A stretch of DNA of 64,000 nucleotides from Iphione sp. A-MEVVRFRX5 (lineage: Eukaryota): contig OZ320318.1 of assembly GCA_976226885.1 (NCBI GenBank), positions 73,222,001 through 73,286,000 on the forward strand. The letters run 5' to 3'. Positions 1 to 64,000 of this stretch are shown here, one piece after another. How positions within the stretch are numbered: position 1 is the stretch's first letter; every line of letters begins with the position of its first letter. The translations under genes were made by a program, and so were the position numbers. The notes beneath the pieces were generated by a model. The model was not told the DNA's origin. It was given only the letters and a program-made list of their open reading frames with translations, and made no database searches.

Positions 1-1019
1 AGAGTGCACATGTATGTGTATCGCTTCACAGTAGGCACAAAGACATGAGCGAAAAGCGACAACTGTCGAGTGTTGTGTGCATCGTGGTCAACTGTAAATT
101 TGCCTGAGTAACTAACAGAAGAAAATACATCATGTACATACATTATAAAAGTGAAGTCAGGATATTCATATTTACAACCAAGATTGGCAAAATAGGACAG
201 GTTTACAATTAAACTGGCAGAACGCGAGTTTAAATAGCACATAAAACCTGGAGCATGCACAAAACGTATCAAACATCTACCATAAATCTTTACAATATAT
301 GTAGAATTTTTTGTGGTTACTCCTATTTCTCCGTATGTACACATATAGAGATGCAAAATAAAGATTTCTATCTATCTATCTATTTATTCTACCTTGTGGT
401 TTAGGCCTCATATACATGTACCCCTGTTTTAACAGCCATGATTAGCCCTTATTCTTTAATGTATACATTTACTTATAACCTGGAGGGCTTCTGTGTAGCC
501 ATACTTGTTCTGTCAAACACAGACCCGTCCCAATTTCCAGTGGACAGGAACGCAGAGATGATGGAAGAAAAAGAGTGAAAACAGCCGTGGAAACACGGAT
601 CATGAAAACACAACCATGGAAACACGGGTAAGTGCATATGTCGGTATGAAATGACCTAGCAAAGAGAGCACTAGGAGACAGCACGGGAGATGAACAGTAT
701 TGGAAGCAACAAAATCGCCAGATTCACACCGCTGGATGGTACCTGTACAGCGAGGGGGTGTTTGTAGAGGCACAGGTGTTATGCAGACTGTTATGGATGG
801 ATGCCTCTGGGGAAGCAGATAATTGCAGACACATGAACGCTGGTGTGGGGCGCAACCCGAGGAAGAACTGAACTGATGGAGTGGCGGCACTTAAAGATGG
901 AGGATCCGCACTTTTGACACTAGATGATAAAAGGCTGTTGTTCAGCACAACCTTGAAAGATGGATATCTGCCAGGGTACATCCACGCAACACGGCAGATA
1001 GACACACACAAATAAATAT

Positions 1020-1265
1020 AGAGAGAAATGGAAGGAGACAAGGTCAGTGGAAGAAAGATTGATGCAGAAGGTAGGGGACTGAGAAAAAGAGGGGGAGAGG
1101 GAGGAGGTAGAGTGAAACAGAGAAAAAAGGCCTGTAGAAGAGTACATGAAAGAAACATGGAAAGAAGGCAGGTAGAATCAGATAAAAATGAGAGAAATGG
1201 CGACAGAGCAAGAGAAGGGAAGAGAAAAGGGCGAGGAGAAAGGGCGAGGGAGAGAGAATGAGAGA
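1020..1265. repeat. Purine-rich (GA-type) low-complexity tract; similar tracts at ~37375-37580 and ~39790-40100
   Basis: Strong purine strand bias, which produces spurious E/R/K/G-rich ORFs. Confidence 0.8.
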
Positions 1266-1423
1266 GTTTAGACCATGACACTTTGCTGGAGGCATTTATA
1301 AGGTATATACAAGTACTAGTAGTCACTAAAAATGTCCAAGTGCATGTTAACAGGAAAAACCCGTCGGTGATGAATGATTAATCTATAGATCAATAATTCT
1401 CCTGCCAAGAAGTGTTACTTGGA

Positions 1424-2035
1424 ATGACAGGAAGCCAGATTTCCACCATAGGCGCTCCTTCCCCGCCCACAACGGATATGCAGGTTAGACGGAGTCATTT
1501 TTTTCCTACGATTTACGCTGAGCATTTCTAAGTAGATAAAGGAATTCTCTAAACAAAGTACACAGGAGAATACGTGGACATTTCAGGGTATGATTATGTG
1601 CTTGGATTAAACGTAGCATAAGTAAGAATAGAGTTAACGAGGGTAGCTGTGACGGAGGATTTATTACTTCCTTACCTGGAATCGCGTGGCATCTGAAGGA
1701 TGTTTTATGTTCAGATATGGGAGTCGCGCAGTGAGTGGCGTAGCAGGCAAATGGCCAGCCATGAAACATATCATGTGACCGTGTCTGGCTGAACAATCGC
1801 AGCGGGGGAGACAAGTTTAGCTAAGAAAGGCTTCGGGATTCGTGCATTGAAGTTTGTTATAAAGAGAGGGCAGGTCAAAGCAAATCCGGCATGTCATATT
1901 TGATCAGGTGTGATTGCTGTTTGTAGAAGCAGTGCGGGTTGGGTTCAGGGAAAACATCATACGAGTAGGTGTTCTAAGGTGGAGATTTATGATGGAGGCT
2001 GGGAGCAGGGTATAAGGTGCACCTGGTGAATAGAC
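1424..2035 (-). pseudogene. Possible decayed SGNH-esterase relic of an older retroelement
   Basis: Minus-strand fragments VYSPGA (2018-2035) and MTPSNLHIRCGRGRSAYGGNLASCH (1424-1498) resemble HYYPGA and TPYTGNIIHGRCNGR...DGCH of the intact esterase. There are stops and frameshifts between them. Eyeball alignment only. Confidence 0.3.
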
Positions 2036-5000
2036 GGGCACGTAGAGTAATCGGTAACTATAGGCATCACCGGCATCAGTCTCTGCAGGATTATATATAC
2101 ATTGTATACGACACGTTACCACCGCCAGTAAGGCTTCAATACCACACAGTAGGAGGTGGGGAGGCAGTGCACCCTGAAGGGGTTGGAGGGTTACTTGTCT
2201 GGGTAGAGAGGTGGCTGCCGCGGCAGGGAGCAAAGGCCACAGAAAGCTCTGCGGTGGCATCGGGCCAAGTACTTGTGGCACTGATGCAACGGTGGGGAGA
2301 GCCCCGGGGGGTGAGCGTTTTGGTGGCGAGGCAGCTGGTAGTGATGGCGGTGATGATGATGGTGCGAGAGGTACTCAGGGAGGAGGCGGCCAACTAGACA
2401 AACACCATCACACGCTCCCCGCCATGGGCTACGGGGCGAGGATGAAAGCAGCGGCGGTGCTGTGACACAGACGCGGCGACAAACAGACACGTGTAGGTAC
2501 ACATCAGGTGCGTAGTCCCCGGTTTTAGCCCCAAGGAAGCCCGCAGTATGCAAGTGAGCAAGCGTGCAGACCAGCATAGATGTACAGGCAGATTATTCCG
2601 ATTTGTACACACATAGCTACAAAGACGCACATAAGGGGCGGGTCTGTTCTAGACAGATAACATGCTATCATCGACTTCCGTGCAGACATGTTCATAAACG
2701 ACTATCCCACTGTCTCTATCGTTGTACAATGTCCCACGCAATATTACACACGCATAAGCATTTGCAAACGAAAGCCCCAAGATGCAAAGAATATGCCCCC
2801 ACGTTTACCTTATTCCTGCTGCTCGGTTGACAGTGACAACAGCCCGAAGTTGTCTGCGGGGTTCTCCTCCAGGTCCGCTGTGATCATTGGGTGTATGTCA
2901 ACAAATACAGCAACGCACCTACGTGATCGCCAGGGGCGCCACCTTTCAGATCTCGAATGTCGAAAATAGTCGGGCCAGTAGACCGAGGCGGATACATCTA
3001 CAATGGAAACTCTATACAGGGCCGTTACCGTTGGTTCCACTCACTTTATCACCATAAACAGACGTGAGCACTGCAGAAAGGCAGTTTGGTGTGTACAACA
3101 GAACCTCACGACAGCAGACATGCAAGACAGGAGACACCACTGGGTGCACTCTATGCGGCAACAGCACCATAATCTAGTATAGTTCATGAGACAAAATATG
3201 CTCATTGCAAGTAAAAGGTAAGAGCCCAGTAAGAAAGATTCCTCGCTGATGTCAGGAATAATTACGATACGGAGTAGTAACAGACATCAAATTACATGTA
3301 TCGTGAGCACATCTCATGCTGGCAGTGATGGCTCATTGTGGCTTTAATAATGGGGTTGACGATGTAACGAGAAAATGCCCTCCAAGAAAGCCCTTAGATC
3401 GGAAGTGGAGAAATGTTTTTTTTTCTGAATGCACCTGATGCATCAATGGAATGAATACTGGTAAAACCTACCGACTAATTTTTGGTGACGTCTTCAGGGT
3501 TTCTTGGGGGAGGACGTGTACAAAAAATGGTCAAATTAAGGGAGTGAAGCCAGACTGGAGCAACCAAATCGAGCACTTGTCATGGCCGAAGTGGACGGTT
3601 ATTTTCAGTACTGCTCTCTGATTGGCTAAGTGAATGCATGAGCATGTGATATTAAAGGTAGGTCTAGATTACGTGCAGGAGGGTCGAGTAAGATATATTT
3701 TAGAATAACGAACAGTTGTTACAAAATGTAGAAATGTATGGGACCTCCTGTAAAACCGAGGCAGTAATTGTCATTGATTCAAATGCCAAGTTTTGGGTGG
3801 TATCGTCTTAAGTTTCCCCTTGGCTATACATTTGGCGGTAGTTCTTTAAAATCACCAAAATGATTCCGAACATTTCGGTAGGTGTGATGAATGACACTCA
3901 TTCACGGTGTTAGTGATAGTCTTTGCTGCTCTGCCTGTTCTTATACCGTCGTGTACCTGGCGGTTGCTGTAGACAATTGGCACAGTGAATGTTGACTACT
4001 GTACAGGTAAACCTTCACGATTTGTTTTCTCATCAACATTTTCATATCCTTAGTATAGATGCTATGGTCAAGCTGAAACGGTTTTGCAGTTCTGTGTTTA
4101 TTAGCATTGTAGAACTTTGCACCTGTACAAAGGTATTTGCATCCTGCGTAAAGGAGCATATTCTTATCACGTTTGTCATGATAACGGAGTTATCTTCATC
4201 GTTTCTCTTTTATCGACCTGCCACTATTCGCATCATAATCTCCTATAATCCCATTAATGAAGATGGTATTAATCTTGCGACAGACAGTGCCTCCAGACGG
4301 GAGTTCAGTCACCAATACTATTTAAAATTATTTGTGGATCGGACCCCCCAATAAAACCACCCGTCAAAAGAAGGAGAAAAAAACTGTAGACCTCCTCAAA
4401 AGGTTCCCCCTTTATTCATGTTTTACAGCAGAATCCATCAAAGCAACGGGACGCTGCGCCCGAGGCACTATGTGAAGTGTGATGCTGTTCTTTTTAAGTG
4501 TCCACTGTGTAATAACATCAATAAACAGCGACCCTGCAGCCCAGGCCACCCAACTGTTGCCTCTGTGTGAATCTTTCATGGTCCCCAGTAGGTAGCAGGC
4601 GCCTCGTCTGTATTGACGTTAATGCAAAGGGAACCGGTTCTTGAACCTGGGCTTTTTTTCCACGCCATTGCCAGAGGGCAACTAGGGAATGCTGACTTGA
4701 AACTGGGAAATAAAAAATTATTTTTCCCCCCAAAAGACGTTGTTTCCACAGCCATCCTTGAATATTTCAGTAACAGAGAAAATTTAGATGTTCTATGGGC
4801 CAAGAAGAATGTGTTAAAAATCCTCATTTTTCAGTCGAGCTCCCTAACTTTCCGCATTTCCTTTGTCAACTACACAGATCAATGCCGGTTATTGCTGATT
4901 TTTTTTCGCTTGAGTGCAACTCAGGCATCACAAATATGACCAAGTATCAATATCATATAAACATCTCATCTCTCTGGTCTGTGATGTACAACGATGAGAT

Positions 5001-5383
5001 ATCTAATGAATAACTTTCTAATGTCGCGCAAGTATAAGTATATGGATTCTTGAAGATTGTCATTTTTCTATTCCATCTAGAAAGCAACCAGATATTTTAG
5101 GGCTTTTGCTTGGCTTCCCAATGACTTTTTTTATATAGGACGTGGGTGATCTCCAGCTCCCCTCGTTGTTCAATGTAAACACGGGTCCAACACTGTGAAT
5201 AGACTGATCGGCCCCACCCTACACCTCGCACGCCGCGGTAGGACATCAAAGATTAAAGAAGTCCAACACCATACGATTGCTTCACACTGCCCACATCCTT
5301 GCTTCAAACGCACCCAACGCTACTCTGCCGCTTGCCCTCCCCCTACGGCTTGCCCTTCCACCAGGCGGCTAACGGGCGTCTCT

Positions 5384-5477
5384 TGCGCATGCGCCGAGTG
5401 GGTCACTCTAACGTTGATCTCATCTGATTTGCGCACGCGCACCGCATGAGTTACAACGTCCGGGTCGGGGTCACGTG
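5384..5477. promoter_or_regulatory. Housekeeping-type promoter motif cluster
   Basis: NRF1-type TGCGCATGCGC (5384-5394) and TGCGCACGCGCA (5430-5441), plus E-box CACGTG (5472-5477), in CpG-rich DNA. Confidence 0.38.
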
Positions 5478-8400
5478 GCTAGGGGTTGCTAGTTAGCAGA
5501 CATGCTGGTAGGTGGGCTGTGCAAGAAGGAGTACGACTAGCCTAGTGGTCTAGGCAGCGAGGTGGGTTTTTTTTTAGCTTGAGGAGGCCGGGGGGCGGAG
5601 AAGCTCTGCGTCGCTACCGTAGCCGGAGGCAATTTCAGCATAACAATCTGTGTGCGTGAGATAGACATACCTACAATAGGAAAGAGAGAAAATTGAAAAA
5701 AGGTAACATGATAAGAAAGAGAGTGGGAAAAGGGACAAAGGAGCCAGGTTCAGAGAACGAAATTTTAGTTTCAGTTAGAAAGTGGGCTGATCTCTAGAAG
5801 AGACAATGCTGGTACTGTAACCAGTTTTTTTATAACATTTGTTTATTTCTGAAATTTTTTGGGTAGGACTAATGGCCTTACATTTCCAGGTTCGTCCTTG
5901 TGATTGTATACGACAATATGGCTTATACTCTACATGTATCTTTGTAACCATTTTTATCATGTTACTTTTTAAGGAGTGTGAGAATAAAGAATAGAGAATT
6001 AGGTATGCGTTATATAGAGACTGCTGTAGGGAAATAGCAGTATTTGATCCCTCGTATCTGCTAGACAACAGTATGAAATGCTGGCTTAATACTAATAAAG
6101 CTTTGAACCCTGGGCTTTATATATGCTTCCATTCGCCGGTCTATATCCTAATCTTCACAAGGTATCTCCGTCCTGTGATAATCGATACAGACCTCGACTC
6201 AGCGTATGGCTTCGCGCTTTAAGCAATTTGCAGGGCCTGCTGCGACTGGAAGCGATACCGAAAAGTTAATGCAATTGGTACAATCAAAACAATCCATGCA
6301 ATTAAAGGCTGAGGGATGCTACACAGGGCGGCGAGGAGTGAGGTATAACTACTTGTGACGGTGGCGGCGCCAGTGTAATCTAATGCAGTAGTCCTGTCTT
6401 TGCTAGTGGGCTAATTGAATCTCCATACACACGAGGGCGCTGTCGTCTCCTCTTATCTGTGCATTATCATCGTGCCGGTCCCTGCGTGTGGCTTCCAACT
6501 TTCACCTGGGCGGCCCCTGCTCTCTTATTGTGCAGAGGCACGCTAATATTTAACACGCAAGTGCGCAAATAATGCAGAGTAGGTAGCGCGTGTTTGGTAA
6601 CACTATCCGCCGCCACTAGTTGAATCTGAAATCTTTTTGAAGAGTCGGGAATCTCACACAAGTAGCTTTCTATGTGTTTAGCCATCTCAGTGTTGTCGAC
6701 TGCTTGTGGCGCTTCCCAGAGGAGTGTTTTTTTTTAAGTCGGTACTTATCTTGGAAGTTCAGACGCTATATTCGTGAGCGAACTTTTGCGCTTAAAACCT
6801 GTATGTAATTAAAGGACAGGTACCCTCCCTTTAATTCTCCAATACATTTTACTGTCGGTGATGCCCACGTATCCTACACACAGTTGGTACGTGACATCGA
6901 GGCGAGTCATATATCGCATTGTTGTCTGCACCGATAAATGTACGAAGCTAGAGAATGGCAATACTCTTGTCCGTTACCTGTACCGTACATCTGACCTGAG
7001 AGGTAACCACGGGCAGACTAGTTGACAACAGCTTCCTTACCGCTTGCCGCCTCGATCACAGTCCACCCGATTTCATCGTGGGGGTGGCGGGGGGGGGGGG
7101 CAAAGGACCTGGGGGTGGGTGGGATGGGTCGGGGATTTGGGGCAGAGGCCGTGATGAAGAAGCCGCCTTCGGCTTCCGCTTCCGTCCTTAGCGTCTGAAA
7201 AAGGCGCAGTGAAAAAGGTGACAGCAGTGGCATGACTGGCTGTCGGTGGCTGGCTGGGTGCTGTCAACCCATTTTTGTTGCAGGGGCAGGCGCCTCGTCT
7301 GAAGCTGATAGCTTTCCGTCTCTGTATCCAACTTTGTATCTGTCATCTACCCTTTTTTCGTGTGCTTCTCTCCTTGCCTCATGGTTAACTACTCTCTCAA
7401 CCTCTGTATCTCCAAACTTTCTTGCCTACTCTGCTGTGTTTGCCTCATAGTACTGCTGTACGCACTCAGCCCATTAGATCCTCTACTCATCTTTGAACAC
7501 ATCGGTAAATGTTAAAAGTATATATTTTCTTTTGTCGTCTTAGAGGAAAGCAGTTACTGCCATAATTGCAAGTATGTGTATCCTTGATAATGTACTCTAT
7601 GATGTATATATTTGTTGCTCAAGATGAAAGGAAAGCCCTTTTTCATTAGATCGTCGCTAAGGATTTCTGATGCCTCCTGCTTCGCATTAAGTTGCCTACA
7701 TACAGGAAGTCTTTGCCACCCGAAGTCACTGTTTTCAACAGAATACACACATGTTAACTAGTGAATGGCCTGTGCCGGAATGCAGAGACTACGGCTACAT
7801 TTCTAGCTACCTGACGCTATCGGACACCTTTTCAGGAGACGTAAGCCTGTATATCTGCGCTCCGAGTGGGCTGCTTTCATCCCATTAACACTAAAATACA
7901 CCAAATCCCGCCGGTTTTCCTTTGCGACCATTCATGGCATTCTCTCAACCTCTACCGCCGTCCCAAATTCCCCATCACAGAGTTAGGGACACGGCTCCCA
8001 GAGTGAATAGAACGACTCAGGTATGAGCACTCCATGAGCTGCTCGACGGCGGGTCGGCACTGCGGGCGAGCAGCCCATTTAATTAGGCGCTCACACCTTG
8101 GCCACAAAGACAGCCTCCCGGCCCGCACTGCTGTCGCCTTGGGGCGGTGGTGGCTTGGAGGACGGGTAAGGGACTCCCGACGCCGAAATGTTTACGTTAG
8201 ACGCAGCGAATATAAAGCGTGACAGTAACTCGGCCCTCGACATCAATCACGCTAATGTGGCCACACAGGCCCCTCCCACTATCCTACTCTCCCAACGGGC
8301 ACTACTACCACATCCTTCGCACTCTTCCCATTCGGGGGAGGCTACCTCTCTCTTCACCTCCTGCCGACTCTCCCCATCTCCGCCTCAAACCTGACCGCTC

Positions 8401-11400
8401 TGCTGTTTATTGGTCTCACGCACACAGACGCACATCCTCGAGCATTTTCACTCTCACACATGGCTGATTACACACAGATGCACACGCAGACCAACAGCGT
8501 AACCTTCATACACACCCAATTTACTCGCTCGCTGACCATCCTTCATTCCATTAAACACCCTGCGCCATTTGTACGCTTACATGGATGCACACAGGCACAT
8601 AAACATGGACGAATACATTTAATCAAATTAACATACATACACGCCAGCCCCTGTCCTGTCCACCACCCGCCGGTCTATCTGTCCCGACTTACATTTGTAA
8701 TTGCTCAAGCCCTACCCCGAATGGGTGCAGTGTGTCCCCAGAGACGGGAGCGATTTTAACAATCGCTCTAGCCAGCCGTATGTACCACACGTAACGTCCT
8801 TCGGGGACAGGCAGAGAAGTTATCAATAAAAGCCAGGTACTCAATCACCGACAAGGGGTGGCTGAGTGTACACTCGCAGGGGAAACGCTTGGCAGAGATA
8901 CGCTAATCTATCGGAAAATTGTGTTTAAAAACACTCTACCCCCTTCACGAGTTGTACAAGAAATCAGAACATTAACATGACAGTTGATCATGCTCAATGA
9001 CTCAGCATCCTGGATATAAATACATCTATGATTAAAACATGTTCCAGCATCATCAATAGCAAAGTCAGACCTTTGTTGTTTATCATCAAAGACATCAACA
9101 TATCCATGCGCAGTTTATATCAAAAGCGTATGTAAAGAAATGCATGTAGTCACAAATAAATGTTACCGCGGATGCCGTCATTTTATAGATATCCATTGTG
9201 TACATATATATTTATATAAATGAAACGTATAGGATCTTAAATCAGGTGGAATTTCTGCATGGATTTCTGTATACAAATAGCGTAGACCAAAAACGTTCTT
9301 TTTTACGACTGGATGTTTCACATTGCCTGCCTGCCTTCTTAAAAGCACCATTTGGTTCTACTTCTTACATTGTGGAAAGTAGACGCGGACATGGTGCACT
9401 GCACTTAGGTGCGGCGAGGCTCCCATTGTAGAGAGTATTTCCCTTCCGGTGGCCAACAAGTATATCAACGCATGGATATATATATATATATGGATATACA
9501 TGTATATGCATACATTTACTGATAGAATTACAAAAGATAAGACTAATTCAGCAAATTAGTTGAAGTACTATGCAAAATACGACTCTAGCTCCCTGGCTTC
9601 TTGCAATTCTGCAGTGGGTCTCAAAACCCATGCCGGGGAAAACTCCATTGTATTTTGTTTAATCCCGAGACAATAATCTATGGCAGTCATAAAGGAAATA
9701 CATTCGGTGAGATGTGACTTTAGAAAATACATAAGGAACTAACGGACAATGTAATTCATCCTTCCCCCGTCCCTCTTACCGTGATAACTATCACATGTCC
9801 AGGGAAAGCTTTACTGAGCTGTCGGTTCGCTTTGGTCAGTGTATTCATGTTATGGTTGAATGCCGTGATCCATTTAAATCAATAAATCCCTTAGCATCTT
9901 ACAACATAGGTTAAAGGTGCCCGTCATTCTCCTGTCACTGTAGTGAGCTTAAAACGTGTTGAGCTTACAATAAACATATCGTATTACTTGAGTGTGTACA
10001 TTGGCTGGTCCAAATTGATACACAGTTTGTACGAAGAATACATTAGATTAGCCCGGAGGAAAACCTTGCGACCACACCCAGCCAGAGAAGGGGCACACCT
10101 GTGCTTTTTTCTTAACCTTTGGCATGTCCTACAAGTGCGTAAAGATCCGATGTTTACACTCACTCATGCACACACCCCCAAATCCCTATTTAGTAGTCGA
10201 ACCAGAGAGCAGAGGCGGCTGCCAAACTAGCTCTGAGAACAGGTAATCAAACTAAGAACATGGCACTGGGAGAAATAACACTCTATACCACTACAACGTA
10301 CCAATTCCCAGGTCAGCCATACTCAGTTATATGAGGTGCACATGTCCGTTAGGCAACCTCATTTCATTAAGGTACATACCTCGTCCATATGGTGTTTAAT
10401 TAAATTATGGACCCATATAAGTATAGCATATTAATGCAGAGGTAACAACTGTGCAGTGACGAACCGTTCTTGACCCCTCCCTGGTTAAAGGCTGTAGGCA
10501 AGGATTCGTCTAGCATTCCGGTTTCAAATCTACTCTGAAGAGCTGAAAAGATTTTGATTACTCCTGGTTGACAGGGCTGGGTGACGTGTATGATACAGTA
10601 TCTCAGAACTTTGGTTCCTGACTCACCGCGATAAAGTGGACAGAACTACTTGTCCGTTAGTCTGAGTCATACGACCGAAACCGAATGCTACCGATCAAAT
10701 ATTCTTTGATACCAAGCCATCAGCCATTTTGTGGAAGCAGTATTTTCTTTGCAAACACTTGATAGGTTTGAATCTTTAAGGTCTGGTTTTGCTAAGAAAG
10801 AGGAGCCAGGGTCTTTCTATCACAGCCTTTCAAACACAGGCGGTTTTCTTTTCTTATGAGGCTTTTTAGTTTTTTAAGCCAGACGCTTAACATAGTAGCA
10901 GTTACGATTGTCTATTCTTAACCTCTCCGGGCCACCATCTCTAGCCTACATAACTTATCTTTCTCGACGGTTCTCTCTCGTTATGTGGACTGGTAAGTGC
11001 CGTTCTCCTTGCGCAATTTCCACGGGGCCCATCCATTGGTCAGGGTTCATTTGCCACAGAAAGGTTACCGCCGCCATCGTATTAGCAAGCAATAATGGGC
11101 ATGATGGTTCATTTAAAAGTGACCAATAAATTAGTCCCGTGTTTGAGTATGCTATTGCAGATCCAGTCGCCTCTGGGTGTGCTATCTTCGTAAAGACCGT
11201 GCCACTGTCAATACGTATGGTCTTATCTCCGGAGGTCTCTTTCTGTCTGTTGTCCTATCGTCCTGTCTCTATGCTTGTCCGTCCGTTTATATCTCTCTGT
11301 CTTCTGCGCGCCTTCTTTCCTTCGTTATTCCTTCATGTTCGCATGATGTCCCTTCCACATCGTACTAGCGTTGTATAGCACTCACCCGCTTCATCGTCAC

Positions 11401-12790
11401 CTCCATCTCATCTTGTGCCTCTTCTCCCTCTCTGTCTGCCCCATTTCTCCCGAAACACTATGTTGACCACCGTTGGTGGAATTTTTTTTCCTGTCCGCAG
11501 TCGTCTTACTTCTGCCTCTCGATATATTTACGGTACATGACAGAGAGCATGCATCATGAAGCTACCATTCTACATTGGAAAATGGTCGCAAAATCACCTA
11601 CAGTAGTCACGCGGTGGATGTGGCTTCTTTATTGGACGATGATAGCTTGTTGCTGGTAGTGCTTGCTCTGGGTATTGATCGAGTGGTTCTGATCAACAGC
11701 GGCGACGTCTACAATGTACCTTCTGCTATCAAAGTTGTAATACCCATTACCTGATCTTGTGCAACCAGCAGAGTTAAAACATGTTTCACGAGGTTGGCCG
11801 CAGACCGGTGTTTTCGTATGTTCTGTTCCATATAACCGCTTTCATAGGGTTTCCTGGCCTTGCTTTCAAGGCCGAATAGAGTCGGTTTCATTGGTTGCCG
11901 TCGTCGACACTATGCAACGCACTTGATCTGAAACAGTCACGTAAAGTTGATCAAATATAGAAGCATTATTTTCATCCGTAATGCATCTTCCTGTTCTCTC
12001 TGACTGGGTTTATCACCTGTTTTTATTGTTCAGCTTATTAGCAATTATTTTTCCATGAATGATCTCTCTCCTAGTCATTTTTGGCCCTTGTCTTCTACTT
12101 TTTCTCTATCTCTTTTTTTCTCTCCTGCTTCCCTCCCCCTGTTTCCCCTTCCCTCATCGTCCGGCTCTCCCTATCTGTGTCCATGTAGCGTTTTCCCTAT
12201 CCGATTTAGCATATGGACATCATAGTACTGTATAAATGCACAGGCCTCATGTCCTCCTTACACTCTTTCATTCCCACGCCCGCGTATTCCTTCATCCCAT
12301 ATTCATATACCTACCTCTCCAAGGCACAGTGGTTCGAGTTGCTAGTAGATGTAATCACCATCGACAGCCGTAACAGTCACAACGACACCTCCCTATTTAA
12401 CGACACTACCGCGTTATCGGCGCGCAGATGGTACTAGGGGAGAACCTGCTCTGACAATCACTTAACGTCTAGCAGCAAACTATTTCAGCCAATAAAACAA
12501 GGGGATCCCGACTTTGGAGGTCGCAGTCGCTCTCAAGGCTCACATGATCGACTCAGATTAGTCTGCAGCTCCTCGCGTGCGTTTCTCTAAATCTCCGCCA
12601 TGACAGATGAGGGCCAACCGCCACCCCGGAACACCCCGCTATTTTTATCCGCACCTCACCTCCCACTCGCCAGGTCGAATAATATTACCGTGAAGGAACA
12701 ACACTGAATAACAAAAGTCGTGTGGGCGATGTTCTATGTCACATTATTACGAATCTGTCATAGTTTTTTTCACCCTCCTCAAAACCCAAG

Positions 12791-12800
12791 ATAATGGCGG
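12791..12800 (+). promoter_or_regulatory. YY1-like motif at the presumed LINE 5' end (internal promoter candidate)
   Basis: ATAATGGCGG resembles the YY1 consensus AAnATGGCGG and lies ~220 nt upstream of the ORF1 ATG. This is a motif match only. Confidence 0.3.
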
Positions 12801-13013
12801 ACGGGTGAGGACGTATCACCGCTGAGGGGGAGCACAAAATCCGCTTCCATCGACGGAGTGCTGCACATATTGTCACGTATAACACTACAGATATATGGAG
12901 TATACGGTAAAGTATCCCTCTTTTACAAAATTATCGATAATCTAATCATTATTTCTGGTATTTTTGCATTTCTTTGTCAACGATTGATACTGGGCAAACC
13001 TAGCTGAGCGATA

Positions 13014-14927
13014 ATGAGTTTCCACTTTGATGATAGTGCACTGACTGAGGCTACTTTGAGTGCCGCGCAAGCTTATGTTGACCAAGTATTAGTTCTGAAA
13101 CCCACTCAGACGGTGCATTATACAGACCAAATCGAAAATAATACTGAATTACCTGCAAAAATTGTGACTTCAACGATGCTGACGACGGCCCCAACGGCTA
13201 CCATAACCACTGCGACAACACCAACCATGCAGACAGGCCCTTCCAAGACCGAAAACGCACTCCCACCTGTGACCTCGACAATAATGTTGACAGCCCCAAT
13301 GGTCTCTATTTCTACTGTATCTAAACCTGCCAGTCAGACTGTGACCTCCACGACAGAAAACACATTTCCACTGGATCTGACCGTAGTGGGTTTTACACCT
13401 GAAAACTTGTCTCAGAGAGATCAATTGACAAACCTCGCTCAAGGTATATCATGCACCCCTGTCATTGCCACCCCAGTTTCGGCCGTCAAAAGAAAAGAAA
13501 TCAGTCCGATCTTAGACACCCAAGACAGTAAAAAGGCCAGAGAATTTTCTCCTGAAGCCCAAGGTGAACCCATGACAGGTGTCCTAAGAGACGAGGTTAT
13601 TAGTATACTGAAGGAGGTAAGATGCTCGAGTCCCAGCAATGAGGCACCCTCATTAATGGTTCATGGTATGTTCATGGAATTAAAGAATGAGCTAGGTGCA
13701 TCCCTGCAGAATATGACAGATACTCTAAACTCTCACATAAACGAGAGCAAAAGAGTAAGCGATTCTTTCGTCTCTGGTATGGAGGCACAGGGTAAGCAAA
13801 TCGACGAGATGCTTGGTGCCATTCACATAAGCAAAGAGCGGCTGACAGAGCTAGAGATAGAAAATGCTGATCTAAAAGCAGAAATAAACGAACTCAGAGT
13901 TGGACGAGGTAATGACATGCTTAAATGCACTCAATTGAGTAGCGAAGTTAAAACCCTCAAAAACACCGTAGACAAATTGGATAGGGAAAGCAAACAGCTA
14001 AATCTATTAATATCGGGAATGGCAGAGGAGGGCGGGGAGACCCCCCAACGCCTTTGGGATAAGGTGTGTGATCTACTTGTCCGTGCTGACCCCTATTTCA
14101 TAGCAAGTAACATGGACTATTGTCATCGTCTGGGTTCATCGAATGGTAATCGTGTGCGGGACATTAAGGTACGATTTATCAAGCAGAGCACCCGTTCTAG
14201 GATTCTGTTCGGCAGGACTAACTTACGAAATGTTCGTGGGATTTGGATCAATGAAGATCTGTGTGAGTCTGACCGAATTGGGAGAGCAGAGCTTAGAAGC
14301 ATTTACCACCTTGCTAAGTCCTTAAACTACAATGCCAAACTGGACGGGGATAGGGTAGTAATTGAAGGGATCCCATATACAACCCGTACCTTGCATCGCC
14401 TACCACAGGGTATTAATCTTGAGCGTGCATCTGAGAAAAAATTGAATGACGGACTGGGTTTCTTTGGTAAGAATCATCCGTTCTCTAATATGTTCTCTTG
14501 CGAATTCGAACATCATGGAATAAAATATAGGTCTGCTGAACATGCCTATCAAGCCTCTAAGGCAATCGCTGCGGGTCTACCGACCCTAGCAGAAGAAATA
14601 ATGCAAGTGCGTGACCCCACCCAAATCCCTCGCAAAACAAAGGCCCTGAGAGACCACTCCCCGTGGACTGAAGAGGTTATGACGTCAACTATGACTGAGA
14701 TTCTCTACTCAAAGTTTAGTCAGTGCCAATCACTGAGAGAGAAACTACTGGCAACAGCCAATGACAAGCTGTACGAGGCCTCATTGGACGGCCACTGGGG
14801 CGTGGGTGTAACCCTACGAGGGTTAGAACACGCCTCAGGACATTTCCCAGGTAGGAACCAACTAGGACTGATTTTGCAACACATACGTGCTCGACTGAAA
14901 GACGGCAACATCTCTAGTCATCTCTAG
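13014..14927 (+). CDS. LINE ORF1 protein: Thr/Pro-rich N-terminus, coiled coil, L1/Tnp22-like RRM-CTD, C-terminal NADAR (YbiA-like) domain
   Basis: 637-aa intact ORF with an ATG start. Heptad-rich region at aa ~221-327. NLLISGMAE...CHRLG...IKVRF...IWINEDL is typical of L1-type ORF1 RRM. aa ~480-628 carry FSN, SAEHAYQASK, SKFSQ..LREKLLAT..KLYE, DGHWGVG and GRNQLGLIL, matching NADAR motifs. Confidence 0.92.
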   Translation: MSFHFDDSALTEATLSAAQAYVDQVLVLKPTQTVHYTDQIENNTELPAKIVTSTMLTTAPTATITTATTPTMQTGPSKTENALPPVTSTIMLTAPMVSISTVSKPASQTVTSTTENTFPLDLTVVGFTPENLSQRDQLTNLAQGISCTPVIATPVSAVKRKEISPILDTQDSKKAREFSPEAQGEPMTGVLRDEVISILKEVRCSSPSNEAPSLMVHGMFMELKNELGASLQNMTDTLNSHINESKRVSDSFVSGMEAQGKQIDEMLGAIHISKERLTELEIENADLKAEINELRVGRGNDMLKCTQLSSEVKTLKNTVDKLDRESKQLNLLISGMAEEGGETPQRLWDKVCDLLVRADPYFIASNMDYCHRLGSSNGNRVRDIKVRFIKQSTRSRILFGRTNLRNVRGIWINEDLCESDRIGRAELRSIYHLAKSLNYNAKLDGDRVVIEGIPYTTRTLHRLPQGINLERASEKKLNDGLGFFGKNHPFSNMFSCEFEHHGIKYRSAEHAYQASKAIAAGLPTLAEEIMQVRDPTQIPRKTKALRDHSPWTEEVMTSTMTEILYSKFSQCQSLREKLLATANDKLYEASLDGHWGVGVTLRGLEHASGHFPGRNQLGLILQHIRARLKDGNISSHL

Positions 14928-14939
14928 TCATTAGACAAT

Positions 14940-15632
14940 ATGCTTGACTTTGACGCGGACACGACCCCATTATCCCTGCACCTCTTTTGTGACTCCCACG
15001 GAAGAGGGTTGCAAGCTGATCTGCGCTCACAAGGCTACAGCTGCTATGTTCATTACTACCCAGGAGCGACAATTGCAAGGCTAGTATCTGAGATTCTAAA
15101 AACTGATTTCACTGATACTCCGTTATACATTGTTGTGCTCGCGGGTGGAAATAATTTTACATGTCTGCAAAAAAATGTCTTACTGTCTGACGGCTGTTAC
15201 TATCGTCAGGTGTCGATCCCCGAGAAGGACCCATATGTAATGACTGAGAACTTTATTGAAGAAGTTGAGAAGGCCCACGACACGTTATTTGACCATTTTC
15301 CCAGTACGTATATCATTTTCTCACAAGTGTTTGTGCCAAATGTGTCGAGATACAATGCTTACTTGTCTGGGGGAGTCGTTCCAGGGGCACCTACTCATCA
15401 TCTGCAGGCGAGTTTGAACAGGGCAGCGCATATGGTCAATCGGCAAGTCATCGCCTTCAATGCCCGCCATGGTCAGCCTACACCGTACACTGGAAACATC
15501 ATCCATGGGCGATGTAATGGACGTGATGTTACGAAAACACACAAGTTCTCTGACGGCTGTCACCTGAACACTCTGGGTCGCGCTGAATTCTCAACGAGGC
15601 TGGTATCGTTCATCGAGAAATTGCAGTTCTAA
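14940..15632 (+). CDS. SGNH/GDSL-type esterase ORF (copy 1)
   Basis: 230 aa with the SGNH blocks in order: FCDSH (catalytic Ser), YPGAT, LAGGNN, SDGCHL (Asp/His). Confidence 0.88.
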   Translation: MLDFDADTTPLSLHLFCDSHGRGLQADLRSQGYSCYVHYYPGATIARLVSEILKTDFTDTPLYIVVLAGGNNFTCLQKNVLLSDGCYYRQVSIPEKDPYVMTENFIEEVEKAHDTLFDHFPSTYIIFSQVFVPNVSRYNAYLSGGVVPGAPTHHLQASLNRAAHMVNRQVIAFNARHGQPTPYTGNIIHGRCNGRDVTKTHKFSDGCHLNTLGRAEFSTRLVSFIEKLQF

Positions 15633-16296
15633 CTACAATACTCGGTCTATAGACACTTATCGACTGCTGGTAATCTATATCTATTATGACTCCAATGGCC
15701 TATTTGCTGTACAGCGTACATTATGCATGACACAGAACAGCATGTACTGCGTGTTGATGAAATTAATTTTTTCCCATTATGTATTGTGACAAATACACAA
15801 TGTCTGCAAATTGTGCTATGCTGAATAGTTATCGAGGAAAACACATGTTCAACATTATGCGTCTCATGTATTCCTGGCACCAAGCAATGCATATGTTAGT
15901 TACTATCATTGCGATATTTCAGCTTGGTTATTGCGACTCGATGGATAGTCACAGATCTCCTCTTTGAGACAGGGCTGAAATTGAGTTTATCTAAAATACA
16001 AAAGTTATCCTACCAATGCCTCCTTTCTGAGGCGGTGCACATTTGTACAATTGAATGAGATCCTGTTCTCCTCTTTGCGACTGGATCATAACTTATGATT
16101 GAACTCCTCTATGAGTTCCTTAGTGTGCACTTATTAAAGACTTATAGAGTACGCATAACCTTGTATGATGTGTGTGTTTATTATTATCCACCCAAGTAGG
16201 GTATTCATGATCGTAATTTTTTTCGGTTAATATGTTACTACGAGCAATTTGTTATGTGCTCTCCCTCAGCGGACACATGGCCTATATGAAACTACT

Positions 16297-16494
16297 ATGT
16301 TTCCCATAACCTTATCCGATCTATACTTAATTATCTTTTCCTTGTTTGCCTACATTGCCACTGGCATTGTTGTACATGTGTTCTGTTGTTGCTTATCCAC
16401 GGGTGACCTTTATGCGGTAGAAAATTGGAACATTATTAACCAAATACCACAGTGTTTACATAACCTTGAAAATATATCTAGATCGAATAGGTAG
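16297..16494 (+). CDS. Putative 65-aa single-pass membrane peptide overlapping the ORF2 5' end (copy 1)
   Basis: ATG at 16297. Hydrophobic stretch LYLIIFSLFAYIATGIVVHVF followed by CCC. May be a chance ORF in T-rich spacer DNA. Confidence 0.3.
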   Translation: MFPITLSDLYLIIFSLFAYIATGIVVHVFCCCLSTGDLYAVENWNIINQIPQCLHNLENISRSNR

Positions 16495-17937
16495 CAAACA
16501 ATCACATAAGGATCTGAATCTTCTAATAGTCCATCTCAATATTCGAAGTATCCGTAACAAAAAACCATGCGTTGAACTTTTAGTAAATAACAATGTACCA
16601 GATATACTAATCATTACAGAATCATGGTTAGATCATACAATACCCACCCATATAATGGATTTACCAGACTACTTAACTGTCAGACTGGACCGGGAACTTG
16701 GCATTGGCGGGGGGATCCTGATGTATTATAAATCGAATATACTCCTGGATAGTGAGCTATACAAAGATCTGAATCAATCCAATAGAAATATCGAGATGCA
16801 GTGCTCCAAAATTACGGTCCCCTCTGGTGACCCAATATCACTGATTGCACTCTATCGTCCACCCAAAGGGTGCATAAAAAAATTCTTTGAAATACTGGAT
16901 GCATTATTGGAAAAATTAATAACGCTAGGTAAGAGAATTGTAATCATGGGTGACTTTAACATTAATTACTTTGATAAAACTAGCCTTGCCTTCACTATGT
17001 TGGATGATTTATGTAAAAATTTTGACCTAAAGCAGACAGTTAAAGGGGCAACACGCACCACCTTACAGACAAATACATGCATTGATCTATGTATTACCTC
17101 ATTCATAAAATCTACGACATGGATTATCAAATCTTTCATTAGTGACCATCATGCCATTGCTTGTAAATTTGCCTGTCAAATAGAGAAACCAGAAACAAAT
17201 CCTTTTGAATATCGTTCGTGGACATGTCAACATGATAGAAAATTCGAAACAAGTACTTTCACTGCCGATTGGTCTTATTTTTTTAGTCAGAAGGATCCAA
17301 ACTGCTTGGTAAGTTATCTAGAAAATACATTATCAGGACAATTAATCAGATCTCTCCAGTGAAGATTAGTCGTGCTCTACACAGACAGCAAAAATGGGTG
17401 AGCCCAGATACTATGAGGCTAATTCAACAAAAGAACTCTTGTTATAAAAAGGCCCACTCACTAAAGTCACCTAGTCTATTTAAAATAGCAAAAGATCTAA
17501 ATGCTCGATGCAGAAAGCGCATAGCTTATGACAAGGCAAACTCCGTGGAAACGAATCTAAAGTCTAATCAGAGGAATCCAAAAAGGTACTGGTCAATTGT
17601 GAAAAATTACCTAGGCCTTGGCAAATCCCGAACTATCCCATGCTTGAAGAGAGATGATATGGTCTTAGAGAATTCAGAGTCAGCTAGTGCATTTAATGGT
17701 CATTTCGCAAATGTTGGTAAATCACCGTCCGATGTTGACAGTGAGTTAGTTTATGTTAACGTAAAACAAATTATCACTAAATTCCGGCTGAGTAAGGTGG
17801 ATGAAACAACAGTTAAAAAAATTATCATGGAACAGAAGGACTCAAAACCTAGTGGCTTAGACGGGTGTCAAACAAAAATTCTTAAAAAATGCTTGGTATC
17901 ACTGTTACCAAAATTCACCTATGTGATAAACAACTAG
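16466..17937 (+). pseudogene. Truncated, frameshifted first copy of ORF2 (endonuclease plus linker, no RT core)
   Basis: Translation matches the start of 19549..22389. It has A4 instead of A5 at 17322-17325 (frameshift) and ends at a TAG (17935-17937) created by the duplication junction. Confidence 0.9.
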
Positions 17938-18022
17938 GAACCAACTAGGACTGATTTTGCAACACATACGTGCTCGACTGAAAGACGGCAACATCTCTAG
18001 TCATCTCTAGTCATTAGACAAT

Positions 18023-18715
18023 ATGCTTGACTTTGACGCGGACACGACCCCATTATCCCTGCACCTCTTTTGTGACTCCCACGGAAGAGGGTTGCAAGCT
18101 GATCTGCGCTCACAAGGCTACAGCTGCTATGTTCATTACTACCCAGGAGCGACAATTGCAAGGCTAGTATCTGAGATTCTAAAAACTGATTTCACTGATA
18201 CTCCGTTATACATTGTTGTGCTCGCGGGTGGAAATAATTTTACATGTCTGCAAAAAAATGTCTTACTGTCTGACGGCTGTTACTATCGTCAGGTGTCGAT
18301 CCCCGAGAAGGACCCATATGTAATGACTGAGAACTTTATTGAAGAAGTTGAGAAGGCCCACGACACGTTATTTGACCATTTTCCCAGTACGTATATCATT
18401 TTCTCACAAGTGTTTGTGCCAAATGTGTCGAGATACAATGCTTACTTGTCTGGGGGAGTCGTTCCAGGGGCACCTACTCATCATCTGCAGGCGAGTTTGA
18501 ACAGGGCAGCGCATATGGTCAATCGGCAAGTCATCGCCTTCAATGCCCGCCATGGTCAGCCTACACCGTACACTGGAAACATCATCCATGGGCGATGTAA
18601 TGGACGTGATGTTACGAAAACACACAAGTTCTCTGACGGCTGTCACCTGAACACTCTGGGTCGCGCTGAATTCTCAACGAGGCTGGTATCGTTCATCGAG
18701 AAATTGCAGTTCTAA
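18023..18715 (+). CDS. SGNH/GDSL-type esterase ORF (copy 2, identical protein)
   Basis: Translation is identical to 14940..15632. Confidence 0.88.
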   Translation: MLDFDADTTPLSLHLFCDSHGRGLQADLRSQGYSCYVHYYPGATIARLVSEILKTDFTDTPLYIVVLAGGNNFTCLQKNVLLSDGCYYRQVSIPEKDPYVMTENFIEEVEKAHDTLFDHFPSTYIIFSQVFVPNVSRYNAYLSGGVVPGAPTHHLQASLNRAAHMVNRQVIAFNARHGQPTPYTGNIIHGRCNGRDVTKTHKFSDGCHLNTLGRAEFSTRLVSFIEKLQF

Positions 18716-19379
18716 CTACAATACTCGGTCTATAGACACTTATCGACTGCTGGTAATCTATATCTATTATGACTCCAATGGCCTATTTGCTGTACAGCGT
18801 ACATTATGCATGACACAGAACAGCATGTACTGCGTGTTGATGAAATTAATTTTTTCCCATTATGTATTGTGACAAATACACAATGTCTGCAAATTGTGCT
18901 ATGCTGAATAGTTATCGAGGAAAACACATGTTCAACATTATGCGTCTCATGTATTCCTGGCACCAAGCAATGCATATGTTAGTTACTATCATTGCGATAT
19001 TTCAGCTTGGTTATTGCGACTCGATGGATAGTCACAGATCTCCTCTTTGAGACAGGGCTGAAATTGAGTTTATCTAAAATACAAAAGTTATCCTACCAAT
19101 GCCTCCTTTCTGAGGCGGTGCACATTTGTACAATTGAATGAGATCCTGTTCTCCTCTTTGCGACTGGATCATAACTTATGATTGAACTCCTCTATGAGTT
19201 CCTTAGTGTGCACTTATTAAAGACTTATAGAGTACGCATAACCTTGTATGATGTGTGTGTTTATTATTATCCACCCAAGTAGGGTATTCATGATCGTAAT
19301 TTTTTTCGGTTAATATGTTACTACGAGCAATTTGTTATGTGCTCTCCCTCAGCGGACACATGGCCTATATGAAACTACT

Positions 19380-19577
19380 ATGTTTCCCATAACCTTATCC
19401 GATCTATACTTAATTATCTTTTCCTTGTTTGCCTACATTGCCACTGGCATTGTTGTACATGTGTTCTGTTGTTGCTTATCCACGGGTGACCTTTATGCGG
19501 TAGAAAATTGGAACATTATTAACCAAATACCACAGTGTTTACATAACCTTGAAAATATATCTAGATCGAATAGGTAG
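19380..19577 (+). CDS. Putative small membrane peptide (copy 2)
   Basis: Identical to 16297..16494 and overlaps the intact ORF2 start. Confidence 0.3.
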   Translation: MFPITLSDLYLIIFSLFAYIATGIVVHVFCCCLSTGDLYAVENWNIINQIPQCLHNLENISRSNR

Positions 19578-22389
19578 CAAACAATCACATAAGGATCTGA
19601 ATCTTCTAATAGTCCATCTCAATATTCGAAGTATCCGTAACAAAAAACCATGCGTTGAACTTTTAGTAAATAACAATGTACCAGATATACTAATCATTAC
19701 AGAATCATGGTTAGATCATACAATACCCACCCATATAATGGATTTACCAGACTACTTAACTGTCAGACTGGACCGGGAACTTGGCATTGGCGGGGGGATC
19801 CTGATGTATTATAAATCGAATATACTCCTGGATAGTGAGCTATACAAAGATCTGAATCAATCCAATAGAAATATCGAGATGCAGTGCTCCAAAATTACGG
19901 TCCCCTCTGGTGACCCAATATCACTGATTGCACTCTATCGTCCACCCAAAGGGTGCATAAAAAAATTCTTTGAAATACTGGATGCATTATTGGAAAAATT
20001 AATAACGCTAGGTAAGAGAATTGTAATCATGGGTGACTTTAACATTAATTACTTTGATAAAACTAGCCTTGCCTTCACTATGTTGGATGATTTATGTAAA
20101 AATTTTGACCTAAAGCAGACAGTTAAAGGGGCAACACGCACCACCTTACAGACAAATACATGCATTGATCTATGTATTACCTCATTCATAAAATCTACGA
20201 CATGGATTATCAAATCTTTCATTAGTGACCATCATGCCATTGCTTGTAAATTTGCCTGTCAAATAGAGAAACCAGAAACAAATCCTTTTGAATATCGTTC
20301 GTGGACATGTCAACATGATAGAAAATTCGAAACAAGTACTTTCACTGCCGATTGGTCTTATTTTTTTAGTCAGAAGGATCCAAACTGCTTGGTAAGTTAT
20401 CTAGAAAAATACATTATCAGGACAATTAATCAGATCTCTCCAGTGAAGATTAGTCGTGCTCTACACAGACAGCAAAAATGGGTGAGCCCAGATACTATGA
20501 GGCTAATTCAACAAAAGAACTCTTGTTATAAAAAGGCCCACTCACTAAAGTCACCTAGTCTATTTAAAATAGCAAAAGATCTAAATGCTCGATGCAGAAA
20601 GCGCATAGCTTATGACAAGGCAAACTCCGTGGAAACGAATCTAAAGTCTAATCAGAGGAATCCAAAAAGGTACTGGTCAATTGTGAAAAATTACCTAGGC
20701 CTTGGCAAATCCCGAACTATCCCATGCTTGAAGAGAGATGATATGGTCTTAGAGAATTCAGAGTCAGCTAGTGCATTTAATGGTCATTTCGCAAATGTTG
20801 GTAAATCACCGTCCGATGTTGACAGTGAGTTAGTTTATGTTAACGTAAAACAAATTATCACTAAATTCCGGCTGAGTAAGGTGGATGAAACAACAGTTAA
20901 AAAAATTATCATGGAACAGAAGGACTCAAAACCTAGTGGCTTAGACGGGTGTCAAACAAAAATTCTTAAAAAATGCTTGGTATCACTGTTACCAAAATTC
21001 ACCTATGTGATAAACAACAGTATTGAACTGGGAATTGTTCCTCGAAGTTGGAAAGCAGCATGCATTACGCCACTATACAAAGGTAAGGGTAGTAGGTTTG
21101 AAGCCAATAGTTACCGTCCAATTAGTATACTTCCTATGTGTAGCAAAATCTTAGAGAGAGTGGTCTACAATCAATGCATGAGTCACATTGAGTCTAACCA
21201 GATCCTTTCCTCATGTCAATTCGGATTCAGAAAAAATTTATCGACTATTGACGCCTTAAACAATGTGTTATCTTACGTACACAATGGTATCAATGATGGT
21301 CTACTTGTTGGTGCTGTTTTCATTGACTATCAAAAGGCGTTCGATAGTATTAACCACCAGATTCTGTTAAAAAAATTAGGAAGGATGGGCTTTGAAATAA
21401 ATTGGTTTAAATCTTATCTATCAGAAAGGAAAATAAGAACTCGCATAGGACAGTCAATGTCGGATCCTCTACCACTTCTAACCGGTGTGCCCCAGGGAAG
21501 TATTTTGGGCCCGTTGCTCTTCAGCCTTTTTATAAACGACAGTGTTGGTTGTCTGATGGATACAAAATGCACTATGTATGCCGACGATACGGTAATTCTT
21601 TTTAAAAGCAAAGAACTCTCTGAGATAACACATGCTCTAAACCAAGACCTCAATAGACTAAATGCCTGGTGTACTGCAAACGGAATTAGGATTAATTACA
21701 AGAAAACAGAAGCAATGTTGTTCTGCAGCTCCAAAAATCGTCTGAAGGAATACCAACTTTCGGTTAAAATTGATGCATCTGATATCTGTCAGGTCCCAAC
21801 ATTTAAATACTTGGGCTTCATCCTTGACTCCCACCTAAGTCTAAAATATGATCTAGAAAACAAAATAAAGAAATCTTATACTCTAATTAACCTAATTCGC
21901 CTAGGAAAACAAATAGATAAAAACACTGCTTTGTGTATCCTTAAATCTTATTTCTTACCTGCAATCGAGTACGGTCTAGGATCAATACATTGTTACAAGT
22001 CAACACTGTTCAAGAAATTATCAAGACAACAGGAGAAGGCAATACGATTAGCTTCTGGTAGTTGCGGTGAGGATTACAAAACTTTATGTAGTAAATTAAA
22101 GATTTTGCCTCTAGAGTATAGAAGTATGTACTTCTCTCTTTGTATCTGTCACAAAGAGCTGTTCCCAATATATAACAAAATTAAAGAGACAACTAGATTT
22201 AGGCAAGCACGTCTACCGTCCGTCATTGTGAGGAGATCGTCTTATCAACTAGATCCCATGTTCAATGCCATACGTTTCTGGAATACTCTACCAGACAATT
22301 TGAAGGTCCATGATAAAAAGGTGTTTAAAAGGAATCTAAAGCAGGAATTATTTGATTGTATGCTGAAAGAAAACTGGAGGATTTTTTAA
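19549..22389 (+). CDS. LINE ORF2: APE-type endonuclease plus reverse transcriptase (intact, non-AUG start)
   Basis: 946-codon frame. EN motifs HLNIRS, ITESW, LYRPP, GDFN, IDL, SDH. RT motifs YRPISILP, QFGFR, IDYQKAFD, GVPQGSILGPLLF, YADD (21577-21588), KYLG. The frame opens at 19504 and the track start is TTG. Confidence 0.96.
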   Translation: MKIYLDRIGSKQSHKDLNLLIVHLNIRSIRNKKPCVELLVNNNVPDILIITESWLDHTIPTHIMDLPDYLTVRLDRELGIGGGILMYYKSNILLDSELYKDLNQSNRNIEMQCSKITVPSGDPISLIALYRPPKGCIKKFFEILDALLEKLITLGKRIVIMGDFNINYFDKTSLAFTMLDDLCKNFDLKQTVKGATRTTLQTNTCIDLCITSFIKSTTWIIKSFISDHHAIACKFACQIEKPETNPFEYRSWTCQHDRKFETSTFTADWSYFFSQKDPNCLVSYLEKYIIRTINQISPVKISRALHRQQKWVSPDTMRLIQQKNSCYKKAHSLKSPSLFKIAKDLNARCRKRIAYDKANSVETNLKSNQRNPKRYWSIVKNYLGLGKSRTIPCLKRDDMVLENSESASAFNGHFANVGKSPSDVDSELVYVNVKQIITKFRLSKVDETTVKKIIMEQKDSKPSGLDGCQTKILKKCLVSLLPKFTYVINNSIELGIVPRSWKAACITPLYKGKGSRFEANSYRPISILPMCSKILERVVYNQCMSHIESNQILSSCQFGFRKNLSTIDALNNVLSYVHNGINDGLLVGAVFIDYQKAFDSINHQILLKKLGRMGFEINWFKSYLSERKIRTRIGQSMSDPLPLLTGVPQGSILGPLLFSLFINDSVGCLMDTKCTMYADDTVILFKSKELSEITHALNQDLNRLNAWCTANGIRINYKKTEAMLFCSSKNRLKEYQLSVKIDASDICQVPTFKYLGFILDSHLSLKYDLENKIKKSYTLINLIRLGKQIDKNTALCILKSYFLPAIEYGLGSIHCYKSTLFKKLSRQQEKAIRLASGSCGEDYKTLCSKLKILPLEYRSMYFSLCICHKELFPIYNKIKETTRFRQARLPSVIVRRSSYQLDPMFNAIRFWNTLPDNLKVHDKKVFKRNLKQELFDCMLKENWRIF

Positions 22390-22593
22390 GCTGATTCAAT
22401 TGGTAAAACACTCTATCAATAGTCCCTGTAACTGAACAATCAAATGTTAAATCGCAACCTGCTGTACATAGTGTAAATACACTGTAAATAGAGTCACACT
22501 GTATGTACAGAGTTAAACTGAAAAATTTGCCATTGTAAATATTGCTTGTATATAGTAGTTGTTAAGAATAGAGCTGCATGTATCTGTAAAGTA

Positions 22594-22646
22594 ACTGGCA
22601 CCTTTGGATTGCCAGTAGAAATAAAAGTTCAAAAAAAAAAAAAAAA
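22594..22646 (+). terminator. LINE 3' end: stem-loop, poly(A) signal, A16 tail
   Basis: ACTGGCA (22594-22600) pairs with TGCCAGT (22610-22616). AATAAA at 22620-22625 and A16 at 22631-22646. Confidence 0.82.
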
Positions 22647-25600
22647 TGGATGACTTTTTCGCTGTGTTTTGTGCATCTCCCTGACAACACCTATCTATAT
22701 CGATCCGTGTAGCTGCCAAGGTATCCATTGATAGCTTCCATTCATTCTGGTTCTGCCCCCTGGGGTTCAGTTATGGTACCAACCTCCCCTACCTCTCCCC
22801 CACCCACTGACACATCCGCATGGTACATGCCGTGGTTTCAATTCAGCCTGTAGTTACAACCCCTCCCGGAAGAGGTGCCACTGTCCAACAGAAGCAAAGG
22901 TCCAGTGGGGGTCGCCCGATCCATTTATTCATGAGGGCACCCGGTCTGGCGTTCACCAGACGGCGCTAAAATCGGCTGACCAACAAATTACTCTTGACAT
23001 GCGCCCTAATAAATACGCTGCTCGCATCCCCCTTCCAACCTTTTCTACCAAAGCGTGCCAAGCCAAGACCCCAGCCTCAGTCCCAGCCCCAGCCCCAATG
23101 CAAGGCTGGGCCTCTAGTCCTGCCTCCTCCTCTGCCTACTCTACTATTTCGTCTCATGGTCCTGGGCGACCTCCTCGCCAGCTAGGATTGCCTCTAATTA
23201 GATTCACCGTGGCCGCCTAAATAATTCCCTGTGCTTTCAATGTAGGTGGTCTTTTTTATATAACTTTCAAGGTAAGTAGCTGTGTTTGATGTCACGACTT
23301 TCTGGTGGAAACTTATCCCTTAATGGAAATAATCTACGTCTGATGCTCCCAACGTCTTTCATTACATTTCCCCTTATTGATATGGGAGTTTCTTTTTACT
23401 TTCACTTCAGAGTTCAAATCGTTTCAACGTATGGTCAGTTGGTGTAGGACTTTGAATACAGGTGTCTAGTGTCTGCTTTTATTCATCAGTTTCCTCCAGA
23501 CGACAATTGTGGGCCGTTAAGCCTTTCAGGTGTGATTTTAAAGGGGACACGTTTGCGTAGCTTTCAGTAGTTAAAGGACTTCTAGAACTTAGTTGTGGCG
23601 ATACTTTGTGAGTTAAAATCACTCAAAAGACGGTTGAACGTCAACAATAGTTATTTCCACCCAGCTAACAGCTACTCCCAGACACCCCCGCCCAGGAACC
23701 CTATACATATCACAGGCCATGTGACGAAATCTGCCTTGCCCATACACCTATGCAATATGCGGTGAGCATACGAAGAGAACTAAACATCGGGAATGGCGCC
23801 GTTGTACAGCTTGCCTGATAGGTAGATTGCCCCTGTTTGCCCAGTCCACAATGGGATTCCGCAGTTTATCATCCAGTCACTTGTCTTTTTGTTGCTGAAC
23901 TGCTACTTATCCACATGGCGCGTGTCCTCTTCCCTGCACGTCTCGCTTTGCGTCTCCCTGTGTCTTGATCTCTACCTGTCTATCCAGAGTTCCGGCTAAT
24001 TTGTCCTATTCGGCTGATGTTTCTTCTTTCAAATACTGTGCTGTGAGATTATACTTCTGAGTAAACGTATTAGTTGATTCCTCTGCCGGACTTCATCTTA
24101 TTTTGTCGCGTTTTAGTATATGTTTATATATAGATGGATGTAGTATATACACAGTGTATAAATACCTGCAAGACGTGCCCGCTCGTAAATAACAGCTTCT
24201 TGCCTACATGTAATTACAGTTTATGTTGTTCTGTATTCATACTGGGAGGAGGTGCGTAAATATACATGAATATTCATAAATCGTGACGGCAAAACCATTG
24301 TATGCTTTGTGAGAAGCCTAACTGACGGAAATACAAATGTCTCTTTGTCTGTGTAATTACGCGAACCAAAATTTAATTGACGTTTACAACAAAAAGGATA
24401 CGTATACAGTGCGGATCCTAAGACAGATGTTATCAATGATTTAGCATTTGAAGCATCTGAAATAAGCACTAAGTCCTATATTTCCAGCATGACTTTTTGC
24501 ACCCTTCCGACATGTACCATATACAAGTACATGTATCTCCAAAATGAGAATAGCTCTGCTTTGTCACATTATCAAAGGTATGGTATTCACTAGAGAAAAC
24601 GAGTGCCCCATTGTATTATCCGATTTAGATTTTGTTCCCCCAGAGGACATATGAATGCTTACTTCTGATAACACCAATAGTCGATGATTAGTGGTAGAGA
24701 GGAGAACGCTTTAGATTATTTCTTGTGTTTTGTTCGCCTTATTTGCCCCGCGCCTACGCTAACGGTAGTGAACATTAGAAGCAGCGAGATGTGACTAATC
24801 GCATGTGGCTGAAGTGGGCAGCCAGGGCTGCGTATGTAAAGAGCAAACGCTGCCCGTGGTAGGAAGGGCGGCTTAGGGTTAATGCTATCGCTGCCGTTGT
24901 TTACAATCTGCATGAATGAGGTAAATTTGTAGGAGGGTGGTGGGTGGCACGTGAAGAAGAATGAGGCTGTCGCCATTTTCTCTGGCGACCTCCTGCTCCG
25001 GCCCCCCTCCCCCGCTCCCTCCCCCCCCCATACGTGGTAGGAAGGACCAGTGAGGTTCGCTTCACTCTGGCTCCAAGTATCTTACGTATTATATGTGTTT
25101 TTTTTAGCTCTGTCTGAAATTATTCTCAGGTTCAGCATTATGAAACACTGTATAGTGACCAGCAGTGAAAGTGTCCTCGCCTTGACGTAGCATCGGAAAA
25201 AAACGAATTCCAGGTCAGCTTTGTGCTTAATGTAATAAAATGGACCCTACGTGTGGCTTTGTATTGACAAATTCTGTTAGCGTCATTAGGAATTGCAATA
25301 TCAGAGTAGCTAGTTTAACAAGACGTACGTATGTAAAGACACGCACACACATCCAACGACAGTTCATATATGCCGACCCGCTCTCTTTTCAGAGCGGTGC
25401 AGATTTCTGTGCCGTCCTACAGGTGGTACTTCTGTTGAAACAGCGGCATCTGTCCGTGCATAATTATGGTTGCACCTGAGACCCAGCTTGCGGGCCAAAT
25501 CTCACACAGTCGGTGTCGATGAGAGATATTCTGCATCTGCAGCAGGTCTCTCTGTTTCTCAGTTCGTTCTCCTTCGTATTGCTGTCGTTATTCACCGTGA

Positions 25601-25841
25601 GCAGACTGTAGCAAACCAATGTCCCTTTCCATTATTTATGATTTACGAGAAGGTAATTTAGTGTTTCTTAATTGGATAACAGACCACTCGTCTTTTGAAA
25701 GGCTTTTAAACCATAGAAATCATTTTCACATAATATGCCCACACTCACATATACATGTATACACCTGATACACACCGTGCCCGCTAGACCTGCAGATGTT
25801 CGGGAGAAGCTGATGGTACGAAGAAATGCAAACAGCTATAA

Positions 25842-25983
25842 TGGGATGATGGATAGGAGGGCCTGAGAACGTCAGGGAATATAGGGGTGATGGATGGGAC
25901 ATTTGTAATGGGGGCAGAAACCATGGGGCGATGGACAGGAGAGATGTAATAAGGATAACCGGTGATAACCGGTGATAACCGGG
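25842..25983. repeat. Diverged ~41-bp minisatellite (3 units) followed by a 10-bp tandem (GATAACCGGT x3)
   Basis: GGGRYGATGGA recurs at ~25842, ~25884 and ~25925. The 10-mer units start at 25954, 25964 and 25974. Confidence 0.6.
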
Positions 25984-28077
25984 GGTTCAGCGACACTGGC
26001 CGTGTATTAAAACTCCCTTACTTAGAAATATTTAAACAACATTATTTTTTTCAATGGGAATATAATAAACCAAACTAAATCTGATACGCGTCCACATGAC
26101 CTCTGAAGTATGCACAGGGCCACCCCATACTTCTTATACCGAGTATATTCTCACAATGTTTGGCCACTGAAATATATGTAATAATCCTACAAGACGCAGA
26201 CATGTTTTTAATTGTTATGTCAATTGCACATTGAAAAACAGTTTTCATGTTGCTATGGAATGATAGTGGAGGAATTTAGCATTTTTCACACACATACCTG
26301 GACACTTACACATAGTCATCATCGACTCGGCTCCGACATTGCGGAACCACACGTTCCAAGCGGACCTTCCAGATGAGACTCTAACGGCATTCGGCGAGAC
26401 ATCTCGCCATCATCCAGTCATATCTCGCACCCATAATCCAGCCAGTCAGTCACTGCAGTCTTCCACACCTTAACCCTGTTTCGTTACACCCATCCTTACA
26501 TCCTCTAGGTATATTATCTGAGGGGAAATAGTTTCCAGTGTTACAAACCCTAATTGCGTCTAGTTCATTAGTGTTGCTGTAGCTCTCTGCACATTATTTT
26601 TTATGTGTCGGATAGTCTTCCCTTTTTAAACGTAAATTCTGGATTTTGAAGTTTATATTCTAGGAATACAACTACGAAGTTCATCGACTGACTCTGGTCC
26701 ATTATTTGGATTCGAATGTGCCTCCCACTTGTTATAGTGAGAGAGTAGCTGTCTTATTTGCTCAAATAACACCGATTTACGCTGCTTCCCATGGGAAATA
26801 CACGCCTGCGAAAAGGCGAAACCCGCGGCTAACTCAGAGTAGAAAGGAAAAAAACAGGACTGTATGAGAGAGGACACACCGGGCGCTAAGCTTTCTGACA
26901 TAATTACGATACACATCTCCACCATAACATGAATCATATATTATATGTATCATATACATATACGATGTCACTATGAGTATGGCTGTTACGTAACATCTTT
27001 TGCAACCAATTCGCAAGATCGATCCCGGCTTACGTTTCAAGCGGGACAAAAAATGCGGAAGCATTTCAGTCAATAAACCGTTGACGTGTAATCATGTTTC
27101 TGTAATTGAATTCATATTGTGAATATGGCCAGGTAAGACAAATAGAATCGCGGAGAGCCAAAACCGTTCTAACATTCACCCAGTCGTAAATAGATAACGC
27201 TAGCACGTTATGGTGTTGTCCCAAGTCATTTTTCTCCGTCTGGGTTCGCCTTTATTGTGCCTATATGATCCTTGCCGTATATGTATTTGATATTGGCATA
27301 AGTACGGATCCCTACATAAATATAATATATACAGTATTCACCGGTATGCTTCCCCATGCACTGTACACACAGACCTCGCAATGCAGAACGGTGTATAGTG
27401 CGTGGTCTCTGGGTGTTGACAATCATGCCGAACGGTGCAGCTCTACTGCAAACGGTCTATAGATGTCACCATGTAGATGGATAGTCCAGTGTCGAGCTTC
27501 GTATCTCCACCACCAGCTGCAGGCTGTGCGTGGCCTCATAACAAAGACACAACCAGCCCCTCTTCTGTTCCCAGATCAATAACTTGACTCGAACCGCCAT
27601 TCGATGAGGCGGACACCAGGCTAGGTGCGTGCCAGTTTGAAGGGGATTCGAAATAACTTCTCACTCTTGTAAACCTGTGCTTTTACTGCCGAGATTTCCT
27701 ACGAGGAAAATGTTTACGGCGTCCGCCTGACAATAGAATCGTGCCTGATATAAATAGACCCCTGGTTTTAATATCGCACTCGTTCTCCGATTTTCTCCAG
27801 GATCGGCCTGTTCGAGTCAGAATATATAGGAATATAATAATGAAAAGGACAAGTCTCATAGGTATAGTTCTAAGCGGTGTCGGCTGCTCGACGAAACGCT
27901 TGAGTTTATTGCTTAAAAAACAGATGAGCATCCTTTTAAGAGATATGATTATATTTTGGCCAGACGATCTGGAATGTTTGCGTGTTGCTTCCTCTCGCCG
28001 TCTTTTTCGAACTCTTCTTTCATGTTTGCTTTGCTGGCGGTGGCATGCGAAGCGTTCTAGCCGCGTCTGGAGAAAGA

Positions 28078-28235
28078 CACGTGACGTCACTGACGCCATG
28101 ATGTGACTAGACAGGCTTGCTGAGAGCGACAGCCCGGATGGCCCGTTGGACTTGATGAACAATTTCTGATATACTTCCGGTTATAAATCTAGTCTCGTTA
28201 GAGGGCGCTTACCAGTCGCCTCGGTTGCGCATGCG
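28078..28235. promoter_or_regulatory. Housekeeping-type promoter motif cluster
   Basis: CACGTG (28078-28083) overlapping CRE TGACGTCA (28082-28089), ETS ACTTCCGGT (28173-28181) and NRF1-type TGCGCATGCG (28226-28235), all within 160 bp. Confidence 0.42.
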
Positions 28236-41732: not shown

Positions 41733-44700
41733 TACAGTCTTTTTCCCTTGTACAGACACAATATCCTGAAAAGTAATGAGACATTGATGTGAGAAGGGGT
41801 GTCTCTTGTACCAACTAGCATGACTCGTCATGTCTATCTCATGGTTAAAACCAATATTTTTATATTCGAATTTGAACAGCCGACAGATGTTAATAGTGCG
41901 ATTTCGATCTTTTTTGCTGGTAGAGGGCAAAAGCTTCTAAGGACATTTCTTTGGAAGGAATTAAATGGCTGTTTATAGCAAACAACCAAATATTTCCTTT
42001 CAAAGAAAAAGGCGGCTCTATCTTCCCTATACGCAGAAAGGGTTATTTATAGGCGGGCAGAGACTGGGGGTAGGGAACTACCATTAAATGAGCCAGGAGT
42101 GCTCCCTGAGGAAATTACACAATGATATATAAGAATATGAAATCCACGTTCTTCGGTATCTATCTAAACCCATTTACTGCATATTTGAAGAGTACTTCTC
42201 GAATGTGCGGATGAAGGCATTGTTGTTAGGTGAAGTAATTGCAAATATATATAAGTATATATTTTTTCAACAAGAATTATGATAAACAATGGGCTATTAT
42301 GAAAAAGCCGCATTGGTACTGTCTTCTGTGGCGGAGATTTATATAAAATAATGCCTTTTATCAGAAAACTAACATGTACTTGTCCCCGTGCATTCAATCC
42401 ATAACGCGGCTTGGCGGTGAGAAACATTACGATTCCGTATACAAATAGCTAGGCTACCGAAGGTGTCAAGAAAAGAGCAAACTCACCGTACTGCTCTGCT
42501 TCACCGCTGGGTGGCATTGCTACAGGAGGCGACGCCCAATGCAGACGGCCGTGTCAGGCCGGTAACCAAGGGGACGGAGACGACACAAGAGCAGCTCAAA
42601 CAGTGCGAATTGCTCGCCTGTTAAAAGTCATTACTGTGCGTTATTGCAGAATCTCCATTCCAATTGCACCCCACACCCCAACCATACCTAGACTTCTCCT
42701 CCCATGAGATTCTTCTCATTTGATTCTATACTCCCCCTCATCAATATTTCACCCGTCATTCTTCATTTTTGCGCACAATTTCTTGTTGCTTCTTTTTGCT
42801 TTTGACTTGTACAGTTCAGTTGATGCTTACATCTATATATTACACCTCATCATCAAGTTATTTTCCCCGTTGCTTTTTCTCTTCGTTCTAATACTCTCTT
42901 TTGTATTACCTCACCTTTAAGTATATATTTTATTCCTAATCTTATGCCTTCTCCTCCCTGTACACTCCTCCTTCACTTGCTTTTCCGACAAACCCACCCA
43001 CTCGCTTCAGACCGCTCCACCGCCACCTAGTCGTTCTCTTGTCACCGACGACCGTCGCTTTCACAAGCGTTGGGGCGGAGCAGTTCTCAATGTGAGTGCT
43101 TCCCACACCAAGGGGCGTTGTCAAACTTAGCCACAGTAGCCTCGGGCATCAACCTGGTGACACCAGAGAGAGCGCAAAACATTTCGCAGTGTCTTCTCGT
43201 AGCTCTGAGATCAAATGCTTTGGGCTATGTCATGGTATTAAACTCCTGACATTGATTACCAAGGTGAGTAACAAAAGACACGGTCAGTCAAACACCGCAC
43301 TTAATATTGCCGCCATGCCCTTTATAATTACAGAGTCGTCTGCTCATCTGCCAAGCCTTCAACTAATGTGTGCAAACCACGATTCGTGTTGATGGCTGGT
43401 CGGAGGAAGATCCGAAATCGCTCAAGAGGTTTGGGATATCCGTCGAGGCCTTTCCTCTCTAGGGGATGAGCACGTGTTTGTGTGATCTAATGACACTCCA
43501 AAAGTGTTCATTCTTCACTATACCCCATCGAGAAATCCCTCGAGGATTCGGAATCTGACGATGTGGATTTTTCATAATCCACTTTCTAATTACTGTTTCT
43601 GTCCGCTGCCTCCGAAAGGATTAAGCGTCGGATTGCTTTACAACCGCCAATCCCAAACCAACCGTTTTCAAGAAACACTGGACTGTACGAGACGGCAATC
43701 AGATTATATTCTCGTAGAGGTCGCATTGATATAATCAGCTGGTGTGAGTGGGTATCTTAAAGAATATGCTGGATCGTGCCTTAGTGGTCAGTCCAAACGC
43801 CGCTAATACAACACTTTCAGACCTAATAGCACATCGTCCTAACCGACGGGCCGTAGAGAGACGAAGTAGGTTATAACTCACTCTTTATGGCCCACAAAAG
43901 CGCGGGAAATGTCCCGTACAGTCTTTTCTCCCAGGGTTAGTAATAAAATTGACACTCGGTGCTCGACTTGCACAGGATTTGCTGTATAATAATTGTTAGG
44001 ATTAGGGATGGATAACAGTTGTAGAGGATCGCAGGCGCCAGGCTGGTAAGACCGAACACTGAGTTTGACCGTCACATTATCTATTTAGAGCGACATGTTT
44101 AGTGCGAGAAAGAGTCTGGATTATGCTCTTAGCCTGACTAGATACTGGGGCCCAGCTTTTCACTATTGCATGACAAATCATTTCGTTGAACTGTTGCAGA
44201 TCATTGGTAGATTAGGTGCGTATCGATTTGTCTTTTATTCGAGACCTTTGTTTCGTGTTTAACAACACTCGCATATTCTACCGCGCTCTGGGCCAGAGGG
44301 ATCATTAAAAGGGGGAACCATCCAAATTTCACACTGCCCTTCCGGTGATCCCACGCAACCCATCTCTCGCCAGGCAGCACCGCAAATCATTCCACCGATG
44401 ATATCCTACAGGGTATTCTTTCTCCCGTTTACGATGATGTTTTAACAGCGTGATCCTTTTATATATATATCTTCACTGCCACACGCCCCTTTTTGCCACA
44501 TAATTTTTAATTGAGAAAAACGCGACGGTCATTACGCAAAGGGACTTTTTTCATGCCTGCTTCTACGAACCACTTGTCTTCTGAACCGTCTTCTACGTCC
44601 GGATAGCTGCGATTAATGGTACGTTGTTAGAGGTCTTCCGAGGCTTAGGATTCTCGTGGATACCAGAGATAATGAGGATACAGTTCCCCTGTGCTTATTG

Positions 44701-45464
44701 CTATGTGTTCTATTCTCAACAGCTTCGAAGTTATCCACATGTCTCTACGCATCATGGATTGGCAGTCTATTACCGATGAGTTATTCGAATGTTGCATCGA
44801 TTACTGATAGGCATGTACGCCCTGATATGGAATAAATCATCACATGCCATGTAATAAGTTAGGAAAGAGTTACTTAGAGAGAAAGAGAGAGAGAGAGAGA
44901 GCGAGAGAAAGAGAGTGGTATCTCTAATCCTCCACCACAGTACAAATCACATAGTTAACTCATATGATCTTATATATGCCTGTGGTGCATGGTTTATTGT
45001 AGATAGTAATCCTGATATATATGTATTACTACCTACAAGCTTTAAGGAAATACTACAGGAAGCAGTTTCAATCTCTTCATGAATATGACTTTGCAGCTTG
45101 AAAGTGGCTTGATTGGTAGCTTGTTACATAATATATGTGCATGTACATGTATATACTGTCCTCCGCTCTTTCCTTTTCGCTTCCTTCTCTGCTTCTGTCC
45201 CTCTCTCTATTTCTTTGTCCTAGATTTTTACTGATCGTTTATTTGCAGTCAAAGTGTTCGGTGTGTAACGTTAAACGTGGCATTGAATCAGGGACCAATT
45301 TTTCAAGGACAAAAACTGTCCTTTCAAAATTCACCTGACGTCCGTCTAATTCAGCAAACGTATTCACTCGATCCTGAAATTGAAATGAAATGTTTTTTGA
45401 ACATTAATCACAAACGTACTTGAGGCATTGAAATGATACGATGCTTCTTCTTCCCGCCTTGCAG

Positions 45465-45572
45465 GATATGGTCAGTGTGGAGAGCTTCATAGAGCTGGTG
45501 AGGAAACGTGATATCGGGCGGCTCAAGTTCGCCATCAGGGAGGCCAACTTTGATATCGACAGCCAGGATGAG
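45465..45572 (+). CDS. Ankyrin-repeat protein, coding exon (possible start ATG at 45468)
   Basis: Polypyrimidine acceptor cttcttcttcccgccttgcag and donor GAG|gtaagt. Encodes (D)MVSVESFIELVRKRDIGRLKFAIREANFDIDSQDE and joins in phase 0 to the exon at 63630, giving QDE-DGRTALH. Confidence 0.72.
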
Positions 45573-46784
45573 GTAAGTGAAGCTTTTTCTCGCAGTGAAG
45601 AAAACAATCAGCAAAGAGAGCCGAATTAGCTTTGCTAGGTATTGCGTGCGGCGCAATACTATATTCTCATTGAAGAGGAATCACATTGATCCTTTCATAT
45701 AAAGTCTGACGGACGATACAAAGGGGGATGATTCACATTTATGACCTTTTTTTTCTCCTTCTATTATAACATCAGGGGTGTATTAGTTTATCGACCCTTT
45801 TGATACAGGGCTTTGCTCAGGGAACATGACTAAGACCAAGTACAAAATTTATCACCACATTATTTATTGATAAGATGTGAAGGGGAAATAATTCAGAGTT
45901 GTTTTCCATTAACAAAGTTTCCTAGCTCAGATAGTTGTGTATCTAACGACTGTGGCCGCAAAATTGGCATGAACATCCTAATGTGTAGTATTTCCGTAAG
46001 ATGCTGGATATTTCTAATCTGATTTTATTTCAATGTGATCTTTGACTGCTAAAATTGTCATTCATTCGGATAAGCATCATACTTTCACCTTAAAAGTAGA
46101 CACACTGTTTCTCGATTTTTAGACAAATTTCCTGCAGATCTAAAGGACCATTGTTTACGACCCTTCAGTGACCTACGGCATTTTTTTCATGCGGTATGAG
46201 AGTTTCTTAATGGCCTGGTAACATGACCCTCCATCTAACTTACTTTTTGCTGGATTAGTTGCTTGATATGGTCATAAACAGGAAAATATCCTTTTTTATC
46301 GCTGGGCTGTTTTTTGCTGCGATACAAAGCTGCCAAACTGGCCTCCACTACTCAGCTGTCGCAAGGAACCCCGTCTGGTCTTTCAATACGCATTTGATAA
46401 ATGATGTGATGACTGTCTGGAGGACTTAGCTTGAATGGGCCTTCAACAGAAAACCTGTTCAGCAACTGCAGTGGTGGTGCCTTGCACTTTGACCGGCTGC
46501 TCACAAGAGGCGGATGGTAAAGCTGTTCGTGGCCTGAAGTTGTGAAGCTACAGGCTTAACTGAACACTACTACTTCTCGGCGATGCATGAGGATGGCTTC
46601 ACTGCTTCCACGATACCCACGCCGGCGCACTGATCAGCTTGGTCTTTGACAATAAAGGTGTTCATATATAAAGGCAGTCGGCGGTTTTTCATCGCTTTAA
46701 CCCTGTCACTGAGGAGAGCAAGCAACCATGAGACAACGGGTGACGAAGCGAGGCAGCAACGTCGGATTCCTGTATCAAAACGGA

Positions 46785-47108
46785 TTAGTTTTTACAGAAA
46801 ATGACAACCACTGCTGCAAACTGACGAATACTACCCATGGTCTTTACAGGAGATAGCAAAACAAATGGGGTTTGAAACAAACGCCGCTCGCTCTCAGCGG
46901 TTGCTGATACAGAGGGCGGCTCCGAGTGGTCGGAATAGACCGTCTGGCTTTGAGTGAGTGAGGGCCCAGTAGATATGGCGTCGCGGAGAGAGGTTCTGCG
47001 CGGGAAACAATACCGGTGCCGATTAGACTGACAGCTCAGCCTGCCGCCTGAAGACAATGACAAATGGCAGACCGATACTGGCTGCAGGCAGCGCCGCCCC
47101 GCACCCAT
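46785..47108 (-). pseudogene. Possible degenerate THAP-like zinc finger (DNA-transposon relic)
   Basis: RRCLQPVSVC...RYCFPRRTSLRDA...TVYSDHSEP...ERRL loosely follows the THAP layout, but the conserved Trp, a Cys and a Phe are missing. Confidence 0.22.
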
Positions 47109-47520
47109 CTGGGCAGGTCCTCTGGAGAAGGTGGGAGCGGGGAGGCGAGGAGAGGAAGACGATTACCAGCATGTGGCGGAGTGTGAGTGGGGTCCTTGGC
47201 TGAGGCAAGACTGATGAGAGGCGGTGGTTCGGTGGGTGATGGCCAGCCAGGGTAGGTGGTCGGCGAGGACCGGGATCGAAGACCGCCCAAGCGACCATGA
47301 GCGCGGGACCGGCGATGCGGGCGGCGTGGACCGTTGATAGTCCGTCATGTCGCTTCTCGCCTTGACGCAATTCATCACACGGCAAGTCCTGATGCATGAC
47401 GCCCAGTCCCGCGGAGGCCCGGGTGGTGGCGAAGTAGGTGGAGATGGTGGAGGTTCACGGTGGGTGGGCAGGTTTGGGGTGATGGCAAGCGGGCGGCCGG
47501 CGGGACGCTGATAGCGAACC

Positions 47521-47550
47521 ACTTCCGGTCAGACCCGCCCCCATGGCGGA
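47521..47550. promoter_or_regulatory. Intronic CpG-rich promoter-like motif cluster
   Basis: ACTTCCGGT (47521-47529), a CCCGCCC GC box and ATGGCGG are adjacent, next to a GC-rich block at 47100-47520. Confidence 0.3.
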
Positions 47551-47626
47551 CCGCGCCTGGAGGCACTTAGCTAAAAAGCCCCCTCCCCTGACAGCGGCGG
47601 GCCGGCGTCATATAGTCTATCACTCA

Positions 47627-47648
47627 GTGTGTGTGTGTGTGTGTGTGT
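47627..47648. repeat. (GT)11 microsatellite
   Basis: Perfect dinucleotide run. Confidence 0.95.
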
Positions 47649-50600
47649 GAATGAACATGCGTGCGTCTGTGTGCGGGCGCGGGCTGCGTTGAGCAGTGGC
47701 GATAGGATGACGACTGGTTTCAACGCACTGCACAGTACATACGTGCCCAGTGTACTAGCCCCGATGACACAGTAGAACACTTGAAATCAGCATACGCATT
47801 TAATATTGTTCAATTCATAGAGATGATGTTCGATGTAATCAAACTAGTTGCGGGACATGACTCGTAATCTTCTCCCCTATCCGTGTGTTGACACCGCATA
47901 CCTGCAGGCCTGACTGTACAATCGTGGTAGAAGTTCGGAAGAAAGAATAGGAAATAATTTACGATTGGCAGGATTTAGACTCTGAATCTATTTCTGAAAG
48001 GTATAAGTACATGCTCCTGCTTTGATGACTGTCTAAAGATTTGTTACGTATCTAGGTAGCTAGTACGTAGCTAGGGGTGCACTTAGTAATTGATGGGTAG
48101 ATATTAGTTAGGTAGAAACACTTCTGTCTTAGTCGACCTGCTCCAGCGGATATGTGCAGTGATAGGTATAGGAGTGCACACATGTTATTGCACAGGTACT
48201 TCACCATACAGATTGGCCTCGTTCCACAGCGGCCTCTGAGTGGTACACAGTCTACTACAGCTGATGGTTCACCATGTAATCATCAGCGAGTGGACATGGT
48301 CGCCGATCCCTTGATCGTCTGCCAACAGCAATCAAACTCCGAGCGATCAGCCTGGACCACCTCCGTCAGTTCGCCCTCTCCTCTCCCTCTCCGGGTTAGC
48401 CATAATCTCTCCGCTGGGGATCAAGGGGGTTGGATTAAGGTTGAAGGGGTGGGAGTTCAGAAGTGACCATGCCATCTGACCCGAGCCCCCTGCTTTGATC
48501 GTGATTGGTATTGATGTCACCATGCAGGGGCGCCCTTGTAGATCATGACGTCCGAGCTGAGAGTAACTCCTGAATTACTCGATCCTGCTCATATCACACT
48601 CATGCCGGAGCAGACCTGTAAAGGAGGAGCACCCATGACACTATTCACCTCTCACAATCTGAACATTCTCATCGTGTTATTCGAAACATTCCGACGGGCC
48701 ATAATGTGTAATCATGTCAATATTCACTTTATATTATTGATGAGAAATGTGTGCAATGCTTTTTCAGAATTAAAAAAAATCGATTGACATTGCGAATCTA
48801 TCAAACGTAGTGGGACGTGATATAAATCAAGCTTACCTTTTAACTTTGCCTTGTAAACCCTATGCCATTGATATATTCGCAGCCCATTCAATCAGGTTAT
48901 GTTTGAAAAGATACTTTATGCGAGAAATGCCCTCATACGAGATTCCTCAGTTGTAACGTGACCAAGGGTTCCTGATAAATGGTCGGTAGGTGCACAAAAT
49001 TGAACATGCTAGGGGCAATCCATTTTTTTATGATTTCGTGTGCCCTCCCCACTCTGTCTCACTCTCCTTTGTCTCTCTCTCGCACGCTCTCCCTCTCTTT
49101 CCACAATTTATTGATGCGTCACCTTTACCTACTTCTGTCTCTGAGCCCGCCGTCCTGGTCGCCGAACTAATCTATTGATACAACACGTTGGTTTACCACG
49201 GTCTGCTTAAATATCGGTATAACCATATAATATTTACGGTACCTTCGGTGTAATACAGTGTCAGGCAGCTCCTTATTGGTAACAGACCAGCGAGTCGTTA
49301 TCAGTAGTGGAAGGCCGATGACTCTCCGGCTCGTACCCGCCATGCAGTAGTGTGTAATTACAACATGGCTTAGTGGCTGTCAGTGGCATGACGGTGGCTG
49401 TTAGTGTCAAGCCGCTCCTTCTCCAAGATTGGGCTTTTATAGGCAGTGTCTTCCTCTTTTCGTGGCTATTGGCCCAGGCTTTATGTCCCCTTCCCTATCA
49501 ATTACTCTCCCCCCCATTTTATATCGACTCTTATGGACAAGAAAGCCTCAAACAACATCGGAATGTACTTTCTCCTGCTAGAGTAGGTTCCTACCTGCAG
49601 CTTTGATATGAGTATGTCGCCAGCTATTCCACGTAAGTTATCAACGAGAAAATTAATTTCCTTAGACCACGCTGTCAGCCATACCTATTCCAGCGTGTGT
49701 GGTATACATGACGAAGTTGATTTTCACAGCAATCCCTGGTGACTAAATCAGTCATAGATCATCCGCTAAATCCAATGAAAACAGGGTTACCTGTACCTGT
49801 ACATCCTCATCGTACGAGGCAGGTATTAATAGATAATTTCCCAGCCAGTACATGCAAATAACCTACCTACTTGAGCAGCTCGTCTCCTTAACGTCTCAAT
49901 ACGCCACAAGCTATGCGTCATCTGACATTTCAGATTATATTCCATACAACCTAGCATCCACTCTGCTTTTGTCGTGACATTTGATCACGGAGCGATGTTT
50001 GTTTTTTTTCAAGTTAACGGCGCTTTTCGGTCTTGCTTTGTATTCAAGCTATTTTTCACCCTATTTCACGATGGGTTTGTTTACACAGAAGCAATCTGTT
50101 TGGCTCACCAAGCTATATAACAATGTCCACCAGGGGCCGCTTGTTGATTTTTGACCGTAATCTGTAACTCCGGGAGGCTGTGAGTAGTAGACCGAAAGAG
50201 TAATCAGGTTCTGGCAAGTACCTTCATCGAAGTTTCGGTCCCGGAGTCCTAAGAAGAGCAACAACAACGACGCTTCCCAGTAGTGCCCATTTTCAGACCA
50301 GAGGTCCTTCTAGAAAAACATCTGAGGGAGGCTGATAAGGTTGATGCCAGGAGATCCTCAGGGGAAAAACGCGGCCTTTAACAGGGCAAGGACAAAGCTG
50401 TGGCGCCAATGACTTCACCACCTACCACTAACTCCCAGCCTCGTTATTAGCCCCTCTCTACTTAAAACACTCCGAAATCCATGGGACGTTCTTTTAGCAT
50501 TAGGCTTCTAGTGTAAGGGGTTGTCACAACGAGACACCTTAGTTGTCTACTCTTTCGTCGGGTTGTGTACCGGGGCAGCGTCAGTTTCAGTGGTGTCCCC

Positions 50601-51429
50601 TGCCTACTGGCTCGCGTATTGTTATTATCCTCATCATTACGGAGAACCCAGCTAGTCAGTGATCTTCTTCCCTTTCTTACTTAGCCGCTTCTCTCTGTGT
50701 GATGTTTTCTGTGTATACGCGATCCTTATCGCGCCAAAACGTGTTAGATCAACTCGCGCTGCCGCCCCCTGTCAGTGAAAGTCACAAGCCGATCTGTTAT
50801 ATCTATCGACTCATCAAACTCTGTCTGTCTATCGTTCCTCCTTAGATGTATCTAACACCCCACGCTCTACCGATGGCACCCTTCTGGCAGTGTGCGGACT
50901 CATCAACGGCAGCTTTAAACATCAGCCTCTGTGAAAAGATACACGCACACTCGCTACCCTGCGCGTGATCTTGGCGTCTGGGTGCAGACCCATAGTAAGA
51001 CCTCATCGCGCACAGGTGCTACCAGTAGAGCAGCCTCCACGCACCCTAAAGGCCCTGAGCGCCTACAACCTGGCTCCACGTTTATATCTAAACGCCTCGC
51101 CCTCACCTACCTGCCAAACCAGCCACCCACTCACCCACCTGTCATTGGCTTTTAATGGGCCTCTCTGCTACCGAGATACTCCGCCCTCCCATAGCCAGAC
51201 GCTCACGTATGATAACGCTTGGTCCTTACTCTAGCCATTTCTAATGACGAAATTTCTGACCGTCCCCACTTTCACTAATTTCAGTCTTGAGGCTGGGCGC
51301 GCGCTGGCGTGACTTGAAATCTCACTGGTGCTAGCGTGGCTGCGGTCTGACCACCACCTAAGTTCCCCTCATCCTCCGCCTCTTCTTTGGTCCGGCGGCT
51401 CGGCGACGGGTGGCCAGGGAGCGCTTTGA

Positions 51430-51610
51430 TCTGCCAATCGCTGAGCTGATGGCGATTGGTTGTAACAAGCACACACAAGGGGAGGGGAGGGGGAATGTTG
51501 TATGCTAGCTGTCTGCGTCACCCAAAACCCTGCGAGCATGCGCAGAACTGCGCCTGTTCACTGAGCACCGGATGCCCTAGCGACTGCTACTTATGGCCAA
51601 TATGGCGGAC
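51430..51610. promoter_or_regulatory. Intronic promoter-like motif cluster
   Basis: CCAAT/ATTGG boxes, NRF1-type GCATGCGCA (51536-51544), and CCAAT overlapping YY1-like AATATGGCGG (51597-51608). Confidence 0.3.
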
Positions 51611-54600
51611 GTCGTCATGTGTAACAAGCAGCTCGCTCAGGGTGCCGTTAACTGCAGGGATATGTGAGTAGTAAATGTGACTGGCCTATCTTCAGGCTGG
51701 AGATAAGTGTATGGCATGGTCCCAACCGTACCATTAATGCTAGCACATTTACTATTGTCTTTTTTTGTAGTAATGCCTGTTGTACGTCAAGTATATCGTT
51801 GACTAATAACAAGTGATAAACAATAATGTTGGGCGGAGAGAAATACGGCAAGCGTGGTTCGTATTCACTTTGATATATAACGTGAAGTAACTTTACAACG
51901 GTCTAGACTACGAGTATGAACATACTTTTGGTGTGATACCCAAGTTTCTGTAGAGTTCCATTTTGTTGCAGTTCATACATGTTCTAACACGTCGAATCAC
52001 ATACGAGGCAGTGCGATAGATGTTTAGATCACAAAATGGTGAATATTCATAGACACATATCAGAAGCACAACTGCATGAGCAGGCAACGACAACACCTGC
52101 ACCGCTATCGACAGATCGTTCCTTTACTGGGTACCATCACGATATCAATGAGTTATGAGCGGTTGACTCTGCTCCATGCGGCATAGTCAACGCAGTGTGG
52201 ACTAGCGACGAGCAGCTAACTATGCACAGGTGCTCCTAGAGCAACTTTGAGCGCCACTGCCTCCTGGCGGTCTGAAGATGAGTTAATACAGAACCAACCC
52301 TGGAGAGGCTTCCCAGAAGCCGATCTGCATACCAATTGAAGGCTGTGGATACGAGAATATTGTCGGTGTGCGGGTGGGACAGATTTCACAGACGACGACC
52401 AGATAGGGAAAAAGAACAAAGCGATTAGTGAGAGAGAGAAAAAAAAGGCGTACAGATAATCAACAGCTTACGTTAAATTCGCGCAAGGCACAAGGAAAGC
52501 TCAGGTGAGAGGAGAGGTGTCCAGTAAGAAAAGCCGTCTTGGATTTCTATCGGGAAAGTCTCTTTTGGTCCTTTTCCATCTATTACACGGAAATACAAAA
52601 TGCAGTCTGCCGGGGATTCGAATGGCACTGCATCAAGCTGTCTGGTCATACGTGGTTAAATATTTCAAGGCTGCATGACCACAATCAGAACAACCATTTT
52701 TTTCTGTCTGATGGCGTCGACCTTAGCAATTCATTGTCAGGGGACTGATTGTGTCTGTATTTAACTCAGAATTACATGCTACAGAAGCCTGCGTAGTCGG
52801 GCTTGTCCGGGGGGGCCCTGGCTAAACAATACCGACAACGTCAACAGCGTCAACGAAAGAGGACGGCTGTGTCTGGTTTTAGGGGCTCTACTGGTCTAGG
52901 TCACACTAGGAACAACATGGAGAAAGCAGCCTTATCTGGCAACCGCCGGAGGTCATGCATGGCTAGGTCAATGCGGTTACGCTCGGAAGATCACGGATAC
53001 CTTTTTTCCGTGGACGATTCTCGCTTAATGTTTCGTCGGTTGTCGCCACGCGGGAGGCAATCAGAATGGCTGCGAGCCAGAACAAATGCCCTCATCAATC
53101 TCTCGCCAGAGGGCGCTCCTGTGGGAACGGCCGACCGTGACTTGTCGTTATGAACCAATAACACGTGGGGATCTATGGCGGAGGAAGCCCCTGGGGGGAG
53201 GGGTTGCGGGTAGCGGGGAGGGTTTCTTGTGCGGGGGCGGGCGAGGGGTGGGTGTCTCCTTAGATATGTCTCTCTCTTTGTATCGACGTTATTCGCCGTC
53301 TCTCAAGAAGTCGATCACACATACTGCTGTCGTGCCGACATGAGACCCAAAAGCTCTGCAATACTAAATCAAACACACGGACAAACACACACACACATAC
53401 GCGCGCTATACACTCAAGCCCAATTACAGACGCCCTTGGACACTGATCTGCACGCTTGCACACCACCGCGTGCAAAACACAGAGTCGCCCTGGTAATCGT
53501 TTTATCGACCGTCGCGACGATCAAGCGCGTGCTGAGCGGCAATCAGTCTCGACGACCATTTGGCCAGTAATGGCCCTGCTGTCGATCGGCCGATCACAAG
53601 CCTCGACGAGAAAACAGTGCCCTCACAAACAAAGCGAGTCCGTGTTGGGCTCCTGGCACTGCTGAATAACACTTTCTGTGCCGGTGAATTAAGGTGGCCA
53701 GGCGGACAGGAAGAGTGTGCTCTACACGCCGTTAGACGATGGACAAAATGTGCGCCGAATGATTAGACGCGAAAATGTGCGGCTACTACTGGTGTGCCGA
53801 CGTATAGCGAGTTGCTTCATGCGCCCGGCTAGCGAATTGTTGGCTTCTTCGAGCAAAATGCTCAGCTGTAAAGAGCGGGCCTCAGACTGCGACTCTAATG
53901 GAGCCACAATCATAAAGCCTCGCTCCCCTTAATGCTACCTGCAGCATGATGTGCGCTGTCTTTGCCGAGAGAGGAGTGTCGTAGCCGCAGGCTGGGATGC
54001 TGTTTGGTTGAGCGGATTCTGTACCTCACACGCAAGCCCGAACAGTCGGCTAGATGATTGCTTCAGCCACTGCCCTCCATTTGTTGCAGTGTTTGATGGG
54101 AAACTGAACGATAGGAGGCATGATGTGGCTTCTCTTGGCAATTGGTTGGCCAGTACGTGTGGCTTCCGTGGATAATACATGGACATAGGCCTACGGCTAC
54201 TTTGGATTTCCTTTGACTTGGAACAGGTCACTGAAAGGTAAAGGAAAAAGAAAGAAGGAAAGCACTTCTGTTGGCTGGCCGTATCCTGTAATGGGAACGG
54301 ATCTACTGAATGTTACGCATCTAGAAGAAGAGGACATTTGAATTCCATAGAATGGCCTCGGGACGCTTTTTAATGGAACCACACATGTATACACTATATA
54401 TATCTTGGACTTGGACTAAGCGATTAAAGCTGGAAGCTACTGTTGGTTCGGGATACACAGGGCATATTCTAATAGTGTGGGTAAGGTGCTCGGTTTCTTG
54501 GGTTGGAATATTGTAGGATGTGGCTATGTTCAATACGACCAGTTGGTCTGATCACAGCATCATTGAAAGACGATCGATAAGTAGAGCAGTATGTAAGGGC

Positions 54601-57600
54601 ACGAACAGACATGCGACCTTCCTTTTTTCGGCAAGAGTAAATACACGTATTGCGTTCAAACATGAAACATTGATAAGATGTTTGCTTGGAGGGCTAGTGA
54701 ACGGAAAATTGGTGTCAGAATTACACTAGGTTATTGTGCAATAAGTCAGGCACAGAAGAGTATGTATAATAAGATCAAACTTCGTTATGGATCTTTCCCC
54801 ATAAATATATTCCGATTTCAACATTTTACTCGAATATAGGCATGCCCCACCTGTTAATACATGTACTTCATCTAAGAAGGAAGGGCGGTGTACGTCTTTT
54901 TGAAAAAATCATTTTATTGGGATCTGTGCTAACTCCGCTAGCTCTCTGTGATAATGCTAGTTCGAAAAGTCTCAAATGTGATAGTTTCATCTGGGACCTG
55001 TGAGGACGTCCTTCAAATGACAACCCTCATGCAGGGGAAGAATGTATAGGGAATATACTTCACTTAGGAAGTCAGAGCCAGAATAGTTCGGATGGCCCAG
55101 GAATCAAAGGACGAGGAAGGTCAAGTAAGCTAGTGACACAACGAGATTCGTCGTATGAAATTCGACATTATGGAGCGTGTTATCTCAGGACTCGATGCAA
55201 TTGAATATTGTGTCTCAAAAAAACTTTTACGTCTTAGAAAAACGAGGCAGAGGTAAGGAGCAGCTCGGAAGAAGAGAGATATGACATTTAGATTGTACTA
55301 TTCTGTTAACAGGAAGAAGCATTTATACAACTAGATAAGATTCATAGGTAAACAGCCGTTTTTCGAGGGAGAAAAAAAAAGTAATGACATTTTACCAGTG
55401 ATGCGTTCAGGAAGCATTTGCAAATTGCTTTAGACTGAAACACTAAAATCAATCTTGGAATGTGATTGGATGTTGGCTACTTGTGTGCAGTACTTATTCC
55501 AAGACCTGAAAAGGATTGATCCGATTTCTATCTAGAAGGCTGTTTGGAAAGGAACCTGGGAGACTGACGGTTGTACCTCCGTAGATACAAGTAAACTTTT
55601 ATGTAAAAAAAAAGGTCATTTAACAGATGCCAAATCCTGAGGTACTTCTGTATCAGGGAGATGTCCTGGGTGCTGGCCAGAAACCCAACTCTTAAGATGT
55701 TTCCTGACTGCTTATTGAGTGGCTGTGAGTGGGAGGACATTTGGGTCGCGCCAGCGGCTGAGTGACGTCCTCTCAGTTTCAGTGTATTTGCTGAAGGGGG
55801 ACGACTGTTAGTTGTTCTTTATATGGAACTACCTAGAAGACACGTTCAGCTGCCAATGGCTTTAGAAAAGAAATGGAAGTACACAGGCCTACACATATCC
55901 CATGAAAGCAAGCCAGAAATGAAATCACGCAAAGTGTCTGATATAGTAAGAATATACATATATGCATATACATAGAGTACCCGCGTTCTTTTTTTTGGTA
56001 TAAAACTTTCCGTTGGGTATACTGTTCTCTCGCTTCTATCACATAGATATTCGGTTGTGCAGTGCTGAAACTCTCCGGTATTACATACAGTGGTCAGTGG
56101 TGGTAGTTGTCAAAGTCTGAGGCTGAATTTTAAAAGACGCACCAGGACACCTGGAATTGATGACGTCGAAGTCAGTTAAAAGCACTCGAAGAACTGTGAT
56201 CGTGACGTGTGATATTTTGCGTCCCGGTCTTGTAAAAGGCTCCTTTAGGCGGCTTCATAATACTAACTGTTGTTCTTCTCGAATGGCATCATGTGGTACG
56301 TCCTCTAGGGACTGACTCAGCCAACAACTGAGCTTTTCAATCTTGTTTGCCCCACTGCCTGAAACACCTGCCCTCATGCCTTGGCGTCTCCGAGTGACAG
56401 GAAGCTTCACCCAATGGCACTACGAGTTTCCTACTACGTCCGTCGAAGGCAAACAATGTATAGTGTTTTTTTTTATCTGATAATATCGTGAGCCTTAATT
56501 TTAATTCAGGTTTCGGTGAGATTTCAGTATAGATTTCCGATACCACAAGGTGTTTTCTTTAGAAAAAGCGAAAGATTTGAATTGTCATAAATCTTTCTAA
56601 GTAGCTCCATGGTGTATTTCTGTGCTCTGGTCCCTTGGTCGAAAGGTGTTTTCCTTATTGTAACTGATATTTCCATACTCTGTGTAAGGAATGGGCGAAA
56701 CGGCCCATGAATTTGCAGCATGTTGAAAATATGTTAAAATTCTCTGTAGATCTGCTTTGAAATTGCACTACTTGAATACACTTTTTAAAAACATTCCTCA
56801 GTGTTTCCGGGTAGTTTTGTAAATAGTAGTGCATTGACTTGAGCGCAGGATTTCGGTAGCTTCCAAGAGGTCGGAGTAAGTTTGTCAACATAATTTGTCC
56901 CCTGTCATTTGACAAACACCTGGGCGTGTTCCTCAAACCACCTTGAATGAGTCAGCACGGCGATGACCTTTGACGAGTCAGCTTGTTTGCTATTTCCTGG
57001 CCAGTGGAAGGAATACAGAGGCCGTATGGTAAAAAACATAGGCCGTTAGTTACAGGCAGTCCTGTTATAATAAACGTTTGAAGTTAAAGTATATTTGTAT
57101 CACTACATACTTTCAGCTCTTATCATGCGTTATCACTGCATACTTTCATCTCTTAACATGCGTTTCCTCACGTTTATAATTCATGTCCAGTGCTCGAGAT
57201 CTTTTCATGTTTTTTTAAGTTAGACCGTAGTTGTTAGCTATAGTGCAAATTATTTCCCTCAGGCAAATGTCAACACGAGTGACATACCGCAGTTGGAGTC
57301 TTGTCTAAAAGGGATGAAAACGTCAATTATGGAACAGCATTGTATTGTAGAAGGATTTCTCGCTAAAAGAGCTTTGAAATCAGATAAATGTACGGGGAGA
57401 CTTTTGATATGAACCGTCTGATCTGTTTTTCCTTATTTAATGGACGAAAATGGCTACTGCAAGGAGGACTAAGCTATCTAGCTACTCAGTCGGATATTAC
57501 CTCCATACGTGTTAGCTTGCCCTCCCTCCTCCCGACGAAAAGCAAGGAGGTGCATCTAAGAAGGGTAATCACCTTATCAGTCACAGTGCTGAGCTGTGAT

Positions 57601-59907
57601 CACGTGACCGCGCTCACCTGTCAGCCCAAACGGCTCGAGGGACCTGCAGCGAGCACCTCCCTCTCCCTTTCCCCCTCCCACACCGCAGCGCTGCTATGAC
57701 AACCGTTGTCATGGCACCGGGCGCATGTCGGGGGTCATCCACCGCGTCGCTGACAGGCGTCAATACACTGTAGAGCCACAAACGCAGACACTCCCACCTG
57801 GATCTACACATAAACACACACACACACACACATGCATCGCCGACTGCCGCTAAACAGTTTGAGTCAGCCGGGTCGGCATCAGCGGTGGCGCTTGGGCCGG
57901 ATATTCTGACGGTACTTCCGGTTTGAAAGAGAGGCAGGGGTCAGTCGTCGCCTAACCTCCGCTCCAGTATCTCGAGCCGACTCCCGGCGACCGACCGTGC
58001 CGCTGGTGCAATGGAGGAAAATCTGTCACACGGAATGAAGTTTGATGCTTCAGTTATGCGAAGATCTAAAAAGGGAAACCAGGCCAGTGTCTGCCTAAGG
58101 TCTTTGTTATAAATGAAGGACGGATCAACAGATGTACATTATACTTAAAAATCGTGACATGAAGGAGGCGGATCTAGAGACACCCAGTCAGTATTACGCC
58201 TCAGCATTATTTCGTCATTCTATAAAGTCTCATTTGTATGAGCTATTTATCAAGTGTGGTAACCATCTCAGCCCAAACAAATCAGTACTAAACTCTATCA
58301 TCTATCCATCGATAAGCTCAAATATGCATGGACACGATATATTTACCTACAAATGAATGGACCCTAAAAATATTGCCATGAAATAACATATTAGGATTGG
58401 ACTAACATGAACAGATGCTTGTGTAAATCTACAAAGAAAATTAGGGCAAGAGAGATGGAGTTTTCAAAAACGAGTACAATCTGGAAAGGCCGACGAACGG
58501 TGGGGAAATGTTGGTGGTTTCCGCCAGGTGGAGTGGTGCCCCTAATGGGCATTAACAGAGTCATTCCGAGGAACCAAGCCACCTAACGGATGTCTATAAG
58601 AACCTCTTCAGATGAAAAGTGGGCTTAAAACCTTGGCCATTGATGTGCCTCTGACTTCAAGAATGAAGGACGTACGTGAACTATATGTATATCGCACAGG
58701 ATGTCTGAGCCCCTTTTAAATTTAACTGAAATTTTACTGGAAATGGAACAGACCAGTTCTAGTTATAGCCTAACTTTTGAGACTTAAATTACTCGTATTC
58801 ACTGTCTGATGTTATCCCTCTGGCTGGGACGTAATTTTTTTTTCTTACTTAACTAAATTAAAGCAGCAGAATTCTTCGACTAAAATCTGAAAGAATCCTT
58901 TCTGTCAGAACAAAGAAGTCTGTCACCTTATAAGCACCATTTTGTTAATGTTTTACCCTCCCTTCATCTCAATCGGTGTGCGTCTGGCTGAAATCGATTT
59001 CAAATTTAGAAAACACGAATGAGCTTGAAATTATTTTCTAAATAATTTGTTTGAATTCGTCATTTTTCCAAGAAACTTCAAAGGTGTTTTTGTATGACTT
59101 TTGAAAAAAATCGTTTTTAACCTTCACATTAAAAGACTGCTTATTTTGTGTTAGGCAATCATTTGAGAGAGGCTACTGCTTATCAATATTTTTTCATTAA
59201 GGACTACAGAAGTTCAGCTGGGGATGCCCAGAGGAAAGGAAGCGAGACGGACAACTAAGCAGCGTATCTGTGATGTGCGCAAAACAAAGAACAAAGCATT
59301 AAGAAGAAAGGAACAATACACATGTACATTTGCACTGACAAGCATGCAGACAAAGAGATGGAATGGGAGATGAGTCATGCGACCCATGAGATTTGCAGTT
59401 GCAAATACCATGCACGTCACATACTTTTCATTATGAAGTTGAATATTTGACGAAATGAAAATAGTCACAACCAGTATTCGCATCGGTGGGAGCGACATTC
59501 TTTCTAATTCTTGTTCACATCGTTGTCGATAGAGCAGATGGATATAATCAGCCCTATACTTCCCATTCAATGTATCCTACATCAGCGTACCAAATTCTAC
59601 CGTACTGAAAGAGAAAGCCGAGTAGACATCGCTTGTTGTGTGTTGTAATTCATTTACCTTAACACATAGAAACATGTTGTGCCGCTTGCTTCGTGGCAAT
59701 TTGCTTTCGTCGTGATACATATACACATTATTCGTTATTCCTCTCAGATACAGGATCTTGCTATATTATAGGACGCATTTATTTATAAAGTAATAATTGT
59801 CCCCACCCCCCCCCAAATGTGAGAGGATAGGGGCGCCTTTTTGTATTATAAAATTACTGTAGGTGGCACTTTTCGTGCCAACATCCGGGTCTTTCTTGGG
59901 AGAAATA

Positions 59908-60135
59908 TCACGTGACGCGCTCGCCTGCGCAGTGGTGCCTAATCAAAGCGCGGACAAATGAACGGCAGTGCGCTTGCGCGCGCACGGGCGCCACTGTTGC
60001 CGAGAGCAGGACTGGTCGGGGGGGGGGGAGGTTGCATATGCGCTAAACGGAAATGTACGAGGAGGCGAGCGGCTCGGTGCTGACGTTAATAAGGACGGAC
60101 GAGCAGCTCACGTCCACCGTCATTACCATGGCGAC
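59908..60135. promoter_or_regulatory. Intronic promoter-like motif cluster
   Basis: TCACGTGAC (59908-59916), NRF1-type TGCGCTTGCGC (59969-59979) and RFX-like TTACCATGGCGAC (60123-60135). Confidence 0.33.
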
Positions 60136-63100
60136 GGTCAGTGGCCTTTGATGCCATTATCATCTGTTAACGCCGTACCGACTAGGGATGTGTCCGTGTG
60201 AAGTAGGCGGGGGGGGGGCGGGTCTGGCTGGGGGAGGAGGTTGGAGGGTCAGGGATCAGGAAGGATTAGGAGGAAAAGGTCATCAGGTTGGGAAGTCGAC
60301 AATGCCGGAGACAGAAGTCGAGTCTTAATGTGGAATGTTCTAGAAATGCTGTTGAAAAAGGTCTGCCTTCATTAGAATAGCTCCTTAGTTTAAATACGTG
60401 TGGGTTTCTCACGGCGACCTCTGTCTAAAATCCATCGAAATACTATTCTGATAACATTATATAGGGCCTACAAACTGCTAACATGGATTACTGCGACATT
60501 TATCTCATAAATGGAAACAGCATAAGATACTGCTTTACCACAGTACAATAAACTTTTCTGGACAAGTTATTGTAACGTGTTCAGTAACTCCGAATATAGA
60601 TGCATCAGCAGTAAATTACTCTCCGAAACTATACCTGTAATTTGCGTCATTACTTTCCAAACTTAGAAAAAAGGCCTATTTTTCTCTGTACATAGTTGTT
60701 CACCATTCCAGTAAATACATATATTACAAGAAGTTATGTTAGGTAAGAGTACGTTGGTTCTTGAGAGATTTGTGCCTTTATATAATCCTCTTCTTTCTCA
60801 TTTAGTATGGGCTGTCATCGTACGATATTGAAATATACGTGACTAAACTGAACGGAGCCCGGTAGGTGTGTGCCTTTCCCATGTTCCAATCTTGGTATTA
60901 ATGGCCTGCTGATTGCTGTTGGACTTCTTGTCAACCTTGCGCGCAGCCTTCCTATAAACAACAGCCTAAGCCGAGCAAGGTAGCCATTTACTCATATATT
61001 ACCTCTTGTTTACCCATCTCGCGCATATCATTCTCCCTCAACTGTGAAAAGAGGGCTGGTGTTCAGCGGGTTTCTCCGATGGAACCGAGATGGCCTGTGG
61101 GAGCTGTGACACCAGACAGGCAGAAAGACAGACCGCCATATATAAAGAAGAGAAAGCGAGAATCAAATGATGATTGCCGAGAATGGGTGGTGATGCAGGC
61201 AGAGGAAGACATGCTCGAAAGTAAAGCAAAACAAGAAGGATGTAACTAACTGAACAGATGATAATATATACTGAGAGCACCGCGTATTTGCAGCTAGGAT
61301 AACACAGGGAAACGTTCCTGATGTCACATACTTTTTTTATCCGTAGGTCTGCTTCCCCTACGCCAACCATGCAAAGCGCAGTGTACAGAGCTGATTAGGC
61401 AACGACCATAATGAAACAGCCATATAAGGCCATGCGCTCACCTCTCTGCATGTGACCCCTATTAATCGTTATCATAGTAAAAACAATGTTCTTACGTGGC
61501 CTGCTGCATATATTAAAAACAAGAAATACGCCATTTTAATTAGTGGACTGATTTATCACGAGTACGTTTAGTAGATCCTCAATGCCAAATCACCTGCATA
61601 TCCCTCTGAATACATACAATCCCATTTTAAATTGGAACAATAGGTAAATCGTTCTACTCTATCGCTGTAAATGAAGTCCCACACAAATACTCACCCCTCT
61701 GTCTCTCTCTATGTCTCTGCCTCTCTGTATGTCTGTCCCTGTTTATCTATTTGTTTCTCTATCGCCTTTCGAAATGTTCAGTCTTTGACGATGAGGAAAA
61801 AATAGTATTGCAGGTACCCGAGTGCTGTGTGCTTCTGGTGTCTTTGTAATACGTAAAAGGTACAGCAGCCAGAATGTTCTTTTCTCCCGATTTAAGCCTA
61901 ATGGATTTACCCTCTTTTGTTCCGTCATTGTATTGACCCATCGGGTTACCCGTCGGCACCATTGCAGGGAGCTTCCATTTCCCCCAATCAGTTAGGAGGA
62001 GATATTAATGCACAGACAGTTTATTTTCGGTCCATATAATCTATGCGTCCCTGCTTCCCTTCTCCTAGCCCGTCTCTCAAAGCTGTGAGCAATTGTACCA
62101 CTGTAGGCCACTGAGAGGAGCTATAATAAATAACCCTGGCTTCGGTGATGTCGTGTTACCGTACCCTAAAAGAGCCGCATTGGTAGGACCTTAGGTCCCC
62201 CCGCCCTTCGTACTGGGAACATTGATTTGGAGCTCGTTGAAAAATAAATCACAATGGAACATGCTATGTTCATGGAACTTCGATAATTGAGGGGCTATGG
62301 ACAAGCTTCATTCACATGCCGTTAAGAGGTAAACCAACGTTTTGCACTCACTGTCAAAAGATCTCCTCTTTACGTTACCATTACCCATTTCGGAGGTACA
62401 GATTTGCCCCTGTAATATCAAGCTAAAGCGGTTGCTGCCGATGAATGTCAGCTATCCTATTTTTAACATGAGCCAGTGGCTTGTAATAATTATCGCTGGT
62501 TAAAGTAACATGGCGGCGGCGGGGACGTGTCGGTGACGGTCAACGGTGTTCCGATCTATTTCTAGTTTTTTTCCCGAAGTATTCTAGTGAAAACCTGTCA
62601 TTATAGTTCAGACATCTGTTACCCGAAGCTGTCCCATGTCATTTCTAAGGGAAAACATGTTAGTTACCAAAACTGTCTGCTGCTGATTGATCAGCAGTGC
62701 TGGTGAAAGCTAATGCGGTGGAACTTGTGTTTTGTGCGTCCTGCAGGTAAAGACACACGTGACATTTGAAGTATTTCACTCGCCGCAAACTATTCGTCTT
62801 TCAGTGCTAAGAATATATTTATAAAGAAGGCTGACCACGACACTGAATGTCCTAAAAAACGTCGAAATAAAAATGACCTTTCGAATTTCCAATGCAAGCA
62901 CCGCAAACACTTTATACGAGTATACATGTGCATCTTACTTCTTCTCATGTGTTATTGATGCGCAGATTATTTTCTTACTAATGTGTGACTGTTGTATTTG
63001 GACTCGTGTCACTACGCACATTAAATATGGGGTACATTTACAGTCACGTATCTCATCTTACCTACTCCTTACAATTATTATATGTAGTCTGTACGAAGCA

Positions 63101-63426
63101 GAAATAGAAAACCTCTCTAGGACTAGTGAGCATATCGCGCCGTAAAATGATGTTGTTTCTTAAATGTTTGGATAACCTTATGGGAGATTTTCCTCTGAGT
63201 CGGCAGGAAATGCTCAATTACACTTCAGTGTTTCAGACAAACACAGTTTGGCAGCAGCCTCACAACCAAAGGTTAAAGCCATTTAGTTAGGTTCTGATTA
63301 ACTTGTTCTCGATCGCGAAAAAAACGGAAATATGTCAAACTCCTTTCTATAGACCGCTACGGCATTTCCATTAAATGTATTTGCAAATATGGCACATCTT
63401 AGACATCACCAACTTTGGAGTTGTAT

Positions 63427-63453
63427 CTTTCTTCTTCTTCTTCTTTTTCTTCT

Positions 63454-63485
<32 letters not shown>
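63427..63485. repeat. Interrupted (CTT)n microsatellite ~145 nt upstream of the ankyrin exon acceptor
   Basis: Directly visible. It explains the poly-Phe and poly-Leu ORFs in the track. Confidence 0.93.
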
Positions 63486-63629
63486 ATCATATCTCGTCTT
63501 TTTCTTATTCTTCTCCTTCTCCTCGGTTTTCATCCTTATCCACTGATTGCACGCTGTTCACCGTTACCTCTCTATGTCGTAAAGTGAAGTGCGGAGATTG
63601 AACCATGGCTGTTTGTGTGTGTGTTGCAG

Positions 63630-63728
63630 GACGGGCGGACAGCGTTGCATCACGCGGTTCTCGGCAACGAGCTTGACGTGGCACAGCATCTTATTGACTT
63701 TGGGGCCGACGTCAATATCAAGGATGAG
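63630..63728 (+). CDS. Ankyrin-repeat protein, 99-nt (33-aa) ankyrin exon
   Basis: Acceptor tgttgcag and donor GAG|gtaagg. Encodes DGRTALHHAVLGNELDVAQHLIDFGADVNIKDE, a consensus ankyrin repeat in a phase 0-0 exon. Confidence 0.88.
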
Positions 63729-64000
63729 GTAAGGCAATAACCTTCACCCCCTTCACAGCGTGGAGTACCGCACAGAAAAAAAGAGCCCTACCTCACTACC
63801 ACACCCCAACACCCATCCTTCTTCACTACACCCCATCCTTATTCCGAGGTGGAAATATGATATTGGAAACGCACTTCCCAAGTTATACGTATATTGGAAG
63901 AGGAAGGCAATAGTCAAATCTGACTGCACCTCCTAAGATCAAGAGATAGAAAGTGTTGTCTAATACTAAGGGTTGTCTATTGCTAACAGCCTAAATTATA

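Follow-up and report, generated by a model that had tools for sequence, protein, structure and literature searches.

The window analyzed here is a 64,000-nt stretch of the genome of Iphione sp. A-MEVVRFRX5 (GCA_976226885.1, OZ320318.1, forward strand, positions 73,222,001–73,286,000), and all coordinates given below are counted from its first letter. We located in it a polyadenylated LINE with three ORFs, which code for an ORF1 protein ending in a NADAR domain, an SGNH esterase, and an ORF2 with AP endonuclease (APE) and reverse transcriptase (RT) domains. The canonical element is ∼6.8 kb long. The copy in the window has the following features.

12790–22646, forward strand: whole LINE copy, 9.86 kb, with an internal 3.08-kb duplication inside
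13014–14927, forward strand: ORF1, 637 aa, with a Thr/Ser/Pro-rich variable N terminus, helical region, RRM, CTD and NADAR
14004–14423, forward strand: L1-type RRM and CTD (aa 331–470), a structural match to human ORF1p
14469–14900, forward strand: NADAR of the YbiA subfamily (aa 486–629), from Pfam and fold
14852–17934, forward strand: unit 1 of a tandem duplication, 3,083 bp (unit 2 at 17935–21018)
14940–15632, forward strand: free-standing SGNH-fold esterase ORF, 230 aa, 12 nt past the ORF1 stop
16466–17937, forward strand: truncated, frameshifted first copy of the ORF2 5′ half
19145–19167 and 19184–19201, forward strand: pair of conserved hairpins, with loops of the CUCU type, between the esterase ORF and ORF2
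19549–22389, forward strand: ORF2, AP endonuclease and reverse transcriptase, frame open for 946+ codons
22620–22646, forward strand: AATAAA signal and A16 tail, with the poly(A) ending at 22646

Comparing the 5′ ends of two copies, we find that homology to the nearest copy begins near 12794. Six further full-length copies (44–84% identity) have the same three-ORF layout and carry a poly(A) of 15–19 nt in the same place. We could not detect a target-site duplication in the form of a repeat of ≥8 bp at the inferred ends of the window copy. The two duplication units differ by a single A in a homopolymer (17326/20409), and the duplication is absent from the six other full-length copies; it may be an assembly artifact. 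The ATG found just ahead of the endonuclease domain of ORF2 in relatives is missing here. The window copy looks damaged and, because of the internal duplication and the missing ORF2 start, is probably no longer mobile.

The preliminary description of this locus, made from the sequence without database searches, had proposed that a NADAR domain at 14451–14897 is fused to the ORF1 protein of a LINE. The downstream 230-aa ORF, the ORF2 with APE and RT domains, and the AATAAA signal with its A16 tail bear this out and identify the NADAR-bearing protein as a LINE ORF1. A host gene, instead of a transposon, as the source of this ORF was considered and rejected.

ORF1 begins with a long, low-complexity N terminus, followed by a coiled-coil-like helical region. 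The AlphaFold2 model (pLDDT 94.6, pTM 0.86) places after it a fold that matches the human LINE-1 ORF1p trimer (PDB ID 2YKO; Foldseek E = 8.5e-8 over 151 columns) as well as 2W7A (TMt 0.72) and 2LDY. Pfam profiles run on ORF1 returned no match for this RRM-CTD portion, Transposase_22 included. The modeled protein has the architecture of an L1-type (type II) ORF1p, with the coiled coil taken from the predicted helix alone. The pTM value suggests that the NADAR is packed rigidly against the RRM-CTD.

A complete YbiA-subfamily NADAR (14469–14900) forms the C terminus of this L1-type ORF1p. PF08719 aligns to aa 486–629 over profile positions 9–163 of 163 with 88.7 bits (E = 6.7e-25; the curated gathering cut-off is 35.1), and TIGR02464, which models riboflavin-intermediate N-glycosidases, also passes its cut-off (82.2 bits; cut-off 73.7). 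This is the feature first seen at 14451–14897: the translation gives the peptide quoted then, and the motif-by-motif match to YbiA stands. phmmer finds Escherichia coli YbiA (2B3W, E = 7e-8) and the NADAR of Phytophthora (8BAU, E = 2e-7), and a Foldseek search with the AlphaFold2 model recovers the same two structures (8BAU, E = 2.3e-9, TM 0.70; 2B3W, TM 0.72), in agreement with the proposed kinship to YbiA. Two other identities were considered for the domain and rejected, namely a chance motif match and a DarT1-NADAR antitoxin of the BC4488 subfamily; against the latter, the last-strand residue is Glu-588 and not Asp, and the neighbors are LINE ORFs.

The roles of the aligned active-site residues in ADP-ribosyl-guanine hydrolysis have been described (PMC11543638). 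Their counterparts in ORF1 are found at the following positions.

14538–14540, forward strand: Glu-509 codon, corresponding to catalytic Glu-43 of the Phytophthora nicotianae NADAR
14559–14561, forward strand: Lys-516 codon, corresponding to phosphate-binding Lys-50
14637–14642, forward strand: Thr-542–Lys-543, replacing the Gly-78–Arg-79 pyrophosphate/adenine contact of 8BAU
14775–14777, forward strand: Glu-588 codon, corresponding to Glu-125, the glutamate of the last strand by which the YbiA subfamily is defined

Glu-588 sits in the motif LYEAS; members of the BC4488 subfamily have Asp here, and phage NADARs have His. Asp-592, Trp-595 and Trp-551 align with Asp-130, Trp-133 and Trp-89 of 8BAU. 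The replacement of the usual GR motif by TK, also noted earlier, maps to Gly-78–Arg-79; it retains a basic charge and concerns contact residues rather than family-defining ones, and foreign relatives mostly have K-R-L-G at this site. The adenine-stacking Tyr-84 of 8BAU falls into a gap of the ORF1 NADAR alignment and has no counterpart.

The esterase ORF, of which a second, identical copy lies at 18023–18715, had no match in Pfam or in a PDB sequence search, and the fold search alone was informative: its AlphaFold2 model (pLDDT 80.2) matched GDSL/SGNH esterases (E = 3e-7, Foldseek). The esterase motifs DSHG, G..N and DGCH are invariant. ORF2 matches RVT_1 (E = 1.8e-37) together with Exo_endo_phos and Exo_endo_phos_2 in Pfam. 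Searched against the PDB, its RT matches those of L1 and R2 about equally, and the only named ORF2 relative is annotated as 'transposon BS'. The C terminus of ORF2 carries a WNxLP...FK motif, which we take to be CR1-like, and inspection by eye revealed no C-terminal CCHC in the tail. The element looks more like the CR1/Jockey group than like L1, and given the CR1-like tail, the lack of a CCHC and the 'transposon BS' relative it may lie outside Tx1.

The ORF1-NADAR fusion is old and has been inherited within a large LINE lineage; it is found in Iphione sp. and in other eukaryotic assemblies. The Iphione sp. genome contains at least 69 ORF1-NADAR matches, mostly open and 37–84% identical. Among foreign protein clusters, obtained by exhaustive search, >140 of the best 150 span both the RRM-CTD and the NADAR; a word-indexed search with ORF1 returned only 1–2 matches because of the low-complexity N terminus. 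In two foreign elements we found APE and RT domains downstream of ORF1-NADAR. The one named protein among twenty clusters looked up is a Haliotis rufescens protein with seven NADAR domains, which is not a LINE. For the foreign relatives, the ESM Atlas gives at most a hint of Annelida.

The NADAR and the RNA-binding core are under equally strong purifying selection. NADAR dN/dS values are 0.03–0.17, as low as for the RRM-CTD, and are only rough for the many pairs in which dS is saturated, among them the window copy and its nearest copy (dS ∼1.6); at unsaturated dS they are 0.07–0.11, equal to the RRM-CTD. Whether sister copies keep the domain had been raised in the preliminary description: it is present in them and is not decaying neutrally (dN/dS 0.03–0.17).

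The catalytic triad has a more uneven history. Glu-509 is invariant in the 19 nearest copies and Lys-516 is found in 17 of them, but the Lys-516 equivalent is replaced in many deeper lineages. EKE or ERE is kept in 46/50 foreign relatives, in all 11 outgroup rows of our tree and in 26/34 rows of the window copy's clade, yet in only 30 of 60 copies of the Iphione sp. genome. Three clades have exchanged Lys for Leu/Ile/Met/Val, or the first Glu for Asp/Asn/Leu/Ile/Val, and a tree of 59 copies shows at least 6–9 losses of Lys or of the first Glu. In these triad-altered clades NADAR dN/dS is still 0.04–0.17 (0.10 at dS 0.24 for an EVE pair, 0.04 for an EIE pair). Because constraint continued after these losses, hydrolysis is not a universal requirement of the fusion, and a non-catalytic role would suffice in the altered clades.

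The best explanation overall, to which we give about an even chance, is that ORF1p bears an active N-glycosidase that would remove ADP-ribose from bases of the element's nucleic acids. In the clade of the window copy the NADAR is most likely active as an N-glycosidase, because it retains the Glu-Lys-Glu triad and most of the residues that contact ADP-ribose; such an enzyme would cut ADP-ribose off nucleobases, with N2 of guanine as the expected target and cytosine as a possible one. YbiA-type and animal NADARs take ADP-ribose off cytidine too (PMC12945103). As a trimeric RNA chaperone, ORF1p would bring the domain to element RNA, cDNA or target DNA, and adducts standing in the way of reverse transcription or integration would be removed there. 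That these adducts are made by a host defense enzyme is speculation. A search of the Iphione sp. genome for a host ADP-ribosyltransferase partner with the Pfam profiles Enterotoxin_a and ADPrib_exo_Tox returned no match, and the controls gave no signal either, so that this negative carries no information. The model put forward in the preliminary description, an ADP-ribose eraser serving counter-defense, is plausible from homology; the wider proposition, that an animal LINE lineage carries its own nucleic-acid de-ADP-ribosylase against host base ADP-ribosylation of retroelement RNA, cDNA or target DNA, we consider unlikely.

A rival reading is that the NADAR is mainly a non-catalytic module of ORF1p, serving RNP structure or binding nucleic acid, ADP-ribose or NAD-derived ligands, with the intact triad of the window copy's clade as an ancestral leftover; we regard this as possible but doubtful. 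The repeated losses of Lys or the first Glu point this way, as do the purifying selection on triad-less NADARs and the rigid packing on the RRM-CTD that the pTM suggests. However, the triad persists in nearly all foreign relatives, in every outgroup and in most of the window copy's clade, and Asp-592, Trp-595 and Trp-551 are kept as well; such deep retention is not expected of a dead site.

We consider it quite unlikely that the NADAR is active on another substrate and serves processing of the LINE transcript RNA rather than base de-ADP-ribosylation. Candidate substrates would be a small-molecule N-glycoside or, at RNA ends, 5′ ADP-ribose or NAD caps or the ADP-ribose 1″-2″ cyclic phosphate that arises in RNA repair or splicing. 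The substrate could indeed be something else, because the activity originally ascribed to YbiA was that of an N-glycosidase for riboflavin intermediates, and TIGR02464, named for this activity on riboflavin intermediates, scores above its cut-off in ORF1. RNA-processing roles have been proposed for retrotransposon NADARs (PMC12477816), and the Caenorhabditis elegans NADAR protein SNA-3 works in trans-splicing. Yet all NADARs assayed to date, from several subfamilies and with YbiA-type members and a sponge enzyme included, hydrolyze base-linked ADP-ribose, and activity on RNA ends is unreported in the NADAR literature covered.

That the fusion plays no role, being a neutral passenger, an exon captured from the host, or an artifact of annotation or assembly, has a negligible probability and is effectively refuted: the odd internal duplication, itself a possible assembly artifact, speaks for it, but the ORF is continuous in 60+ copies, dN/dS is ∼0.1, the same fusion with APE-RT downstream occurs in other assemblies, and seven collinear full-length elements make a gene-model or assembly chimera very unlikely.

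The preliminary description could not judge whether an ORF1-NADAR fusion is new, and its claim to novelty is weakened by a 2025 paper that reports YbiA-type NADARs in the ORF1 proteins of several LINE families from Crassostrea gigas, labeled 'Tx1' in Repbase (PMC12477816, Genome Biol). The fusion is mentioned there briefly, in two sentences that do not go into structure, selection, distribution or the anatomy of the elements. Like the Iphione element, the oyster LINEs hold a YbiA-family NADAR within ORF1, in a lophotrochozoan-type genome. The Iphione element differs by its ORF2 of 946 aa with a CR1-like tail and no C-terminal CCHC. Ectocarpus Gypsy LTR elements carry a YbiA-type NADAR as well, at the N terminus of Pol and with best matches in bacteria (PMC12477816), so that element class, host protein (Pol and not ORF1) and probably origin differ.

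Compared with the L1 ORF1p of human and other mammals (2YKO, 2W7A, 2LDY), Iphione ORF1 shares the long helix followed by RRM and CTD, and its position ahead of the other ORFs in a polyadenylated LINE of the APE-RT kind, but has an extra 150-aa NADAR after the CTD, a long low-complexity N terminus and a third ORF in the element. YbiA (2B3W) and the P. nicotianae NADAR in complex with ADP-ribose (8BAU) have the same fold, triad, last-strand Glu and Asp/Trp pyrophosphate contacts. Both are stand-alone proteins, whereas the Iphione domain is joined to an RNA chaperone, has Thr-Lys in place of Gly-78–Arg-79 and lacks Tyr-84. LINEs of the CR1/L2 type whose ORF1 includes an esterase domain (type IV ORF1p, as in zebrafish L2) were reportedly described by Kapitonov and Jurka in 2003. 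They have in common with the Iphione element an SGNH/GDSL-fold esterase and a CR1-like ORF2 C terminus. In the Iphione element, however, a cistron of its own, 230 aa long and placed between ORF1 and ORF2, encodes the esterase, and ORF1 is of the L1 type and bears a NADAR.

The DarT1 antitoxin and orphan phage NADARs of the AdfB/gp30.3 type, which neutralize DarT1, are likewise found on mobile or parasitic elements. By analogy, the Iphione NADAR could erase guanine ADP-ribosylation of the nucleic acid of its own element. The bacterial and phage proteins have a last-strand Asp (BC4488) or His (phage) and a known ADP-ribosyltransferase opponent, whereas the Iphione domain has Glu, an animal host and no known cognate transferase. 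To our knowledge, the demonstrations that DNA and RNA bases are ADP-ribosylated and that NADARs undo this date from 2023 onward and come mostly from bacteria and phages. A strongly selected NADAR on a LINE RNA chaperone hints that nucleic-acid ADP-ribosylation is relevant to the control of animal retroelements. If the counter-defense model is true, the fusion would be the eukaryotic transposon equivalent of the phage NADARs that defeat DarT1, and the triad-less lineages would mark escape from, or loss of, conflict with host enzymes. The Iphione sp. genome lends itself to testing this relevance to retroelement control, with a triad that looks active in one clade and naturally 'dead' versions in its sisters.

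The NADAR and the separate SGNH esterase cistron extend the short list of accessory enzymatic modules in the LINE ORF1 region (RRM, CCHC, PHD, esterase). The two spacer hairpins, duplicated at 16062–16118, show no covariation because their stems are invariant across six lineages.

The peptide at 14451-14897 (+), which the preliminary description had assigned to a NADAR domain, was reproduced by translation at these coordinates and lies within ORF1, a 637-aa open reading frame (13014-14927, +) of the LINE copy in the window. Pfam NADAR (PF08719) matches ORF1 aa 486-629 over nearly the entire profile (88.7 bits, E 6.7e-25; gathering score 35.1), the YbiA-type N-glycosidase domain model TIGR02464 (NCBIfam) scores above its cut-off, and phmmer against PDB sequences returns E. 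coli YbiA (2B3W) and the Phytophthora nicotianae NADAR (8BAU). The match is far beyond chance. We built an AlphaFold model of aa 311-637 from a 60-sequence alignment (mean pLDDT 94.6, pTM 0.86) and compared it with the PDB using Foldseek. The C-terminal half resembles 8BAU (the NADAR in complex with ADP-ribose; E 2.3e-9, TM 0.70) and 2B3W (TM 0.72), and the N-terminal half resembles the human LINE-1 ORF1p trimer (2YKO, E 8.5e-8, 151 columns), with further matches to an RRM (2W7A) and an RRM-CTD (2LDY). Because the model splits cleanly into ORF1p-like and NADAR-like halves, ORF1 is an L1-type ORF1p (helix, RRM, CTD) with an appended NADAR; the RRM-CTD fold is common to human LINE-1 ORF1p, whereas the NADAR is extra in the window ORF1. 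The Pfam L1 ORF1 model found no match in this protein. Within 13014-13700, the ORF1 N-terminus is hypervariable and Thr/Ser/Pro-rich, and is followed at aa ~159-180 by a conserved KRK.ISPI...SP segment resembling a nuclear-localisation signal with Ser-Pro phosphosites.

We located the putative active site by alignment with 8BAU, taking residue roles from PMC11543638 and verifying all codons. The catalytic triad comprises:

E509, ORF1 (+), equivalent to E43 of 8BAU (alignment, codon verified)
K516, ORF1 (+), equivalent to K50 of 8BAU (alignment, codon verified)
E588, ORF1 (+), equivalent to E125 of 8BAU (alignment, codon verified)

E125 is the last-strand glutamate that defines the YbiA subfamily. 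The Asp and Trp contacts are likewise common to both proteins (D592, W595 and W551 correspond to D130, W133 and W89). Two features of 8BAU differ here: its G78-R79 contact is T542-K543 in ORF1, bearing out the earlier remark that the usual GR is replaced by TK, and its adenine-stacking Y84 lies opposite a gap in the alignment. From this mapping, the triad and most ADP-ribose contacts are intact, and the adenine/pyrophosphate loop is modified.

An ORF1 search of the 1.18-Gb genome gave 5,857 first-look candidates, from which 69 matches were scored (37-84% identity, nearly all open and extending to aa ~630). Among the 19 closest copies, conservation of the NADAR equals that of the RRM-CTD, Glu-509 and Glu-588 are invariant, and Lys-516 is found in 17. 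Restricted to pairs whose dS is unsaturated, Nei-Gojobori estimates of dN/dS range over 0.07-0.11 (NADAR) and 0.02-0.11 (RRM-CTD); the window NADAR and its nearest relative differ by dN 0.058 at dS about 1.6. Since dN/dS is low, the NADAR is clearly under purifying selection, and it is present and likewise constrained in sister copies.

The element is organized as follows:

ORF1, + strand, stop at 14927
14940-15632, + strand, 230-aa ORF beginning 12 nt past the ORF1 stop, repeated at 18023-18715
Spacer of ~0.8 kb between the 230-aa ORF and ORF2
ORF2, + strand, APE and RT (RVT_1, E 1.8e-37; also Exo_endo_phos and Exo_endo_phos_2)
3' UTR of ~240 nt, AATAAA at 22620, A16 ending at 22646

Six other full-length copies in the same genome, with proteins 44-84% identical to those of the window, have the same three-ORF order and a poly(A) of 15-19 nt. 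The 230-aa ORF (AF2 pLDDT 80.2) resembles GDSL esterases in Foldseek (about E 3e-7; 102 matches below 1e-3) with invariant DSHG, G..N and DGCH motifs; this free-standing ORF has an SGNH esterase fold. Its 12-nt distance from the ORF1 stop suggests termination-reinitiation. The esterase-ORF2 spacer contains a pair of short hairpins, at 19145-19167 and 19184-19201, whose pyrimidine loops are of the CUCU type; their duplicates occupy 16062-16084 and 16101-16118. Not one stem nucleotide differs across six lineages whose proteins are only 45-84% identical, and this invariance precludes any covariation; the hairpins may serve in ORF2 translation (IRES-like) or in RNP recognition.

The window copy carries a tandem repeat of 14852-17934 as 17935-21018, a 3,083-bp unit stretching between the C-terminus of the NADAR and the middle of ORF2. 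The units differ solely by one A in a homopolymer (17326/20409), which frameshifts the first partial ORF2. The six other full-length copies all lack this duplication, which is either a very recent event or an assembly artefact. ORF2 (19549 region) lacks an ATG upstream of the endonuclease domain; in five of those six copies an ATG stands only a few codons from this position. Because of the duplication with its frameshift and the missing ATG, the window copy is probably not autonomous; ORF1 and the esterase ORF are still intact.

ORF2 (946 aa) ends in 'WNxLP...FK', which we take to be a motif of CR1-like elements; by eye, it shows no C-terminal CCHC motif, and just one of its homologues carries a name, 'RNA-directed DNA polymerase from transposon BS'. 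PDB L1 and R2 RTs match it about equally. On these features and the Exo_endo_phos_2 hit, we tentatively favour a polyadenylated member of the CR1/Jockey superfamily over L1/Tx1.

Removal of ADP-ribose from guanine and cytidine, on DNA as well as RNA, has been shown for NADARs of several subfamilies, YbiA-type enzymes and one from a sponge among them (PMC11543638, PMC12945103). The identity, fold, intact triad, age and selection of the ORF1 domain and its fusion to an L1-type RNA chaperone are established, and because several subfamilies act in this way, its most likely activity would be hydrolysis of base-linked ADP-ribose: ORF1p would hold nucleic acid, and the fused NADAR would cut base-linked ADP-ribose from that same molecule. 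A role against an ADP-ribosyltransferase of the host is speculative; genome searches for two toxin-type transferase families of Pfam came back empty, with controls equally silent. The question raised, whether a retrotransposon carries a nucleic-acid de-ADP-ribosylase, is biochemical in nature.

A mainly structural or binding role is one rival, and repeated triad loss in sister lineages speaks for it. Among 60 copies of this genome, 26 have Glu-Lys-Glu and four Glu-Arg-Glu; in the remainder the Lys position is taken by Leu, Ile, Met, Val, His or Gln, or the first Glu is replaced by Asp, Asn, Leu, Ile or Val, and the last-strand Glu (or Asp) is nearly always retained. In a tree of 59 genome copies and 11 foreign outgroups, the window lies inside a well-supported 34-row clade in which 26 rows keep the triad; it is lost in three other clades, and at least 6-9 state changes are needed. 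Triad-less NADARs still show low dN/dS (Glu-Val-Glu pair, 0.10 at dS 0.24; Glu-Ile-Glu pair, 0.04). All 11 outgroups and 46 of 50 foreign relatives have Glu-Lys-Glu or Glu-Arg-Glu, and on these counts the triad is ancestral and kept in the window copy's clade; a catalytically doubtful NADAR is tolerated yet constrained in the others. Among copies elsewhere in the genome (L043-L067), there are whole ORF1-NADAR clades, with open frames and low dN/dS, in which a hydrophobic residue replaces the catalytic Lys or the first Glu is gone, and several carry a Lys or Arg two residues beyond the Lys position. A different substrate (RNA-end ADP-ribose, NAD derivatives or small N-glycosides) is a possibility.

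An exhaustive profile-free protein search with ORF1 aa 311-637 returned 6,920 proteins with E <= 1e-3, of which 66 reach E <= 1e-30; among the best 150, almost every one covers both RRM-CTD and NADAR. One foreign element (ORF1 26% identical) has APE and RT genes downstream. Another (L068), in five identical copies, is bicistronic, with a 438-aa ORF1-NADAR, a 964-aa APE-RT and a 3' end of AATAAA and poly(A); it has no esterase ORF. Look-alike clusters in the ESM Atlas are from Eukaryota, the commonest known phylum being Annelida. The preliminary description is confirmed in seeing a NADAR on a LINE ORF1 and partly supported in its interpretation. Its case for novelty is weakened: the one relevant paper that full-text searching turned up, PMC12477816 (Genome Biol 2025), deals with YbiA-type NADARs of a Gypsy lineage in Ectocarpus and already records, in a brief remark, such domains in ORF1 of several Repbase LINE families of Crassostrea gigas. 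The window LINE and its relatives are further, well-characterised members of a barely described, already noted kind. The top-scoring match of the search is not a LINE: in Haliotis rufescens XP_048255699 (4,240 aa) Pfam sees NADAR alone, seven domains in tandem, and this protein could be the source of the LINE domain or a domesticated array.
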